The translations under genes and the position numbers were made by a program. A DNA stretch of 64,000 bases, from the IMG/VR virus record IMGVR_UViG_3300037245_001837, positions 10,396 through 74,395 of that record, one strand, 5' to 3'. The DNA is from a virus. Numbering within the stretch: the first letter of the stretch is position 1; every line of letters begins with the position of its first letter. The notes beneath the pieces were generated by a model. That model searched no databases and was not told where the DNA came from. It saw only the letters and a list, made by a program, of their open reading frames with translations. Positions 1-64,000 of this stretch are shown here, in pieces.

Positions 1-2
1 TT

Positions 3-185
3 GTTATAACACACGATTTGCGAGGAGTTGCGGCATTTAACATTCAATCTATTGATAATAAGAAAGTTGTTAATTCTCATTTTGAAAATCACATAGGGGT
101 TTATACTTTTTTATTAGAAAACCACTATGACGTTTTCGGATTAATACAAGCAGACTTAGCAATAGATACTAATACTTTAAAATAA
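3..185 (+). CDS. Partial (5' truncated) conserved phage protein
   Basis: Open frame ending ...ENHYDVFGLIQADLAIDTNTLK*, a C-terminal motif common in Bacteroidota phage hypotheticals. Confidence 0.65.
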   Translation, partial: VITHDLRGVAAFNIQSIDNKKVVNSHFENHIGVYTFLLENHYDVFGLIQADLAIDTNTLK

Positions 186-187
186 AT

Positions 188-418
188 ATGAAAAATTCAG
201 AAAACAATAGCGAATTAAAAATAAGAGTATTGACTTGCAGAAGTAAGTTAGAAAAAATTGGTGTTAAAATGCCAAGACATTTTTTCTGTAAAAAATACCC
301 TGAATTCATTAACGATGAAAATCGATTAAACAATTTGTGGTATGCTAAAATCTCAAATAAGGATTTTACTACTAAATTGGAAGCATTCACAACATTTAAA
401 GAAGTCGAATTTAATTAA
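188..418 (+). CDS. Hypothetical protein
   Basis: ORF tightly packed in the operon. Confidence 0.65.
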   Translation: MKNSENNSELKIRVLTCRSKLEKIGVKMPRHFFCKKYPEFINDENRLNNLWYAKISNKDFTTKLEAFTTFKEVEFN

Positions 419-424
419 AATATT

Positions 425-1054
425 ATGACATTACCTGAAAAAATTAAACATTACGGATTAACTCAAAAAGATTGGTTTCAGCATAAACATTATACTATTC
501 TAACAAGAATGGGTATTGATAAAATACAAGCCATAGAAAAAATAAATATTTCATACGAAGCTATTGTAGCTTTACCTGAATTTTGTGTTGTAAAAGCTAT
601 TGGAACAAAAGAAGAATTAGTCATAGAAACTTTTGGAAGTGCAAAATACGGTGGTAAAGAATGGAATGCAAAACGTAACAACGGCAAAGGAGGATGGGAT
701 GAGTTCGGAAATACTACTACTTGGTATGTTATGGAAATGGCTGAAAAAAGAGCTATGAGTCGTGTTGTTTTAAAAATCACAGGGTTTTATGAATTAGGCG
801 TATTTGGAGAAGATGAAAGTGAAGATTTTAAAAACGAAACAACTAAGCCACCTAAGACTACGACTAAGAAACCACCTAAAACAACTACAGCAGAAAAACA
901 GGTTTTAGTAAAAGATTCTAAAGAATGGAAAGCTTTAATGGGATTCTTTGATGATGGGAAAGTTACTAAATTAACTCAAATAACTAAACAGTATAAGTTG
1001 TCACCAGAACTTACTACTGAATTGACGAATAAAATTACTGAACTTAATAATTGA
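425..1054 (+). CDS. Putative single-strand annealing recombination protein (Rad52/Sak-like)
   Basis: ETFGSA...EMAEKRAMSR...GVFGEDE core, low-complexity K/T/P linker, next to exonuclease and ATPase genes. Confidence 0.45.
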   Translation: MTLPEKIKHYGLTQKDWFQHKHYTILTRMGIDKIQAIEKINISYEAIVALPEFCVVKAIGTKEELVIETFGSAKYGGKEWNAKRNNGKGGWDEFGNTTTWYVMEMAEKRAMSRVVLKITGFYELGVFGEDESEDFKNETTKPPKTTTKKPPKTTTAEKQVLVKDSKEWKALMGFFDDGKVTKLTQITKQYKLSPELTTELTNKITELNN

Positions 1055-1122
1055 AAATTAGATTTAATGATAAAAACATTTGATTTAGATTTTAGAGCAA
1101 AAAATATAACTAAAATATAGCT

Positions 1123-1509
1123 ATGAAAAAAAAGACAATCCAAGATTTAAAATTAAATGATTCTGTTTACATAGCAGACCAAAATCAGGTTTTAGAATAT
1201 ACTGTTTATTTAATATCTATAAAACAATTAAAATTCAAACACAGATTACGTAATGATGTTGAATATGAACGAGAAGAAGGAGATAAAACAAGTTGGAGGA
1301 TTGAAGTTAAAAAATATAGAGAAAGTCCTCATTCAGACACTTATTATTTATCAAAATTAGATGCTTTAAAAAGACTGAGAGTGCTAGAGGATAAACGAAT
1401 GGAAGGTTTATTTGCACGAATGGAAGATTTTAATAGAACCATCAAAAATTTGAATGAAGAAACAAGAGCCACAGATGAATTGATTATTAAGGAGCTTAAA
1501 AATAACTAA
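1123..1509 (+). CDS. Hypothetical protein
   Basis: ORF track, operon context. Confidence 0.7.
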   Translation: MKKKTIQDLKLNDSVYIADQNQVLEYTVYLISIKQLKFKHRLRNDVEYEREEGDKTSWRIEVKKYRESPHSDTYYLSKLDALKRLRVLEDKRMEGLFARMEDFNRTIKNLNEETRATDELIIKELKNN

Positions 1510-1513
1510 AAGC

Positions 1514-1663
1514 ATGAGTGATTATCCAGTAGGTTCAGAAAATGATACACAAGCACCATACAACCAGAATGACAATGAATTTGAGTGTACTGAATGTGGA
1601 AAACCTATGAGTTCAGATTCAGGTGTTTGTTCAGGTAAATGTTTAAAATCAGCAATGTTATAA
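1514..1663 (+). CDS. Small zinc-finger protein (49 aa, below track cutoff)
   Basis: MSDYPVGSENDTQAPYN...CTECG...VCSGKC; two CxxC-type pairs. Confidence 0.65.
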   Translation: MSDYPVGSENDTQAPYNQNDNEFECTECGKPMSSDSGVCSGKCLKSAML

Positions 1664-1682
1664 ATTAATTAATCACAAAAAA

Positions 1683-2168
1683 ATGGATTTTAATTTCAAA
1701 CAAAAAACAAGACAACCTTATGTTGTATTACTTAATTTTACAGCCTATGAATTAGGTCAAAAACCAATTAAGTACTGGAGAAATACAGGTAATGTAAATA
1801 GAAAATCAGCCTTTCATAAAATAATTAATAAGGTTAAAAATATATGTGGTGATCCTACTAGTAATACAATTACTCGTTTATTTCATTACGCAGGAGCAGA
1901 TGTGACATTTCCATTTCACGTTCAATGGATGGAAGATAAGTTTGAATTTTGTTTATTTGATTGTTTTGGTAGTGGAAACAACACTTTAAAGTTTTCCAGA
2001 AAAGTAAATAGCGATAACGAGAGATTTACTAAAAATGAATTAAAGTTAATGACCGATTTTATGGTTACGGAACATCATATAATTACTGGTTTATATAATA
2101 AGTTTAGAGATGAATTTAAAACCTCATCAGGACATTCAAAAGTATTTGAAATAATAAGAAAATTATAA
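1683..2168 (+). CDS. Hypothetical protein
   Basis: ORF track. Confidence 0.7.
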   Translation: MDFNFKQKTRQPYVVLLNFTAYELGQKPIKYWRNTGNVNRKSAFHKIINKVKNICGDPTSNTITRLFHYAGADVTFPFHVQWMEDKFEFCLFDCFGSGNNTLKFSRKVNSDNERFTKNELKLMTDFMVTEHHIITGLYNKFRDEFKTSSGHSKVFEIIRKL

Positions 2169-2299
2169 AGTTATGACAGCCAAAGAAGAAGCACATTTAT
2201 ATCGTGAAATGCAGGAGGATTTACTTTTAGACATGGACATGTCTGGAGGATTATATTTAGAGTATGAAAAATTTGAAAAATAAATTAATAAATAGAAAT

Positions 2300-3361
2300 A
2301 TGAAAACAAAAATCGTTGGTACGCAGTTTGCCAAAGCAGAAGCAATTGGAATCCAAGAGGGTTCTGAAATTACTATCAGTCACGAACCTACAAATCCATT
2401 TGATGAAAACGCATTAGCGGTTGCATTTAATGGAGAGAAAATAGGTTTCATTGGAAAAGGTACGGACATCTATGATATAGATAGAATAAACTTTCCTAAA
2501 ACTGCAAAGGTTATTGATTTCTACATAAAGGAAGAAGGTGATCAATTTACAAAGCATCAATTAGGAACTTTAGTCTCCTGTAATATTGAACTTCCTGATG
2601 AAGTAAAATTAAAAGGAAAAGATAATGTTAATTCATTCAATGAAGAAAACGTTGTTATTAATTTTAATGAAGATTCTCATACTTACACCTACAAAGGTAA
2701 AGTTTTAAAAGGTGCCACGACTTACATCAAAAAGTATATCAAACCATTCGATAGTGAACTTATGGTTGGTAGATGTGCAAAAGCTTGGAATTTACCAAAA
2801 GGAACTATTGAAGATGCTTGGGAACTTAATCGTGATTTAGCTTCTCAATTCGGAACAGCTTTGCATAAGGCTCTGGAATTTGAGGATTTGTATAGGAGTA
2901 TGAAAAAACCAAAAGACAATAGCAGATGTTTTACAATTAAACATCCTACAATTGTTAAAATAATCACAGAATTCTATGAATTAAACGAGAAATTAGGTTT
3001 TGAAGGTGAAATTATTCCTGAAGCATTGGTTTCTGATGTTGAAAATGGTATTTGTGGTTTAGCGGATAGAATTCTAGTTACCAGTTGGAATGAAAAACGA
3101 TGTAGAATTCAGGATTACAAAGTGAACCATTCATTTAATGTAAAAGGAAAGGAAAGCTTCATTAATCTACCTAAAGGTTTGGTTTTAGAATCTACAAAAC
3201 TTTCAAAACTTTCATTACAATTGAAATTTCACGCAACTATGTTGGAGAAACAAGGTTGGACAGTTGAAGGAGTTGATGGATTTGTCTACACAGATAAATG
3301 GGAATATTATGAAGCCAACTCTTTAGAAGGTTTCGATATTTTAAAAGGAACTTTCAACTAA
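2300..3361 (+). CDS. HIRAN domain fused to PD-(D/E)XK (Cas4/lambda-exo-like) nuclease
   Basis: HEPTNPFDENALAV...KIGFI HIRAN motif; FGTALHKALE, PE, CGLADRI, IQDYK nuclease motifs; ATG 2300 preferred over 2264. Confidence 0.8.
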   Translation: MKTKIVGTQFAKAEAIGIQEGSEITISHEPTNPFDENALAVAFNGEKIGFIGKGTDIYDIDRINFPKTAKVIDFYIKEEGDQFTKHQLGTLVSCNIELPDEVKLKGKDNVNSFNEENVVINFNEDSHTYTYKGKVLKGATTYIKKYIKPFDSELMVGRCAKAWNLPKGTIEDAWELNRDLASQFGTALHKALEFEDLYRSMKKPKDNSRCFTIKHPTIVKIITEFYELNEKLGFEGEIIPEALVSDVENGICGLADRILVTSWNEKRCRIQDYKVNHSFNVKGKESFINLPKGLVLESTKLSKLSLQLKFHATMLEKQGWTVEGVDGFVYTDKWEYYEANSLEGFDILKGTFN

Positions 3362-3369
3362 ATAAAAAA

Positions 3370-3511
3370 TTTGAGATATAAATGGAGGGTAGTCCGTTCA
3401 ATTCGTGACGTTACTTGTGGTGAGTATCAAAGGTTCGATTCCTTTCAACAGAAATGTTAATGGTTGTAGAAAAGTAGGCATACGCTCGGTGGTTCGATTC
3501 CACCACTCAAA
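3370..3511 (+). ncRNA. tRNA-like structured RNA with three T-loop hairpins
   Basis: TTTGAG/CTCAAA closing stem; GTCCG-TTCAATT-CG(T)GAC, AAAGG-TTCGATT-CCTTT, GGTGG-TTCGATT-CCACC; AACA-GAAA-TGTT. Confidence 0.7.
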
Positions 3512-3684
3512 CAAATTAATAATAAAAACAAATTACGATGACTAAGAAAAATCTAGAGACTGAATATTGCAACGAAAGAGGAGAACGTAGTTTTAATAAA
3601 TACAATAACAATGATTACACTAAGTGGCTTGAAAATAAATTAATAACACTAAGCAACGTGCTAGGATAATAAAAACAAATTAAG

Positions 3685-4986
3685 ATGAAAATAAAAACAA
3701 TTACAGTAAGAAATTTCAAAGCCTTATCAGATCAGGAATTGAATTTAAATGGTGCTTCTGCAATAATAACAGCAGGTAATAATGAAGGTAAAACAAGTAT
3801 TTTACGTGGATTAGTGGACAGATTTCGAGGCGAAAAACCAGAAATCATTGTGAAGCAAGGAGAAGAAAAAGGAGAGAATGTAATGGAGCTAACTGATGGT
3901 TCTAAAATAGGGTGGAAATTCACTCATAAAACTGAAAACTTCTCATTTACTACTCCAGAAGGAATTAAAATGACAACTGGCGTTTTAAAATCTATTGGTG
4001 AAATCTATTTTGGTATCAAATTTAGTATTGATAAATTCATTTCCAGTAGTAGAAAAGAACAATTGAAACAGGTTCAAATTTTATTAGGTATCGATTTGTC
4101 AGCTTTAGATCAAAAACATAAAGAGAAATTCGATGCAAGAACTGAAGCCAATCGTGTTGTAAAAACATTACTTGGATTAAATACTAAAAAACCAGAAGTT
4201 GTTGAAAATCCAGATATAGAAGCTATCAAAAAAAGAAAAACAGCAATTACAGAAAATAACACCAAACTTAAAGAGAAGTGGGTTATCGACAATGAAGCAC
4301 ACCAAAAAGAAGCTATTGAATTCAATCAATTGCAGCAACATTACAGAGCAAATATCAAAACACTTTCCGAGCAGAAGCTTGATTTAGAAAAATACAAAGG
4401 TCAAATTGTAGCGACTTTTATTGATTACAAAAAACTAGAAAAGTACATAAATGATATTCCTGAACCACTAATAGACAAAGAGGTGACGAGCCTTGTTGAG
4501 CCTGTTTATGGTCTTTTTACAGGAATTGATAAAGAGATTGAAGATGCTTATACTGATAAAGCAAAATTCGACACCTACAACACTGATTTAACCAATTATA
4601 ATGATTGGGTTGAAAAAGGTGGAAAAGCTCGTAAAAAGGCTGATGAGCTATCAGCAGAGCTTGATAAGATCAATGAAGAAAAATTGAAACTTATTAAAGG
4701 AGCTAATTTGCCAGAAGAATTCAAAATGACTGATAATGGATTGTTATACAAAGGACTTCCTTTAGATGATAATCAGATTTCAAGTTCAGCAAAATACATT
4801 TGTGCTCTTAAACTTGGTGCTTTAAGTCTAGGTAAGGTAAATGCAATGCATTTCGATGCTTCATTTTTAGATAAAAAATCTTTAATGGAAATTCAAGAGT
4901 GGGCAAACAGTCAAGATTTACAACTTTTACTTGAGAAAGTTGATTATGAAGGAGGTTCAATAAAGTATAATTTTATTGAAGAATAA
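3685..4986 (+). CDS. SMC/Rad50-like ABC ATPase
   Basis: N-terminal ITVRNFKA, Walker A AGNNEGKTS, long coiled coil, QISSS signature, MHFDASFLD Walker B/D-loop. Confidence 0.85.
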   Translation: MKIKTITVRNFKALSDQELNLNGASAIITAGNNEGKTSILRGLVDRFRGEKPEIIVKQGEEKGENVMELTDGSKIGWKFTHKTENFSFTTPEGIKMTTGVLKSIGEIYFGIKFSIDKFISSSRKEQLKQVQILLGIDLSALDQKHKEKFDARTEANRVVKTLLGLNTKKPEVVENPDIEAIKKRKTAITENNTKLKEKWVIDNEAHQKEAIEFNQLQQHYRANIKTLSEQKLDLEKYKGQIVATFIDYKKLEKYINDIPEPLIDKEVTSLVEPVYGLFTGIDKEIEDAYTDKAKFDTYNTDLTNYNDWVEKGGKARKKADELSAELDKINEEKLKLIKGANLPEEFKMTDNGLLYKGLPLDDNQISSSAKYICALKLGALSLGKVNAMHFDASFLDKKSLMEIQEWANSQDLQLLLEKVDYEGGSIKYNFIEE

Positions 4987-4988
4987 TT

Positions 4989-5450
4989 ATGAGAGTAATT
5001 AAATTTAAAGCTAAAACATTAGACGGCAAGAAATGGGTATATGGAAATCTCATTGTATTAGAAAACGGATGCCATTACATTTTTAATAGGCATTTTATAC
5101 CTACTACATCAGTTCCTAGCGAGTGGTTTATTGAGGTGATTCCAGAAACAGTATGCCAATTCACAGGATTAAAAGACAAAAACAGCAATGATGTTTATAA
5201 AAGTGATACAGTAAAACACGTAAGGGATTATTCGTTAGTAGATTGTTTCAATGAAGATGAAGATGGTGACATCGACAGAATCGACACGATAATTGGTAAA
5301 TTCATTTTCACAAAAACAAAAGGATTTCATGTATCTGGATATAAATATTCGGTTGATATGGCAGATATAGAAAAGCCTAAACAGAAATATTTAGGAATGC
5401 CGTCCATGATAAGTACTTACGCTGAAATCACAGGTAACATACACGACTAA
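4989..5450 (+). CDS. YopX family protein
   Basis: MRVIKFKAK...WVYGNL...PETVCQFTGLKDKN...ITGNIHD. Confidence 0.9.
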   Translation: MRVIKFKAKTLDGKKWVYGNLIVLENGCHYIFNRHFIPTTSVPSEWFIEVIPETVCQFTGLKDKNSNDVYKSDTVKHVRDYSLVDCFNEDEDGDIDRIDTIIGKFIFTKTKGFHVSGYKYSVDMADIEKPKQKYLGMPSMISTYAEITGNIHD

Positions 5451-5452
5451 TT

Positions 5453-5725
5453 ATGAAAACAGAAAACCCAAGTGCATTTCCTTCAAAAGAAATAGATTAT
5501 CGAGAAAGCGCAATGCAAGGACAAACAGTTTATCATGACCAAGAAATGGGAATGACACTAAGAGATTATTTCGCAGCTAAAGCGATGCAGAGTCTAATAT
5601 CTAAAATAAACGTTAGTGATGAAGACTTAAAATATAGCGATACTATACATCAAATTGTTCCTGTATTAGCTTATCAAGTATCTGACGAAATGCTAAAAGT
5701 ACGAATGAAACCTATTAAAGAGTAG
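5453..5725 (+). CDS. Conserved phage protein
   Basis: SAFP...GMTLRDYFAAKAMQ...AYQVSDEML motif family. Confidence 0.85.
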   Translation: MKTENPSAFPSKEIDYRESAMQGQTVYHDQEMGMTLRDYFAAKAMQSLISKINVSDEDLKYSDTIHQIVPVLAYQVSDEMLKVRMKPIKE

Positions 5726-5729
5726 TACC

Positions 5730-6293
5730 ATGAGAAAAATAACAATCAAAGAAACAGACGTATTTCTTGAAAATCATAAAAAAGGACAAGGAAAAATTAC
5801 TATAAGTAATACCTATGGTAAAAACTTTTCAAATTTCTGGGGTTCGATGGGTGAAACACTAGAAGAATTCCTTTGCGGTATCAATCCAGAATATTTTGCA
5901 ACAAAATTACTTCCACCAAGTGATGAACGTATTATTGATATTAAGGCAACATTTAAAAATGTAAGGAAATATATTCGTGAAGAATTAGATATGCCATTTT
6001 ATAAAGAAATGGAATTTCAAAAAGACATGCGAGAAAAATTAAAGGAATTTCAAGATCAATGTGAAGAACGAGGTGGTAAATATAGATTTGTAGATGGTTT
6101 TCATGATTTCTTTGTGGATAGTCTTGATTTTTATTTAATAGCTGATAGCTATGACAGTAATCAAGTTAAAGAAAGTTTTCAGGGAATATGTGAACATTGG
6201 CAATTCCTAGAAGAAAAACCTTCAGAAGATCATGATTGGTTAATTGACTTTCATGCTAGATTAAAAAAGGAATTATTGAAACCTATTAAATAA
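5730..6293 (+). CDS. Hypothetical phage protein
   Basis: GKITIS...FWGSMG...EFL motif; ORF track. Confidence 0.75.
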   Translation: MRKITIKETDVFLENHKKGQGKITISNTYGKNFSNFWGSMGETLEEFLCGINPEYFATKLLPPSDERIIDIKATFKNVRKYIREELDMPFYKEMEFQKDMREKLKEFQDQCEERGGKYRFVDGFHDFFVDSLDFYLIADSYDSNQVKESFQGICEHWQFLEEKPSEDHDWLIDFHARLKKELLKPIK

Positions 6294-6300
6294 ATCAACA

Positions 6301-6612
6301 ATGGAAAAAGATTTTGTAAAAGAAGTATTAGAAGACAATAATACATTTGGAGGTTTTAAAATTACAGGCTACAAAACAAGTAAGTTTGATAAAAACAAGA
6401 AAAACCCACCTATGTATGGAGCAGCCGAAGACTTAACAGGAATGACTGTAATTCATTGGTGTACAGAAGGACATCATTGTAATTATTTTGGATTGGATTT
6501 AAAACCAAATATATCAGTTACTATCGGAAAAGATGGAGATACTAGAACAGCGTTTAACGGATATGTACACACTAAAGAAGATTTTGAAAAAGTATTGAAA
6601 CTAACTTGGTAA
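6301..6612 (+). CDS. Hypothetical protein
   Basis: ORF track. Confidence 0.7.
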   Translation: MEKDFVKEVLEDNNTFGGFKITGYKTSKFDKNKKNPPMYGAAEDLTGMTVIHWCTEGHHCNYFGLDLKPNISVTIGKDGDTRTAFNGYVHTKEDFEKVLKLTW

Positions 6613-6752
6613 ATAACTCAACAATGAAAACAGATATAGTAAAAAACGGAAAAGGACACGATATTTTTGTAAATGACCAATGGGTAACGTGGGTTATTGG
6701 AAGTAAAAATAACGCTGAAAAAGAATTGAAAACTTACTTAAAAAAATAAGTT

Positions 6753-7166
6753 ATGGAAATATACTTGGTAAAACAATTAGACAACAGCTTTAAAGTTGCT
6801 TATGATTCAGATTTTGAGAAACTTAAAAAGATCAAAGCATTGAAAATGGTGAAATGCATTATTACGCAGCCTAGGAATATCGGTTTTCATAAAAAATTCT
6901 TTGCTTTAATTAAAATGGTTTACCAGAATCAAGAACATTATAAGAATTCTGATGACCTAAGAGCTGATTTAATTGTTTCAGCAGGTTTTTATGAGAAAAG
7001 GGTATCATTCTTTGGTGAAGAAATTTTGAAGCCTAAGAGCATCAGTTTTGCCAGTATGAAACAAGATGAATTTGATGAACTTTATGGTGCTGTATTAGAT
7101 GAAATTGTAAAACATTTTCATTTTGATAAACAGGCTATAATAGAAAATGTAGAACAGTATTTTTAA
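6753..7166 (+). CDS. DUF1367 family protein
   Basis: PRNIGFHKKFFAL...PKSISFASMKQDEFDELY. Confidence 0.88.
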   Translation: MEIYLVKQLDNSFKVAYDSDFEKLKKIKALKMVKCIITQPRNIGFHKKFFALIKMVYQNQEHYKNSDDLRADLIVSAGFYEKRVSFFGEEILKPKSISFASMKQDEFDELYGAVLDEIVKHFHFDKQAIIENVEQYF

Positions 7167-7170
7167 AATT

Positions 7171-7437
7171 ATGAAACAGTCAATTATATCCATTCCAGAA
7201 AGTAACCTTTCAAATGCTATTAAGTTATTTGATAAATACAATATTGAATATAGATTATTAGGTTATCCTAATGGTAAAATTGAGACAGTTGAAAGTTTTC
7301 CTTCAAAGATGAATGTATATAATGATATGCAGAAATTCGCTAAACAATTAGGATATAAAAATACTATTGAAGCAATTATTGAAATTGGAGGTGGTAGAGC
7401 TTTTAAAGCAAAATTTGATAAAGAATTTAAAGAATAA
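7171..7437 (+). CDS. Hypothetical protein
   Basis: ORF track. Confidence 0.65.
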   Translation: MKQSIISIPESNLSNAIKLFDKYNIEYRLLGYPNGKIETVESFPSKMNVYNDMQKFAKQLGYKNTIEAIIEIGGGRAFKAKFDKEFKE

Positions 7438-7448
7438 ATATTTAAGTT

Positions 7449-8189
7449 ATGAGAATTAACGGATTTGAACAAATAAAAGGTTTTTATTCTTGGGTGTTCA
7501 GTAATCAAGACAAACAAATTAGAAGCACACATATTTCATTGTACATGTTTTTAGTAAACCAGAACAATAGAAACAATTGGGTTGAATGGTTTAAGTGTCC
7601 TTTTGATTTAGCGATGGGAGGAAGTGGTATAAGCAACAAAAAAACATATTATACTACTTTGCTAGATTTGCAAGATTGGAAGCTGTTAGAATACGTAAAA
7701 GGAGTGAATAATTTCAAAGCTCCTTTGATAAAACTTGAGGTGCTATATGATACCTCAACTGTACCACAGAGTGAACCTCAACTGCAACCGCAAGTGATAC
7801 CTATACCATTACCTCTACTGCAACCGCAACTGTATAAGAATATAAAACTATTAACTAGTAACTTAGAACTAATAACCTTAAACATAGAAAAAATTATAAT
7901 TTTTTTAAAAAGTGATTTATCAGAAAAATTTAATTTTAAAAAGTCTTTAATTAATTTAGGTGTTGAAAAAGAAATAATTTCTGATTGGTTAGCTGTTAGA
8001 AAAAAGAAAAAAGCAACAAATTCTGAAACAGCTTTTAAAAAAATAGAATCTGAAATTAAAAAATCAAAATTAAAACCAAATGAGGCTATAAAAATAGCAG
8101 TAGAAAATAGTTGGAGTGGTTTTAATAGTTCTTGGATTGAAAATATTAGTACTAATACACAAAACGGAACTTATCGTGGAAACAGGTAA
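7449..8189 (+). CDS. Phage replication initiator (lambda O-like organisation)
   Basis: N-terminal winged-helix-like region, internal DNA repeats, C-terminal DWLAVRKKKKA...ENSWSGF domain, upstream of a DnaC-like ATPase. Confidence 0.8.
   Translation: MRINGFEQIKGFYSWVFSNQDKQIRSTHISLYMFLVNQNNRNNWVEWFKCPFDLAMGGSGISNKKTYYTTLLDLQDWKLLEYVKGVNNFKAPLIKLEVLYDTSTVPQSEPQLQPQVIPIPLPLLQPQLYKNIKLLTSNLELITLNIEKIIIFLKSDLSEKFNFKKSLINLGVEKEIISDWLAVRKKKKATNSETAFKKIESEIKKSKLKPNEAIKIAVENSWSGFNSSWIENISTNTQNGTYRGNR
7751..7884 (+). repeat. Iteron-like array, probable replication origin
   Basis: Seven ~12-bp tandem units (WACCNCAACTG consensus, 7751-7833) followed by six 7-bp-period AAC(T) repeats (7846-7884). Confidence 0.7.
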
Positions 8190-9168
8190 AAGAAAAAAAA
8201 CAGACCCAACAAGAATAAGTGATCTAATAATTTCTGAAATTATTGGTAAAAAACCACGTATGCCACAAACATACGCCATGAGAAGAATCAGAAATAATCC
8301 AGAGGATATTGAATTTTGTGATAGCATTGATAAAAGAATTTCTGAATGGGATAAAAAAGCTGATAAAGTAAGGAAGCAAAAAACTATTGAGAAGAAAAAA
8401 AATATAAAATTATCTGATGATTTTGTAGTTAAAAAAATACCTCCAATAATTCTAAAACCTGAACAGATTTATGCTGATTTTATTAGGGTTTATAAAATAT
8501 TAAGTAAAAAAGATTTTCAGGAAAAAAATCCTTATTCAGAAACCGATGAACCTTACTTATATGTAAAAACATTGATTTATTATTTCATGAAGGATGATAG
8601 ATTTTTTAAAAGTCCACTTTTAAGAAAAGATTTATCAGAACCTAGTTTTGAAAAAGGAACATTATCAATTGGAGGATATGGTTGCGGAAAAACCACAACA
8701 TTCAATGCTTTATTATTTTGCTTCAAGAATTTTTTAAAACACGTTGAAAAAACTACTCCAGAGAATCAAAAAGAATTAAAAAATAAGTATTCCGTAAACA
8801 AATGTATTTCATCTGAAATAGTTCACAGATATGATACAGCAATATCAAAGCATGATTTAAATGAAATACTAAAACCTCTTATTGGATCAACAGATTTGTA
8901 TGTTGATGATATTATGAGGGAAAAGGATGCTCAAAATTTCGGTAAAAATAATATTTTTTTAAATGTTCTAACAATTAGAGCAGACAGAGATTATAAATCT
9001 CATTTATCAATGAATCCTGTTGAAATTAAAGTAAATGATGAGATTACATTTAAGAACACAGAAGAGTCATTGCAGGAGTTCAGGATTAGGTATGACGGAA
9101 GAATACACGATAGATTATTTGGAAACTATAACATCATTGAATTAACTGGTAAAAGCTTCAGAAGATAA
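8116..9168 (+). CDS. DnaC/IstB-like P-loop ATPase (helicase loader); start may be GTG at 8176
   Basis: GGYGCGKT Walker A, LYVDD Walker B, RYDGRIHDRL...GKSFR C-terminus. Confidence 0.85.
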   Translation: MVLIVLGLKILVLIHKTELIVETGKRKKTDPTRISDLIISEIIGKKPRMPQTYAMRRIRNNPEDIEFCDSIDKRISEWDKKADKVRKQKTIEKKKNIKLSDDFVVKKIPPIILKPEQIYADFIRVYKILSKKDFQEKNPYSETDEPYLYVKTLIYYFMKDDRFFKSPLLRKDLSEPSFEKGTLSIGGYGCGKTTTFNALLFCFKNFLKHVEKTTPENQKELKNKYSVNKCISSEIVHRYDTAISKHDLNEILKPLIGSTDLYVDDIMREKDAQNFGKNNIFLNVLTIRADRDYKSHLSMNPVEIKVNDEITFKNTEESLQEFRIRYDGRIHDRLFGNYNIIELTGKSFRR

Positions 9169-9186
9169 TAATAAAAATTATAACCT

Positions 9187-9420
9187 ATGAAAACAGACTC
9201 AACTATAAGAAAAGCTGCTGAAATAATAGTAAAAGAACAGTTTGGAAGTATCTCATTAATTCAAAGAAGATTAAAATTAGGATATAATAAATCTGCAAGA
9301 ATAATGGATGATTTAGAAAACTTAGGTGTAGTTGGAGCTTTTCAAGGAGTTAAACAAAGAGATGTTTTAGTTAATAAAATGGATGATTTAGAAAAAATAT
9401 TAACACTAAATAATATCTAG
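9187..9420 (+). CDS. Stand-alone FtsK gamma domain protein
   Basis: GSISLIQRRLKLGYNKSARIMDDLENLGVVG...RDVLV matches the FtsK-gamma winged helix. Confidence 0.88.
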   Translation: MKTDSTIRKAAEIIVKEQFGSISLIQRRLKLGYNKSARIMDDLENLGVVGAFQGVKQRDVLVNKMDDLEKILTLNNI

Positions 9421-9422
9421 TA

Positions 9423-10157
9423 ATGGAAAGTACTGTTTACAATGAAGATTGGAGAAAAACAACTAAAAATATTCCTGATTTATTTTTTGATTGGGTTGTT
9501 GATGATGTTCCATACGGTTTAAATGTTGCTAACATGCCATATTTAAATGAGAAAAAAACATTGGTTAAACAAAAAAACGGTACTAAATTAAATCCAAACA
9601 AAAATAAAAAAGGATACACGGTAAAAGATTGGGATTTAAAACCTCCAAGTCAGGATTATTTTGACGAAATGAGAAGAATTTCTAAAAATCAGATAATTTT
9701 TGGTGTAGAATATGTTGATTGGGATGGGTTAGGAAAAGGCAGGATCAAATGGAATAAAGGAGTTGCAAAAGGAATGAGCTTTAAAGATTATGAAATGGCT
9801 TATTGTTCAAGTATAGAACATACTCATATCCTAAACTTATTATGGAATGGAATGCGACAAGCTGCAAACTTAAAACATCCTATGAGGCAACAGGGTAATA
9901 AAAAACTAAATGAAAAAAGAATACACCCATGCCATAAACCAATACTTCTTTATAAAAAAATAGCAATAGATTTCGATTTAAAAGGCAAAAAAATCTATTG
10001 TGGTCATAATGGTTCTGGAAGTGACAGAATAGCTTTTGAGAATTTTGTAGAGTTATTTATGGCAAGTGAAATTGATAAAGAATATTTTGATAAGCAGGAA
10101 GAAAGATATAAAAATTTCAATGGAGCAATTAAGCTCTTCCAAAATCATACGATATGA
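9423..10157 (+). CDS. DNA N6-adenine/N4-cytosine methyltransferase (beta class)
   Basis: DVPYG (DPPY-like), HPCHKP, GHNGSGS, EIDKEYF. Confidence 0.85.
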   Translation: MESTVYNEDWRKTTKNIPDLFFDWVVDDVPYGLNVANMPYLNEKKTLVKQKNGTKLNPNKNKKGYTVKDWDLKPPSQDYFDEMRRISKNQIIFGVEYVDWDGLGKGRIKWNKGVAKGMSFKDYEMAYCSSIEHTHILNLLWNGMRQAANLKHPMRQQGNKKLNEKRIHPCHKPILLYKKIAIDFDLKGKKIYCGHNGSGSDRIAFENFVELFMASEIDKEYFDKQEERYKNFNGAIKLFQNHTI

Positions 10158-10555
10158 CAAGACAAACCTCAATTGACTGTTATCACCAGATAAAAGCAGA
10201 AGGACTTTTATCAGATATGAGATTTAGTGTTTATCAAGCACTTTATAACCTAAATAAGCCATCTACAAGAAGGGAGGTTTATGCAACTATGAATGTTTCA
10301 AATCAAGAATCGACTAGATTTACCGAATTACGTAATCTGGGTGTTATCTATGAAAAAACAACCAGAAAATGCTCTATTTCAGGAAGAACATCTATTGAGT
10401 GGGATTTAACAGATAATATTCCAGACAAATCATTACTAAAAAAGAATACAAAACCTAACAACCTTAAAAAATGCATAAAGTTCATATTAAACAATATGGC
10501 TGAAAAAGGATTAATGTGGATTAACCCAAGTGAAATAAAAAGCCTTTTAGACTAA
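10154..10555 (+). CDS. Winged-helix DNA-binding protein
   Basis: TSIDCYH...RFTELRNLGVI...RKCSISGR...W motif. Confidence 0.65.
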   Translation: MTRQTSIDCYHQIKAEGLLSDMRFSVYQALYNLNKPSTRREVYATMNVSNQESTRFTELRNLGVIYEKTTRKCSISGRTSIEWDLTDNIPDKSLLKKNTKPNNLKKCIKFILNNMAEKGLMWINPSEIKSLLD

Positions 10556-10625
10556 ATAAACACCCATTTGTTTATTTTAATGTATTTTATTTGCTTTTAA
10601 GTAATAGGTAGTGTATATTTATATC

Positions 10626-10931
10626 ATGAAAGATACAAACCACATAGGAGAAGCAGTTAAGAGAGTTAGAAAACTTAAAAAGCTGAAACAGAAGGATTTT
10701 GCAAAACAAATAAAAATTAGCACGAGTTCACTTTCTGCAATAGAACAAGGTGCAAGAGTTCCTTCTTTGAGAATGCTACAAAAAATTGCAGATGGGTTTA
10801 AAATATCACTACCAATATTATTATGGTTTTCCGTAAAACGAGAAGATGTTGAAGAAGATAAAAGAGAAACATTTGATATTTTAATGCCTCAAATAAATAG
10901 TATGATTTCAAGTTTATTTAATACTAAATAG
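10626..10931 (+). CDS. XRE/Cro-CI family HTH regulator
   Basis: IGEAVKRVRK...KQKDFAK...SSLSAIEQGARVPSL; promoter-like TATATTTA at 10614 favours ATG 10626. Confidence 0.88.
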   Translation: MKDTNHIGEAVKRVRKLKKLKQKDFAKQIKISTSSLSAIEQGARVPSLRMLQKIADGFKISLPILLWFSVKREDVEEDKRETFDILMPQINSMISSLFNTK

Positions 10932-13900
10932 TTATGGATGCAATAATCAAAGAATTTAACGAAACAGGCAATTGCGTTATAGATATAGATTACGCCATTA
11001 AAAAATGGAATCACTTGTATTGGATAGCTCAATGGAATGACACATACAGACTGATAATTCATGTACGTAAAGATTCACCTATAACAAAAATGAAGGTATC
11101 TATAAGTGAAAAACAAGCAAAAGAGCTAATTGCAAAACTAAAATTAACAGGTGTAAACGGAGGATTTAAAAGCTCAACAACATGGAAACAATAAAATCCA
11201 ACAAATAAAAAAACCCTCGACAAACCCGCAACGCTACATTCTAAATATTGTTTGAATTAATTAGTAGTGATTGCGGTAATGGGTTGATCTAAAAACTAAA
11301 TAGTTATGGAAAAGAAAGCAGAGGAATTATTAAATTTATATAAAAATTTATCAGATAAAATGATGGATGATTTAATAGATTTAGGTGTTTCAATTTTTAA
11401 AACTGATACTGATTCTGATGCTAAAATAGAATATGTTGACCCTATGCTTCCTGAAAATCAACATTTACTTTCTAAATACCACCAGAAAAATATTAAAAAT
11501 TCAGTTGGATTTGTACAGGAAGAGCATTTTGAAGAAATTAATGGTAAGATGCATAAGTTTATAACTACATATATATTTTAATAAAAAAATTATGGATTCA
11601 GTGAGATGTATTTGCATCGATGATGCTAAAAAACCAATAGAGATACCTCAAGAGAAATGGGTTAAAAAAGATGATGAATATCATATAACTCATATTTTCG
11701 TAATGAAAAATCAAAAAAACATTCAAGGATGTGAATTGGCAGAATTTGATATTTCAAGGTATGCTCCATACAACTGTTACAGATTAAGCAGATTTGCAAT
11801 TTTAATGGAGGATTTAGGGAAATTAGCAGCTCTTATAAAGAGATCAGATGAGTTTAATCAATTATCAGATATTGATATTCAAAAATTAGTAGATGATATT
11901 CCAATTAAAGAAGAAGTTCCTGTTGAATACATAAAGAAATCTCATAATCACGATCATTTTTGGATTAAAGACAAAATGCTTTATGAATCTTACAATACCA
12001 TAAGAGGTATGAGATATAGAGAAATATGCCTCCTTAATTATCCAGATACAGAAATTTTACCAGAAGATTTTAATCCAATTAAATTTAAAATATAGTTATG
12101 AATATTATCACAGTAATATTATACGAAAGACTGCATAGATATATTTATGATGAACATTTTAACTTAAAAGACAGGTTAAGTACATTAAAGAAACCGTATT
12201 TATATGAAAGATATAAACGTTACAGTAACGGATTAAAAGGATGGAGGATAGTATTATCTATATGGCTACCGTTTATAAAAAAGTATAGAAGATATTCGTA
12301 TTATAATTCTACTTTAAGCAAATATGAATTAAGCCAAGTCAATAAATTAAGCAAATTAGTTTACAAATTAAAACTAAAACTAATATTATGAGCAAAAAAC
12401 TATCTGACATAGAAAAGTTAAGAGATGAATTCAGAAATGAAACCAATAACGAGGTGCAAGAATGTTACATTTTCACTAGAAGTTATACGGTTTGGCTACA
12501 GTCTAAAGTACTAAAACAACTATCTAAATAAAACAAAATGGACGTAATAATTATAACCGATTCAGAAGGAGAAAAATCCTACGACAAGCACGGAGAAGAA
12601 ATTAAAATAAGAAAAAGAGAATTAACAGTAGAGATTCTGGACGATTTAAACCATTATGCTATCATAAAATCGGAAAAGAATGAAGCTGATAGAGGTCAAG
12701 GTCTTATAATTGATAAAAACCAATTTGAACAACTAAAGGAATATTTCTTAAACACCGAACAAAAGGGGAAAAAAGATATAATTGATTACATAGAACACGA
12801 TGCAGAAATAGCTATGCCAATAAACGAGCTAATGCACGAAAGCGGAAGGAGTTTAAGTAAGAAAGAGTACGGAAAAGTATTATTAAAATACCTAGTAATA
12901 GAGCTTAGAAGCAAGTTTAACAACACTTAAACAACAACTTAAAGTAAACGAGATATGACATTTGAAGAAGTAAAAAAAGATTATGTAGAATTAATGGATA
13001 TAGGTGTTCCTTATGACATGACAGGTGGCTTTGTAGATTCAGAGAGAATGGAAACAGTAATTCGTAATCCGACAAAATCTAACGCTAAAAAATACATGAT
13101 AGAGGTAATCTATTACGGTTTTCAGTGGGGTGATTATTGGAAAACTGAGACTAGTGGTGACATTCATATTAACGATAATAAATTCATAAACGAGATGTAC
13201 GAAAAATACATTTGATAATAAGTAAAACAACTCTTAAATAATAATTTAAAGTAAAGAATCTAAAACCCTAGAAATAATGAGTCAGGCAAAAATATTATTG
13301 GAAGCAATGGGAATAAATCCATTAGAGAAAATAGATAACAATTCTGGAAGTTATTGGACATTGCACGAGTTAGTTAATCATTGTGTTGGGCAATTAAACG
13401 ATAAGTAGATATGGAATCATTTTACATTAAACAGCGAGTAAGTAAGTTTGTATTGATATACCATCGAATTACCAAAGAGGGAAATATTACAGCTTTATCT
13501 TGCAGTAGAAGGAGTATATCAAATCCTAAAACTGTAATGATAGGAAAAACCTTTGAGGTGATTTCCAAGGAAGAGTTTGATAAAAAATATAACGAGTTTG
13601 CCACATAAAAACAACCTGTAGGTTTACTACACAAAAAAGCAAATAGATGAATTTAGATTACGTAAAAAAAACAAGAGGATTAGATTTCGTTAAAAAAGGA
13701 ATGCGAGTTGAGCAAACTGAAATGAAACAAAGTGGTGTAATTGTCGGAGGTAACAGATCAGGAAATATAGATGTTAAGTTTGATGGAAATAAACATACGG
13801 ACAATTGCCATCCCACATATATGATGAAGTATTTTGATGATAATGGTAATGTTATTAAAGAATACAAGGATTAATGAAATACTCCAAAAGAAATATTGTC

Positions 13901-14068
13901 CACAGTAAAAACAACAGGACTACATGGCTAGAGCGAAACTTTGATTTCACTCATGGTTGTGGATGGTTCTGCCAAATATATGATGAACATTACAACATCG
14001 GTTTTGGGTTTAGTAAAAATAAATTCACAGCATATAGAACAGCAATTAATAATTTAAAAAGCAAGTAA

Positions 14069-14434
14069 ATGTCAAAAATAGCAAAGATGGAAAACATCAT
14101 TGAAGAAATCAAACAAGAGAGATTTAAACAGGATGCCAAATGGGGTGAACAAAACCACCCTTGTTTAGATCAAACATTATTAAATAGAAAAGAAGGTTGT
14201 ACACCTCAAAGAATGACAGAAGAATATGGTATTCCTTCTGAATTAAAGGCAAAGCAATCATGCGATAGTAAAGCTGAGAAAGGAGAATGTACATGGGCTG
14301 ATATTGCACTTGAAGAGTTCTCGGAATCGATTAGCACATTTGACATTCATAAACGTAGAGAAGAATTAATTCAATTAGCTGCTGTTGTAGTTGCTTGGGT
14401 TGAAAAAATTGATAGAGATATTCAAAAACAGTAG
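14069..14434 (+). CDS. MazG-like nucleotide pyrophosphohydrolase
   Basis: ERFKQDAKWGEQNH...ALEEFSE...REELIQLAAVVVAWVE. Confidence 0.75.
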   Translation: MSKIAKMENIIEEIKQERFKQDAKWGEQNHPCLDQTLLNRKEGCTPQRMTEEYGIPSELKAKQSCDSKAEKGECTWADIALEEFSESISTFDIHKRREELIQLAAVVVAWVEKIDRDIQKQ

Positions 14435-14439
14435 AATCA

Positions 14440-14796
14440 ATGATACCAATACATCAAACAAGAACACAAGAAGAGTTTGCCAATTGCCTACAAGCTTGTG
14501 TGGCTTCATATTTTGAATTCCCATTGGAGAATGTTCCTAATTTTATGTTATTCAAAGATAATTGGTGGGATGCATTGCACTGGTACTTTTTTTCTCTTGG
14601 ATACGATATTGGACACATAAACAAATTACCCCCAGAGGATGGGAAATATTACATCGTTTCTGAAGAGTTTGGAGATAATTATAATTATTCCCATGCCGTT
14701 ATTTGGAAAGACGGGAAAATAGTGCATGATCCTTTAAATTACAAAAGCGGTAAAAGAGGAACTATTGTCGGATATTATTGGATAAGTAAAAGGTAA
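14440..14796 (+). CDS. Papain-like (C39-related) peptidase fold protein
   Basis: Q...NCLQACVAS...SHAVIW...VHDP catalytic C/H/D pattern. Confidence 0.6.
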   Translation: MIPIHQTRTQEEFANCLQACVASYFEFPLENVPNFMLFKDNWWDALHWYFFSLGYDIGHINKLPPEDGKYYIVSEEFGDNYNYSHAVIWKDGKIVHDPLNYKSGKRGTIVGYYWISKR

Positions 14797-15864
14797 CAAA
14801 CTAAAATTAAAAAGTAGTTATGGCGATATATGTAGGCAATAAAAAAATTAATGAGATCAAGTCAATTTCAGTTGTTCACGACGTACTGGAAGAAATTTTA
14901 ATGAGTGAAGCTGAATTCCTTGAGGATAGACCTGAATTTTGGACAGATGAACAAAAGGAACTTTACGACTTATTGAACACCTTAAATCAAAGGGTTATAG
15001 AAAAGGCAATTGAAATAATTGAATCACGAAAACAGTAGTTATGACAAAGGACGAATTAATCACAAAGCAGCAACTCCAGATAGAAGAGTATAAAAAAACT
15101 ATCGAATCTAACAACGAGCTAAAGAAAAAGATAATAAGTAAATTCTATAGTATAGGACAACCATTAAACGACAACATATTAAACATGGATAAAAAGCAAA
15201 TGGCATGGTGTTTTGAAGTAGTGGAATTATCTCAGCAAATAAACCAAAACTAGACGATATGAAACAAGCATTTGTATTTTACGCATGGTTCCAAGGCTCT
15301 AGTGATTTCGAACCTTTTATTGCAAGAGTATTGGATAACACATCGAATCCTAATTCATGGAGAATAGACAACCATGATAAAACCTATATGTTTGCACTAA
15401 AAGAAGCCTACATAAAGGAAGCAACGCATGACGAGATAAATATCCATGTCAATCGTAAATCTAATTAAACAGTAGTTATGTCAAATACTTTCCAAATATG
15501 GCTTATGAGCCAAAAATATTACAGAAAAGAAGGATCATTGCTTTGGTATAGAGATAATTTATTAGTGAAAGCGAAAGAACTTTCTGGAAAATTAAGGGAA
15601 TTTAAAAACATTAAACAGTAGTTATGGAAAACACTAAGAATTACAAAAAAATAGCCAATTACATCAAAAAACAAGGTTATACATGGACTGTTGAAGATGC
15701 AATCGAGTTGTATAAGAAAAAGGAAAATGGGGAGTACATAAGTTATACAGCAAATGATATTGTTGGTCGTTTTCCAGAAGAAATAAAATCACTAATACAG
15801 TAGGTTAAACAGCGATCCTACTATTTAAGAAAATCGCTTAAAACTTAAATAACAAATAAAAATT

Positions 15865-16140
15865 ATGATTACAACAGAGATGCCAAAGTATCAAAGTCAC
15901 AAAAAAGTATGGGCTTTAAAAATTAAATCCATCGTAAGAGATGGTGAAGGTGAAAATAGAGAAACGGATGGAAGTGCGATGATTACTCCAGAAGAGGATG
16001 GGTATGAACCATTTAAAGTTAGTCCTGAATATATGGGCAAACATAAACCACAAGTAGGTGGTTATTATGTTCAGTACGATGGTGGCTACGAGTCTTTTTC
16101 TCCTGCCGATGCTTTTGAAGGTGGATACACTTTAATTTAA
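15865..16140 (+). CDS. Conserved phage protein
   Basis: PKYQSHKKVWALKI...GGYYVQYDGGYESFSPADAFEGGY. Confidence 0.85.
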   Translation: MITTEMPKYQSHKKVWALKIKSIVRDGEGENRETDGSAMITPEEDGYEPFKVSPEYMGKHKPQVGGYYVQYDGGYESFSPADAFEGGYTLI

Positions 16141-16142
16141 AT

Positions 16143-16628
16143 CTAAGAATTAAAGTAATTTCCCAAAACACTTTTAACTTTACTTTCAACATCAAGTTCA
16201 GTTTTTCTATTTTTAGATATAAATAAACTAGTATTTGAAAGTGAATTATAAAACTCTTTAACAATACTGATGCTTTTATCAGTTAGCTTAAAGAGTTTTG
16301 TGTTGTTGTTAGAATAATCCTCAACAATATATTCAGCTATCAATAAATAATCCAGTTTAATTTTACGATCAATAACCATAACAGTAAATTCAAAAAGATT
16401 TAATTCTTTTAAATAGATAAGAACCAAAAGCCAATCATAGTCTAATCCATATTTAACAGTTAATTTTTGAAGGCTAAATATAGTATATGCTGTATTCAAT
16501 TTATCACTCTCAACAACTAAGGTTTTCTTATCAAATAACACCTCACTAGTTAATGAAACCTTCTTAACACTCCTGATGTTAAGGCTTTTTTCTCGCTTAG
16601 TATCTATTTTTCTTATTTTCATTACCAT
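16143..16628 (-). CDS. Putative winged-helix regulator
   Basis: LLVLIYL...LFKLTDKSISIVKEFY MarR-like wing; own promoter-like motif at 16633-16640 (-). Confidence 0.5.
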   Translation of the reverse strand: MVMKIRKIDTKREKSLNIRSVKKVSLTSEVLFDKKTLVVESDKLNTAYTIFSLQKLTVKYGLDYDWLLVLIYLKELNLFEFTVMVIDRKIKLDYLLIAEYIVEDYSNNNTKLFKLTDKSISIVKEFYNSLSNTSLFISKNRKTELDVESKVKSVLGNYFNS

Positions 16629-16694
16629 ACTGCTAAAATAAATTATTTTTCGTAGATTAGCAATTCATTAGATTAATTAAATCAAAACACTATT

Positions 16695-17045
16695 ATGAAA
16701 AAAATCTTTTTTGTATTATTAACGGTATTCATGATTACTTTATCTTTTGCTGACACATTTGAGAATGATGTTGGTGATAAATATAAAATCGAAAATACCC
16801 AAAACTTAGATGTGATGACAGCAACATTAAATGTTGTTGAAATTCCATTATTCAGCAATCAGTTATTAAGAGATGAAATTAGTAATGATTTTATTCTTTT
16901 ATGTAATGATTCTGGAGAAGAAGAAATTGTAGGCTGTATGATTCTTAAACTTCCTGATATTGATAGGATACAAAATCATTATAAAAACAGAACTTACCGT
17001 AATTATAAAACAAGAACAGCGGGAGGACTACCCTATGTCTGCTAA
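16695..17045 (+). CDS. Secreted hypothetical protein
   Basis: MKKIFFVLLTVFMITLSFA signal peptide; own promoter-like motif and terminator. Confidence 0.7.
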   Translation: MKKIFFVLLTVFMITLSFADTFENDVGDKYKIENTQNLDVMTATLNVVEIPLFSNQLLRDEISNDFILLCNDSGEEEIVGCMILKLPDIDRIQNHYKNRTYRNYKTRTAGGLPYVC

Positions 17046-17067
17046 ACATATCATATAAAATTATTTA

Positions 17068-17101
17068 AAAACCGTTAAACATTGATTTAACGGTTTTTTT
17101 T
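17068..17101 (+). terminator. Intrinsic terminator
   Basis: AAAACCGTTAAA-cattga-TTTAACGGTTTT plus T tract. Confidence 0.85.
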
Positions 17102-17104
17102 ATT

Positions 17105-17187
17105 TAATTTAGCAACGTTTTTATTATTATCACGAACCTTTGTGATGCTATACACCTCTATTAATCCATTTTAATAGGGGTGTTTTT
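17105..17187 (+). ncRNA. Putative small RNA (promoter plus terminator, no ORF)
   Basis: TAATTTAG at 17105; ATCAC/GTGAT hairpin; 13-bp terminator stem 17152-17183. Confidence 0.45.
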
Positions 17188-17250
17188 ATGTCTTTTCCAT
17201 AAATTCCAGAAACATTACCACTACCAACCACATGTATTCTTTTTAGTTTT

Positions 17251-17258
17251 TATGTTTG
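17251..17258 (+). promoter_or_regulatory. Bacteroidota -7 promoter element for scaffold/capsid operon
   Basis: TATGTTTG fits TAnnTTTG. Confidence 0.65.
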
Positions 17259-17283
17259 CATTAGAAATAATAAATATCAAATA

Positions 17284-18480
17284 ATGGAAACTAATGAAAG
17301 TAATGTAAAAGTTTTTGGAACACCTCAACCTGTTACAGAAACACAAAGTCCTACAGTAGAAACCAAAAAAGTTGAACCTACTACTCCAATAGTTGAAACT
17401 CCAAAACAAGAAGTTAAACAGGAAACTGTTATACCTAAAGTTGAGGAAAAAAAAGTTGAAACTACTAAAGTAGAAGATAAAACCAAAAAAGTTGAAACTG
17501 CAAAAACAGATAAAACTGAAAAGAAATCTGATTTCAAAGTATCTTTTGAAAATGAAGTTAAAAAAACTACCGAATCAACCACTAAACAGGAAACTGTTAG
17601 TGTTACTGAAGAAGTTGTTGCAAAATTTCTTAAAGACACTTATAACATTGAAGTCGAAAAATTATCAGATTTATCAAAAAAGGAAATATTACCTGAATCG
17701 GTAGCCAAGTTTGCAAAGTTTAACAAAGAAACAGGTCGAGGAATCGATGATTTCTATAACGCTCAAAAAGATTGGGTAAAAGAATCCAAAGATGATACGA
17801 TTAAAGAGTTCTACAAATATCAATATCCTGACATGTCTGAAGAAGATATTGATACAAGACTAGACCTTATTAAAGTTTCAAAAGATGATGAAGATGAGTT
17901 AGAAGAAAGAGACTTGAAACAACGAAAGTTAGATTATAATACGGAACATTCAAAAGCGTTGAGTTTTATGGACAAAAAATCTAAAGAGTTTCAAACACCT
18001 TTAGAAAATCAAACTGTTCAACCAAAAAAACAAACCCCAGAAGAAATAGCGGAAACGTATAAACCTTATTGGGATGCTAGAGATAAATCGTTAAGTAAAC
18101 TAAAAGAAATTAAGATTGATCTTAATGGTATTGGAGATATTAAATTAGAAGTTTCAGACGAACATCGTGATTTAATTTCAAAACATACTGAAACAGAAGA
18201 ATCTTTTTTTGGTCGTTGGAAAGATGATAAAGGAATTATTCAAACAGACAAAAGTTCATTAGACACATTATGGTCTATTCCAGAAATTAGACAAAATTTA
18301 ATTTCTAGTATGCTTGAACAAGCAAACACATTAATACTTGAAAATTTCTCTAAAAACAACAGAAATGTTACTTTAGATAAAATTGCTCAAGTTAATGAAA
18401 ATGAAAGTGGAGCATCCGTTAAAGTTGTTGGAGATCAAAATAGCCAACAAGAAAAGAAAATGGGTTCACCACTATTTTAA
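17284..18480 (+). CDS. Capsid scaffolding protein
   Basis: Acidic/T-K-E-rich N-terminus, KETGRGIDDF motif, directly upstream of capsid gene. Confidence 0.7.
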   Translation: METNESNVKVFGTPQPVTETQSPTVETKKVEPTTPIVETPKQEVKQETVIPKVEEKKVETTKVEDKTKKVETAKTDKTEKKSDFKVSFENEVKKTTESTTKQETVSVTEEVVAKFLKDTYNIEVEKLSDLSKKEILPESVAKFAKFNKETGRGIDDFYNAQKDWVKESKDDTIKEFYKYQYPDMSEEDIDTRLDLIKVSKDDEDELEERDLKQRKLDYNTEHSKALSFMDKKSKEFQTPLENQTVQPKKQTPEEIAETYKPYWDARDKSLSKLKEIKIDLNGIGDIKLEVSDEHRDLISKHTETEESFFGRWKDDKGIIQTDKSSLDTLWSIPEIRQNLISSMLEQANTLILENFSKNNRNVTLDKIAQVNENESGASVKVVGDQNSQQEKKMGSPLF

Positions 18481-18503
18481 AAAAATTAAAACACTAAACG
18501 ATT

Positions 18504-19901
18504 ATGGCACTTACAAACGTACCAACAAACCCTCACAATAATACATCACCGAATGTATTAGATAACGGGAATTATGCAGACCCTTTTGCAATTGCAGCAG
18601 TAGTTGCAGCACAACAAGGTTTGCCACAAGACCTTTTAGACCAAGTACATACTGATTGCGCAGCATTAGTAAAAAACTCTTGGTTAGGATTTTTAGATAT
18701 GTTCCAAATGAACATGTCATTTGAAACTGATTATATTCAGTTTATTGAGACTACTACTCCAGACTACGTTATTGATGATGACGGTGCTGTAACAAGAGTA
18801 GCTGATGTTTTTACTATCGATTGGTCAGCAGTAGAAGGATGGGAAGTAGGAGAAGAAGCTTTTTTCTTTAGATTAGAAGATGTTGTTCAGATTTATGACG
18901 GAACAGTTGTTGAAACTGGTGTTATTACCGCAATTAATAAAGCAGCAAACACTTTTACAGCAATCACTAGAGATGGTGCTGCTTGGACAGGTGCAGTTTC
19001 AGATATTACCGTTCAGGTAATTGGTGGAGATCATGACAAAGGCTCATGTGGTCCCGAAGCTCTTTTAGAATTGAGAAAAACGAAGTCTAAGACTCAAAAA
19101 ATGCAAATTATCAAAGATGCTATCAAAAATAGCGGAGGTAATAAATATCAATATTGTTTCCCTAATGGTGAAGTAATGTGGTATGATGATAATACTTTAG
19201 AACTTGATCGAAGATTAAACACTAAAATTGCAACAACATTGTTGTTAGAAATTGAAAGTGATGTAGCTTCTCCTGCTTATGCAGCAGGTAAATATGGTTC
19301 TTTAGGATTATTTGCTAATCTTGAAGTTAACGGACTTGTTAATACTGGATACTTAACTACTTTAGCTCACGTACAAGCATTAACTGCTTATTGGGATACT
19401 TTAGGATATGAAAACAGAGAATTTGTAGCTCACGTTGATCAAACACAAGTTAGACATTTTGAAACAATTGCAGGTGAAATTGCAACTTCATTAAATATCC
19501 AACTTAATGTTGAATTAAGAAATGCTCCTGATAACTTTGCAAAATATGGATTCAGTTCTATTTTAGTTGATGGTTATACTATCAATTTCACTAAATGGGA
19601 ATTAACTACTGGTAACAGTCCTCTAGGTAAAAATAGAATTCAAGAAGCTATGCCAAAAGGAATTATAATGCCGATGGGAACAGTTCCTACGAAAATTAAC
19701 GGTGTTGAAAAACGAGTTCCTTATATCTTTAAAGCATACCAAGATCACGGTAAATTAGGTAAAGGTGGTATGGTAAGAACATATATGACTGGTGGATTTG
19801 CAGGTGGAAATGGTTCTAACTGTGAATATCTTAAAACAGATAAATCAACAACAGTAGCTATTATAGCAGTATGTCCAGAAGCGATAACTTTGATAAAATA
19901 A
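18504..19901 (+). CDS. Major capsid protein
   Basis: 465 aa after scaffold, GSLGLF, YGFSSI..GYTINF motifs, strong terminator downstream. Confidence 0.78.
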   Translation: MALTNVPTNPHNNTSPNVLDNGNYADPFAIAAVVAAQQGLPQDLLDQVHTDCAALVKNSWLGFLDMFQMNMSFETDYIQFIETTTPDYVIDDDGAVTRVADVFTIDWSAVEGWEVGEEAFFFRLEDVVQIYDGTVVETGVITAINKAANTFTAITRDGAAWTGAVSDITVQVIGGDHDKGSCGPEALLELRKTKSKTQKMQIIKDAIKNSGGNKYQYCFPNGEVMWYDDNTLELDRRLNTKIATTLLLEIESDVASPAYAAGKYGSLGLFANLEVNGLVNTGYLTTLAHVQALTAYWDTLGYENREFVAHVDQTQVRHFETIAGEIATSLNIQLNVELRNAPDNFAKYGFSSILVDGYTINFTKWELTTGNSPLGKNRIQEAMPKGIIMPMGTVPTKINGVEKRVPYIFKAYQDHGKLGKGGMVRTYMTGGFAGGNGSNCEYLKTDKSTTVAIIAVCPEAITLIK

Positions 19902-19941
19902 TCAATTTAAAGAAATAAAGAAATCCATTATTTCTATTTTT

Positions 19942-19980
19942 AAAACCGATACAAGATTAATTTCGAGTATCGGTTTTTTT
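19942..19980 (+). terminator. Intrinsic terminator after capsid gene
   Basis: AAAACCGATAC...GTATCGGTTTT plus T tract. Confidence 0.85.
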
Positions 19981-20051
19981 ATTGAAAATAGTCCATTTTT
20001 TTTTATCGAGATTTATTGTTACATTTGGTTAATCTTAAAAATAGAAATATA

Positions 20052-20819
20052 ATGGCTAACTTCAGAACATTAAAACCGCAAAGAGCAGCAGTTATTGTAC
20101 AACAACCAATTGTATATTATCAAAGAAACTCAAAAGGAAAAACAACAAAAAAACGTCATATTCAGTACGTTGAAGATTTAGAAACAATCTTTGTTGATGA
20201 GCAAAGAAAACTTGTTGACAATCCAAAACCTTCACCAATTTACATTGCAAAAGGAGTATTAAAAATAGATGATGACAACTTACCTATGTTGGAATTAATG
20301 AGCAAACACCCTCATAATCAAGCTAACGGAGGTACTTTATTCAGATTAGTTGATGTTGAAAAAGATGATCTTTATGAAGTAAAGCAATCTGAAAAAATAG
20401 ATAAAGCTAGAGCATCCTTAATTGATATGGATGACAATTTAATTAGAGCTGTCGCAGCTTGGTTCTTAGGTCATAGCTTTATCAGCAAAAGTATTCTAAA
20501 ACTTAAAAAGACTTTAAGAAGTAAATTGGAAATGAACTTCAAATTAACCGATGGTAAAACATTTTTCGTTGATGCTTTTACAGAATTTATCGAAGAAAAA
20601 AACAACGAAGAAAAGTTAATGGTTATGTTAGCTATTCAAAAAGGTATAATTACCATTATCAATGGTAAAACAGTTGCTTGGGGTAATTCCGATGAACCTA
20701 TTTATAATGGTTCACAACCAAATTACATTGTTCGTGAATTTTCTGTTTGGGTTAAGAATGATGAAGAAGGAAGAAACGTATTAAAACTTATCGCAGAGAA
20801 AATTTCTAACTTAAAATAA
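20052..20819 (+). CDS. Conserved virion-module protein following MCP
   Basis: HIQYVE...IFVDEQ...KHPHN motif; promoter TACATTTG at 20020 favours ATG 20052. Confidence 0.75.
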   Translation: MANFRTLKPQRAAVIVQQPIVYYQRNSKGKTTKKRHIQYVEDLETIFVDEQRKLVDNPKPSPIYIAKGVLKIDDDNLPMLELMSKHPHNQANGGTLFRLVDVEKDDLYEVKQSEKIDKARASLIDMDDNLIRAVAAWFLGHSFISKSILKLKKTLRSKLEMNFKLTDGKTFFVDAFTEFIEEKNNEEKLMVMLAIQKGIITIINGKTVAWGNSDEPIYNGSQPNYIVREFSVWVKNDEEGRNVLKLIAEKISNLK

Positions 20820-20825
20820 ATAATC

Positions 20826-21107
20826 ATGGGGGGAAAAAAAGAATCATTTCAAATTTGTCTTCAAAATAAAGTTAGTAAAGAAATTGAAGAGGTTGAAATC
20901 TATACGGAGTCAGCAACCGAAAATATCTATCAAAGATTAATTAAGCTTCAATTACAATATTGTAATGATAAAAATGTTAAAATAGTCATGCAAGAATATC
21001 TTATTCAAAAAAATGAATCAGATAAGGGTAAAACATACGAAATGGCAGTTGCAGAATCAAATTGTGATTATTCGTATATTTCAATTATAAAAGAATTAAA
21101 AACTTAA
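20826..21107 (+). CDS. Hypothetical protein
   Basis: ORF track; flanked by 15-bp direct repeat. Confidence 0.65.
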   Translation: MGGKKESFQICLQNKVSKEIEEVEIYTESATENIYQRLIKLQLQYCNDKNVKIVMQEYLIQKNESDKGKTYEMAVAESNCDYSYISIIKELKT

Positions 21108-21117
21108 ATAAATAATC

Positions 21118-21444
21118 ATGAAAGACACTAAATTAACTGCTTATGTAAGCGAGAAACACGTATTGGCTTTTGAAATTGGAGAAATCAAAAAAACAAAAAC
21201 AGAAGGAAAGGGAAAAAATAAAGTTGAAGTTCCTATACAGGGAAGCGGAGCTATTATTGTTCCTGAAAACAAAGAAATTGATCCTGTTCGTGTAAACAAT
21301 ATGTTCTTAGCGAAATTCAAACCTGTTAAAGGTGATTTTTACGTTATTGAAGAAGGACAGTACCCAATAATTAAGAAAGCAAAAACTTTTCTGGAAGAAT
21401 ATGCAGAAGTAGCAGAAGTAGAGGAAGTTAAAAAAAAAGACTAA
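21118..21444 (+). CDS. Divergent paralogue of 15865..16140
   Basis: YVSEKHVLAFEI...GAIIVPE...KFKPVKGDFYV aligns with YQSHKKVWALKI...SAMITPE...KHKPQVGGYYV. Confidence 0.7.
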   Translation: MKDTKLTAYVSEKHVLAFEIGEIKKTKTEGKGKNKVEVPIQGSGAIIVPENKEIDPVRVNNMFLAKFKPVKGDFYVIEEGQYPIIKKAKTFLEEYAEVAEVEEVKKKD

Positions 21445-21497
21445 CTCCGAATAATACTTCAGAAGAAATACAAATAAATCCTATTAAAGGATTCTTT

Positions 21498-21532
21498 AAA
21501 AAGCTTCTCAATTAATTTTGAGAAGCTTTTTT
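21498..21532 (+). terminator. Intrinsic terminator
   Basis: AAAAAGCTTCTCAA-ttaatt-TTGAGAAGCTTTTT. Confidence 0.85.
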
Positions 21533-21571
21533 GCATTACTAATAAAAACGCATTCAACTATTAAAATTAAT

Positions 21572-21579
21572 TATATTTG
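21572..21579 (+). promoter_or_regulatory. -7 promoter element, tail operon
   Basis: TATATTTG. Confidence 0.7.
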
Positions 21580-21597
21580 TGAAAACATTAAATAATT

Positions 21598-22284
21598 ATG
21601 TTAGATTCAATCTATAAGACTGTTCAAGCGATACTAAATAAGGATCAACTAGGTTATTTAAAACCTTTAAAATTCAACTTATTTATAAGAAATGCTTCAA
21701 GAAAAATATATAACGGATATTTAACAGATTTAAAATCTAATGTTCGTAAAATGAATTGGATGCTTGATGGTAAAGATTTTGCAAAACTATCAGAACATAC
21801 ACAGCAATTACTAGAACATTTTTCAGCAATAGAACCAATAACCAGAACAACAAATTTTGTTTTTCCTGATGATTTTGAATATGTCGAAGATGTTTTTACA
21901 GGTGATACTAGAATAGAAAAAATAAATTACAGTGATTATCAAGATTTACAAAGTAATAATTACGCACCACCAAGTACCTGCAATCCTATTTGCAGTAAGG
22001 TAGGCAGTGCTTTATTGGTTAGTCCTCTTAGTATTACAGCAATAAATTTACACTACCTTAGAGAGCCTAAAATTGCGAATTGGACTTTTGAAGAGGTTGA
22101 TGGAAAACCAATGTTTGACCAAACAGCAAATGATTATCAAGATGTTGATATGCCTAAAAGCGCATACGATGAATTAATAAGTCTTGTGGTTGAAATGGGA
22201 GCAACATACCTTAGAGATTTTAATGTTGTCCAAGGAGCAAATGCCGAGCAAGTACAAGATACTAATCAAGAAAATAAGCAATAA
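21598..22284 (+). CDS. Tail tubular / ring (adaptor) protein
   Basis: YKTVQAILNKDQLGYL.P..FN and HYLREPK..W motifs typical of crAss-like ring proteins. Confidence 0.7.
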   Translation: MLDSIYKTVQAILNKDQLGYLKPLKFNLFIRNASRKIYNGYLTDLKSNVRKMNWMLDGKDFAKLSEHTQQLLEHFSAIEPITRTTNFVFPDDFEYVEDVFTGDTRIEKINYSDYQDLQSNNYAPPSTCNPICSKVGSALLVSPLSITAINLHYLREPKIANWTFEEVDGKPMFDQTANDYQDVDMPKSAYDELISLVVEMGATYLRDFNVVQGANAEQVQDTNQENKQ

Positions 22285-22287
22285 ATT

Positions 22288-23109
22288 ATGTCAGTAGCCA
22301 CTAACGATCAGCAATATTACGAAGATAAGGAATTATGGGGTGAGGATATGTTTACAAATCTAAAGGATATTATAAATAATATTCTTATTACTGCTGATGA
22401 TGATAGTTATTTTAAACATTCCAAACGGTTTAGAGCTTCTATCTTTGGTAAGCAAATCATAAAATCACTAAATGTTGATGTTCAAAGCAAAGACAAAGCA
22501 ATAAGCATTCAACTTTCTCCAAGTCAAATATTTCCATTCCCTAGATATATGACAAACTGGAGTAGAATTGGAGTAATGAATAAATGCGATAAATTAAGTG
22601 TTTTAAACATTAATAACAATCCTACTACTCACGATTATTTGCAGGATAACGAATGGAAATTACTCTATGATGAATCTGGAAACGTTTTACGTGGTGCAGA
22701 TTTTGATGCTCAAAAAGGTGATTGCTGCTTAATCGTTCAATGTGAAACAGTAACTACTACTGAATGCAATGATTCAGAATTTAAAAATAGTTGGGTAAAA
22801 GAGAATAAAGAAGGTAATTACTTTGAATTTAGTGAAGATTTAGTTGATCAGATTATTGTTATTGAATATCAGACAGCAGGTTTAGATACTATTGATGATT
22901 GCGATATTAAAGTACATCATTATTTAGAAGATACAGTAACCAGAGGTATCCAATGGAATCTTTTAATGGGTAAAAGAAATACTCCTGATAAGACAGTTTT
23001 TTATTACGAAGACCTTTATAAAAAAGCCAAGAAGAAGAGCAAAAATCTTTTAGCTAAAAAAATAACAGTTGAACAAATGTTAAAAGCTATCGATTTAAGA
23101 ACAAGCTAA
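22288..23109 (+). CDS. Tail tubular / adaptor protein
   Basis: FPRYMTNWSRI...FEFS...IVIEY...G motif; position before tail hub. Confidence 0.65.
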   Translation: MSVATNDQQYYEDKELWGEDMFTNLKDIINNILITADDDSYFKHSKRFRASIFGKQIIKSLNVDVQSKDKAISIQLSPSQIFPFPRYMTNWSRIGVMNKCDKLSVLNINNNPTTHDYLQDNEWKLLYDESGNVLRGADFDAQKGDCCLIVQCETVTTTECNDSEFKNSWVKENKEGNYFEFSEDLVDQIIVIEYQTAGLDTIDDCDIKVHHYLEDTVTRGIQWNLLMGKRNTPDKTVFYYEDLYKKAKKKSKNLLAKKITVEQMLKAIDLRTS

Positions 23110-23119
23110 CACCTACGCT

Positions 23120-26100
23120 ATGCCAAAATTAATAAATACATTTATCGAGGGTATGATGAATAAGGATACCTCAAAGTCTTTAGTTAATAATTCTCAATAT
23201 AGACACGCTGAAAATTTAAGATTCCATGTAAATAATGGAGATGATGGAACAGGTGTTAACATTAAAGGAACAGTACTCAAAAGTGATGTTACAGAAGGGA
23301 ATACCGACCTTAAATGTATTGGAGCATATTTTAATACAGATAAAGATGTTATTTACTATAAATTAGCAAGTACAAATGGTCAAATCAGTATTGATGCTGA
23401 ATATAATATTGGAACAGATACAACAACAATTGTACTTAAAGATACAAATGGAGTTCTAAAATATGATAAAACTGGATATGTAACAGGATGGGATGAAATA
23501 GATGGTTTACAAATTTGGTCTGAATGGGGTAATAATATCAGAAGAATAAATACTGAAAGAGCAAAAACTTATGGCGTAAATGGATTTACTGAAGAAGATA
23601 TTGCCTTAATTGTAAAACCTCCACTACAAAAACTAAAACTAACTTTAGAGGATACAACTACTCCTGCATTAGAAGAAAATAATATTGAAGAAAAATTCAT
23701 ATCGTTTTCTTACAGATACAGATATTTAGATGGTGAATATAGTGTTTTAGCTCCATTCACTGAGTTTGCTTTTTTACCAAACAAGTTTAAATATAATTAT
23801 GGCGAACAATCAAATGAATCAATGGTTAATAAGTTTAATCAGGTTCTAATTGAATTTAATACTGGAAACGAAAGAGTTACTGAAATTCAACTAATTTTCA
23901 AAGAAAGCGAAAGTAATTCTGAATGGATAATTGATGATTTCAATAAAGAATTATTAGGTTATGGAAACGATGAAGCCAGAACATTCAAATTTAATAATAA
24001 CAAAACATTTAGAGCTTTAAGTGATCTTATAATAAGAGAATATTTCTCAAATGTTCCATTAACTGCTAAAGCACAATGTATAATTGATGGCAGATTACTT
24101 GTAGGTCATTATAAAGAAAACTATGACATTAAAGATGATTTACTTGCTAAAATAGAACTAGATTACTCACTTTTATTAGTTGCTATTGATAATACTGAAG
24201 TAATAGATATTGGAGGCGTGCCAACCACAGTTCCAACATTAAACCCTTTAGAAACCTGTAAAAGCAATAGGGATTATGAAGTTGTTATGGTTTATTTAGA
24301 TGGGTTCGGAAGAGCTACAACATCATTACAAAGTAAAACAAACACTTTATACATAAATAATTCCAATAATATTACTGGTAATTCAATAGATGTAATATTA
24401 AAACATAAACCTCCGTTTTGGGCAAAACATTATAGATTTTTCATTAAGCAAACCAAAAAGAATTATGACCAATTATTACCAGTTGTATTTTATGAAGATG
24501 GCGTATATCGTTGGGTCAAATTAGAAGGAGCTGATAAGGATAAAATAAAAGAAGGTGATTATTTAATTGTAAAAGCAGACAGTCAAGGAATTTTAAACAC
24601 TCTTGTTAAGACTAAAGTTTTAGAGATTACACAACAAGAAAAAAACTTCTTACAACCTGATGATGTTACTGATAAAATAGAAGAACGAAGTGGACTTTAT
24701 TTTAAAATTAGACCAGACGGATATAGAATAGATTTAGATGATTTCGATAGTTATTTATTAGAAACATACGATAATACAAGTAAAGCATACAATAATCCTG
24801 TTAGGGATTTAACACAATATATAAGTCAACCGCATTTTTATGGAGACACTTTAGATGATCTAGTTTCATCAGGATCATACGCAGGAGCTTCTGGAACTAG
24901 AACTAGATATTTGATTCAAATAGACAACATACAATTAGCTGCAAAAGGCACTGTAACTTTAAATTCAGGAGCTTCTGGATCAGTAGATAGCATAACTGTT
25001 AATGGAGTTGAAATATTAAGTGGTTCAGTTCCATTTAATACAGATTTACCAAATACAGCATTAGATGTTGCTGCAAACATATTAGCAAATACATCATCTC
25101 CAAATTATACAGCTATTGCAGTAGGAAATATAATAACTATTACAGCAGTAACATTAGGAACTTCTTCTAATGGATTTGCAGTAGTATCATCTGCAACAAC
25201 AATAACAACAACAGATGCAAATATGTCTGATGGTTCTGAAAATACTTTTAAATGGAGTGATGACGAAGGAGCAACCTATGTAGCTGAAAATATACCAATA
25301 ACAGGAGTAGCACAATTATTAGATAATAATGGAGTATCAATAACATTTGGAGCTTTAACAGGTCATTCACTATCAGATGAATGGAATATTAATGCAAGAG
25401 CTATATTTTCTGTTGACGGAAACTCAAAAGCTTATGGTTTTTTCAGAACAGAAAATAATCATAGTGAGAATTTAGAAGATTTTGAAGCTGAAGAAATAAA
25501 TATTGGAGCAAGAATTCTTTTAGAATATGACGAATATAGTGAAGGTGATGACTATTTTCTAATTGATGAGACTTCAAACGATAAATACGACAATATTCAA
25601 GAATGGTTTTTTAAAGAAGATATTATAGCAAAAATAGAAACTCAAGGAAACATAACAATTACAAATGTATTTTTTGTTAGAGGAGTTTTACTTTATGATG
25701 ATACTGCAACTCAAATAACACAAAGGGATGCTGATGGAACAATGACATTATTAATAAAATCATATGCAACACAAAATAATGATTTTGATAAAAGAGTAAA
25801 GGTTAGGGCAAAAAGTGAAATACTTCAATCAGACAGTAATAATATTATTCTTTTAGAAACTGAACCAACAGAACAACCATACGAAACATTTTATGAAATT
25901 GGAAAAACATACGATATAACAGGAGGCTATCATATATCTGACACAGATATACCAACCGATGTAAATCAATCATTAGGAGTAGATTTAAGAGTTAAATTAG
26001 ATTGGTTTAATGCTTATAGTTATGGTAATGCTGTTGAGAGTTATAAAATTAAAGATGAGTTCAATAGAAAAGGATTAGATGTAGGTATTCGAGTATCAGC

Positions 26101-27352
26101 AGCATCAAAAGAAGAATATAAGCAAGTAACAAGAATTGCTGATGTTTCTTGGAGTGATGTGTATAATGATGACTCAAATTTCAATGGTTTAAGCTCATTC
26201 AATTTATCATTAATAAACTTTATTTCTTTAGATAAGGAAAATTCAAGTATCCAGAAACTTTACAATTCAAATAGCAATCTTATGATATTTCAAGAGGATG
26301 CTGTTGGAATTATGCCGTATAATAAAAATATCATATACGATACTCAAGGAGGTAGAGTTGTTGGAGTTTCTCAAAATATATTAAGTAAGGAAAGTTACAG
26401 AGCTTATGCAGAAGGATTACATGGTATTTCAAAGAATCCTGAAAGTTTTGTTGCTGTTGGAGCTAGAAAATATTTTACCGATAGGGTTAGGGGTAATATT
26501 TTAAGATTGGCAAATAATGGAATTACAGAAATAAATGAAAATTTATTAGAACATTATACTTCTGATCAAATGAAAGAAAATAAAGGACTTTCAATGATTG
26601 CATCATTTGACCCAAAACATAAAGAGTATTTATTACACCTTCCAAATGAAGGTAAGTTACTGTGTTTTACGGAAAAAACTAAAGGTTTTCCTGAATTTTA
26701 CACGTTTGAACCAGACTTCATGTTGAATGCTGACAATGAAATTTACGCTTGGAAAAATGGTAAAATGTATATCTTAAATGCTTCTGAAACTAGAAATAAT
26801 TTCTTTGGTGTTCAGTATCAAAGTAAATTGAAATTCTTTGTAAATCAAGAGTTTGGAGTTGAAAAAGTATTTAATACAATGGGATTACAAAGCACTCACG
26901 CTTGGTTAGCTAACTTACTTACAAATCTAACTTCTAGGCAAATTCCTAAATCATCGTTTTCTAAAATTGAAGATCATTGGTATTCTGAAATAATGGGTAA
27001 CACCAATTCAAAAACAGTATCTAGTAGTAAATTTGGATTAGGAACATACGTTATTACAAATGGAGAAATAACAACAAGTTTAAGAAATTCTGTAATGTCT
27101 ATTGGGGATTATGTAACAAGCAAAACATTACTATTTGCTCCAAATAAAATAGTTGATATTTTATCCGATAAAATAGTTCTTGAAACAAACATAACAACAA
27201 TTTCTTCATTTTTAATGTATAGCAAAAATGCTAATATCGATGGAGAATCAATCAGGGGTGATTATATGGAAGTTGAATTAATAAACGATGACACAAATAA
27301 AGTATCAATAAAAGCTGTTACAACAGATGTCTCAAAGAGTTATTACAGCTAA
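23120..27352 (+). CDS. Tail stabilisation / nozzle protein (P22 gp10-like)
   Basis: FIEGMMNKD...QYRHAEN start, FSYRYRYLDGEYS, GNAVES, GISKNPESF, IRGDYMEV end. Confidence 0.8.
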   Translation: MPKLINTFIEGMMNKDTSKSLVNNSQYRHAENLRFHVNNGDDGTGVNIKGTVLKSDVTEGNTDLKCIGAYFNTDKDVIYYKLASTNGQISIDAEYNIGTDTTTIVLKDTNGVLKYDKTGYVTGWDEIDGLQIWSEWGNNIRRINTERAKTYGVNGFTEEDIALIVKPPLQKLKLTLEDTTTPALEENNIEEKFISFSYRYRYLDGEYSVLAPFTEFAFLPNKFKYNYGEQSNESMVNKFNQVLIEFNTGNERVTEIQLIFKESESNSEWIIDDFNKELLGYGNDEARTFKFNNNKTFRALSDLIIREYFSNVPLTAKAQCIIDGRLLVGHYKENYDIKDDLLAKIELDYSLLLVAIDNTEVIDIGGVPTTVPTLNPLETCKSNRDYEVVMVYLDGFGRATTSLQSKTNTLYINNSNNITGNSIDVILKHKPPFWAKHYRFFIKQTKKNYDQLLPVVFYEDGVYRWVKLEGADKDKIKEGDYLIVKADSQGILNTLVKTKVLEITQQEKNFLQPDDVTDKIEERSGLYFKIRPDGYRIDLDDFDSYLLETYDNTSKAYNNPVRDLTQYISQPHFYGDTLDDLVSSGSYAGASGTRTRYLIQIDNIQLAAKGTVTLNSGASGSVDSITVNGVEILSGSVPFNTDLPNTALDVAANILANTSSPNYTAIAVGNIITITAVTLGTSSNGFAVVSSATTITTTDANMSDGSENTFKWSDDEGATYVAENIPITGVAQLLDNNGVSITFGALTGHSLSDEWNINARAIFSVDGNSKAYGFFRTENNHSENLEDFEAEEINIGARILLEYDEYSEGDDYFLIDETSNDKYDNIQEWFFKEDIIAKIETQGNITITNVFFVRGVLLYDDTATQITQRDADGTMTLLIKSYATQNNDFDKRVKVRAKSEILQSDSNNIILLETEPTEQPYETFYEIGKTYDITGGYHISDTDIPTDVNQSLGVDLRVKLDWFNAYSYGNAVESYKIKDEFNRKGLDVGIRVSAASKEEYKQVTRIADVSWSDVYNDDSNFNGLSSFNLSLINFISLDKENSSIQKLYNSNSNLMIFQEDAVGIMPYNKNIIYDTQGGRVVGVSQNILSKESYRAYAEGLHGISKNPESFVAVGARKYFTDRVRGNILRLANNGITEINENLLEHYTSDQMKENKGLSMIASFDPKHKEYLLHLPNEGKLLCFTEKTKGFPEFYTFEPDFMLNADNEIYAWKNGKMYILNASETRNNFFGVQYQSKLKFFVNQEFGVEKVFNTMGLQSTHAWLANLLTNLTSRQIPKSSFSKIEDHWYSEIMGNTNSKTVSSSKFGLGTYVITNGEITTSLRNSVMSIGDYVTSKTLLFAPNKIVDILSDKIVLETNITTISSFLMYSKNANIDGESIRGDYMEVELINDDTNKVSIKAVTTDVSKSYYS

Positions 27353-27383
27353 TCATTTTAAGTTAGTTTTAAAATTAGTACAG

Positions 27384-27416
27384 AAAACACCAATAATTGA
27401 CGTTATTGGTGTTTTT
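27384..27416. terminator. Bidirectional terminator between convergent genes
   Basis: AAAACACCAATAA-ttgacg-TTATTGGTGTTTT. Confidence 0.85.
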
Positions 27417-27432
27417 GTTTATATAAAAAAAA

Positions 27433-27828
27433 TTAACCTATTTGTTTTAGGTATTGTGTAACATTTACATCTCCTTCAGAATATCCAACTCCAAGTAGAG
27501 CGTCTTGTACTGGTTTTACTGGTGAAGTTGTGTATAATAAATAATAACTTTCTTTTAAAGCGTATTTCTCTATTTCATCTAGTAGAAATTGAAATGCTCC
27601 TTCTCTTTTTTCTTTTGGAACTTCTAAATTAGAAATTGGATAAGCTAAATACGCTAATGAACTATCTGTTTCGTAGAAAAACATACAATACAAATCTTCT
27701 ACTTCATTGCTAACTACAAAAACTTTTTGTGGCAAAAATGAAATATGTACATTAGGAAAATTGTGTAAATCCCAAAAACGTTTCGCTGTTTTGTAATAAT
27801 CTTCTGTTTTCTCAATTCTAACTTTCAT
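27433..27828 (-). CDS. GNAT-fold acetyltransferase-like virion-module protein
   Basis: FLP...FFYETDS...PISN...REGA...LLGVGY pattern; adjacent to tail hub and ejection genes. Confidence 0.6.
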   Translation of the reverse strand: MKVRIEKTEDYYKTAKRFWDLHNFPNVHISFLPQKVFVVSNEVEDLYCMFFYETDSSLAYLAYPISNLEVPKEKREGAFQFLLDEIEKYALKESYYLLYTTSPVKPVQDALLGVGYSEGDVNVTQYLKQIG

Positions 27829-27851
27829 AATTAAATGTGTTTTTATTTATA

Positions 27852-27907
27852 CAAAAATAATGAATTACTTTTAGTTAGTGTATTTTATATTTAAAATTTT
27901 ATATTTG
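27852..27907. promoter_or_regulatory. Divergent promoter pair
   Basis: TATTTTTG on - strand (27852-27859), TATATTTG on + strand (27900-27907). Confidence 0.65.
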
Positions 27908-27933
27908 TATCTATAACTTTAAATATAATCATA

Positions 27934-28443
27934 ATGGCAGTTGGAACAGGTATAGCGAGTCTAGGATTAGCTATTGGACAAACAGTAGCAGGAGGGATAC
28001 GTGCTAAAAAAGATAGAAAAGCAATTCACGACTTCAGGAGACAAGACCTTATTAACCCATTAGAGAACATTCAGATAAGCACTTTAAGGTCAGATAAACA
28101 AACTGATGCTAATTTATCTAATTTTGCAACATCTGTTGATGCACTTCAAAGAGGTGGAACTAGAGCTATCTCAACTGGACTACCAAGAATTAATGAAGGG
28201 AATATATTAGTTCAAAATCAAATTTTACAAGATTTAGAAGATCAGGATCAGCAAAGAAACATACTTATAGCTCAAGGAGAGGAAAGAATCAGAGCTATCC
28301 GAGAAGGTAGAGAAATAAACGCTTTACAAGGATTAGGTCAATCTCTTCAAACAAACCGTCAAGATACATTTAGTGGCACTCAAAACATAATATCAAGTAG
28401 TTTAGCCTTAACTGCTGCATTAGAAGCGGCTAAGGATGAATAA
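27934..28443 (+). CDS. Internal virion / DNA ejection protein
   Basis: Gly/Ala-rich hydrophobic N-terminus, Q-rich coiled coil. Confidence 0.7.
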   Translation: MAVGTGIASLGLAIGQTVAGGIRAKKDRKAIHDFRRQDLINPLENIQISTLRSDKQTDANLSNFATSVDALQRGGTRAISTGLPRINEGNILVQNQILQDLEDQDQQRNILIAQGEERIRAIREGREINALQGLGQSLQTNRQDTFSGTQNIISSSLALTAALEAAKDE

Positions 28444-28460
28444 TAAAAATTAAAAAAATT

Positions 28461-30020
28461 ATGGCTCAACAAGGTACAACCGCAGCAGCATTTACCAGAC
28501 TAAGACCACTCGAAGGAACCAATACAGGTGCAATCGTTGAGGAACATATTAGATTTTGGGAAAAGAACAAAGGTGATAAAGAAGCAGCAAAACTAGCTAG
28601 AGAAGCAAAAGCAAACGAGTTCAAAAGAAAAGTTGCCAAACAAACCTTTGATACTTATAAAGGTTTAGAAGGTCAAGAAGCAGCAGGTTATTTCACAGAG
28701 CAAATTGTAAATTATAAAAATGAAAATGCTGAAAAATGGGTTGACTTAGCAAAAAAAATTAATACAGGTGATGAGAATGCAATTATATTATATGCTAAAG
28801 AAAAGGAGAAGTTGAGAAATCTTATAAATGCGAGTAAAGTTGTTGCTGCAAAATCAGCAGAATTAGTAAAGCAAAAAGCAGATGGAACTTTTAACGAGCA
28901 TTTAGATTCAGATTTACTAGATTTTAATGAACAACTTGCTAGAAGTAATTATGCATTAGACCCTAAACTTGGTAAGTTTAGAATTTATGACAAAAACAAT
29001 CCAAATGTATTATTAGAAGTTGATCCACTAAAATTAACAAACGAATATCTTAGTGCTAATTTCAATCAACCAGTTGATTTTACATCCACAGGATCAAGAT
29101 TAGCAAAAGGGTTGCTAGATTCTATTGATGGTAATAAACAAATTACTCAAGAAACTAATGTTCGTGGAGTTCAATTAGCTTTAAATGAATTTTCACAAGA
29201 CCCTGTTATAGCTAAAAGTTGGTACAGAGATCAACAAAAGAAAGGATTGAATTCAAATACAAAAACATTTGAAGAATTAGATGATGGTGAATTTAATAAT
29301 TTAGCAGCTTCATTTTACCAACAATCAATTAAACCTAATATTTCTGAAACAACAAAAGATACAGAATTAGAAGATGCAGGAAAAAGACAAGCTTTAATAA
29401 ATGCAAAGTTAGAAGCACAACGAAAACGACAATTACTTAAAAAAGGAGCAAAAGAAGCTACCGAAGGAGAAACAACTATTGAGATTACTACAACAGAAGA
29501 GGGAAATACTATAAGTAGAGAAATAACCGCTAGTGGGCAACCTGTTTCTACCGAAATATTAGGAGAAACTATGTTTACTATAAAAGGAGGTTTCTCAGTT
29601 GATGAAGTAGAGGGTGATAAAGACACGAGAACAACTTATACTAACTTTGCTAGGGGTAAAGATGGAATTGTAGCAATTGGTACAAAAACAACAAAAACAC
29701 CTGTTTTAGATGAAGATGGCAAGCAAGTTATCGATGATGATGGAGTTGTTCAACTTAGAGAAGAAACAATTAGTATTGTTGAAAAAGATAAAACTAAATT
29801 AGGAAATATCGCAACAAGAATAACTAATAAAGAAGGTGAAACATTTAAAAATCTAACTGAATTAAATGCAGAGTTAATAAATTTAGAAGGAGAGCTAACA
29901 AAAACTACAACGGTATCTGCAAAAACATTTACTGAAGGGCAAGAAAAATCGATACAGGATAATATGGATGCTAATCCAGACTATTCAAGAGAAGAAATAA
30001 TCAAAGCATTAGGTTTTTAA
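28461..30020 (+). CDS. Putative internal virion / ejection protein
   Basis: Helical 519 aa between small and giant ejection proteins. Confidence 0.6.
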   Translation: MAQQGTTAAAFTRLRPLEGTNTGAIVEEHIRFWEKNKGDKEAAKLAREAKANEFKRKVAKQTFDTYKGLEGQEAAGYFTEQIVNYKNENAEKWVDLAKKINTGDENAIILYAKEKEKLRNLINASKVVAAKSAELVKQKADGTFNEHLDSDLLDFNEQLARSNYALDPKLGKFRIYDKNNPNVLLEVDPLKLTNEYLSANFNQPVDFTSTGSRLAKGLLDSIDGNKQITQETNVRGVQLALNEFSQDPVIAKSWYRDQQKKGLNSNTKTFEELDDGEFNNLAASFYQQSIKPNISETTKDTELEDAGKRQALINAKLEAQRKRQLLKKGAKEATEGETTIEITTTEEGNTISREITASGQPVSTEILGETMFTIKGGFSVDEVEGDKDTRTTYTNFARGKDGIVAIGTKTTKTPVLDEDGKQVIDDDGVVQLREETISIVEKDKTKLGNIATRITNKEGETFKNLTELNAELINLEGELTKTTTVSAKTFTEGQEKSIQDNMDANPDYSREEIIKALGF

Positions 30021-30023
30021 ATT

Positions 30024-33000
30024 ATGGGAAAGCAACAAAAAAGACCACCGTTAAAATTAGTTGGAGAAGAAAGACCTCCACTTAATTTGATAGGCGTAAA
30101 AAAAAAAGTTGGATTAGAACAGGAAGATACCACATTACCTTTGGAAGTATCTCAATCGGATACATCAATACCTCAATTGGTTGGGTCTTTGGAATCTCAA
30201 ACATCGACTCCAGAAATACCTATTAAAGAACCTGAACCTGAATCTAAAGAAGATGGATTTGGTTCTGAATTATTTAGAAGCCTACAAAAAGGGTCAGCTA
30301 GATTAGGAAGAGATATTGCATCAATTCCAGAACTAGTATTTGATGTATTCGCTGCCCCACAAAATTTCATAGCTGAACAATTTGGAATAGAAAATTTAGC
30401 TACTAATTCCGAAAGACTAAAAACTGATTTAAATATAAAAAACTCCATAAAAGATTATTACGCAGGTGATATAGAAAGATTAAACAAATTATCTGAAGAA
30501 CTTGACAGAAAATATATTGGTGGTATTACTGATAACTTTAAAGCAGGTAATATTGGTGATGGATTTAGAATACTTGGTAATAGTTTAGCTGAATCATTAC
30601 CTTCTACATTATCAATCGCATTTGGAGGTGCAGCTACAAAAGCACCTCAATTATTAGGAGCTGTTACAGCTACATTTGCAGCAGGTAAAAACGCAGAATT
30701 AAAATCAAATCCAGATATAACAAATAATATAAGAGTTTTAAACGCACTTGGAACTGGATTAGCAGAAGGTGTTTTCTCAACAATTGGAACAGGTAGAATT
30801 GGTGTTGCTGCAAAAGAATTAATAGCGAAAGAAGGAGTTGAACAAGGTGCTAAGATTTTAAAGAAAAACTTAATTGATATTTATACAGAACTACTTAAAA
30901 AGTATCCTATACCAACAGCAATGCTTGGTGAAGGTCTGGAAGAATCTACAACTCAAATTACTCAAAATGCCATTGATAAATATACAGGCGTAAGTCCTGA
31001 TATTAATTTAATGCAGGGTGTATCAGATGCTTTTATTTTAGGTGTTGGTTCTGGTGGAGCATTTGGTACTGCATTAGAAGGAATAAAAAAAATATCAAAA
31101 GAAAAAACAACAAAAGAAGATGTTGAAGTTGTTGAAAGTTCAATTGAAAAAAGAAATGTTTTAGAAGAGGAACTTAATCAGCAAATTAAAGAAGGTGAAA
31201 TACCAAATCAATTAGCTTCTGAAACAATTGCTAATTTTGATGAGATCAGAAAGCAATTACAAGCAATTCCAAAAGATTATACTTCTGATGAAAAGGCAAT
31301 TGCCATTGATTTATTAAAAGAGAGAGCAATTATTGAAAGTGAAATGGAAGGACTTGACGAGAGCCTTTTAGGTATTAGAATATCGCAAATTGCAGAAATA
31401 AATGAAGAACTTAGAAATATTAAAAAACCACAAGTAGAATCTACTGTATTGGAACAAACAACTGAATTTGCAAATGAATTAGGTACTCCTGAAGATATTT
31501 CAGATACAGTTGCAGGAGCTACTAGCGTAAAAGTTGGTGATACAGAGATAATACTAAAGTCAGAAGGTGATAATATTGTTTTAGAGAGTATTCGTACCGA
31601 TGAAGATAAAAAAGGTCAAGGAAGCGCTAGAAATGCCTTAGATAAAATAACAGAAGTTGCAGATGCCCAAGTTAAAACTATCGAATTAAAAGTTGTTCCA
31701 GAAACAGATTCCACAACGGAAGAAGGATTAATAAGTCTTTATGAGAGTGTTGGATTTGTAAAAGACGGAAATAAAATGGTTCGTGAACCAAAAACAGAAG
31801 ATACATTTTCTAATATTGATAAAGTTATAGATGAAACAACTACTGAAACTACCCAAGAAACAGAAGTCGATGAAGTTCTTTCTGAACAAAATAAAAAAGC
31901 TCAAGAGCAAAAAGAAACAACCGAAGTAACAAAAGTTGCTAAAGATGTTAGATCATTATACAATATACACAGAGATTTATTCGAGTTAGACAGAGTTAAA
32001 TCTTTCGCAAGTGCAACAGTAACCGATAGGATTATTACCACTATGGCAAAAAGGCAAGGTATTAGTAAAGCAGAAATGTATGCTAAAATTGATTTTAAAA
32101 AAGGAGATTCCAATACAATTGACAAACTAAATAAAAAAGGAAAAGCTTTATTCCAAATAGTAGGTGAAAATGCTTTATTAAAGGAGCAGTATAAAAATAA
32201 CCTGCAATTAGCGAAAGAACTAGATGGAGAAGGAAAAACATCTGAAGAAATTTGGTTCAGTACAGGTTGGGAAAAAGGTACTGATGGTAAATGGAAAACT
32301 GAAATTGATGATTCTAAAATGGAATTAGATGGTGATCTTATAAATTTACGACAATATAACCTTAGTGAAGCTATAAAATATGATGCTTTATTTGAAGCAT
32401 ATCCTGAATTAAAAGATATTAAAATTTCTTTTTCGCACAGATTAGGGAATCTGTTAGGTGTTTATATGCATGACAGAAATCGAATTGTTATTAACAGTGA
32501 ATTAAGCGTGAAAGAAACACGATCTACATTACTGCATGAAATACAACATGCCGTACAGAAGAAAGAGGGTTTCGCTGCGGGTGGATCAGCCGTTATAGCA
32601 TCTAACTACTTAAATCAAAAAATACGTGCTATATCACTATCTAAAAATTTACCAACAGGACTTATTAGAGTAGCTAAGAAACTAAATAAAAAAATGTTTG
32701 AAGGTGTTGATATAAACGCTACAAAACAAGAATTTACAAAAGAAGTAGAAAAAGCGAAAGGTCAATTAAGTAAAGAAGAATTTGAACTATATAGTAGTAT
32801 CGCAGGTGAAGTAGAGGCAACAAACGTAGAGACACGTATGGATTTGACAGCCGAACAAAGAAGGACAACACCACTATCTCAAACAGAAGATATAGCAAGA
32901 GAAGAGCAGATAGTGTTATTCCAAAAATCACAAGGAGCGATGTTAGTAGAGGACGGTAAATTTATTATTTACGCACTAACAAATCCAAATGTATCTACAC

Positions 33001-36000
33001 CTCTTCACGAGATGGCACATGTTTATGAACATTTTTTAACTAGTCAGGAACGTAGTGATATTTTAAAATTTACAGGCAAAAAACAATGGAACAGAGAAAC
33101 TAGTGAAGAATTTTCAAAAGGTTTTGAGAAATATTTAGCAGATGGGAAAGCACCTACAAAATCACTACAAAAAATATTCGATAAGTTTAAAGAATGGCTT
33201 ATTGAAATATATAATGGAGTAACAGATAGTGATATTGATGTTAAATTATCACCTAAAATGCAGAATATTTATACTGAAATGTTAAATGTAGAGACTAAAA
33301 CACAAGATAAAAGAAAGACTACTACTGATGAAACAACATTAAAGCCAAATGTTTTTGAAACTGATAAAAATAATTATACAGTTACGGTTAAGGATGGTAA
33401 ATTAGATATTGTACCTGAATTTGGAAAGGCAAAACCTAGTAAATCTGAAATTAAAAAGGTTACAGAACAGTATTTAGATAAAAATGATTTCACTATTGGT
33501 AAAACTGCCAACGTAGAGGATAAACCAAATATATCTCCAGAACAACTTAGAGAACTTGTAGCTGCGGAAAGTGAGAATGCACAAGAAATAGCAATAGAAG
33601 TTCTAAATTCAAAAGGTAGCGACAGTCAAATTAATATAAACGAAACAAAAGAAGGTTCTATTGCAGAAGCTTTAAAAGGAGTTCAGGTTAACAAAGAAAG
33701 TTTTGCTAATACTGATGATGTAAATAATATTTCTAGTGTAAACCAATATTATTTTAATTCAAGGAATAAATCTTTAAAAGGTAATGATGGTAATATTGAT
33801 CGTATTCGTGAAAGAGCGCAGCAAAATACGTCAGAAGAAGTTACATTAAAAGATGTTACTGATTTCATTAAAGAGAATTCAAGTCCTACACAATTCTTAA
33901 AGCAAAAAGTTTCAGCTCCTACAACAGATTTAGAAATAAGATTTGAAGAAGTTACAGGATTAAAACCTACTCCAGAGAATGTTAGTAAAGTTTCAGGAAT
34001 TCAAGTTACAGGAACAGAAATAACAGAAGAAGGAGATGTTCCATTCCAAGTTGAAAGTACACAGGTAAAAATTAAAGGAACTGCACTAACTAATTTAGTT
34101 GACAGGCTTAAAAAAACAGGTCTTAGCAGCGATGTTATTATTTTATCAGACAATCAGTTTAAAAATAAATTAGAAAGTCTTGGAAGAGATGTAATTGAAA
34201 CACCTCTTGGATTTATTAGCGATAATACAGTTTATTTAAATAGAGATACCGTAAAAAAAGATACTCCTATTCACGAATTTGGGCATTTATGGAATAATTA
34301 CGCCAAAGAAAACTTCAATGATGTTTTCAATAAAGGTATTGATTTAATAAAAGATAGTGAATACTTTGAAAATATTTCAGATAATCCTAACTATGAGAAT
34401 CTTACTGAAAATGAAAAACTAGAAGAAGCATTATCACAAGCTATTGGCGAGAAAGGTGTTAAAATATTAAATGAAAGTGCCAGAGCAAAATTTAATGCAT
34501 GGTTTAAAAATCTATTTACAAGAATTGCTAAAGGTCTTGGAATAACAACACTCAAAGGGAAACAACTTTCAGATATTACATTAGATAAGTTCACAGATTT
34601 AGTTAGTGCTGAATTATTAAGTGGAAAAAAAATAACTACTGAGGTAAAACAAAAATCAGAGCCTAAAACCAGAGTTAAAGAGGCTGATGTAACAAATATT
34701 GATTTAGTTGTAAAAGAACAGGAAGCCATTAAAAAAACAAAGGATACATTAACTCAAAAATTTAACGACAAAAAAGCAGAAGTTAAAGATATAAAGAAAT
34801 CGTTAGTAAAATATATCAATTCAAATATCGATTCTAAAAGATTTAATGAGCAGAGAAAAGGAGAGTTAGGAAAATTATTGACACTCGTTAAAAATACTGA
34901 ATCTAAAAAAGCATTGCAAAAAGCATTTAATAATGTAAATAAAATTGTTCAGGATATTGACAATAGAATTATCAAAAAAAGAATTGATAAAATCCTAGAC
35001 AGTAAACTTTCAAAAAAACAAAGTGGTAGAGTAAAAGCAAATATCACTACGGAACAGGCTGAAATCATATTGAAATCTGTAAAAGAAAATGTTGTTCTTC
35101 CAAAAACAAATGACCAAAAACCTGCTCAAAGAGTAGAAGAAAAACTTTTTGAGTTATATGATAAAAGAGATGCTTTACATGCCAAAGAAGAACTTACTGA
35201 AGAAGATTTTAAAGAGCTAGAAATATTAGATATTTCAATAAATTATTTAAATGGAGTTAATTCAGATGATGCAAATAACCGAAATATATTTTTAGGTAAT
35301 GCTTTACAGCAAATTGAGTCAATTTTTGAAGATGGAAGAAGTGATCTAAAGGAACAGATACAAGCTAGAAACGAAAAAGATCAGGCATTTACGGATGCTT
35401 GGATTGAGGATATCGACCCAGAAGGTACAGAATCAAGATTATCTGTAAAAGAGTTAGAAAATAAAGAAAAAATAGTTGGTAATTTAGCTACACGAATATT
35501 AAATAAAGGGTACTTCTTATTTTTTCAAGGACAGGCAACAGGTAGTTTTGGAAGTTTAACTTCATTAATTTCTAATAAAGGTGGTGAAACAAGAGAATCC
35601 AGTTTTGGAGTTCAAATTGACAGCAATCTAAAAAAAGATGAAACTGCTAAGAAAACCAGAATTAAAAAGTTCACTAAATTATTTGATGATACGGTTAAAG
35701 ATGTTTTTGAAGATAGTTCTAAAGCAAACAGAATAATGAATAAAAGGGTCGATGTAGAACTTTTAAGAAATTATGAAAATGATGATCCAAATACACCTAA
35801 ATACCCTGTTAAAGTTCCATTCACTTATTCTGAATTACTAAATGTATTGCAGATAGCTAAAAACGAATCTCAACTTGGAGGTTTAGAAGCTAATGGATTT
35901 ACAAAAGAAGTAATCGATAAAATTGAAAAACAACTCCCATCTAAATTAAAAGAATTTGGAGATAAATTGTTCGATTTATATAATGAAGCGTACATTGATG

Positions 36001-37739
36001 CTAATAAAGTGTATGAAAATATGTATTTCCATTCTTTAGGTAAACCTGATTTTTACGCAGGTAAAGTTTATCGAGAAGGTGTAGATACAAAAGTAGAGGA
36101 TCAATTATTTAAAGAAGGTGTTACCAAAAATACAGGATACGGAAGCCAGAAGGAAAGAGTAAACAATAATAAAAAAATTGTTCCAAAAGATGTAAGATTT
36201 TTATATCAAAGACATATTTCAGAGAGTTCCCATTTTGTTGCATTCGCAGAATCTCATAGACAGTTAAATAAATCTTTAAAAAGTGATGATTTATTAAAAT
36301 CTATTTTAGTTACAAATCCAAAAAACGGTACTAGAATTATAAATGAACTTGATTATTATAAGGTTAGAGATTTAGAAAAAGCTGATTTTGCAAATTATTG
36401 GCTACTTGACTTTTTTACCAGAAATATAGCAAAAGCAACATTATCTTTAAAAGGTAAGATTGGTTTAACTCAAACGATTTCTATTGTAAACGGTTCTTTA
36501 GATATGCCAACAAACATAAAATTTAAAGATTTTATAGCGTATTACGAACCTGCAAGAGTAATTAAAACAATGATTAAATTACTTAAAGAATCTGATTACC
36601 TAAAAAACAGGTATGATGTTGGAGGTATTGAAAGTGCAATGTTTGCATTATCAAATGAGGCAGATCAAAATTCATTAGAGTTTTCAAATGAAAGTCTTGA
36701 AAGTAAAAGAAAAAAAGTAGCTAGAATCTATAAAAAAGTAACTGATCTCGCTATGATTAATGTTAAAATTGGTGATGCTATTGGTGTTATGGGTTCAATT
36801 CCTATGTATAATGCTTGGATAGATACATTTATCAAACGTGGAGATTCAAGACCTGTTGCAGAAAAAAAGGCATTAGATTTATTTGAGTCATCAGTTGACC
36901 GATCACAACAAACAATAAGTACATTTGGTAAAAGTAGATGGCAAAAAGACCCAATAATTAGGTATTTCATGATGTTTACCTCTTCTCCTGTTCAGGCACA
37001 ACAAAATGCAAATTATTACAGGAGACAATTATATAAAGATGTTTTCACTCAAAAAGCGTTTAGAGGTTCAAGAGGAAGAAATATTCTAGGTTTCTTAAAC
37101 TATCAGTTCGCACAACCATACTTGTATTACTATATTTCTGCTTTAATGGCAGGTAGTGTATTGCCAGTTTTAGGGATTGGAGATGAAGAGCCAGATGATA
37201 CAGATAAAGACCTTACAAGAGCTTTAATTTTAGGAAATGCACAATCAATACCAATTCTAGGAAATGCAATGACTTATGGTGTGGATATGCTATTACTGGA
37301 CAAAGATCATTCTTATGGAGGATTAATGTCAAGTCCTATTCTGGAAAAAATAATGAATATTGAAACATTTATAGACCGTTCTGTAAAAGCAAAATCAGAA
37401 GCAACAAGAACCAAAAACTTAAATAAAGCTCTAAAAGAATTTAGCAATGTACTTGTGGCAATGCCTAATTTTGCAATTGATTTTTATAATGATTTTAATG
37501 ACGTATATTGGAACAGTGAAATAGATGCAGATATTAAAATACCAAAAGCTTTAGGTTATTCTGATTTTGTAATTAAAAAAGCAAGAACAAAAAGAATGTC
37601 AAGAAAAGAAGTTGAGGCTAGAATTAAAAAAGCCAAAAAGAAATATGATGATTCTGTTGATAAATTAAACAAAACTGAAACTGAAAGACAAAGACAAAAA
37701 AGAATAAATAAAATATTTGGAGAAGAAGATAATCGTTAA
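30024..37739 (+). CDS. Giant polyvalent ejection protein (GNAT, LPD23-like, three HExxH metallopeptidase-like domains)
   Basis: GEGLEE motif; KKGQGSA...LYESVGF GNAT; TGWEKGTDGKWKTEIDD; HEIQH (32535), HEMAH (33006), HEFGH (34272). Confidence 0.8.
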   Translation: MGKQQKRPPLKLVGEERPPLNLIGVKKKVGLEQEDTTLPLEVSQSDTSIPQLVGSLESQTSTPEIPIKEPEPESKEDGFGSELFRSLQKGSARLGRDIASIPELVFDVFAAPQNFIAEQFGIENLATNSERLKTDLNIKNSIKDYYAGDIERLNKLSEELDRKYIGGITDNFKAGNIGDGFRILGNSLAESLPSTLSIAFGGAATKAPQLLGAVTATFAAGKNAELKSNPDITNNIRVLNALGTGLAEGVFSTIGTGRIGVAAKELIAKEGVEQGAKILKKNLIDIYTELLKKYPIPTAMLGEGLEESTTQITQNAIDKYTGVSPDINLMQGVSDAFILGVGSGGAFGTALEGIKKISKEKTTKEDVEVVESSIEKRNVLEEELNQQIKEGEIPNQLASETIANFDEIRKQLQAIPKDYTSDEKAIAIDLLKERAIIESEMEGLDESLLGIRISQIAEINEELRNIKKPQVESTVLEQTTEFANELGTPEDISDTVAGATSVKVGDTEIILKSEGDNIVLESIRTDEDKKGQGSARNALDKITEVADAQVKTIELKVVPETDSTTEEGLISLYESVGFVKDGNKMVREPKTEDTFSNIDKVIDETTTETTQETEVDEVLSEQNKKAQEQKETTEVTKVAKDVRSLYNIHRDLFELDRVKSFASATVTDRIITTMAKRQGISKAEMYAKIDFKKGDSNTIDKLNKKGKALFQIVGENALLKEQYKNNLQLAKELDGEGKTSEEIWFSTGWEKGTDGKWKTEIDDSKMELDGDLINLRQYNLSEAIKYDALFEAYPELKDIKISFSHRLGNLLGVYMHDRNRIVINSELSVKETRSTLLHEIQHAVQKKEGFAAGGSAVIASNYLNQKIRAISLSKNLPTGLIRVAKKLNKKMFEGVDINATKQEFTKEVEKAKGQLSKEEFELYSSIAGEVEATNVETRMDLTAEQRRTTPLSQTEDIAREEQIVLFQKSQGAMLVEDGKFIIYALTNPNVSTPLHEMAHVYEHFLTSQERSDILKFTGKKQWNRETSEEFSKGFEKYLADGKAPTKSLQKIFDKFKEWLIEIYNGVTDSDIDVKLSPKMQNIYTEMLNVETKTQDKRKTTTDETTLKPNVFETDKNNYTVTVKDGKLDIVPEFGKAKPSKSEIKKVTEQYLDKNDFTIGKTANVEDKPNISPEQLRELVAAESENAQEIAIEVLNSKGSDSQININETKEGSIAEALKGVQVNKESFANTDDVNNISSVNQYYFNSRNKSLKGNDGNIDRIRERAQQNTSEEVTLKDVTDFIKENSSPTQFLKQKVSAPTTDLEIRFEEVTGLKPTPENVSKVSGIQVTGTEITEEGDVPFQVESTQVKIKGTALTNLVDRLKKTGLSSDVIILSDNQFKNKLESLGRDVIETPLGFISDNTVYLNRDTVKKDTPIHEFGHLWNNYAKENFNDVFNKGIDLIKDSEYFENISDNPNYENLTENEKLEEALSQAIGEKGVKILNESARAKFNAWFKNLFTRIAKGLGITTLKGKQLSDITLDKFTDLVSAELLSGKKITTEVKQKSEPKTRVKEADVTNIDLVVKEQEAIKKTKDTLTQKFNDKKAEVKDIKKSLVKYINSNIDSKRFNEQRKGELGKLLTLVKNTESKKALQKAFNNVNKIVQDIDNRIIKKRIDKILDSKLSKKQSGRVKANITTEQAEIILKSVKENVVLPKTNDQKPAQRVEEKLFELYDKRDALHAKEELTEEDFKELEILDISINYLNGVNSDDANNRNIFLGNALQQIESIFEDGRSDLKEQIQARNEKDQAFTDAWIEDIDPEGTESRLSVKELENKEKIVGNLATRILNKGYFLFFQGQATGSFGSLTSLISNKGGETRESSFGVQIDSNLKKDETAKKTRIKKFTKLFDDTVKDVFEDSSKANRIMNKRVDVELLRNYENDDPNTPKYPVKVPFTYSELLNVLQIAKNESQLGGLEANGFTKEVIDKIEKQLPSKLKEFGDKLFDLYNEAYIDANKVYENMYFHSLGKPDFYAGKVYREGVDTKVEDQLFKEGVTKNTGYGSQKERVNNNKKIVPKDVRFLYQRHISESSHFVAFAESHRQLNKSLKSDDLLKSILVTNPKNGTRIINELDYYKVRDLEKADFANYWLLDFFTRNIAKATLSLKGKIGLTQTISIVNGSLDMPTNIKFKDFIAYYEPARVIKTMIKLLKESDYLKNRYDVGGIESAMFALSNEADQNSLEFSNESLESKRKKVARIYKKVTDLAMINVKIGDAIGVMGSIPMYNAWIDTFIKRGDSRPVAEKKALDLFESSVDRSQQTISTFGKSRWQKDPIIRYFMMFTSSPVQAQQNANYYRRQLYKDVFTQKAFRGSRGRNILGFLNYQFAQPYLYYYISALMAGSVLPVLGIGDEEPDDTDKDLTRALILGNAQSIPILGNAMTYGVDMLLLDKDHSYGGLMSSPILEKIMNIETFIDRSVKAKSEATRTKNLNKALKEFSNVLVAMPNFAIDFYNDFNDVYWNSEIDADIKIPKALGYSDFVIKKARTKRMSRKEVEARIKKAKKKYDDSVDKLNKTETERQRQKRINKIFGEEDNR

Positions 37740-37751
37740 AAAATAGAAATA

Positions 37752-38087
37752 ATGGATACGGATTACAAAAAAAGATTAAAACGACACATCAAAGCGTTGG
37801 ATACCGCTTATGAAAATATAATAACAATTTTAGAAGAGGATGTTAAAAAGGAGTCTAAAAAAGAGGGGGAAGATGAAAAAATAGCTCTAAAAGATGATAA
37901 AATTAAGACCTATGCAGATGGGTTGGAGAAGGCTGCTAAAACAGCAAATTACCTTTTAACTGAAATTAAAACTAAACAAGAAGAGCTAGATTTATTGAAT
38001 AAACCTAAAAAAAATTCTAAACAAGTAGAAGATGAAGAAGTTATCGAAACTACTCAAGATCATCAATTAGAAAAACACTTAGAATAA
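37752..38087 (+). CDS. Putative terminase small subunit
   Basis: 111-aa helical protein translationally coupled to large terminase. Confidence 0.55.
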   Translation: MDTDYKKRLKRHIKALDTAYENIITILEEDVKKESKKEGEDEKIALKDDKIKTYADGLEKAAKTANYLLTEIKTKQEELDLLNKPKKNSKQVEDEEVIETTQDHQLEKHLE

Positions 38088-40363
38088 TGGAAAATAGAGA
38101 TCGTAGCTACAGGGGAGATATTGCCGAAAAACTAAATATTTTTGATCTAGTTCCAAAAGTTATTTACAACAAAAGAAACGCTGATAAAAGTTGGAAGTAT
38201 AAAAAATATCCAGATATTGACCCTAATTTTATTTGCGTATCAAAAGACGGTACAATTGGAAATATTTATAAAGTTGGAGAGCTTATTATAGCAGTTCCAT
38301 CTCAAGAAGGAAAAGAAATTTTAAATATAGATACTCCTTCAAATGAAGCTAAATGGAAAAGAACACCAATACCAGAAGGTTTTCTAAAACTTGAAGAAAA
38401 TTACAGAAAAGACATTGGAGAATCTGCAAACCATAAAAAAAGAGATGTACGACAAAAATACAAAACAGACCGTAAAAATCTTATTTCAAAACATATCAAA
38501 TTTATAGATAATGAATTCGATAAAAGAAAACACGGTTTATTTATAAAAATTGATGAAGAAATTCTATACTTAACTGGAAGTGCGTATATGTTTTTAAACT
38601 ACTACTATCTTACCGATAGTGATATGTATCCATTATTCAGAACAACATCATTATACACTTGGCTACATTGGGAGGCAGTAAAAGCCGATAAAGATGTTTT
38701 TGGTGAGCTAAGATTTAAAAGTAGGCGTGTTGCTTGGACTTCTGAAGCTGCTAGTGAAGCTCTAAACACAGTAACTATTTTAAAATACGCTAATATTCCA
38801 GTAGTTTCAGAACGTAAAGAATTAGCCGAAGAATTATTCCAATCAAAAATAATTGACTCTTTTAAATATTACCCTACTTATTTCAAACCAATAATAAGTG
38901 ACCCTAATACTTTAGAAAAAAAGAAGCTTGAATTAACGCATAATACGGCTCAAAAAGAAACTGCAAGGATAAAACTATACCCAACAAAAGTAACAGCCTA
39001 TGATAGTACTAGGGTTAAGTCATTCGCTATTAACGATGAGGTTTTTAAACTTGAAGATGTAGATTTCACAGCATTTAGATCAAGGCATAAAAGATGTTAT
39101 AATAAAAGTAAAAATTTACACCCTAAAGGAAAGTTTGGTTCAACTGTTGGAGATAAAAATATAAACACAGAAACAGCAAGATACGAATGGGAAAATGCAA
39201 ATCCTTTAAAAAGAGATTTAACAGGAAATACAAATACAGGTCTAATCGCATTATTTGTAGATAATTGCTATACTGATGCTGAAAATGGGATGTTTGACGG
39301 ATGGGGTTATCCAATTATTAACAACCCACAAAAACCAATTCTAAATGAAATTGGAGATATTGTTGAATTTGGTTCTATTACATTATGGAAAATGGAAGAG
39401 GATAAAATGAAAAAAATGAAAAAAAGCGATTTAAATTCATTTTATAGAAACAGTCCAAGATTAATTGAACACGCTCTAAGAAATGAAGGAGGGATAAATA
39501 ATGATTTCGATGCAGATAATTTAAATAATCACGTTGACCATTTAAATTCAATTCACGAATTAGATTGGACTGATATAATTTATAGAGGTAATTTAGCTTG
39601 GACAGGTGAGCCTTATAAATCTGATGTGGAGTGGAAGCCAAACACTAAAGGTAAAATATTCACAACTTGGCTACCACCTAAAGAACTCCAAAATAAATCA
39701 TCAATTAGAGAGTTTCATGGTAAACAATTAAAAATGCCTGATAATAATCATATAGCCTGTTTAGGAGTAGATAGTTATGATTTAGTTGGTAAAGCTGCTA
39801 GTGGAAAGGGTTCTGACGGTGCTTTTACAGGATACTCTAAAATGAGTATGACAGGATGCCCTAGTCACTCATTCTTTTTAAAATATAAAGATCGCCCAGA
39901 CAAAAGAGATGATTTTTATGATGATGTCATAATGACTTGTCAATACTTTGGTATTTTCGCCTTAATTGAAAGTAACAAAGGTCGTATTTTAGAGTATATG
40001 TACGATAAAGGATTTACAGGATATGCTATGAGAAGGCAAGATAAAAAATGGAGAGATTTATCAGATGCAGAAAGATTATATGGTGGAATGCCAACATCAA
40101 AAGAGGTTATTGCTGACCAAGCTAGTTTATTGAAGGATTACATCATGGATAATGTTGGTCAAAATTTAGATAATGAATGTAAAGTATATTTCAAAGACTT
40201 AATTACAGAGTGGATTGCATTTAAAGTTGATAAAAGAACTGAATTTGATTTAGCTGTTGCTAGTGGATTTGCTATTATGGGAAGTCAGTACAAAGTTAAG
40301 ATGAGAAAAGTTCCACCCATAAACCCAGAAGGTGGATTAACGTTATCTTCATTCGGAGCTTAA
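38087..40363 (+). CDS. terL: Terminase large subunit
   Basis: YLTGSAYMFL, KSRR, INDE, FGST, GVDSYD, IESNK, FDLAVASG (crAss-like terminase motifs). Confidence 0.88.
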   Translation: MENRDRSYRGDIAEKLNIFDLVPKVIYNKRNADKSWKYKKYPDIDPNFICVSKDGTIGNIYKVGELIIAVPSQEGKEILNIDTPSNEAKWKRTPIPEGFLKLEENYRKDIGESANHKKRDVRQKYKTDRKNLISKHIKFIDNEFDKRKHGLFIKIDEEILYLTGSAYMFLNYYYLTDSDMYPLFRTTSLYTWLHWEAVKADKDVFGELRFKSRRVAWTSEAASEALNTVTILKYANIPVVSERKELAEELFQSKIIDSFKYYPTYFKPIISDPNTLEKKKLELTHNTAQKETARIKLYPTKVTAYDSTRVKSFAINDEVFKLEDVDFTAFRSRHKRCYNKSKNLHPKGKFGSTVGDKNINTETARYEWENANPLKRDLTGNTNTGLIALFVDNCYTDAENGMFDGWGYPIINNPQKPILNEIGDIVEFGSITLWKMEEDKMKKMKKSDLNSFYRNSPRLIEHALRNEGGINNDFDADNLNNHVDHLNSIHELDWTDIIYRGNLAWTGEPYKSDVEWKPNTKGKIFTTWLPPKELQNKSSIREFHGKQLKMPDNNHIACLGVDSYDLVGKAASGKGSDGAFTGYSKMSMTGCPSHSFFLKYKDRPDKRDDFYDDVIMTCQYFGIFALIESNKGRILEYMYDKGFTGYAMRRQDKKWRDLSDAERLYGGMPTSKEVIADQASLLKDYIMDNVGQNLDNECKVYFKDLITEWIAFKVDKRTEFDLAVASGFAIMGSQYKVKMRKVPPINPEGGLTLSSFGA

Positions 40364-40400
40364 CATTACTTTTAACCAATAAAAAATATATATTAAAAAC

Positions 40401-40408
40401 TATATTTG
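40401..40408 (+). promoter_or_regulatory. -7 promoter element upstream of portal
   Basis: TATATTTG. Confidence 0.65.
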
Positions 40409-40425
40409 TAAATATAACAACAATT

Positions 40426-42819
40426 ATGAGTGATTTAACACCTACATTTCCAGATGATTTTGCCAGTAATGCGGAAAAAAGCAGCTTGGAATACGGAAGA
40501 AAAATTGGTGAAGCTATTGATGTTCAATGGTTTAACAATCAGCTATCAAATAGAAGAATTTGGATAGATGAAATGAGAAGTTATTCAAGAGGTGAACAAG
40601 ATACTTACCAATATAAGAAAACAATTGAAGGTGAAAAGAAGAATCGAGAAAACAGTAATGCAGGAATTCGCACACATAAAATTGATTATGTTACATTAAA
40701 AATATTACCTTCTTTTAAAGATATTGTCATAAACCCAATTGATGAGGAATTATTTAAACCAAGAGCTGAAGCAATTGATATTTCTGCTGTTAATAAAAAA
40801 AAGGATTTCTTTAAGAAATTAGATAAACAATTTTTCACAAAAGAATTCTCAGACATAATTAATGAAGGTGTAGGTATTAATTTAAACCCTGCTAATGCAC
40901 CAAAGAACGAAAAAGATTTAAATAAAAAAAAGATAGAGTACAAACCTAAAATAGAAATTGCTCAAGAATTAGCTATTGAGAATGTTTTAAAGTTAGAAAA
41001 TTTTGAATCTGTAAAAGATAAAATAAATGAAGATTTATTTGATTTAGGTTTCGGAGTTGGGAGACACTACACAGATTATAATGAGGGTATCAAAATAAAA
41101 TATGTTGATCCTTACAATTATATTCACAATACTTTCCAAACAGATGACGGTAGAGATATTCGTTATCATGGTATTGTTGAAAAAGATACTATTTCAGGGT
41201 TAATAAAATTAGTTGGAGGAATCAGTAAAGAAAATAAAGATGCTTTAAAAAATGGAGCTGTTGGAGTTTATGAAGGTACTGATGCTTATATTGATGAAGA
41301 AGATGGAAGTAGAATGATTGAATATATTAATTTTTCATATTTAATTGGTGAAGAAAAAATATTTAAGAAATTAAGAAAAAATAAATCAACTAAATTAGTT
41401 GATAGATCGAAAGACGGTTATAATCCTGCAAATCCAAATAAAAAATTCACTATTCCTTATCAAGTATGGTATGAAGGTGTTTATGTTCCTTCTGCTAAGA
41501 TAATTCTACAATGGAGAAAGATACCAAATCAAGTTGAAAAAGAAGTAAATAAGCCGATTTCTCCATTTATTATTTATGCTCCAAAAGTTAAAAGATTATC
41601 TGAAAAAGGTAGCGTAAGATTTGATAGTTTAGTTAATAGAGCAAAGCCTATAATTGATGATATTCATAGAGATTGGTTCAAGTTCCAACAATTAAAAATG
41701 GAGCTAAGACCGAATACTACGGAAATAGATGTTGATGCTATTAATGATATAACTTTAAATGGAACTCCTGTTGCTGCACAAGATGTTTTAGATTTATTTT
41801 TTGGAAGAAGTTTATTATTAAAAAGAGGATTAAATGATGATGGAGAAGTATTACCAAGAGCAATTCAAGAAAATGCAGGAGGTATAAATAATACAGCACT
41901 TACTTTTTTATCAGGTGAGTTTGCAAATAACCTTAATAGGTTAAGACAATTATTAGGAATTAATGAAATTCGTGATGGTGCTGCAAAACCAAATAGTAAA
42001 ACTGCTGTTACAGTTCAAAAACTGCTTTTAGCAAGTTCCAATAATCAAACTAGTCATATTGTTAGAGCGAGTTTCCAAATATCACTAAAATTTGCTGAAA
42101 GTATTTCTTATAGATTGTACGATGTACTCACAACACCTGCATTAAAAAATAGATATTTAAGTATTATTGGAAGTAATAATGTTGAATTGTTAGATGAAAT
42201 AAAAGAATTGCCAATGCATAAATTTGGTATTTATTTCGACTTCAAGCCAGATAATGAAGAAAGACTTGCTTTTGAGAATTCATTATTAAACTCTTACAAT
42301 AAAGAAGAAATTGATGTTGCCCAATATAATATAGCCAGACAAATTAGAAATGCAAAAAGTGCTATAAAATATTTAGAAATAATTATTGAAGATAATGCTA
42401 AAATAGAGCAAGAACAAAAAATTCAAAATATTGAAGCACAAGCGAGAGCTAATGCACAACAAAGCGTTTTAACAGAGCAGACCAAACAACAAACGATAAC
42501 TGTTCAATGGGATGTTAAACAGCAAGAAATGTTACTGAAATCTCAAATTGATGAAAGGGCATCTAAACAAGAGGCATTGACAGATGATTTATTAGCTCAA
42601 AGACAACATGAAAGAGATATTGAATTAGAATTTATTAAATCTGGAACAAAAAAAGAAATTGAAGCAGGAAAAGAAATAGCCAGAAAAGATAGGATAGACC
42701 AGACAAGCACAAATACTTCTGCAATAGCAGACCAAAAATTGAACAAGAAGCAACCTATAGATTTTGAGAACAAATTATCAGGTATATTTGAGAATAACGC
42801 ATTACCAATAAATCAATAA
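40426..42819 (+). CDS. Portal protein
   Basis: FP...EK.S.EYG, RSYSRGEQ, YKPKIEIAQE, YVDP, GINEIRDG, FGIYFD motifs; C-terminal coiled coil. Confidence 0.88.
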   Translation: MSDLTPTFPDDFASNAEKSSLEYGRKIGEAIDVQWFNNQLSNRRIWIDEMRSYSRGEQDTYQYKKTIEGEKKNRENSNAGIRTHKIDYVTLKILPSFKDIVINPIDEELFKPRAEAIDISAVNKKKDFFKKLDKQFFTKEFSDIINEGVGINLNPANAPKNEKDLNKKKIEYKPKIEIAQELAIENVLKLENFESVKDKINEDLFDLGFGVGRHYTDYNEGIKIKYVDPYNYIHNTFQTDDGRDIRYHGIVEKDTISGLIKLVGGISKENKDALKNGAVGVYEGTDAYIDEEDGSRMIEYINFSYLIGEEKIFKKLRKNKSTKLVDRSKDGYNPANPNKKFTIPYQVWYEGVYVPSAKIILQWRKIPNQVEKEVNKPISPFIIYAPKVKRLSEKGSVRFDSLVNRAKPIIDDIHRDWFKFQQLKMELRPNTTEIDVDAINDITLNGTPVAAQDVLDLFFGRSLLLKRGLNDDGEVLPRAIQENAGGINNTALTFLSGEFANNLNRLRQLLGINEIRDGAAKPNSKTAVTVQKLLLASSNNQTSHIVRASFQISLKFAESISYRLYDVLTTPALKNRYLSIIGSNNVELLDEIKELPMHKFGIYFDFKPDNEERLAFENSLLNSYNKEEIDVAQYNIARQIRNAKSAIKYLEIIIEDNAKIEQEQKIQNIEAQARANAQQSVLTEQTKQQTITVQWDVKQQEMLLKSQIDERASKQEALTDDLLAQRQHERDIELEFIKSGTKKEIEAGKEIARKDRIDQTSTNTSAIADQKLNKKQPIDFENKLSGIFENNALPINQ

Positions 42820-42866
42820 ATTCTAAGTTATATTGATTAATTTTAACACCGAAAAAAGATATTATT

Positions 42867-45656
42867 ATGGCTAAAATAAGCAATAAAGATAAGTACCCAC
42901 TTAGTAATAATCCAAGTTTAAGTGATTTCATAGTAGGGACAGTGTTTGGTACAAATAAGACAAAGAATTTTAATCTACAGGCATTATTAAGCTTATTAAA
43001 TGCTTCTAATGGGTTTAGTAATGTTCAGTATAAATTTTCTTTAGATGAAACAATACACGAAGATGAGACAGGGTTTTTAACTACAAATGGCTCTCAAGTC
43101 TCACCATCTACTATAAATTTACTTAGATTTAGTACTTTAGATTTAAATGAGGTGGATTTGACAGACTTGTTAACAATCTTTAATAGTAATAGAACTAGTG
43201 TATTAATAAAACTTTTTGACCCTTCTGATCCTAATTTAATAATTATATTTAAGGTTACTGGGATAGATTTAAGTAATTTAGATTATATTGATTTAAGTGT
43301 ATCTGCATATAAATCTATGAGTAATGGTGATTTTGTAGATGAGAAAATATATGGGTTTGAATACTTTATTTTTGAAAATACAGGAGCTAGTAGTATAGAT
43401 GCTAGGTATGACGATATACCAGATTTATTAGCTAACCAAGGTAGTCAAGCAGATTTCAACTTATACTATGTCGAGGATGCATCATTAGACCCAACTGTAA
43501 CTTCTGGATTTGCTTACTATGAATATTTAGGTACTACATTAGGTACTTTAGCTGATTATCGTAAACTTTCTGAGGAAGAGGTTGCAGAGGAAGTGAGTGT
43601 TACTAATACTAGTCAACTTATTAATGATGGGGAGGATACAGTTAATCCGTTTTATAGTCTAGTTAATTCTAATAAAGATGATGTTAATTGGACAACAGAT
43701 GACCTACGTGTTTTTGGTAAATTTAATACTGGACTTGCGATTGGTACTGGGATACAGATGTCTTCTGGAGTAATAGAAGCAATTAACAATAATACATTAA
43801 TACCTCAACCATTATCATTATCAGGCATTGGGGTTGCACTATATCATAATACTACTAATACGAGCGCAGATAAAAAATTAGAAACTAAAATTACAGGTAT
43901 TGATATTTTTCAAAATTTAGATGTTGACGGAGAAATTACAGCTGCATTAGGGCAAACTGTTTTTCACTCAGGAAATGCGAATAAATCAAGTGTTAACTGG
44001 GTTGCTGATGAATTATTAATAGCATCTGGTTTGACAGGTAGTAATTTAGCACTTCCAAATGATAATAATATAATCACATTATTAACTAACGAAATAGTAT
44101 TAGGTAATTTATTGACTAATACATCAATTAAAGGATTGTCTTTTACTTATGAAGATGGGTCAGGAATTAATACAATTTTCCATGCAGGAAACTCTAATAA
44201 ATCAGATGTTAATTGGGCTGCTGATATTTTGTCAGCAAATAACGTAACAAGTGAAAATCAAGCAACATTAAATTCTCATTTAGTAAGATTAGATCAAATG
44301 AATTCTGCCATAGGAGGATTATCTTGGCAACATTCAATTATTAGTCAATTAAACTTTACAACATCTGAACCTGTTTCTCCTAGTGATGGAGACAGATATA
44401 TAAATAATACAACAGGTTTAGGTTCAGTAAGTACAAGTATTACATTTACAATTAATAGAATTTATGAATGGAGTTCTCAGGGTGCAGGGTCTTGGCTTGA
44501 ATTTATACCTCAAGAAGGATGGACTTTATGGGATGAGTCATTAGATACCAATTATACCTTTAATGGTACTGATTGGGTTGAATTTGGTTCAACTGTATCA
44601 CATAATAATACTTTAGGATTACAAGGAGGAACTGCAAGTGAATATTATCACTTGACGGCAGCTCAATATGCAGCTAACGCTTATACCAATGTTAATAACA
44701 ACTTTAGTACAGACCAAACAATAACAGGAGACTTAACAATTAATAGTGGAATTTTAAATGGAGTAGGTGCTTTTTTTTCAGCTACTTTAGCAGCATTAAA
44801 TTTAACAGCATCCACTTCTATTTCATCTTCAGGAACTATATCAGCAACATTAGGAATAACAGCCAACGGAGGATCACAGGTTTGGGATGCTAGTAATTTG
44901 AACGGGGCAGCCTTTGATTTTGCAGCTAAGGATGTTGTGGCAAACGGAAATATAAACATAAGCAATGCATCGTTTAAAAAACTAATACTAGATAGAGATA
45001 CCGCAACAGGCTCACATACTATTGAGTTTATGAACAACTCAATTAACTCATGGCAGATATTAGGGGATGAAACTAGTTTTTTTATACGTAACCTTATAAG
45101 TGGAGGAGTTAATTTAATACCTTTTAGTTTAGATTTTTCAACAGGAGACGCAACATTCTCAGGAGAAGTAAACACCCCGAAAATAGGGATAGGAGTAGGG
45201 GCGTTTTCTAATCAGATAAACGCAACGGGAGATACTAATTTACTGTTTAACTCAAACGGAGGTGAATTATTTTTCAATAATGATGTGGCAGATGATTTAC
45301 AATTTAATGGGGGTGGCGGTAACGCTATATTTTCAGGAGAAGTAAGAGCAATGAATTTAGCTTTAGGACAAATTAGTAGCGAAATAAACACTCATGACTC
45401 AGCACTGCATATAAACGTAAGAAATGCAGACGGCTCTAGTACTGATTTTAGAGACTTCTCCATAAGAGATGGGAAGTTTAATGATGTCATGAGGATAACA
45501 GGATCAGATAAGGCTACTGTTTTTTCTGGAAAGGTGACCTCACAAAACTTAAACCTAACAACACTGCCTGTTTTCGCAGATGATACAGCAGCAGCGAGTT
45601 TAAGCCAAGGCGATATTTACAGAACTGTAACAGGTGAATTAAGAATTAAATTATAA
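42867..45656 (+). CDS. Tail fibre / receptor-binding protein
   Basis: Repeats (T/V)FH(S/A)GN.NKS.VNW.AD, GDRYI...W.FIPQEGW domain, LPVFADD..A..L..GDIYRT C-terminus. Confidence 0.8.
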   Translation: MAKISNKDKYPLSNNPSLSDFIVGTVFGTNKTKNFNLQALLSLLNASNGFSNVQYKFSLDETIHEDETGFLTTNGSQVSPSTINLLRFSTLDLNEVDLTDLLTIFNSNRTSVLIKLFDPSDPNLIIIFKVTGIDLSNLDYIDLSVSAYKSMSNGDFVDEKIYGFEYFIFENTGASSIDARYDDIPDLLANQGSQADFNLYYVEDASLDPTVTSGFAYYEYLGTTLGTLADYRKLSEEEVAEEVSVTNTSQLINDGEDTVNPFYSLVNSNKDDVNWTTDDLRVFGKFNTGLAIGTGIQMSSGVIEAINNNTLIPQPLSLSGIGVALYHNTTNTSADKKLETKITGIDIFQNLDVDGEITAALGQTVFHSGNANKSSVNWVADELLIASGLTGSNLALPNDNNIITLLTNEIVLGNLLTNTSIKGLSFTYEDGSGINTIFHAGNSNKSDVNWAADILSANNVTSENQATLNSHLVRLDQMNSAIGGLSWQHSIISQLNFTTSEPVSPSDGDRYINNTTGLGSVSTSITFTINRIYEWSSQGAGSWLEFIPQEGWTLWDESLDTNYTFNGTDWVEFGSTVSHNNTLGLQGGTASEYYHLTAAQYAANAYTNVNNNFSTDQTITGDLTINSGILNGVGAFFSATLAALNLTASTSISSSGTISATLGITANGGSQVWDASNLNGAAFDFAAKDVVANGNINISNASFKKLILDRDTATGSHTIEFMNNSINSWQILGDETSFFIRNLISGGVNLIPFSLDFSTGDATFSGEVNTPKIGIGVGAFSNQINATGDTNLLFNSNGGELFFNNDVADDLQFNGGGGNAIFSGEVRAMNLALGQISSEINTHDSALHINVRNADGSSTDFRDFSIRDGKFNDVMRITGSDKATVFSGKVTSQNLNLTTLPVFADDTAAASLSQGDIYRTVTGELRIKL

Positions 45657-46180
45657 TGAAAATAAACAACCCATATACAAGACAATTAATATACGGCTTA
45701 ATATTCTTAGGTATGTATATTATTGCTCCTTTGTTTTTCAGTTACACGGTCAAAGGTCGTGCAAATGTTAGACTTAGAAAAGATAGATCAAAATGGCATA
45801 AATTCCTTTGGTTATTTTTGAATGACACTAAAAAATCAAGTAATGAAGATATTGATTATGGAGACTACGGAAGATTCTCACATAATTGGATTGGCGCAAT
45901 TAAGCAGAATCTATTCAGAAATTCTCATTGGAACTTTAAAATAAATTACCTACTACCAAATAAAGGTACACCAACAAACGTAAAAGGAAACATGACTTTA
46001 TGTAACTTGACCAAGTATGGCAAACAATCAGCCACCTATAATATCAACGGAGAAGAATACTTTAGGGCATCTTACACAGGAGATATAGTAGGGTGTAGGG
46101 TAAACTACCAGATAGGTGCAACAACTAACAGGTATTTATATAAGGTAAGGTTATCAAGGGATATAAAAAAGAATAAATAG
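45656..46180 (+). CDS. Membrane-associated hypothetical protein
   Basis: N-terminal TM segment, LWLFLND...FRNSHWN motif. Confidence 0.65.
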   Translation: MKINNPYTRQLIYGLIFLGMYIIAPLFFSYTVKGRANVRLRKDRSKWHKFLWLFLNDTKKSSNEDIDYGDYGRFSHNWIGAIKQNLFRNSHWNFKINYLLPNKGTPTNVKGNMTLCNLTKYGKQSATYNINGEEYFRASYTGDIVGCRVNYQIGATTNRYLYKVRLSRDIKKNK

Positions 46181-46215
46181 TAGTATAAAAATAATAAACT
46201 TTAAATAAATAAATC

Positions 46216-46407
46216 ATGAATACAGGTAAAAAAACAAATTTAGTAGGGTACTTTGCATTAGTAATAATATTAATATCATTAGTAGCTATGTTCTTTGAAA
46301 AGATTACAGGAACAGAGTTTGTATCTATAATGGGTGGTGTTGGTACTTTTACTGGAGTGATGATTTCATTCCTTACAAAAACACATAGTTACGAAAAAAA
46401 AGATTAA
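46216..46407 (+). CDS. Putative holin (two TM helices)
   Basis: 63 aa, two hydrophobic segments, charged tail, upstream of endolysin. Confidence 0.65.
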   Translation: MNTGKKTNLVGYFALVIILISLVAMFFEKITGTEFVSIMGGVGTFTGVMISFLTKTHSYEKKD

Positions 46408-46443
46408 CTTAAACCAAATTAATACTTCATAAAAACCCTCACA

Positions 46444-46839
46444 ATGAAAAAATCTAATACGTGTGCAATTCACGATAAAGAAATTAGTGATATTAAAATT
46501 GAATTCAGTGAGTTTAAAACTGAATTCGGTGGATTTAAAGTTACTGTGTCAAAAAAGTTAGATGAATTAATGATATTGGTTAATAAACCTATTTTTAAAG
46601 ATAGCCAAGTAGCAGGAATTGTTATAATGGCAGTTGTTTATACTATTATGGTTATGATGTATCTAACACCTACAAGTGCAAAAGCAGATGCTAATGAAAA
46701 AGATAATTTAAGGCAAGATAAAGAAATTATCAAACAAGAAAAAAAAAGTGCCGAAATAATAACATTGCTTTTAGATATTAAAGAAATTGTTGATAAAAAT
46801 GAAGGAGCAAAAGAAGCTGAAGCTAAAATTAAACAATAA
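46444..46839 (+). CDS. Membrane protein, possible holin/antiholin
   Basis: Single TM flanked by coiled coils, in lysis cluster. Confidence 0.5.
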   Translation: MKKSNTCAIHDKEISDIKIEFSEFKTEFGGFKVTVSKKLDELMILVNKPIFKDSQVAGIVIMAVVYTIMVMMYLTPTSAKADANEKDNLRQDKEIIKQEKKSAEIITLLLDIKEIVDKNEGAKEAEAKIKQ

Positions 46840-47441
46840 TGACTAACGTAAAAAATTACACAGACAAGCAATTAATTGACAGGATGAAATCTTTAGATAG
46901 TTTTCGTTATGTTCCTAGAACACCTCACTTAATAGTGGTAAGAAGCAATGAAGATGAGCCTAACAAATACGATGATAAGCTTTATCTCTTTATTGGAGAG
47001 AATTGCATATCTGTAATGTCTTGCACTTCTAATTCTGGAACTTACGGTTTGCGTAATTTTTTTAGATGGAATAAAAAAGGAACTGCTGTAATAAAATTTG
47101 ATGAAGTTTATTATAATTCATTTCTGAAATCAGATGGAATGTCCATAAGACATCATAGAGGCAAAATGCAATGCTTACGTCAAATAGCTCCTTTAAAATA
47201 TTATCGAGATAATAATAGAGACAATAAAATAAATGAATCTGGAGTAGTCTATGAAGCAAATAACAGTACAAACGTACATTGTAATTCATACACTAGTAAA
47301 AAAGGAATTAATTCTTGGTTTATTGGACGGTGGGGAACTGGTTGTACAGTAATTAATAATCTTACAAGATATTGGGATGTTTTAATGGTGAGAATTAAAT
47401 ACAACCAACTAATAACATATACAGGATTAAAAGAATTCTAA
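46839..47441 (+). CDS. Putative endolysin (YkuD/L,D-transpeptidase-like His-Cys motif)
   Basis: VRS...NKYDD, HRGK..LRQ, YRDNNRD, TNVH...WGTGCTV. Confidence 0.65.
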   Translation: MTNVKNYTDKQLIDRMKSLDSFRYVPRTPHLIVVRSNEDEPNKYDDKLYLFIGENCISVMSCTSNSGTYGLRNFFRWNKKGTAVIKFDEVYYNSFLKSDGMSIRHHRGKMQCLRQIAPLKYYRDNNRDNKINESGVVYEANNSTNVHCNSYTSKKGINSWFIGRWGTGCTVINNLTRYWDVLMVRIKYNQLITYTGLKEF

Positions 47442-47776
47442 TGAAAAATAAAATATTAATTGGCTTATTTGCTATTCTAACTATTGGTATAGTTGCTCAA
47501 TACTTTATTTACAAAAATGAAGTATCTTTTTTGGAGCAGGAAAATTTAGATTTACTTGAAGAAAAGAAAACCGATCTAAAAAAAGTTAGAGATTCTGCAT
47601 TCGTAAAAATAAATGAAATAACTGTTAATTCTAAAAATAGATTTGATAGTATAGCAAATATTCCACCAATAATTAAATGGTATCCTTATGAAAAACCTAT
47701 TTTTATTAATCGTGATGTTGATTCCGCTTTGGACATTATCTCAAGATATAACTACAACTCAGAGAAATCGAATTGA
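47441..47776 (+). CDS. Putative inner-membrane spanin (Rz-like)
   Basis: N-terminal TM plus periplasmic coiled coil, after endolysin, overlaps next gene. Confidence 0.55.
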   Translation: MKNKILIGLFAILTIGIVAQYFIYKNEVSFLEQENLDLLEEKKTDLKKVRDSAFVKINEITVNSKNRFDSIANIPPIIKWYPYEKPIFINRDVDSALDIISRYNYNSEKSN

Positions 47777-48218
47777 CAGCATTTTTACAGCCGAAAAGAT
47801 AATTGACATATCCAAAGGTCTTTCAAACGAAAAACTGCAAGATAGCGTTATAAAAGTGCGTGACAATCAAATAAAAGAGCTTCAAGATAAAGTTGCTCTT
47901 TTAAAAAAAGAACACACTAATACTTTAATAGAAATAGCTAAACATAATAAAACTGCTGAAGAAACAACTAGTACGGTTGATGATATTTCAGACAATCAAT
48001 TAAAAAAAGAAAAAAACAAATGGAAAGGATTGCATTTATATGGAGGTGTGGAAATTCCTCAATTCAAATTCAATGAGCCAAATTTCAATACAGAATTAAT
48101 GTATGAGTTGGAAAGATTTGAATTTGGAGTAAAAGGAGAGTTTGGTAAACTTGATATTGAAAAAGAAACTGGATACAATTTCAATTACTATTTAAAGCTT
48201 CGATATAAGTTTTTTTAA
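47688..48218 (+). CDS. Putative outer-membrane spanin partner with beta-strand anchor
   Basis: Signal peptide without Cys, coiled coil, four amphipathic strands ending YYLKLRYKFF. Confidence 0.5.
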   Translation: MKNLFLLIVMLIPLWTLSQDITTTQRNRIDSIFTAEKIIDISKGLSNEKLQDSVIKVRDNQIKELQDKVALLKKEHTNTLIEIAKHNKTAEETTSTVDDISDNQLKKEKNKWKGLHLYGGVEIPQFKFNEPNFNTELMYELERFEFGVKGEFGKLDIEKETGYNFNYYLKLRYKFF

Positions 48219-48252
48219 AGTACTTTTATCGTAATTATAAAAAATAAACGCC

Positions 48253-49254
48253 ATGTCAAAACAATTTAAAACATCGAATAATTATTTTGTAATTACAGAT
48301 ACAAAGACAGGAGTTGAGGAACTTAGAAATGCGAAAAATAATATTTACTATAAAATTGCAGGAAAGAATGTTCATTTCTACGAAAAATCAACAGGTAAAA
48401 CGGAGTCAGTAAATATTTATAACAAAGATAATGTAGTAAATGGAAATAACGAAGATAGTACATTCACAACATTAGCAGAGTTACAGATTTTCTTAGATAA
48501 GAATACAGGATCAGAAGCTCCTTTAGATGTTGTATTACAAGATTCAGAAGCTCCTTTAATGATTGTTGAGGCATCTAAACTTATCACTGAAACTACAGTA
48601 GCTATAATAACAGCTAAAAACGACTATATAGTAAATGTAGCAGACGCTACTAGTTTTGCAACAGGGCAATATTTAACAATATACAACGAGGTAGCTAATA
48701 GGGTGTTTTTTGCGAAGGTGATATTAGTTGATGTTTTGGCTATTACAATAAACGTACCTTTAGATTTCGAGTTTGCGGTAGGTTCCTTTGTATCTATAGG
48801 AGATTTAAACATGAATTTAGACGGTAGCAGTACCCCTCAAATATTCGGAATAAGAAACCCAACTGGTGTAGATATACCACTTGCTTATGATATAACCAGA
48901 ATTATATTTACATGCGAATGTAACTCGTCATTAGATTTATCCAAGTTTGGAGACATTGCAGGTGGAATAGCAAGAGGATTAATAGTACGTAAAGTAGATG
49001 GTACATATAGAAATGTATTTCATTTTAAAACAAATAGGGAATTAAAATCTAAATGTTTTGATTTTGATATTGAGACAGCCATAGGAAACGCTAAGGATGG
49101 TTTTTCAGCTCGTATAACTTTCGCAGGTCAGAATAAGATGGGCGCAGTTATAAGATTAAAAGAGGACGAGGATTTGCAGTTTCTAGTACAAGACCCTTTA
49201 GAAACTTTACATTTCTTAGGTGCAACCGTAGAGGGAAGCGAAGTGATAGATTAA
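48253..49254 (+). CDS. Putative virion structural protein (two fused modules)
   Basis: Beta-rich; MNLDGSSTPQIF, KFGDI..GI..G, IRL...LQFLVQD motifs. Confidence 0.55.
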   Translation: MSKQFKTSNNYFVITDTKTGVEELRNAKNNIYYKIAGKNVHFYEKSTGKTESVNIYNKDNVVNGNNEDSTFTTLAELQIFLDKNTGSEAPLDVVLQDSEAPLMIVEASKLITETTVAIITAKNDYIVNVADATSFATGQYLTIYNEVANRVFFAKVILVDVLAITINVPLDFEFAVGSFVSIGDLNMNLDGSSTPQIFGIRNPTGVDIPLAYDITRIIFTCECNSSLDLSKFGDIAGGIARGLIVRKVDGTYRNVFHFKTNRELKSKCFDFDIETAIGNAKDGFSARITFAGQNKMGAVIRLKEDEDLQFLVQDPLETLHFLGATVEGSEVID

Positions 49255-49259
49255 TATAT

Positions 49260-49936
49260 TTAAATAGAAATATAACCAACAACATCTCCAGTAATGTAGA
49301 TGTTGTTTTTTTCTACAACATATTCTTCAACATTCCTTATTGAACCATCTAATATTGATTGATAAAAATGAGAAATAACCTTAGTAGGCGTAAATATAAC
49401 TTCAAGATTGTTTTCATCTATCATTGTTGGGTTTAAAACCAAATCCTTATGCTTTATATCATTTGAACAAAAAACAACACCAGAATGGTTTATTTCGCCT
49501 TTTTGTTTAACGATATAAACTATTGAGTGTTCCGTAAATTTTATGTCAATTGCAATTAATTCTATTTTCATAATTAGTCTATTCTTTTTTTTAATGATTG
49601 ACAAATTTTATATAAGCCAAACATTTTAGGAGTTAAATATTTTGGAGGGTAATTATAAACCATAGCCATATTACTTATGTAATGCAGCTTGTTTGTTTTA
49701 ATTAAATTTTCAGATTCTCGTTGCTCATTAAGAAATGAATTGCATTTTAGAATTTTAAATACCTCATCAATATTAAATTTATCCAGAAGAGGTTCAAATA
49801 AATACAGCCTTTTATACTTGCTTGGCTTCATACTATATATTACATTAGAGCCAATGATTTTCTTACAAAGATCGTAAGATTGAATCTTTGTATCATATAT
49901 TTTATTACCGTCAATTAAAAATCCATTTTTAATCAC
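49260..49936 (-). CDS. Two reverse-strand hypothetical genes (49574..49936, 49260..49604)
   Basis: ORF track; TATATTTG promoter on - strand at 49969-49976. Confidence 0.55.
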
Positions 49937-49997
49937 TTGATTATCAGTATTAAATTATAAATATTAAACAAATATAAGGAATATTATTAAAAAACAC

Positions 49998-50028
49998 TTG
50001 CATAGTAGGATAAAGTAGTATATATTTG
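49998..50028 (+). promoter_or_regulatory. Full Bacteroidota promoter (-33 TTG, -7 TATATTTG)
   Basis: TTG 49998-50000 and TATATTTG 50021-50028. Confidence 0.75.
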
Positions 50029-50033
50029 TACCA

Positions 50034-50216
50034 ATGAAATCACAGACAGAAAAAATCAGTATAACCATAAGTGATGTAAATCACAAAGCGATCAAGGAAT
50101 ACGCTAAAAAGATAGATCGTTCTAAGTCTAAAACAATAGACTTGGCTATAACTGATTTTTTAGAAAAGAATGTTCCAAATTACAAATACAAGCAAATTTT
50201 AAAAGACTCAAAATGA
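50034..50216 (+). CDS. Ribbon-helix-helix (CopG/Arc-like) regulator
   Basis: KISITISD...IKEYAKKIDRSKSKTIDLAITDFL. Confidence 0.8.
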   Translation: MKSQTEKISITISDVNHKAIKEYAKKIDRSKSKTIDLAITDFLEKNVPNYKYKQILKDSK

Positions 50217-50557
50217 AAGCACCCAAGGTAATTAGAAAACACGTTTCAATTCAGGCTTCTGAAATGACGGAAAAAAGAGTAATGTCTAGGTATAAAAAAT
50301 GGCAATTAATTATAGCTAAATGGATAGGTGTTGAAGTAGCTGATAATTATCAGTATCTTTTCAGAGTTGATTACAAAGGGAATGTAAGGTTGAGGTCTAA
50401 TGACATTATTTGTAACGAACAAGGTGTTATATTTCTAGTTCTAAAAGAAAATAATAGATTAGCTATGCTAGTATCTAAAGATGCCTCAAAAGATGTTCCT
50501 AAAATGTACGGTAAATTAACTATTTTAAGTAAATTAGAAGATGAAAATAAAAAATAG
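50213..50557 (+). CDS. Hypothetical protein
   Basis: ORF track. Confidence 0.7.
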   Translation: MKAPKVIRKHVSIQASEMTEKRVMSRYKKWQLIIAKWIGVEVADNYQYLFRVDYKGNVRLRSNDIICNEQGVIFLVLKENNRLAMLVSKDASKDVPKMYGKLTILSKLEDENKK

Positions 50558-50582
50558 AAATAAATTTTAAAAAAGCTATAAT

Positions 50583-50936
50583 ATGGAAATTACAGGAACT
50601 ATAAAATTAATAAATGAAACTAAAACTTTTGGAGAAAGTGGTTTTAGAAAAAGAGAATTAGTAGTAACAAGCGATGAGCAATACCCTCAAATGTTAATGG
50701 TGGAATTTGTTCAGGATAAATGTGATTTACTAGATAATTATCAAGTTGGTCAAGGAGTGAAAGTTTCAATAAATTTACGTGGTCGTGAATGGATAAATCC
50801 AGAAGGAGAAGCTAAATACTTCAACTCTATTCAAGGATGGAGAATTGAAGAAACTGGAGAACAACAACCAGATCAACAAGAAGCACCTACTTCGCAACCT
50901 GTTGATGATAATGAGCCAGACGATTTGCCATTTTAA
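50583..50936 (+). CDS. DUF3127 family single-stranded DNA-binding protein
   Basis: FRKRELVV..DEQYPQ...INLRGREW...YFNSIQGWRI; acidic DDLPF tail. Confidence 0.92.
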   Translation: MEITGTIKLINETKTFGESGFRKRELVVTSDEQYPQMLMVEFVQDKCDLLDNYQVGQGVKVSINLRGREWINPEGEAKYFNSIQGWRIEETGEQQPDQQEAPTSQPVDDNEPDDLPF

Positions 50937-50944
50937 ACGGTAAT

Positions 50945-51026
50945 CTTATACAAAAACAAAAGGTAGTCGGTAATACACTTTCCGACTCTAATCGAAAAGT
51001 GGAGAGTTATACAATCTCTCATAAGT
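50945..51026 (+). ncRNA. Putative pseudoknotted RNA
   Basis: AGTCGG/CCGACT stem whose loop CACTTT pairs with AAAGTG; then GAGAG/CTCTC hairpin. Confidence 0.5.
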
Positions 51027-51047
51027 TTAATTAAAAAATAATTAATT

Positions 51048-51203
51048 ATGAAACAGTACATTAAAAAAAGTGATGCTCAAGCAGAAGCTAAAAGAAAAGG
51101 TTTAACAGGTGTTCATAAAATGCCTAATGGTAAATGGATGGCAGGGAAAACACACCCTAAAAGCACTAAAAGCACTAAAAAACCAAAAAGAAGAGATTAT
51201 TAA
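51048..51203 (+). CDS. Small basic protein (51 aa)
   Basis: AEAKRKGLTGVHKMPNGKWMAGKTH; 9-bp tandem repeat near 3' end. Confidence 0.6.
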   Translation: MKQYIKKSDAQAEAKRKGLTGVHKMPNGKWMAGKTHPKSTKSTKKPKRRDY

Positions 51204-51407
51204 TTACGAACCACAGTAGAGGGAGTAATGAACTTACACGTTTACAAAATATCGGAAAGATTGTATCGAATTAGAAATATTAAGAAGGATACAGTTAAAG
51301 ATTGTTGGATAAAAAATGGTGAAATTCAAATACCTGCTAATATTCATAATACATTGACACCAACCGAGAGACAGGCAGTTGAAATGGAGATTTTTTAAAA
51401 GTAAATT

Positions 51408-51608
51408 ATGGAATGGATAAGCATAAAATCAAAACTACCAGAAAACAATGCTTTTGATGATGAAGATATAGAATATTATTTTATATACACAGAGAATTTT
51501 GGAATTCAAAAGGCAATGTTTATCGATAATGAATGGTGGAGTAATTATTTATCTAAAATAATGGATAATGTAACACACTGGTTAGAAATAGAATTACCAA
51601 AAGATTAA
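51408..51608 (+). CDS. DUF551-like protein
   Basis: MEWISIKSKLPE...VTHWLEI.LP. Confidence 0.8.
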   Translation: MEWISIKSKLPENNAFDDEDIEYYFIYTENFGIQKAMFIDNEWWSNYLSKIMDNVTHWLEIELPKD

Positions 51609-51611
51609 ATT

Positions 51612-51842
51612 ATGACACCAACCGAAAAACAAGCACAATTATTAGCAGACGAATTAATGAATATTTTTATTCTAACAAAGCACGATAGTAAAGGGAATAT
51701 AATAACTTTCGAATTAGCTAAAACTTGTGCCTTAATGACTTGCATTGAAATACTAAGAGCATTAAATTCTTTAAAAGGAATGGGGAAAATTCAGAAAGTG
51801 AAATTATATAAATTAGTTAAGAAAAATTTAGAAGCTAAATAA
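51612..51842 (+). CDS. Conserved Bacteroidota phage protein
   Basis: MTP.EK.A..L...AKTCAL..C.EIL motif. Confidence 0.7.
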   Translation: MTPTEKQAQLLADELMNIFILTKHDSKGNIITFELAKTCALMTCIEILRALNSLKGMGKIQKVKLYKLVKKNLEAK

Positions 51843-51843
51843 A

Positions 51844-52275
51844 ATGAAAATAATTATAATTGACATAGACGGAACAGTATCAAAAGTTGGTGACAGGCTA
51901 AAATATTTGAAAGAGTCACCTAAAAATTGGGATGCTTTTTATAACTCTTGTTTTGAAGATGAGCCTATTCAGGAAATAATAGATTTTTTACATATCATTC
52001 AAAACGATTATAAATTTGTTTTTTGTACTGGAAGAAGAGAAAGTGTAAGGTTTGACACATCAATGTGGTTAGAAAATAATGGTCTTTTTGGAGATTTGTT
52101 AATGCGACCTGATAATGACTTTAGACACGATACAATTGTAAAGCCAGAACAATTAGAAAAAAATAACATACTCCTTGACGAAGTGGCTTTTGTATTAGAA
52201 GATAGAAACGCAATGGTTGAAAAATTCAGAGAATTAGGATTAAGAGTTCTTCAAGTAGCAGACGGTAATTTTTAA
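51844..52275 (+). CDS. HAD-family phosphatase (T4 PNK phosphatase domain-like)
   Basis: DIDGT, CTGR, LLMRPDNDFRHD..VK, EDR, LQVA.GNF. Confidence 0.9.
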   Translation: MKIIIIDIDGTVSKVGDRLKYLKESPKNWDAFYNSCFEDEPIQEIIDFLHIIQNDYKFVFCTGRRESVRFDTSMWLENNGLFGDLLMRPDNDFRHDTIVKPEQLEKNNILLDEVAFVLEDRNAMVEKFRELGLRVLQVADGNF

Positions 52276-52278
52276 GTT

Positions 52279-52941
52279 ATGGCTAAACCAAAAAAATGCA
52301 AAGGAACTGGACAGGCTAAAGGTTTTGGATGTAATAAACCTTTAACCTTTTCAGAGTCAAATGGAATTAAAAGTTATAATTCAAAATACGGATTATGTCC
52401 AACTTGTCAATACGAATGGGCAACTACTAATGATGCAGGAAAGGTTTGGTTTCAGAAAAGTTTAATTTCTAATAAGAAGAAAAAGGAAAAAGAAGAAAAC
52501 GCAATACACAGAGAAAAGAAAAGATCTATTGATGAGACAGGAGCAATGCGATTAGCTGATATGTATTTCAGTAGATACATAAGAGTTCTTTATAGTGATG
52601 ATAATGGATATTGTACTTGTTACACTTGTGGAACTGATGTTTTTTTAAAAGAATTGGATAACGGACACTATCAGAAAAGGGAGCATAAAGCAACAAGGTA
52701 TCACGAAAATAATTGCAGACCACAATGCAAAACTTGTAATGGAGATACAAAGCACAATGGCAAACAGGCAGAGTTCAGAGTTCACCTATCAAACGAAATT
52801 GGAGAAGAAGAAGTATCAGAAATCGAAAGATTAGCTAATACAACTATAAAAGCAAATTCACTGTTCTTTAGAAATATAGCAGATTCATATCGAATAAAAT
52901 CTAATGAACTTCAAAAAATAAAAAAAGTAAAACACTGGTAA
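52279..52941 (+). CDS. NinG/Rap-like recombination endonuclease
   Basis: FSRYIR...CTCYTCG...DNGHY...TRYHENNCRPQCKTCN. Confidence 0.88.
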   Translation: MAKPKKCKGTGQAKGFGCNKPLTFSESNGIKSYNSKYGLCPTCQYEWATTNDAGKVWFQKSLISNKKKKEKEENAIHREKKRSIDETGAMRLADMYFSRYIRVLYSDDNGYCTCYTCGTDVFLKELDNGHYQKREHKATRYHENNCRPQCKTCNGDTKHNGKQAEFRVHLSNEIGEEEVSEIERLANTTIKANSLFFRNIADSYRIKSNELQKIKKVKHW

Positions 52942-53098
52942 TGGATAAGTTTTACCCAAATGGAAGCATCAAAGCAAAGTTCATTCGTTATTTGAAATCT
53001 GGAGAATGTTGTTGTAACTTTGATAACGATCCAGATCACTATACAGACGGAAATAAAGTTTATAAAAAAATAGAGTTTAAATTTAATAAAAACGAATA

Positions 53099-53965
53099 AT
53101 GGATAATACAGCAAAACAAACACCTAAAAACGAATTACACTTTGAAAAGAAAAAAGAAAAAGTAACTTTTAAGTTTCAAACTAAGTTTACGGAAAGAGAA
53201 ACTGAAGACCATAATAAATGGCTATCATTTTATCCTAAAAAATGTTATTTTAGATTTCAATTAGATTCTTGGGGGTATTTTGATCCAAGACCTCAAATAA
53301 GTACTAACATTACTTCTGTATTAGTTATTTTAACTCTACTCGTAAGTTTATTCACATTGACTATTACTTTGTACCATTTAGTTTTAATTCCTTTCTTATT
53401 TTTTGGTTGGGGAGAATTATTTTTAAACTTACCATTCAATTCAGGAAAAACAGATGAATGTGAAAACCCTTCTTATGGATTTTACATGTACCACATTGAC
53501 CCTGTTCCAAAAAAAGTAAATTTCCCTACTTGTTTTATTTGGCAATGGAAGAACTATAAATCATTTAATATGCCTTGGGCAAGAACTTGGATTAGAACAT
53601 CTATATTACTAAAAGATAATACTTGGGCGCATGAGACAAAAGGAAATTATAAAAGCTTTTATAAAGATAAATGGAAAAAGCAACAATATATGATAGAGTA
53701 TGATTTTACTGATAAGTATGATAATACTATTATACCTACAAAAGTATATGTTGAAGAAAGAGAGTGGAGACAACATTGGTTAAAATGGACTAAATTATTT
53801 GCACTTGTAAGAAAAACAATAGATGTAGATTTCTCTAAAGAAGTAGGTGGGAAAAAAGGAAGTTGGAAAGGAGGTACAGTAGGGTGCGGATATAATATGA
53901 AAAAAGGAGAGACAGCACTGGAATGTATAAAAAGGATGGAAAAAGAAAGGACTTTCAGAAGTTAG
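53099..53965 (+). CDS. Conserved phage membrane-associated protein
   Basis: TM hairpin; VEEREWR...IDVDFSKEVG..KGSWKGGTVGC. Confidence 0.75.
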   Translation: MDNTAKQTPKNELHFEKKKEKVTFKFQTKFTERETEDHNKWLSFYPKKCYFRFQLDSWGYFDPRPQISTNITSVLVILTLLVSLFTLTITLYHLVLIPFLFFGWGELFLNLPFNSGKTDECENPSYGFYMYHIDPVPKKVNFPTCFIWQWKNYKSFNMPWARTWIRTSILLKDNTWAHETKGNYKSFYKDKWKKQQYMIEYDFTDKYDNTIIPTKVYVEEREWRQHWLKWTKLFALVRKTIDVDFSKEVGGKKGSWKGGTVGCGYNMKKGETALECIKRMEKERTFRS

Positions 53966-53993
53966 TATAAATAAAATTTAATAAAGATAAATA

Positions 53994-54725
53994 ATGGAAA
54001 CTAAAAGCAATGAAATTGTAATTAAAACCTCAAAGTTAGAGGAAATGAAAGGTAAATATTTAGCAGAAAGACTTTTAAGAACTTGGGCTGAAGATTTTGT
54101 TGATCAGGATACTTCAGAAGTAGTCTCAATAGAGCGAAATGAGATTATTTTAGAAAAAGGAACTTTATTAGAGGGCAAAGAATTAACAGAAGTTAATTTC
54201 TTTTTGCAAAGCGGTGATGTTAAATCTGTTTCTGTTAGTAATCAAGAAAGAGGTTGTAGTTTAGTATATGGTAATTCTGCTGTTTGGATGGCTAAAATAA
54301 AATTAAACGGAAAGAATAAAACTATTTATTTATATGCAAATTCCGTTCAATCTGCAACAAATATTTGTATAGATTATGTTGAGCAAAAATATGTCGGAAA
54401 CTTTAAATTCATAGGCATAAAGGAAATAGATTATAGCACTCTAATATCTTTAGATATGAAAGAAGAGGATGCTTCAGAAGAAAACGATTATTATAAAACA
54501 GAAGTTGAGGTTACTTATGAAAATGATGAGCCAATCAATGAAGTTTATATAATAAATGCTTCCAATGCAGAAAAAGCTAAAACTTCAATAATTGATTTTA
54601 TCACTATTAATAATGAAAAGAAAAATGAATCAACTCCTTTTTATGTAACAATTATTTCTGCAAAAACAATTCCTTGTGATGACATAATTGATGTTGATTT
54701 TTCTAAATCATATTTAATAGAATAA
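53994..54725 (+). CDS. RpoB insertion-domain homologue fused to DUF4494-like tandem domains
   Basis: [33 protein letters not shown] resembles Bacteroidota RpoB; two C-terminal repeats resemble DUF4494. Confidence 0.75.
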   Translation: [243 protein letters not shown]

Positions 54726-54728
54726 ATA

Positions 54729-55109
54729 ATGGAAAAAGAATATCTACATAAAAAAGTAATAAAAGTACCGTTATACAAAGGTTTATTAGTTTTAATATTT
54801 TCTAATTCAGTAGAAAAAGTAAAACAAGTTGTTAAGGATTATAATAGAAATAGTGTTTACGCTCATGCTTGGCGTTTCAATTATAAAGGAAAAGAAGGAA
54901 ATGCCATAATACTCAACTTTAATAATGATGAGAAATTAACTCATGGTACTATTGCTCACGAAGCTTACCACATAGCTAATTTCATAGCGGATTCAAGAGG
55001 TTTAATACCAGATCACATTAATGATGAGCCAATAGCTTATTTGATAACTTGGATAACAAATGAGGTTTATAAATTTATGAATAAAAATAATTTCAAAATA
55101 GAAAAATAA
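54729..55109 (+). CDS. Small HExxH metallopeptidase-like protein
   Basis: TIAHEAYH...NDEPIAYLITWI. Confidence 0.75.
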   Translation: MEKEYLHKKVIKVPLYKGLLVLIFSNSVEKVKQVVKDYNRNSVYAHAWRFNYKGKEGNAIILNFNNDEKLTHGTIAHEAYHIANFIADSRGLIPDHINDEPIAYLITWITNEVYKFMNKNNFKIEK

Positions 55110-55726
55110 TGGCAAAAAAAACAGAGGTTACAGATTCAAAAACAAAAAAGATAAACCAATTTACAGGTGGTAAAATTGAGACTTTTACTATTCCTGATTA
55201 CCCTAAAAGTTGTGGAGATGGAAAACTTCCAGATTCTTTTTTAGCGAAAGACGGTACTTATATTGGAGACTACTCAAAAGGATTATGGTATTTGAAGCAT
55301 AATATGTTAGTGTGTTTTGAATATCCTTCTGGAGTTAGTATAATTTTAAAACACCCTGTAAAAGAATACCTATATCTTGACTCTTACATGACAGATGGTA
55401 TTGTTGGAGGTGATGATACTGAAGCTTATTATGGGTATTCTCATAGAGGTGGTAATAAATTTAAAATTGGTGATCGTTTATTTGATCCTAGTTATGAACC
55501 AAAAGAAGAAGATTACACTAAGGAAGAGTGGGAAGGATTTAAAGCTGATAGAGAAAAATCTATTTTAAGAAATATCAAAGACGGTTTCTGTAAAAACAGA
55601 GAAGAAGCAGAAAAAGAAACCCCATTGGCTGCTGTAATAACATTCAATAAAAGAGGCTCTAAGGTTATAGAGACTTGGGATGAAGCAAAACAGGCAGCTA
55701 TTAACTTATCTAAGGATTTATCATAA
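55109..55726 (+). CDS. Conserved phage protein
   Basis: DGTYIGD...YYGYSHRG...FKIGD...EAKQAAIN. Confidence 0.75.
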   Translation: MAKKTEVTDSKTKKINQFTGGKIETFTIPDYPKSCGDGKLPDSFLAKDGTYIGDYSKGLWYLKHNMLVCFEYPSGVSIILKHPVKEYLYLDSYMTDGIVGGDDTEAYYGYSHRGGNKFKIGDRLFDPSYEPKEEDYTKEEWEGFKADREKSILRNIKDGFCKNREEAEKETPLAAVITFNKRGSKVIETWDEAKQAAINLSKDLS

Positions 55727-55735
55727 TGTAGCGAG

Positions 55736-55838
55736 AAAACCTTAGTTATAACGAAACAACCCTGACTGCATTAAGCTATATTGTACAACAGTGGTTATAC
55801 GTGAGAATTGTAGAATCAGGTAATATAACTAAGGTTTT
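55736..55838 (+). ncRNA. Long-stem structured intergenic RNA
   Basis: Perfect 15-bp inverted repeat enclosing CCTGA/TCAGG stem and a TGAGA T-loop-like hairpin. Confidence 0.55.
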
Positions 55839-55867
55839 TATTTACAAATTAGAGAAATTTCAAAATT

Positions 55868-56059
55868 ATGAAAACAGCATTCACGAAAAAAAACATTGTT
55901 TATTTTATTTGTTTACTAGTGTTACACTTTGCGGTTAATTTCTGGATAAAAAATTCAATTGGTAAATTTTCAATTCTTTTTAGTATGGTAATTCCATTTC
56001 TAATCGGAATCTTTTATAAAGAGATAAGAAGTTTTATTTTCAAATTATTAAAAGTATAA
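55868..56059 (+). CDS. Small two-TM membrane protein
   Basis: Two hydrophobic segments. Confidence 0.6.
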   Translation: MKTAFTKKNIVYFICLLVLHFAVNFWIKNSIGKFSILFSMVIPFLIGIFYKEIRSFIFKLLKV

Positions 56060-56062
56060 TAG

Positions 56063-56563
56063 ATGAAAAATAAATTTAGACAATCAGTAGTTGGAGAATG
56101 CGCAATTGTAGTTATCGCAAATATCTTAAATGATGATAGAGTCATTGTTAAGTGTGATAGTTCAAACGGAACAACTGCAATGGTGCAAAGGCACATTTTA
56201 GAAGCTCATAGCGACTACACATTTAGAGGTGTGTATGAAGTTAAAAAACCTGTTAAAGATTACACTCCAGTATTTGAAATTGATAATGATTTTAAGGATA
56301 AAAAAGAATATAATAAGGATCATTACATATTGTATTTAGCAGGATTACAAGAGGAAGGGAAAAAAGGTCATGCAATTATGGTTATAAAAGAGAATCATAA
56401 TAAAACATTGACAATACTTGATCCATTAAAAGAAAAATGCGAAAAAGTTCACCAGTTTCATTTCTTTGAAGAATATCCTTGTGTTAGCCTAGATGTTGTA
56501 ATGTCAAAACAAGGAGACACAATGTTTTTTTACGAAAGTTTCATTAAACACTTAATAGATTAA
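56063..56563 (+). CDS. Papain-like (C39-related) peptidase fold protein
   Basis: Q...GECAIVVIAN...GHAIMV...TILDP. Confidence 0.6.
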   Translation: MKNKFRQSVVGECAIVVIANILNDDRVIVKCDSSNGTTAMVQRHILEAHSDYTFRGVYEVKKPVKDYTPVFEIDNDFKDKKEYNKDHYILYLAGLQEEGKKGHAIMVIKENHNKTLTILDPLKEKCEKVHQFHFFEEYPCVSLDVVMSKQGDTMFFYESFIKHLID

Positions 56564-56593
56564 ATATAAACAATAACTTAAAAATAGAAAAAA

Positions 56594-56896
56594 ATGAATG
56601 ATGCAAAACAAATAGAACAAGAAGAACCAACAACATTAACTCAAGCAGTAGAATCATTAGTTGATGAGATTATGAATTCATCAGGAATACCAATTCACAA
56701 ATCTCAAAATATTATTGATATAATACAGAGAGTTGATAAACGCCCAAAAGAGATTGAAGAAGTTCATGAAGATAGAAAAGCAATGGCTAAGACTCCTAAT
56801 TTAATTGATTTAGTAAATATGGTTGCTAGAGAGTATAGATCAACCAGAATGAAAACTTTAGAAAACCTTTCACACATAGAGGCTCTTTTAAAATAA
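56594..56896 (+). CDS. Hypothetical protein
   Basis: ORF track. Confidence 0.65.
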   Translation: MNDAKQIEQEEPTTLTQAVESLVDEIMNSSGIPIHKSQNIIDIIQRVDKRPKEIEEVHEDRKAMAKTPNLIDLVNMVAREYRSTRMKTLENLSHIEALLK

Positions 56897-56904
56897 TTTG
56901 TTTG

Positions 56905-57012
56905 TATATTTACAATGATATTTTGCCATCGAATTAATACTCTTTAGAAAGAAAATGATTAGTAAGAATTCTCATTTTGACACCCACTTTAGAAATAGAG
57001 TGGGTTTTTTTT
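56905..57012 (+). ncRNA. Putative small RNA (promoter plus terminator, no credible ORF)
   Basis: TATATTTA 56905-56912; terminator ACCCACTTTA-GAAA-TAGAGTGGGT 56982-57005 plus T tract. Confidence 0.5.
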
Positions 57013-57068
57013 ATTATATTTGTTACCGTTAGGTGTAATAACCGACAAAAATTCAAAATTATTTTACG

Positions 57069-57428
57069 ATGAGAAAAATTGTCTCAAAATTCCAATGTTT
57101 CGGTGTAGAACCTGCCGAACAGGGTTATCCAACAACAGCAAGACTTAACGCTGTTTACGCAAATTCAGATGGAACAGTTAATGAGGAAAACAAATCATTT
57201 TCAGAAGCAACACCTTCAGGAAATATTGAAATGCAAATTTCACAGAAAGTTCCTGCACACAAATTTTTTACTCCAAACCGTTATTACAAAGTAACATTTG
57301 AACTTTTACCAATGACAGAACAGGAAATTGAAAATGAAAAGGTTTATAAAATGTCACCAAAGGAACAACGTGACTACTGGGAAGAAAAAACAGGTGTAAA
57401 ACAGGATTATCCATTAGATAAAAAATAA
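57069..57428 (+). CDS. Conserved phage protein with own promoter
   Basis: ENKSFSEATPSGNIEM...YYKVTF motif; TATATTTG at 57015. Confidence 0.8.
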   Translation: MRKIVSKFQCFGVEPAEQGYPTTARLNAVYANSDGTVNEENKSFSEATPSGNIEMQISQKVPAHKFFTPNRYYKVTFELLPMTEQEIENEKVYKMSPKEQRDYWEEKTGVKQDYPLDKK

Positions 57429-57511
57429 ATATATAGTTACCTTATATTTACTATCTTTACACTAAGATACTTAGAGTAGAATTATATTTAATCAACATAA
57501 ATAGAATAAAA

Positions 57512-57715
57512 ATGGATAAAAACAAAAAAAAAGGAGACATAGTTCTCAGTAAAAAAGAGCAAGAGCAGATCAAAAACATGAGGGATGCAGAGAAGAAGAG
57601 ACAAGATTGTATCAATGAGATACAAGATGTTCTGATTAAGTACAGTTCAGAGATCAGGGTGAACCCTAATTCTCCACTTGGAAACCCATCAGTTATGATT
57701 GTTCTAAAAGATTAA
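57512..57715 (+). CDS. Hypothetical protein
   Basis: ORF track. Confidence 0.6.
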   Translation: MDKNKKKGDIVLSKKEQEQIKNMRDAEKKRQDCINEIQDVLIKYSSEIRVNPNSPLGNPSVMIVLKD

Positions 57716-57756
57716 TTGTTTTAATGCCTTATAAAAAGGCAAGGATGAATCAACTG

Positions 57757-57786
57757 AAAAACCCTCTAATCATCAGAGGGTTTTTT
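57757..57786. terminator. Bidirectional terminator
   Basis: AAAAACCCTCT-aatcatc-AGAGGGTTTTT at convergent junction. Confidence 0.75.
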
Positions 57787-58191
57787 CATTTTAGGATTGT
57801 AAAGCTTTATAATATACATGGGATTAAGAATATAATAATCTTTGAAAGGTGTTTTTAAAAGTAATTCAAGGTCTAAAAATTTCCTTCTGGTTTTATAATA
57901 ACTTCGCTCACTACATAAATCTGAATAAGTACCATATCTCAAAAACAACCCACCACTTTCAGCAGGATTTCTACCACTTTTTACTCCAGTTAAAATACGT
58001 TCCCATATTCTGTAATCAACAATACCAAATTCCTGTTGCTTAATATCAGTTAATAGTATCGAATGTTTGAAATATCCACGTAGGCTTTTATAATACGAGA
58101 AACTTACACCATTTAGACTTGAGCTTCGTATAATTTCTCTATAATATTTTTCTACCCAAGCAGGTAGTAACTCATCTTTATCTAAAATCAC
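57766..58191 (-). CDS. RepL-like winged-helix protein
   Basis: SERSYYKTRRKFLDLELL...YYILNP HTH-wing pattern. Confidence 0.5.
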   Translation of the reverse strand: MILDKDELLPAWVEKYYREIIRSSSLNGVSFSYYKSLRGYFKHSILLTDIKQQEFGIVDYRIWERILTGVKSGRNPAESGGLFLRYGTYSDLCSERSYYKTRRKFLDLELLLKTPFKDYYILNPMYIIKLYNPKMKKPSDD

Positions 58192-58529
58192 GATGGAACT
58201 ATTTTAGTAACATTATCTTTTATAATATTTTTTTTATCGAAACCTCTAGTCAATTGAAGGAAGCTTCTACCAACTGATTTAATAGTCCATAATCTAGGAT
58301 CACCTTCAATATGAACCTGCATACCCTTCTCAAAATTCAATTCATCATGAGCATTGATTTTAGGTTTTAATTCCTGTTGAGGTTTTCGTTTACGCTTTTC
58401 TGGTGCAGGTCTAATACCCCTAGAAGTACAAACGCTATTTACTAAAGCGTGAGTACATCCAACAATTATATGAATTGAATTAAATTTGATGTTACCTATA
58501 CAGGCTTTTATTTTTTCTGATTTAGTCAT
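58188..58529 (-). CDS. Hypothetical protein
   Basis: ORF track. Confidence 0.65.
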   Translation of the reverse strand: MTKSEKIKACIGNIKFNSIHIIVGCTHALVNSVCTSRGIRPAPEKRKRKPQQELKPKINAHDELNFEKGMQVHIEGDPRLWTIKSVGRSFLQLTRGFDKKNIIKDNVTKIVPS

Positions 58530-58905
58530 TTAATGTTTTCTCAAATTCTTTTTTCATTTCGTGTATTCTATCAACAATCCATGCCAATAAATAACATTCA
58601 GGCTCGTCATTATGTCTATCCAGTTTGTGCCGTATTGTAATAAATATGTTATTTACAAGATGTTTCGATTCGTGTGCTATTAGTCCTGCTTCAGGACATC
58701 CTTTTTCGTTAGCATAAAAAACAATATATAAATGGTCTTTATGATTGAAAACTGCACCTCCAAAGTCAGAAAGAATACCACTTGCCTCTGAGTCTTTAAA
58801 ATATTCTTCTGCCTCTTCTGGATTTTCGTAAATCACACAAGTAAATTCTATTTGGTAAAGAGGCGTTTCAAATTTTTTTATTTTCATGGTTTGTTTTGTC
58901 TTCAT
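58522..58905 (-). CDS. Small HExxH metallopeptidase-like protein (paralogue of 54729..55109)
   Basis: LIAHESKH...NDEPECYLLAWI. Confidence 0.75.
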   Translation of the reverse strand: MKTKQTMKIKKFETPLYQIEFTCVIYENPEEAEEYFKDSEASGILSDFGGAVFNHKDHLYIVFYANEKGCPEAGLIAHESKHLVNNIFITIRHKLDRHNDEPECYLLAWIVDRIHEMKKEFEKTLND

Positions 58906-58926
58906 GTACTGTAGGTTTTAGACTAA

Positions 58927-59473
58927 CTAATTGGAACTGTACCAGTTAAAAAATTCTACACCTGAAGAGAATTCAGACCAATTTATATGAATATTTAAAA
59001 ATAACACAGTTAAAATTACTGATTTATATTCAAATTTAATAAGTAAGCCTAATTGCCAGTATGCGTATATCGAAAATATATAAGGGTATCCCATAATTAT
59101 TTTATTATTTTGTTATATTCATCTTTATCGATTAGCAATAAAATTGGTATTCTATCTCCATTAATCACTTTCATAAGTTCATTTTCAGGTACACCAATTG
59201 ACACTTTACCACCACCTTTAACCTTATCAGCAGAAACAAGACTTGTGCAAACCCCCAAAAGCTCTGTTCCGTTTTTGTCATCAGCAACAGTTAAGTCATC
59301 AAGTTTTTGAAATATCCTTTTTTTCATTATTTTGAGGTTTCAGGATTAGACTCTTTACAATCTTGGTCATTTTTACATTTACACATATTTTTCTTGCCTT
59401 TTAAACAAGTTTCATATAAGTAATCTTCTGAGTTAAATGAGCCTTGAAGTATCTTTGTAGTTGGGTATTCCAT
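58927..59473 (-). CDS. Three small reverse-strand genes (59327..59473, 59097..59327, 58927..59094)
   Basis: Abutting ORFs of 48, 76 and 55 aa with coupled stops/starts. Confidence 0.55.
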
Positions 59474-59732
59474 TATTTATCCATTTTAAAGTTTCTATTA
59501 TTAAAAAAAGTATCGAAGGGTGAAGCGGTTTATGTCCTGTCGCTTTTAGGTATCCCGCAATTCTGTGTTTAATGTACAATCCACACAGCGCAACATTTTC
59601 ACCCTTCCATACTCCTATTTCCATCATTTCTATTATATCGTGTATTAGATAAAATAGAGTGTTATTTATGCTGCATCTCAACAGCACTACAAACATAATG
59701 AAAAAATGCATACCAAATACAAAACATAGCAT

Positions 59733-60782
59733 AAAAGTGTATCCTGTGTGCAGTAAAAAAAAGAGTTAACTTTCTAATAAACAGTATCTTATCTATCAAA
59801 TACACCTAATCTATATTAATACGTAAGTATATAAAACTATGATACTCACATACCAATACTCATTATAAGAGCTTCTAAGAGACTTAATTTATTCTAACAG
59901 TACAATATGTCTTTTATAGTATATATTCCAAAAGAGTATAGGTTCTGCTATTCAGGAAGCTTATTTGTACGCATTGTTCCTGTCAGTTTTTTAATAGTTT
60001 CGATTCAAGTGTGTATTAGAGGTTAGTAGTAGTAATATGCGTGTATAATCCAAGAGGGAAGATGCAAATCTAAAAGGCACACCCCTGTTGTTTGAATTTT
60101 ATACCTGAAATGTTTTTGAACTTTTGTATGTGGTGTGTTGTTGTACTTGATTTTATTATACTACTATCTTAATGCAGGAGTGAGAGAATAAAAGTAATAG
60201 CATAGTGTACTAATTGATTAGGGTAAAACACTTATGTACGTATTTCGTTGGTTGTGGTGCATTCTCCTGAGCTTGTACGGTACATTGTACTGCTAAGTTT
60301 CATATACTCGCTTAAATTGGCAGTATAGATAACAATTATTATACTATTTGTACTTTATTGTTATGAATATGTATGTTTTGGGGTTAAGTACCTTATAAAA
60401 GAAAAGAAAAGCATTGTTATTGTTAGCCTATGTTATGAGGTATTAATCTATGTTGTATTTAATTGTTCATATAGTTGTGTGGTGTTTGGTGTAGAATTGT
60501 TAGTTGTGTTGTTTTACTGGGGTTAGGTGATTGATGTACTTTAGTAATGTATTGATCTTTTTAGGTATGATCTAAGTATATTAACACTCTTTTGAATTGA
60601 AGTATTTTATGTTATTGTTGTAAGTCCTTTGTTTGTGTGGTTGCAGCTCATTATATATTTTATACTTTTATTAGTATTTATAGTTATATTAGATATAATA
60701 GTTGTATATTTACTATGTAGTAAGGAAATGGAAATATTTACTACAAAGTCTAACTTAATAAAAACATTTAATACATAATATT
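59733..60782. other. Large non-coding divergence zone (candidate genome end/packaging or control region)
   Basis: No ORF of 60 aa or more; switch to G/T-rich + strand; GTAC cluster; promoter-like TATATTTA at 60705. Confidence 0.6.
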
Positions 60783-61119
60783 ATGAACGTAAACAAAGCA
60801 ACCGCAATAGTTACAATCTTAAGTATATCTTTATTTGTTATCCTATTGTCAAATTTCACATTTGATGAGGCTACGACAAAAATTTTAAATAACATATTAG
60901 AAACCTCAACAGATATAGCAATCCCTGTTATATTCGTAATACTATTTATATTCCTTTACGTTTCTATAATGGGAACAGGAAAAAACACCTCTAAATAAAA
61001 TCACTATGAAAACATTACTATTAAAATACTTGAACATCATACTTTGTACATGGGCAGTTTTATTCATTGCATTGGCGATTATCGGACTTATACAAAATAC
61101 TAACACGTTAACTTATTAA
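60783..61119 (+). CDS. Two small membrane proteins (60783..60998, 61006..61119)
   Basis: Strongly hydrophobic segments; first genes after promoter. Confidence 0.6.
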
Positions 61120-61135
61120 TTTAAAACTTTATACG

Positions 61136-61432
61136 ATGAAAAATTTAAACAGTTTACAAAAAGCAATGTTAAAAGCTCTATTATTATTAGTTTGTTTATT
61201 CGCTATCACAGCAGCCACAGCGCAAACAGAGTATAAAATACAAGGGAATGAGATTGTAAAAGTACAGGACAGCACCAAAGCCAAAGCGCAACCAGTTAAA
61301 ACGGGATTGATCCACAAAATAAAAAATGTTTCTTATCCTGTTTTTAAAAGTGTTCGAGGTTCTTATTTTATTTTAAGAACATCCAAAAAAACAGGAAAGC
61401 AGTACAAACAATATTTAAAAATTTCTAAATAA
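61136..61432 (+). CDS. Secreted basic protein
   Basis: Signal peptide ending ATA-Q; YPVFKS.RGSYFILRTSKKTGK.YKQYL. Confidence 0.75.
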   Translation: MKNLNSLQKAMLKALLLLVCLFAITAATAQTEYKIQGNEIVKVQDSTKAKAQPVKTGLIHKIKNVSYPVFKSVRGSYFILRTSKKTGKQYKQYLKISK

Positions 61433-61439
61433 TAGTATT

Positions 61440-61748
61440 ATGAAAACAGCAACTATAAAAATATTACTTTATTCTATTTCAGAACTACAGGAGCAACCAA
61501 AGGATATAGCTATACAGGAACACGAAAATTTTTTAGTGTCTCAGGGCATGGAAATTGAAAACGAAGAAGGAAAACTTGAAAATATACCGTACAACCCAAC
61601 AAAGGAAGAAATTATTGAAAGTATAGAAATTAACGATTATTTATTTTTTAAAAATGGAGACATGGCTAACTGTACTACTTTTGTAGGCAATCATCCAAGA
61701 GCAGGTAAAACAGTATTAAACTTTAGAGGTTCAGAGTACGAAATTTAA
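61440..61748 (+). CDS. Conserved phage early protein
   Basis: LYSISEL...KDIAI...IIESIEINDYLF..NG motif. Confidence 0.65.
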   Translation: MKTATIKILLYSISELQEQPKDIAIQEHENFLVSQGMEIENEEGKLENIPYNPTKEEIIESIEINDYLFFKNGDMANCTTFVGNHPRAGKTVLNFRGSEYEI

Positions 61749-61760
61749 AATTATTAAAAT

Positions 61761-61835
61761 AATCGATTGAGCGATTTAAAAAAGGTTTTTAAGCTCAAAG
61801 CGTTGGACAGGTTTTTTATTCCTGTTCAGGTAAAC
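61761..61835 (+). ncRNA. Pistol self-cleaving ribozyme
   Basis: P1 AATCG/CGATT, pseudoknot TTGAG/CTCAA, AAA linker, P2 GTTT/AAAC, TTAAG, AGCG, P3 TGGACAGG/CCTGTTCA, G-G|T cleavage site. Confidence 0.88.
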
Positions 61836-61850
61836 ACAAAAATATATATT

Positions 61851-62360
61851 ATGTTCAAATTAGATGTTATTTATTATAAGGAAAATGCAAAGGTTATAAA
61901 ATTAGATCATAATTGCAAAACTGAAAACGGAATTACACCAGAGGAACAATTTAAAATCGTTGAAATTATAGGAGACTACGAACAACTAAAAATCGAAAAC
62001 CAATACCAACAACAATATATAATAAATTCTAACCAGATACAGGAGCCAACACAAAAAGAAAGGTTTTTTATTGAATGGGAAAATGTTACACTTATTAAAA
62101 TATTTGAAACGAAAGTAATTGACAACCGAACAAAAGAAAATGATTATATAATTTTTAGTATTGCTATTGATGAAGAAAAGGAAAATTTTACAGCTCAACA
62201 CGTAGGATTGACAAAAGAAGAAGAGCAGAGCAATAAAATATCGTTTAAAAGTATTGATATTGATTTTGATTTTAGTATTGACGAACACCTGCAAGAATTA
62301 CACGAAGAATGCCAAAACGCAATTTTACAAAGTGATATTTTTACACTTGCAGAAGATTAA
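61851..62360 (+). CDS. Hypothetical protein (true start probably ATG 61851, not TTG 61767)
   Basis: Upstream part of the track ORF is occupied by the pistol ribozyme; A-rich leader before ATG. Confidence 0.7.
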   Translation: MFKLDVIYYKENAKVIKLDHNCKTENGITPEEQFKIVEIIGDYEQLKIENQYQQQYIINSNQIQEPTQKERFFIEWENVTLIKIFETKVIDNRTKENDYIIFSIAIDEEKENFTAQHVGLTKEEEQSNKISFKSIDIDFDFSIDEHLQELHEECQNAILQSDIFTLAED

Positions 62361-62397
62361 AAAGAAATTATAAAAACAACATCTAAATATATATATC

Positions 62398-63057
62398 ATG
62401 AAAACATTAAACCATAGAGAACCAAAAACAATCACAAACGACATACAAACCTTTTTAAAAGATTATAAATTTATAAAAAAGGAGTTTTTAAACGATCCTA
62501 AATATTTGGAGTTAAAAAAAGAACTACACGAAAGCCAAAACGCATATAAATTTAATGCAATGTATTTATTTATAGAGGCTCAAAACATTGTTAACAATCA
62601 TTTAAACAAATTACAGCCAGAATATGAAAAAATAATAAATAATATTTTAGGTCAAAAATTTGAAAATATGGATTGTAGCCGTAACCATAAATTAAAAAAT
62701 ATTTTTGATCATATAGAAGGTGTAAAAACAAAAGAGCTTAAAAATTATAGTTACAGGATAACAACCTCAACAGCCAGAAGCTATAATAATTTTATTTTAA
62801 CGGTTGATGTTTATATATGGAATGGATCAAATAACGCACGATACAGCGATACAAAATATATAGCAAAATTTGAGAATCAAACCAGTTTTTGCGGATTTTA
62901 TGAGGCACACAAATTTGAGACTTTTAATGTAAAAACAGAATTAAAAAAGCTGAAAAAGTACGAAGCCGAAAAAAAGAAATTTGAAGAGCTTAAAAGCAAA
63001 CTAAATAATCCTTTTATGAGCCAATTTTTATTTAATTTTAATAGAGACCAATTTTAA
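62398..63057 (+). CDS. Hypothetical protein
   Basis: ORF track. Confidence 0.7.
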   Translation: MKTLNHREPKTITNDIQTFLKDYKFIKKEFLNDPKYLELKKELHESQNAYKFNAMYLFIEAQNIVNNHLNKLQPEYEKIINNILGQKFENMDCSRNHKLKNIFDHIEGVKTKELKNYSYRITTSTARSYNNFILTVDVYIWNGSNNARYSDTKYIAKFENQTSFCGFYEAHKFETFNVKTELKKLKKYEAEKKKFEELKSKLNNPFMSQFLFNFNRDQF

Positions 63058-63059
63058 AA

Positions 63060-63401
63060 ATGAAAGAGACAGCCAACACACAAACCGAAAACACAAGATT
63101 TACCGATTATATGAATAAATCATTAAAATTTAGAACTCAATTAAATAAATACATGAGTTCCAGAGGTGAAGATTTAAGCATAAAAGTAAGCGTTTTTAAT
63201 TTACTTGATAAAGTAGATCATAAAAGCGAAAAAAACCAAGAATTTAGAAACGAGTTTTTTAAATGGTTAAGCAATGCAAAAGGATACAGCACAATAAAAT
63301 TAAGAGAATTTTGCAAAATCGTTGACGTTGACTACTGGCGAAGCTTAAAAGAATCTAATGTTATAGATGTTTTTGATTCGTGCAGTTGCTTAAATAGCTA
63401 A
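63060..63401 (+). CDS. Hypothetical protein
   Basis: ORF track. Confidence 0.65.
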   Translation: MKETANTQTENTRFTDYMNKSLKFRTQLNKYMSSRGEDLSIKVSVFNLLDKVDHKSEKNQEFRNEFFKWLSNAKGYSTIKLREFCKIVDVDYWRSLKESNVIDVFDSCSCLNS

Positions 63402-63468
63402 AAACCAACACAAAAAAACAAGAAAAAGCAATTTTGCAGCAAAACACCAAAAAGCCAACATTATGAAA

Positions 63469-63555
63469 TAGTTAAAAAAATATCGAAATAGCCAATTAAC
63501 AACTGGCTATCGTGTAAAACGTGTTGAAATTTGCACCTGATGAGCAACACAACTA
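63469..63555 (+). ncRNA. Type II hammerhead ribozyme with 1-bp stem II and pseudoknot
   Basis: C-GAAA, stem III TAGCCA/TGGCTA, ATC cleavage triplet, stem I GTGTAAA/TTTGCAC, CTGATGA-G, loop I GTGTTG pairs with 3' CAACAC. Confidence 0.9.
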
Positions 63556-63572
63556 ATTTAAAAAAATATATC

Positions 63573-63692
63573 ATGAAAGATTTACAAATATTAAAACAGT
63601 TATTAAACGGGCATCATTTAGAACCTAAAGAAATAGAACAGGCAAAGAAGGTTTTAAACAGATTAAATATTGAATTAAAAAACAGGTTATAA
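63573..63692 (+). CDS. Small hypothetical protein (39 aa)
   Basis: MKDLQILKQLLNGHHLE..., downstream of hammerhead. Confidence 0.6.
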   Translation: MKDLQILKQLLNGHHLEPKEIEQAKKVLNRLNIELKNRL

Positions 63693-63704
63693 AAAATTAA
63701 GATC

Positions 63705-64000
63705 ATGAAAAATACATATAGAACAAACGAAGAACTAAAAAAGTACTTTAATAAATCATTATATCAAATTAAAACCTCTTTAAGAAAAGGCGAAGTAAAA
63801 ACAAACGTTAAAAAAGTTTTAGTTTACAACCCTTTAGATTTTAGTAAAAGAATTGCACCATGTAGCGGTTGCGATATTGTTATAAATAACGACTCTACAA
63901 ACAGCGATTATATTTTCGATTTAAAAAAAGGTTTAAATACTTCAACAAGTGCCTTTAGTTTGCACAGATACAAAGAAATTAACATTTTCACATTTTGCGA
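63705..64000 (+). CDS. Partial hypothetical protein (runs off window)
   Basis: ATG with A-rich leader, frame appears open to the window end. Confidence 0.55.
   Translation, partial: MKNTYRTNEELKKYFNKSLYQIKTSLRKGEVKTNVKKVLVYNPLDFSKRIAPCSGCDIVINNDSTNSDYIFDLKKGLNTSTSAFSLHRYKEINIFTFC

What the first reader, a model, noticed from the sequence alone, without database searches (positions are those of the whole stretch)
63469..63555. Type II hammerhead with a single-base-pair stem II rescued by a 6-bp pseudoknot
Seen: intact core CTGATGA(63537-43) and GAAA(63485-88); stem III 63489-94/63504-09; AUC triplet (cut after 63511); 7-bp stem I. Stem II is just G63544-C63484, but loop I GTGTTG(63521-26) is perfectly complementary to CAACAC(63545-50), and TAGTT/AACTA closes the unit. 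Established: short-stem-II pseudoknotted type II hammerheads occur in phages. Simple descriptor searches that need a long stem II miss them.
Basis: partly seen in the sequence, partly recalled or inferred. Interest (0 to 1): 0.72.

Follow-up and report, generated by a model that had tools for sequence, protein, structure and literature searches.

The report
Type II hammerhead ribozyme in phage
This is very probably a real self-cutting hammerhead RNA between two small genes of an uncultured marine-sediment phage, but its unusual build (one-base-pair stem II held by a six-base-pair pseudoknot) was described and tested in 2011, so it is an ordinary new member of a known class that standard annotation misses.

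Summary
The stretch 63484-63550 (+) has all the invariant hammerhead core bases in the type II order. It has 7-bp stems I and III, a single G10.1-C11.1 pair as stem II, and a perfect 6-bp pseudoknot between loop I and the bases right after G10.1.

Chance does not explain it. No full structure appeared in 300 shuffled windows, and about 1 in 200,000 simulated core pairs was as good. The pseudoknot alone has p=0.0075.

Rfam Hammerhead_II scores it 26.1 bits, below the cut-off of 37, so routine annotation misses it. Ten other RNAs, fetched by a pattern that left stem I and the pseudoknot free, show the same architecture with different sequences (nine distinct, eight of them in the covariation count). 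Two of them pass Rfam's cut-off.

The element is intergenic, on the gene strand, 1.7 kb downstream of a canonical Pistol ribozyme. No ortholog or RNA data were found, so cleavage is inferred.

The TAGTT/AACTA "closing" helix is no better than chance.

Perreault et al. 2011 already characterised a type II hammerhead with a one-bp stem II and a six-bp pseudoknot. Verdict: a new member of a known kind, of low to moderate interest.

The parts
63484..63550 (+). Type II hammerhead ribozyme, minimal unit from C11.1 to the end of the pseudoknot strand
   Evidence: Direct reading. Rfam RF02276 scores 26.1 bits over 63481-63553. A model built without this sequence scores it 52.6 bits; that score is biased by how the other sequences were found.
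63484..63488 (+). C11.1 followed by G12 A13 A14 A15.1 (CGAAA)
   Evidence: Aligned to the CGAAA of RF02276.
63488..63510 (+). Stem III hairpin: 7 bp (63488-94 with 63504-10, including A15.1-U16.1) and a 9-nt loop at 63495-63503
63511..63511 (+). C17. The predicted cut is between C63511 and G63512.
   Evidence: Its position relative to the core. The cleavage itself is inferred, not shown.
63512..63536 (+). Stem I hairpin: 7 bp (63512-18 with 63530-36, one G-U) and the 11-nt loop I at 63519-29
   Evidence: All 7 stem I pairs covary across 9 architecture-matched RNAs.
63537..63544 (+). Core C3 U4 G5 A6 U7 G8 A9 plus G10.1 (CUGAUGAG). G10.1 pairs with C63484 as the only stem II pair.
63521..63526 (+). 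Pseudoknot strand in loop I (GUGUUG)
   Evidence: Perfect 6-bp complement of 63545-50; p=0.0075.
63545..63550 (+). Pseudoknot strand (CAACAC), starting at position 10.2 directly after the single stem II pair
   Evidence: This is the location Perreault 2011 describes, 'immediately downstream of stem II'.
63469..63473 (+). TAGTT, proposed outer closing helix with AACTA at 63551-55
   Evidence: The complementarity is present, but it is no better than chance (p about 0.6). It is probably not part of the ribozyme.
61761..61835 (+). Pistol ribozyme (context). The predicted cut is between G61830 and U61831, 20 nt before the ATG at 61851.
   Evidence: RF02679 scores 58.1 bits against a cut-off of 34.5. 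The cut site is inferred from the aligned GU linker and from my own knowledge of the family.
61851..63401 (+). Three-gene block bracketed by the two ribozymes: ORFs 61851-62360, 62398-63057 (phrog_33743) and 63060-63401
   Evidence: All are of unknown function.
63573..63692 (+). First ORF downstream of the hammerhead (39 aa), starting 61 nt after the predicted cut
   Evidence: It has no family match.

Best explanation
The stretch 63484-63550 encodes a functional type II hammerhead self-cleaving ribozyme inside a rightward polycistronic phage transcript.

How it most likely works (all inferred):
- Once the CUGAUGA block and the CAACAC tail are transcribed, stems III and I and the single G10.1-C11.1 pair form the three-way junction.
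- The 6-bp pseudoknot between loop I (GUGUUG) and the bases right after G10.1 stacks on that lone pair. It stands in for a longer stem II and holds stems I and II parallel.
- The 2'-OH of C63511 then attacks its 3' phosphate.
- The upstream RNA ends in the stem III hairpin with a 2',3'-cyclic phosphate.
- The downstream RNA starts at G63512 with a 5'-OH and keeps the stem I/pseudoknot fold ahead of the 39-aa ORF.
- Together with the Pistol ribozyme at 61761-61835, cleavage would release a 1,681-nt three-gene message (61831-63511). That would uncouple its stability and translation from the neighbouring small genes.

Shown: the sequence, the structure potential, the statistics, the architecture shared with other hammerheads, and the genomic setting. 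Inferred: cleavage, dependence on the pseudoknot, and the biological role.
For: - All invariant core bases and the G-S-C block order are present.
- Hammerhead_II is the only ribozyme family that hits here: 26.1 bits, E 0.0027 locally and 1.4e-4 per genome.
- Chance is excluded: 0 full structures in 300 shuffles, about 5e-6 given a core pair, and pseudoknot p=0.0075.
- Patterns fixing only the core and the base of stem III retrieved further type II hammerheads from viral, metagenome and genome collections: ten RNAs, nine distinct. They have a 6-7-bp stem I and a 4-7-bp pseudoknot between loop I and the tail, each with a different sequence.
- In the nine-sequence alignment (the window plus eight of them), 7 of 7 stem I pairs covary, 99.3% of cells pair, and 0 of 500 shuffles match.
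- Pseudoknots combined over 5 lineages give p=2.6e-5.
- Two of the retrieved RNAs pass Rfam's cut-off: L037 (Calothrix) at 39.4 bits and L023 at 38.0.
- L031 has the same layout as the window: 7-bp stem I, 2-nt linker, pseudoknot from position 10.2, then an AAA linker.
- The element lies in a 171-nt gap between ORFs on the gene strand and 1.7 kb from a 58-bit Pistol ribozyme. A related phage carries three Pistols within 2 kb.
- Published precedent (PMC3088659): a one-bp stem II with a six-bp pseudoknot cleaves at more than 1.2 per min at 0.5 mM Mg, and ribozymes commonly flank short gene blocks in prophages.
- Type II hammerheads near phage genes cleave in vivo in Desulfovibrio vulgaris (PMC8782182).
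Against: - The Rfam score is below the gathering cut-off (26.1 against 37).
- No orthologous copy was found. The two nearest phages (TerL 52-55% identical) lack it, so there is no covariation within true orthologs of this locus.
- The comparison set was chosen to share 23 bases with the candidate, so its model scores are inflated.
- Stems I and III are A/U-rich.
- The nested hammerhead fold (-12.0 kcal/mol) is no more stable than a competing fold that uses the pseudoknot helix as a hairpin (-12.8).
Confidence: 0.85

Rival explanations
1. It is a decayed or very slow hammerhead relic. The sequence descends from a ribozyme, but the one-bp stem II, the weak A/U stems or a competing fold leave it with little activity, and it has no current role.
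For: It is missing from the two nearest relatives. It is below Rfam's cut-off. An alternative fold of equal energy exists.
Against: No core base is altered. Both 7-bp stems and a perfect 6-bp pseudoknot are intact, which is unexpected under neutral decay in a 34% GC spacer. The same minimal stem II is active in a published case.
Confidence: 0.1
2. It is a chance look-alike. An A/T-rich spacer happens to contain CGAAA and CUGAUGAG with hairpins between them.
For: Short helices are common in A/T-rich DNA, as the outer helix at p=0.6 shows.
Against: The expected number per window is about 0.05 x 5e-6. The element also has the right strand, an intergenic position and a Pistol ribozyme nearby.
Confidence: 0.02
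3. The hairpins act mainly as something other than a ribozyme, for example a transcription terminator or an RNA-stability hairpin, and the core motifs are incidental.
For: The scan finds one terminator-like site here, made of the stem III hairpin, but on the minus strand (63511-63487 followed by a T-run).
Against: All genes nearby are on the plus strand, and on that strand no T-run follows either hairpin. This reading does not explain the intact 13-base core or the pseudoknot.
Confidence: 0.03

Closest known systems
[quoted passage not shown] 2011, PLoS Comput Biol, PMC3088659, Fig. 4)
   Same: Both are type II, with stem II reduced to a single pair. Both have a 6-bp Watson-Crick pseudoknot between loop I and the bases right after stem II. 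Both come from environmental or phage-like DNA. In that RNA the pseudoknot was shown to be needed for fast cleavage at 0.5 mM Mg2+.
   Different: The sequences could not be compared because the figure is not held. This RNA is untested. Stem I and linker lengths may differ, and the paper says activity is sensitive to these.
Rfam RF02276 Hammerhead_II family
   Same: Same core, same block order (GAAA, cleavage site, CUGAUGA), stems I and III closed by loops, a short stem II (2 bp in the model) and a 3' tail that pairs with loop I.
   Different: It scores 26.1 bits against a cut-off of 37. It is A/U-rich, has a longer loop III and a 1-bp stem II. Similar low-GC members (L021, L029, L031) are not reported by the model.
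Low-GC metagenomic and viral type II hammerheads found here (L031:434-493, L029:743-802 minus strand, L021:8815-8872)
   Same: All have a 7-bp stem I and a 1-bp stem II (2 bp possible in L031). The pseudoknot starts at position 10.2 to 10.4. L031 also has the 2-nt and AAA linkers. All sit on the gene strand downstream of an ORF.
   Different: Stem I and pseudoknot sequences are unrelated. Those three lie 2-15 nt after the stop codon of the upstream ORF, while here the gap is 82 nt. The flanking proteins are not homologous to those of the window.
Ribozyme pairs and clusters flanking short gene blocks in prophages (Perreault 2011; Weinberg et al. 2015 as cited in PMC4604425)
   Same: Two self-cleaving ribozymes sit 1.7 kb apart on one strand and bracket three small phage genes of unknown function.
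   Different: Here the pair is mixed, Pistol plus hammerhead. The published figure examples are mostly hammerhead with hammerhead. No role is known for either arrangement.

Membership tests
Hammerhead ribozyme, type II (RF02276) | Conserved core C3 U4 G5 A6 N7 G8 A9 | tested here: met
   CUGAUGA at 63537-43.
Hammerhead ribozyme, type II (RF02276) | G12 A13 A14 and the A15.1-U16.1 pair | tested here: met
   GAAA at 63485-88; A63488 pairs with U63510.
Hammerhead ribozyme, type II (RF02276) | Cleavage-site nucleotide 17 is not G and follows U16.1 | tested here: met
   C63511.
Hammerhead ribozyme, type II (RF02276) | G10.1-C11.1 pair closing stem II at the core | tested here: met
   G63544 pairs with C63484. 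It is the only stem II pair, since 10.2/11.2 is C-U. A one-bp stem II has a published active precedent.
Hammerhead ribozyme, type II (RF02276) | Three-way junction with stems I and III closed by loops and stem II open (block order GAAA, site, CUGAUGA) | tested here: met
   Stems I and III have 7 bp each, and the order is 63485, then 63511, then 63537.
Hammerhead ribozyme, type II (RF02276) | [quoted passage not shown] | tested here: met
   GUGUUG pairs with CAACAC, 6 bp starting at position 10.2, p=0.0075. The definition comes from PMC3088659.
Hammerhead ribozyme, type II (RF02276) | Score at or above Rfam's gathering cut-off (37 bits) | tested here: not met
   26.1 bits. This is a curators' threshold rather than a biological feature. 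The model does not score the pseudoknot and leans towards G/C-rich members.
Hammerhead ribozyme, type II (RF02276) | Helices supported by covariation among homologs | tested here: inconclusive
   No ortholog of this locus was found. Across architecture-matched hammerheads, stem I covaries at 7 of 7 pairs, but homology of those RNAs to this one is not established.
Hammerhead ribozyme, type II (RF02276) | Site-specific self-cleavage giving 2',3'-cyclic phosphate and 5'-OH ends | not testable with these tools
   No RNA run is available for this DNA. A biochemical assay is needed.

The most novel reading that the evidence does not exclude
The candidate may belong to a coherent A/U-rich subclass found in phages. 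Its features would be stem II reduced to the lone G10.1-C11.1 pair, the pseudoknot helix starting at position 10.2 and stacking on that pair as a stem II supplied by loop I, and fixed short linkers. Current Rfam models systematically miss such RNAs. In this phage the hammerhead would work as one half of a mixed Pistol-hammerhead pair that cuts out a defined three-gene message with a 5'-OH and a cyclic-phosphate end, as a protein-free way to set that message's fate.
Probability: 0.3. Interest if true: 0.45.

Novelty: new member of a known kind. Interest (0 to 1): 0.25.

Why it matters
It adds one well-formed, unannotated ribozyme to an uncultured marine-sediment phage. It also fixes the local annotation: the TTG/ATG ORF starts at 63531 and 63540 lie inside the ribozyme, so the gene most likely starts at 63573.

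It gives a concrete example, with three similar cases (L021, L029, L031), of low-GC type II hammerheads with a minimal stem II that Rfam's Hammerhead_II model does not report. That is useful for rebuilding the model.

The mixed Pistol-hammerhead pair around a three-gene block is a small, clean system for the still-open question of what self-cleaving ribozymes do in phage transcripts. The architecture itself has been known since 2011, so it does not change what is known about hammerheads.

Tried and rejected
- Relatives through the flanking proteins (113 aa and 219 aa) in viral contigs: none.
- Relatives through the large terminase: two phages at 52-55% identity, neither with a hammerhead by RF02276 or by my model R1. 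Cellulophaga phage phi4:1, which shares the 219-aa protein family, has none either.
- A pattern fixing the pseudoknot strand (CGAAA..TC..CTGATGAGCAACAC) gave 13 hits, all coding-like chance matches with no stems.
- Of the 11 metagenome hits to the stem III pattern, L024, L026 and L028 do not fold as hammerheads. Of the 2 genome hits, L038 does not.
- Other hammerhead copies in the 74-kb genome: none. The next best hit, 31190-31260 at 17 bits, lacks C3 and C11.1 and lies inside a large ORF.
- Other ribozyme classes in the window or in the first 10.6 kb of the record: only the Pistol.
- RNA evidence: no RNA holder is listed for this DNA. There are only two marine-sediment DNA runs, one of them the likely source. 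Read laying was not used because contigs of DNA runs cannot show RNA ends.
- The sequence of the published one-bp stem II construct could not be retrieved. The figure is not held, one supplement search timed out, and the first part of the primer table did not contain it.
- A formal column-wise pseudoknot count with the count of structure pairs was not possible, because the pseudoknot starts at different tail offsets (10.2 to 10.6) and MAFFT does not align it. A per-sequence shuffle test was used instead.
- tRNA association: none in the window or in L021, L025, L029 and L031.

Full report
**Setting.** The window is bases 10396-74395 of a 74,395-bp IMG/VR virus record that CheckV rates as complete. 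The record has a 127-nt terminal repeat. It is a tailed phage: a large terminase lies at 38087-40363 and a portal protein at 40426-42819. Nearly all genes are on the plus strand. Its only DNA similarity in the phage collection is a weak match to Cellulophaga phages. The DNA is held by a marine-sediment metagenome run.

**Observation.**
- C63484 (position 11.1) is followed by GAAA at 63485-88.
- Stem III is 63488-94 with 63504-10. It has 7 bp, counting A15.1-U16.1, and a 9-nt loop.
- C63511 is position 17.
- Stem I is 63512-18 with 63530-36. It has 7 bp, one of them G-U, and an 11-nt loop.
- CUGAUGA is at 63537-43 and G10.1 at 63544.
- Stem II is one pair, G63544-C63484. The next positions are C-U and A-A.
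- GUGUUG (63521-26) in loop I is the exact complement of CAACAC (63545-50), which begins at position 10.2.
- TAGTT (63469-73) is the complement of AACTA (63551-55).

**Is it more than chance?** Yes.
- In 300 dinucleotide-preserving shuffles of the window, CGAAA and CTGATGAG co-occurred at a usable spacing 0.05 times per window. None had both stems.
- With the core fixed at the observed spacing and the rest drawn from a first-order Markov model of the window, 1 of 200,000 sequences had stems of at least 7 and 7 bp and a pseudoknot of at least 6 bp. Ninety-one had at least 5, 5 and 5.
- The pseudoknot alone beats 99.25% of shuffles of its own loop and tail.
- The outer TAGTT/AACTA helix does not stand out. 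Helices that long arise in about 60% of shuffles. I do not count it as part of the element.

**Family searches.** At Rfam's gathering thresholds the window has one hit, a Pistol ribozyme at 61761-61835 with 58.1 bits. With relaxed thresholds, Hammerhead_II (RF02276) aligns end to end over 63481-63553. It scores 26.1 bits against a cut-off of 37, with E 0.0027 for the local search and 1.4e-4 for the genome. The Rfam model does not score the pseudoknot.

**Related sequences.**
- The flanking proteins have no relatives in IMG/VR.
- The two phages nearest by terminase (52-55% identity) have no hammerhead. One of them carries three Pistol ribozymes within 2 kb. So there is no ortholog to give covariation at this locus.
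- A pattern fixing the pseudoknot strand returned only coding-like chance hits.
- A pattern fixing only the core and the first pairs of stem III returned L021 from the viral collection, 11 stretches from metagenomes and 2 from genomes. Ten of these 14 (nine distinct sequences; L030 repeats L023) fold as type II hammerheads, although stem I and the pseudoknot were left free.
- In the nine-sequence alignment (the window plus eight of them), 99.3% of cells pair and all seven stem I pairs show changes on both sides. No shuffle or slid register comes close.
- Each lineage has its own pseudoknot of 4-7 bp between loop I and the tail (and for L037). Combined over five lineages, p=2.6e-5.
- L037 (Calothrix) and L023 pass Rfam's cut-off at 39.4 and 38.0 bits. 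This ties the set to the curated family.
- The low-GC members L021, L029 and L031 are not reported.
- L031 matches the candidate's layout closely: a 7-bp stem I, a 2-nt linker, a pseudoknot from position 10.2, then AAA.
- L029 and L031 are orthologous loci, since their upstream ORFs are homologous. Their stem I sequences differ by three compensatory swaps.
- A model built without the window scores the candidate 52.6 bits. That figure is inflated because the set was chosen to share 23 bases with it.

**Context.**
- The ribozyme sits in a 171-nt gap between the stop of a 113-aa ORF (63401) and the ATG at 63573 of a 39-aa ORF, on the gene strand.
- The ORF starts listed at 63531 (TTG) and 63540 (ATG) fall inside the ribozyme. 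The ATG at 63540 is the AUG of CUGAUGA.
- From the aligned GU linker, and from my knowledge of the family, the Pistol's predicted cut is between G61830 and U61831. That is 20 nt before the ATG at 61851.
- The two ribozymes therefore bracket three genes of unknown function, one of them phrog_33743. Cutting at both would give a 1,681-nt message.
- No plus-strand terminator lies nearby. The only terminator-like site is the stem III hairpin read on the minus strand.

**Mechanism (inferred).**
- Because the order is GAAA, cleavage site, CUGAUGA, the core is complete only after base 63544 is made. The tertiary lock is complete at 63550.
- The pseudoknot helix begins right after G10.1, so it can stack on the lone stem II pair and act as its extension. 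This holds stems I and II side by side, which fast hammerheads require.
- The cut after C63511 would leave the upstream message capped by the stem III hairpin and a cyclic phosphate.
- The downstream message would begin with a 5'-OH and the stem I/pseudoknot fold.
- The nested hammerhead fold (-12.0 kcal/mol) and a competing hairpin made from the pseudoknot strands (-12.8) are close in energy. In the real fold the two are compatible.

**Comparison with what is known.**
- Perreault et al. 2011 (PMC3088659) discovered natural type II hammerheads and reported several relevant points.
- Most have a pseudoknot of at least 4 bp between loop I and the bases immediately downstream of stem II.
- Stem II is often two pairs, and in one case a single pair.
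- For that case (their Fig. 4) they showed that shortening the six-bp pseudoknot to four cut the rate about 20-fold. Removing more cut it over 100-fold, and compensatory changes restored it.
- They also noted ribozymes flanking short gene blocks in prophages.
- The association of hammerhead, twister and Pistol ribozymes with phage genes and with each other is the basis on which Pistol was found (PMC4604425).
- Type II hammerheads near phage-like genes cleave in vivo (PMC8782182).
- The candidate keeps the classic G-S-C order. It is not one of the non-circular permutations described in PMC10085705.

**Verdict.** Activity and pseudoknot dependence remain to be shown. It is a new member of a known kind. 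Its main value is as an annotation fix and as evidence that Rfam's model under-detects low-GC members with a minimal stem II.

Noticed in passing
window 61761-61835 (+): A canonical Pistol ribozyme (RF02679, 58.1 bits against a cut-off of 34.5) fills the gap between ORFs 61440-61748 and 61851-62360. The TTG-start ORF listed from 61767 is probably mis-started, and the real start is likely the ATG at 61851.
   Followed up: partly
G002:C1:29251-31133 (loci L004-L006), minus strand: A related phage (IMGVR_UViG_3300027852_000809, TerL 52% identical) carries three Pistol ribozymes (54-70 bits) within 1.9 kb. Ribozyme clusters therefore recur in this phage group, even though the hammerhead does not.
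   Followed up: no
L031:434-493 (+), L029:743-802 (-), L021:8815-8872 (+): These are low-GC type II hammerheads with a 1-bp stem II (2 bp possible in L031), lying 2-15 nt after the stop codon of a 133-160-aa ORF and followed by a long gap without ORFs. Rfam's Hammerhead_II did not report them. L029 and L031 are orthologous loci with three compensatory swaps in stem I.
   Followed up: partly
L031:931-976 (+): A tRNA-model hit just under the cut-off (28.5 against 29 bits) in only 46 nt, about 440 nt downstream of that contig's hammerhead. ARAGORN finds no tRNA there.
   Followed up: partly
L022, L023, L027, L030, L032: A G/C-rich family of near-identical type II hammerheads on five short metagenome contigs. 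One pseudoknot pair changes from U-G (tail CACCGA) to U-A (tail CACCAA in L027). Rfam scores run from 33 to 38 bits, straddling the cut-off.
   Followed up: partly
window 63540-63542: The AUG inside the CUGAUGA core is in frame with the downstream 39-aa ORF, which produces a spurious 50-aa ORF call (63540-63692). It is probably coincidental.
   Followed up: no
window 15160-15324 (-): A near-threshold Rfam hit to the Listeria sRNA rli49 (38.5 against 40 bits, E 0.003), unexpected in a marine phage. It was not examined.
   Followed up: no
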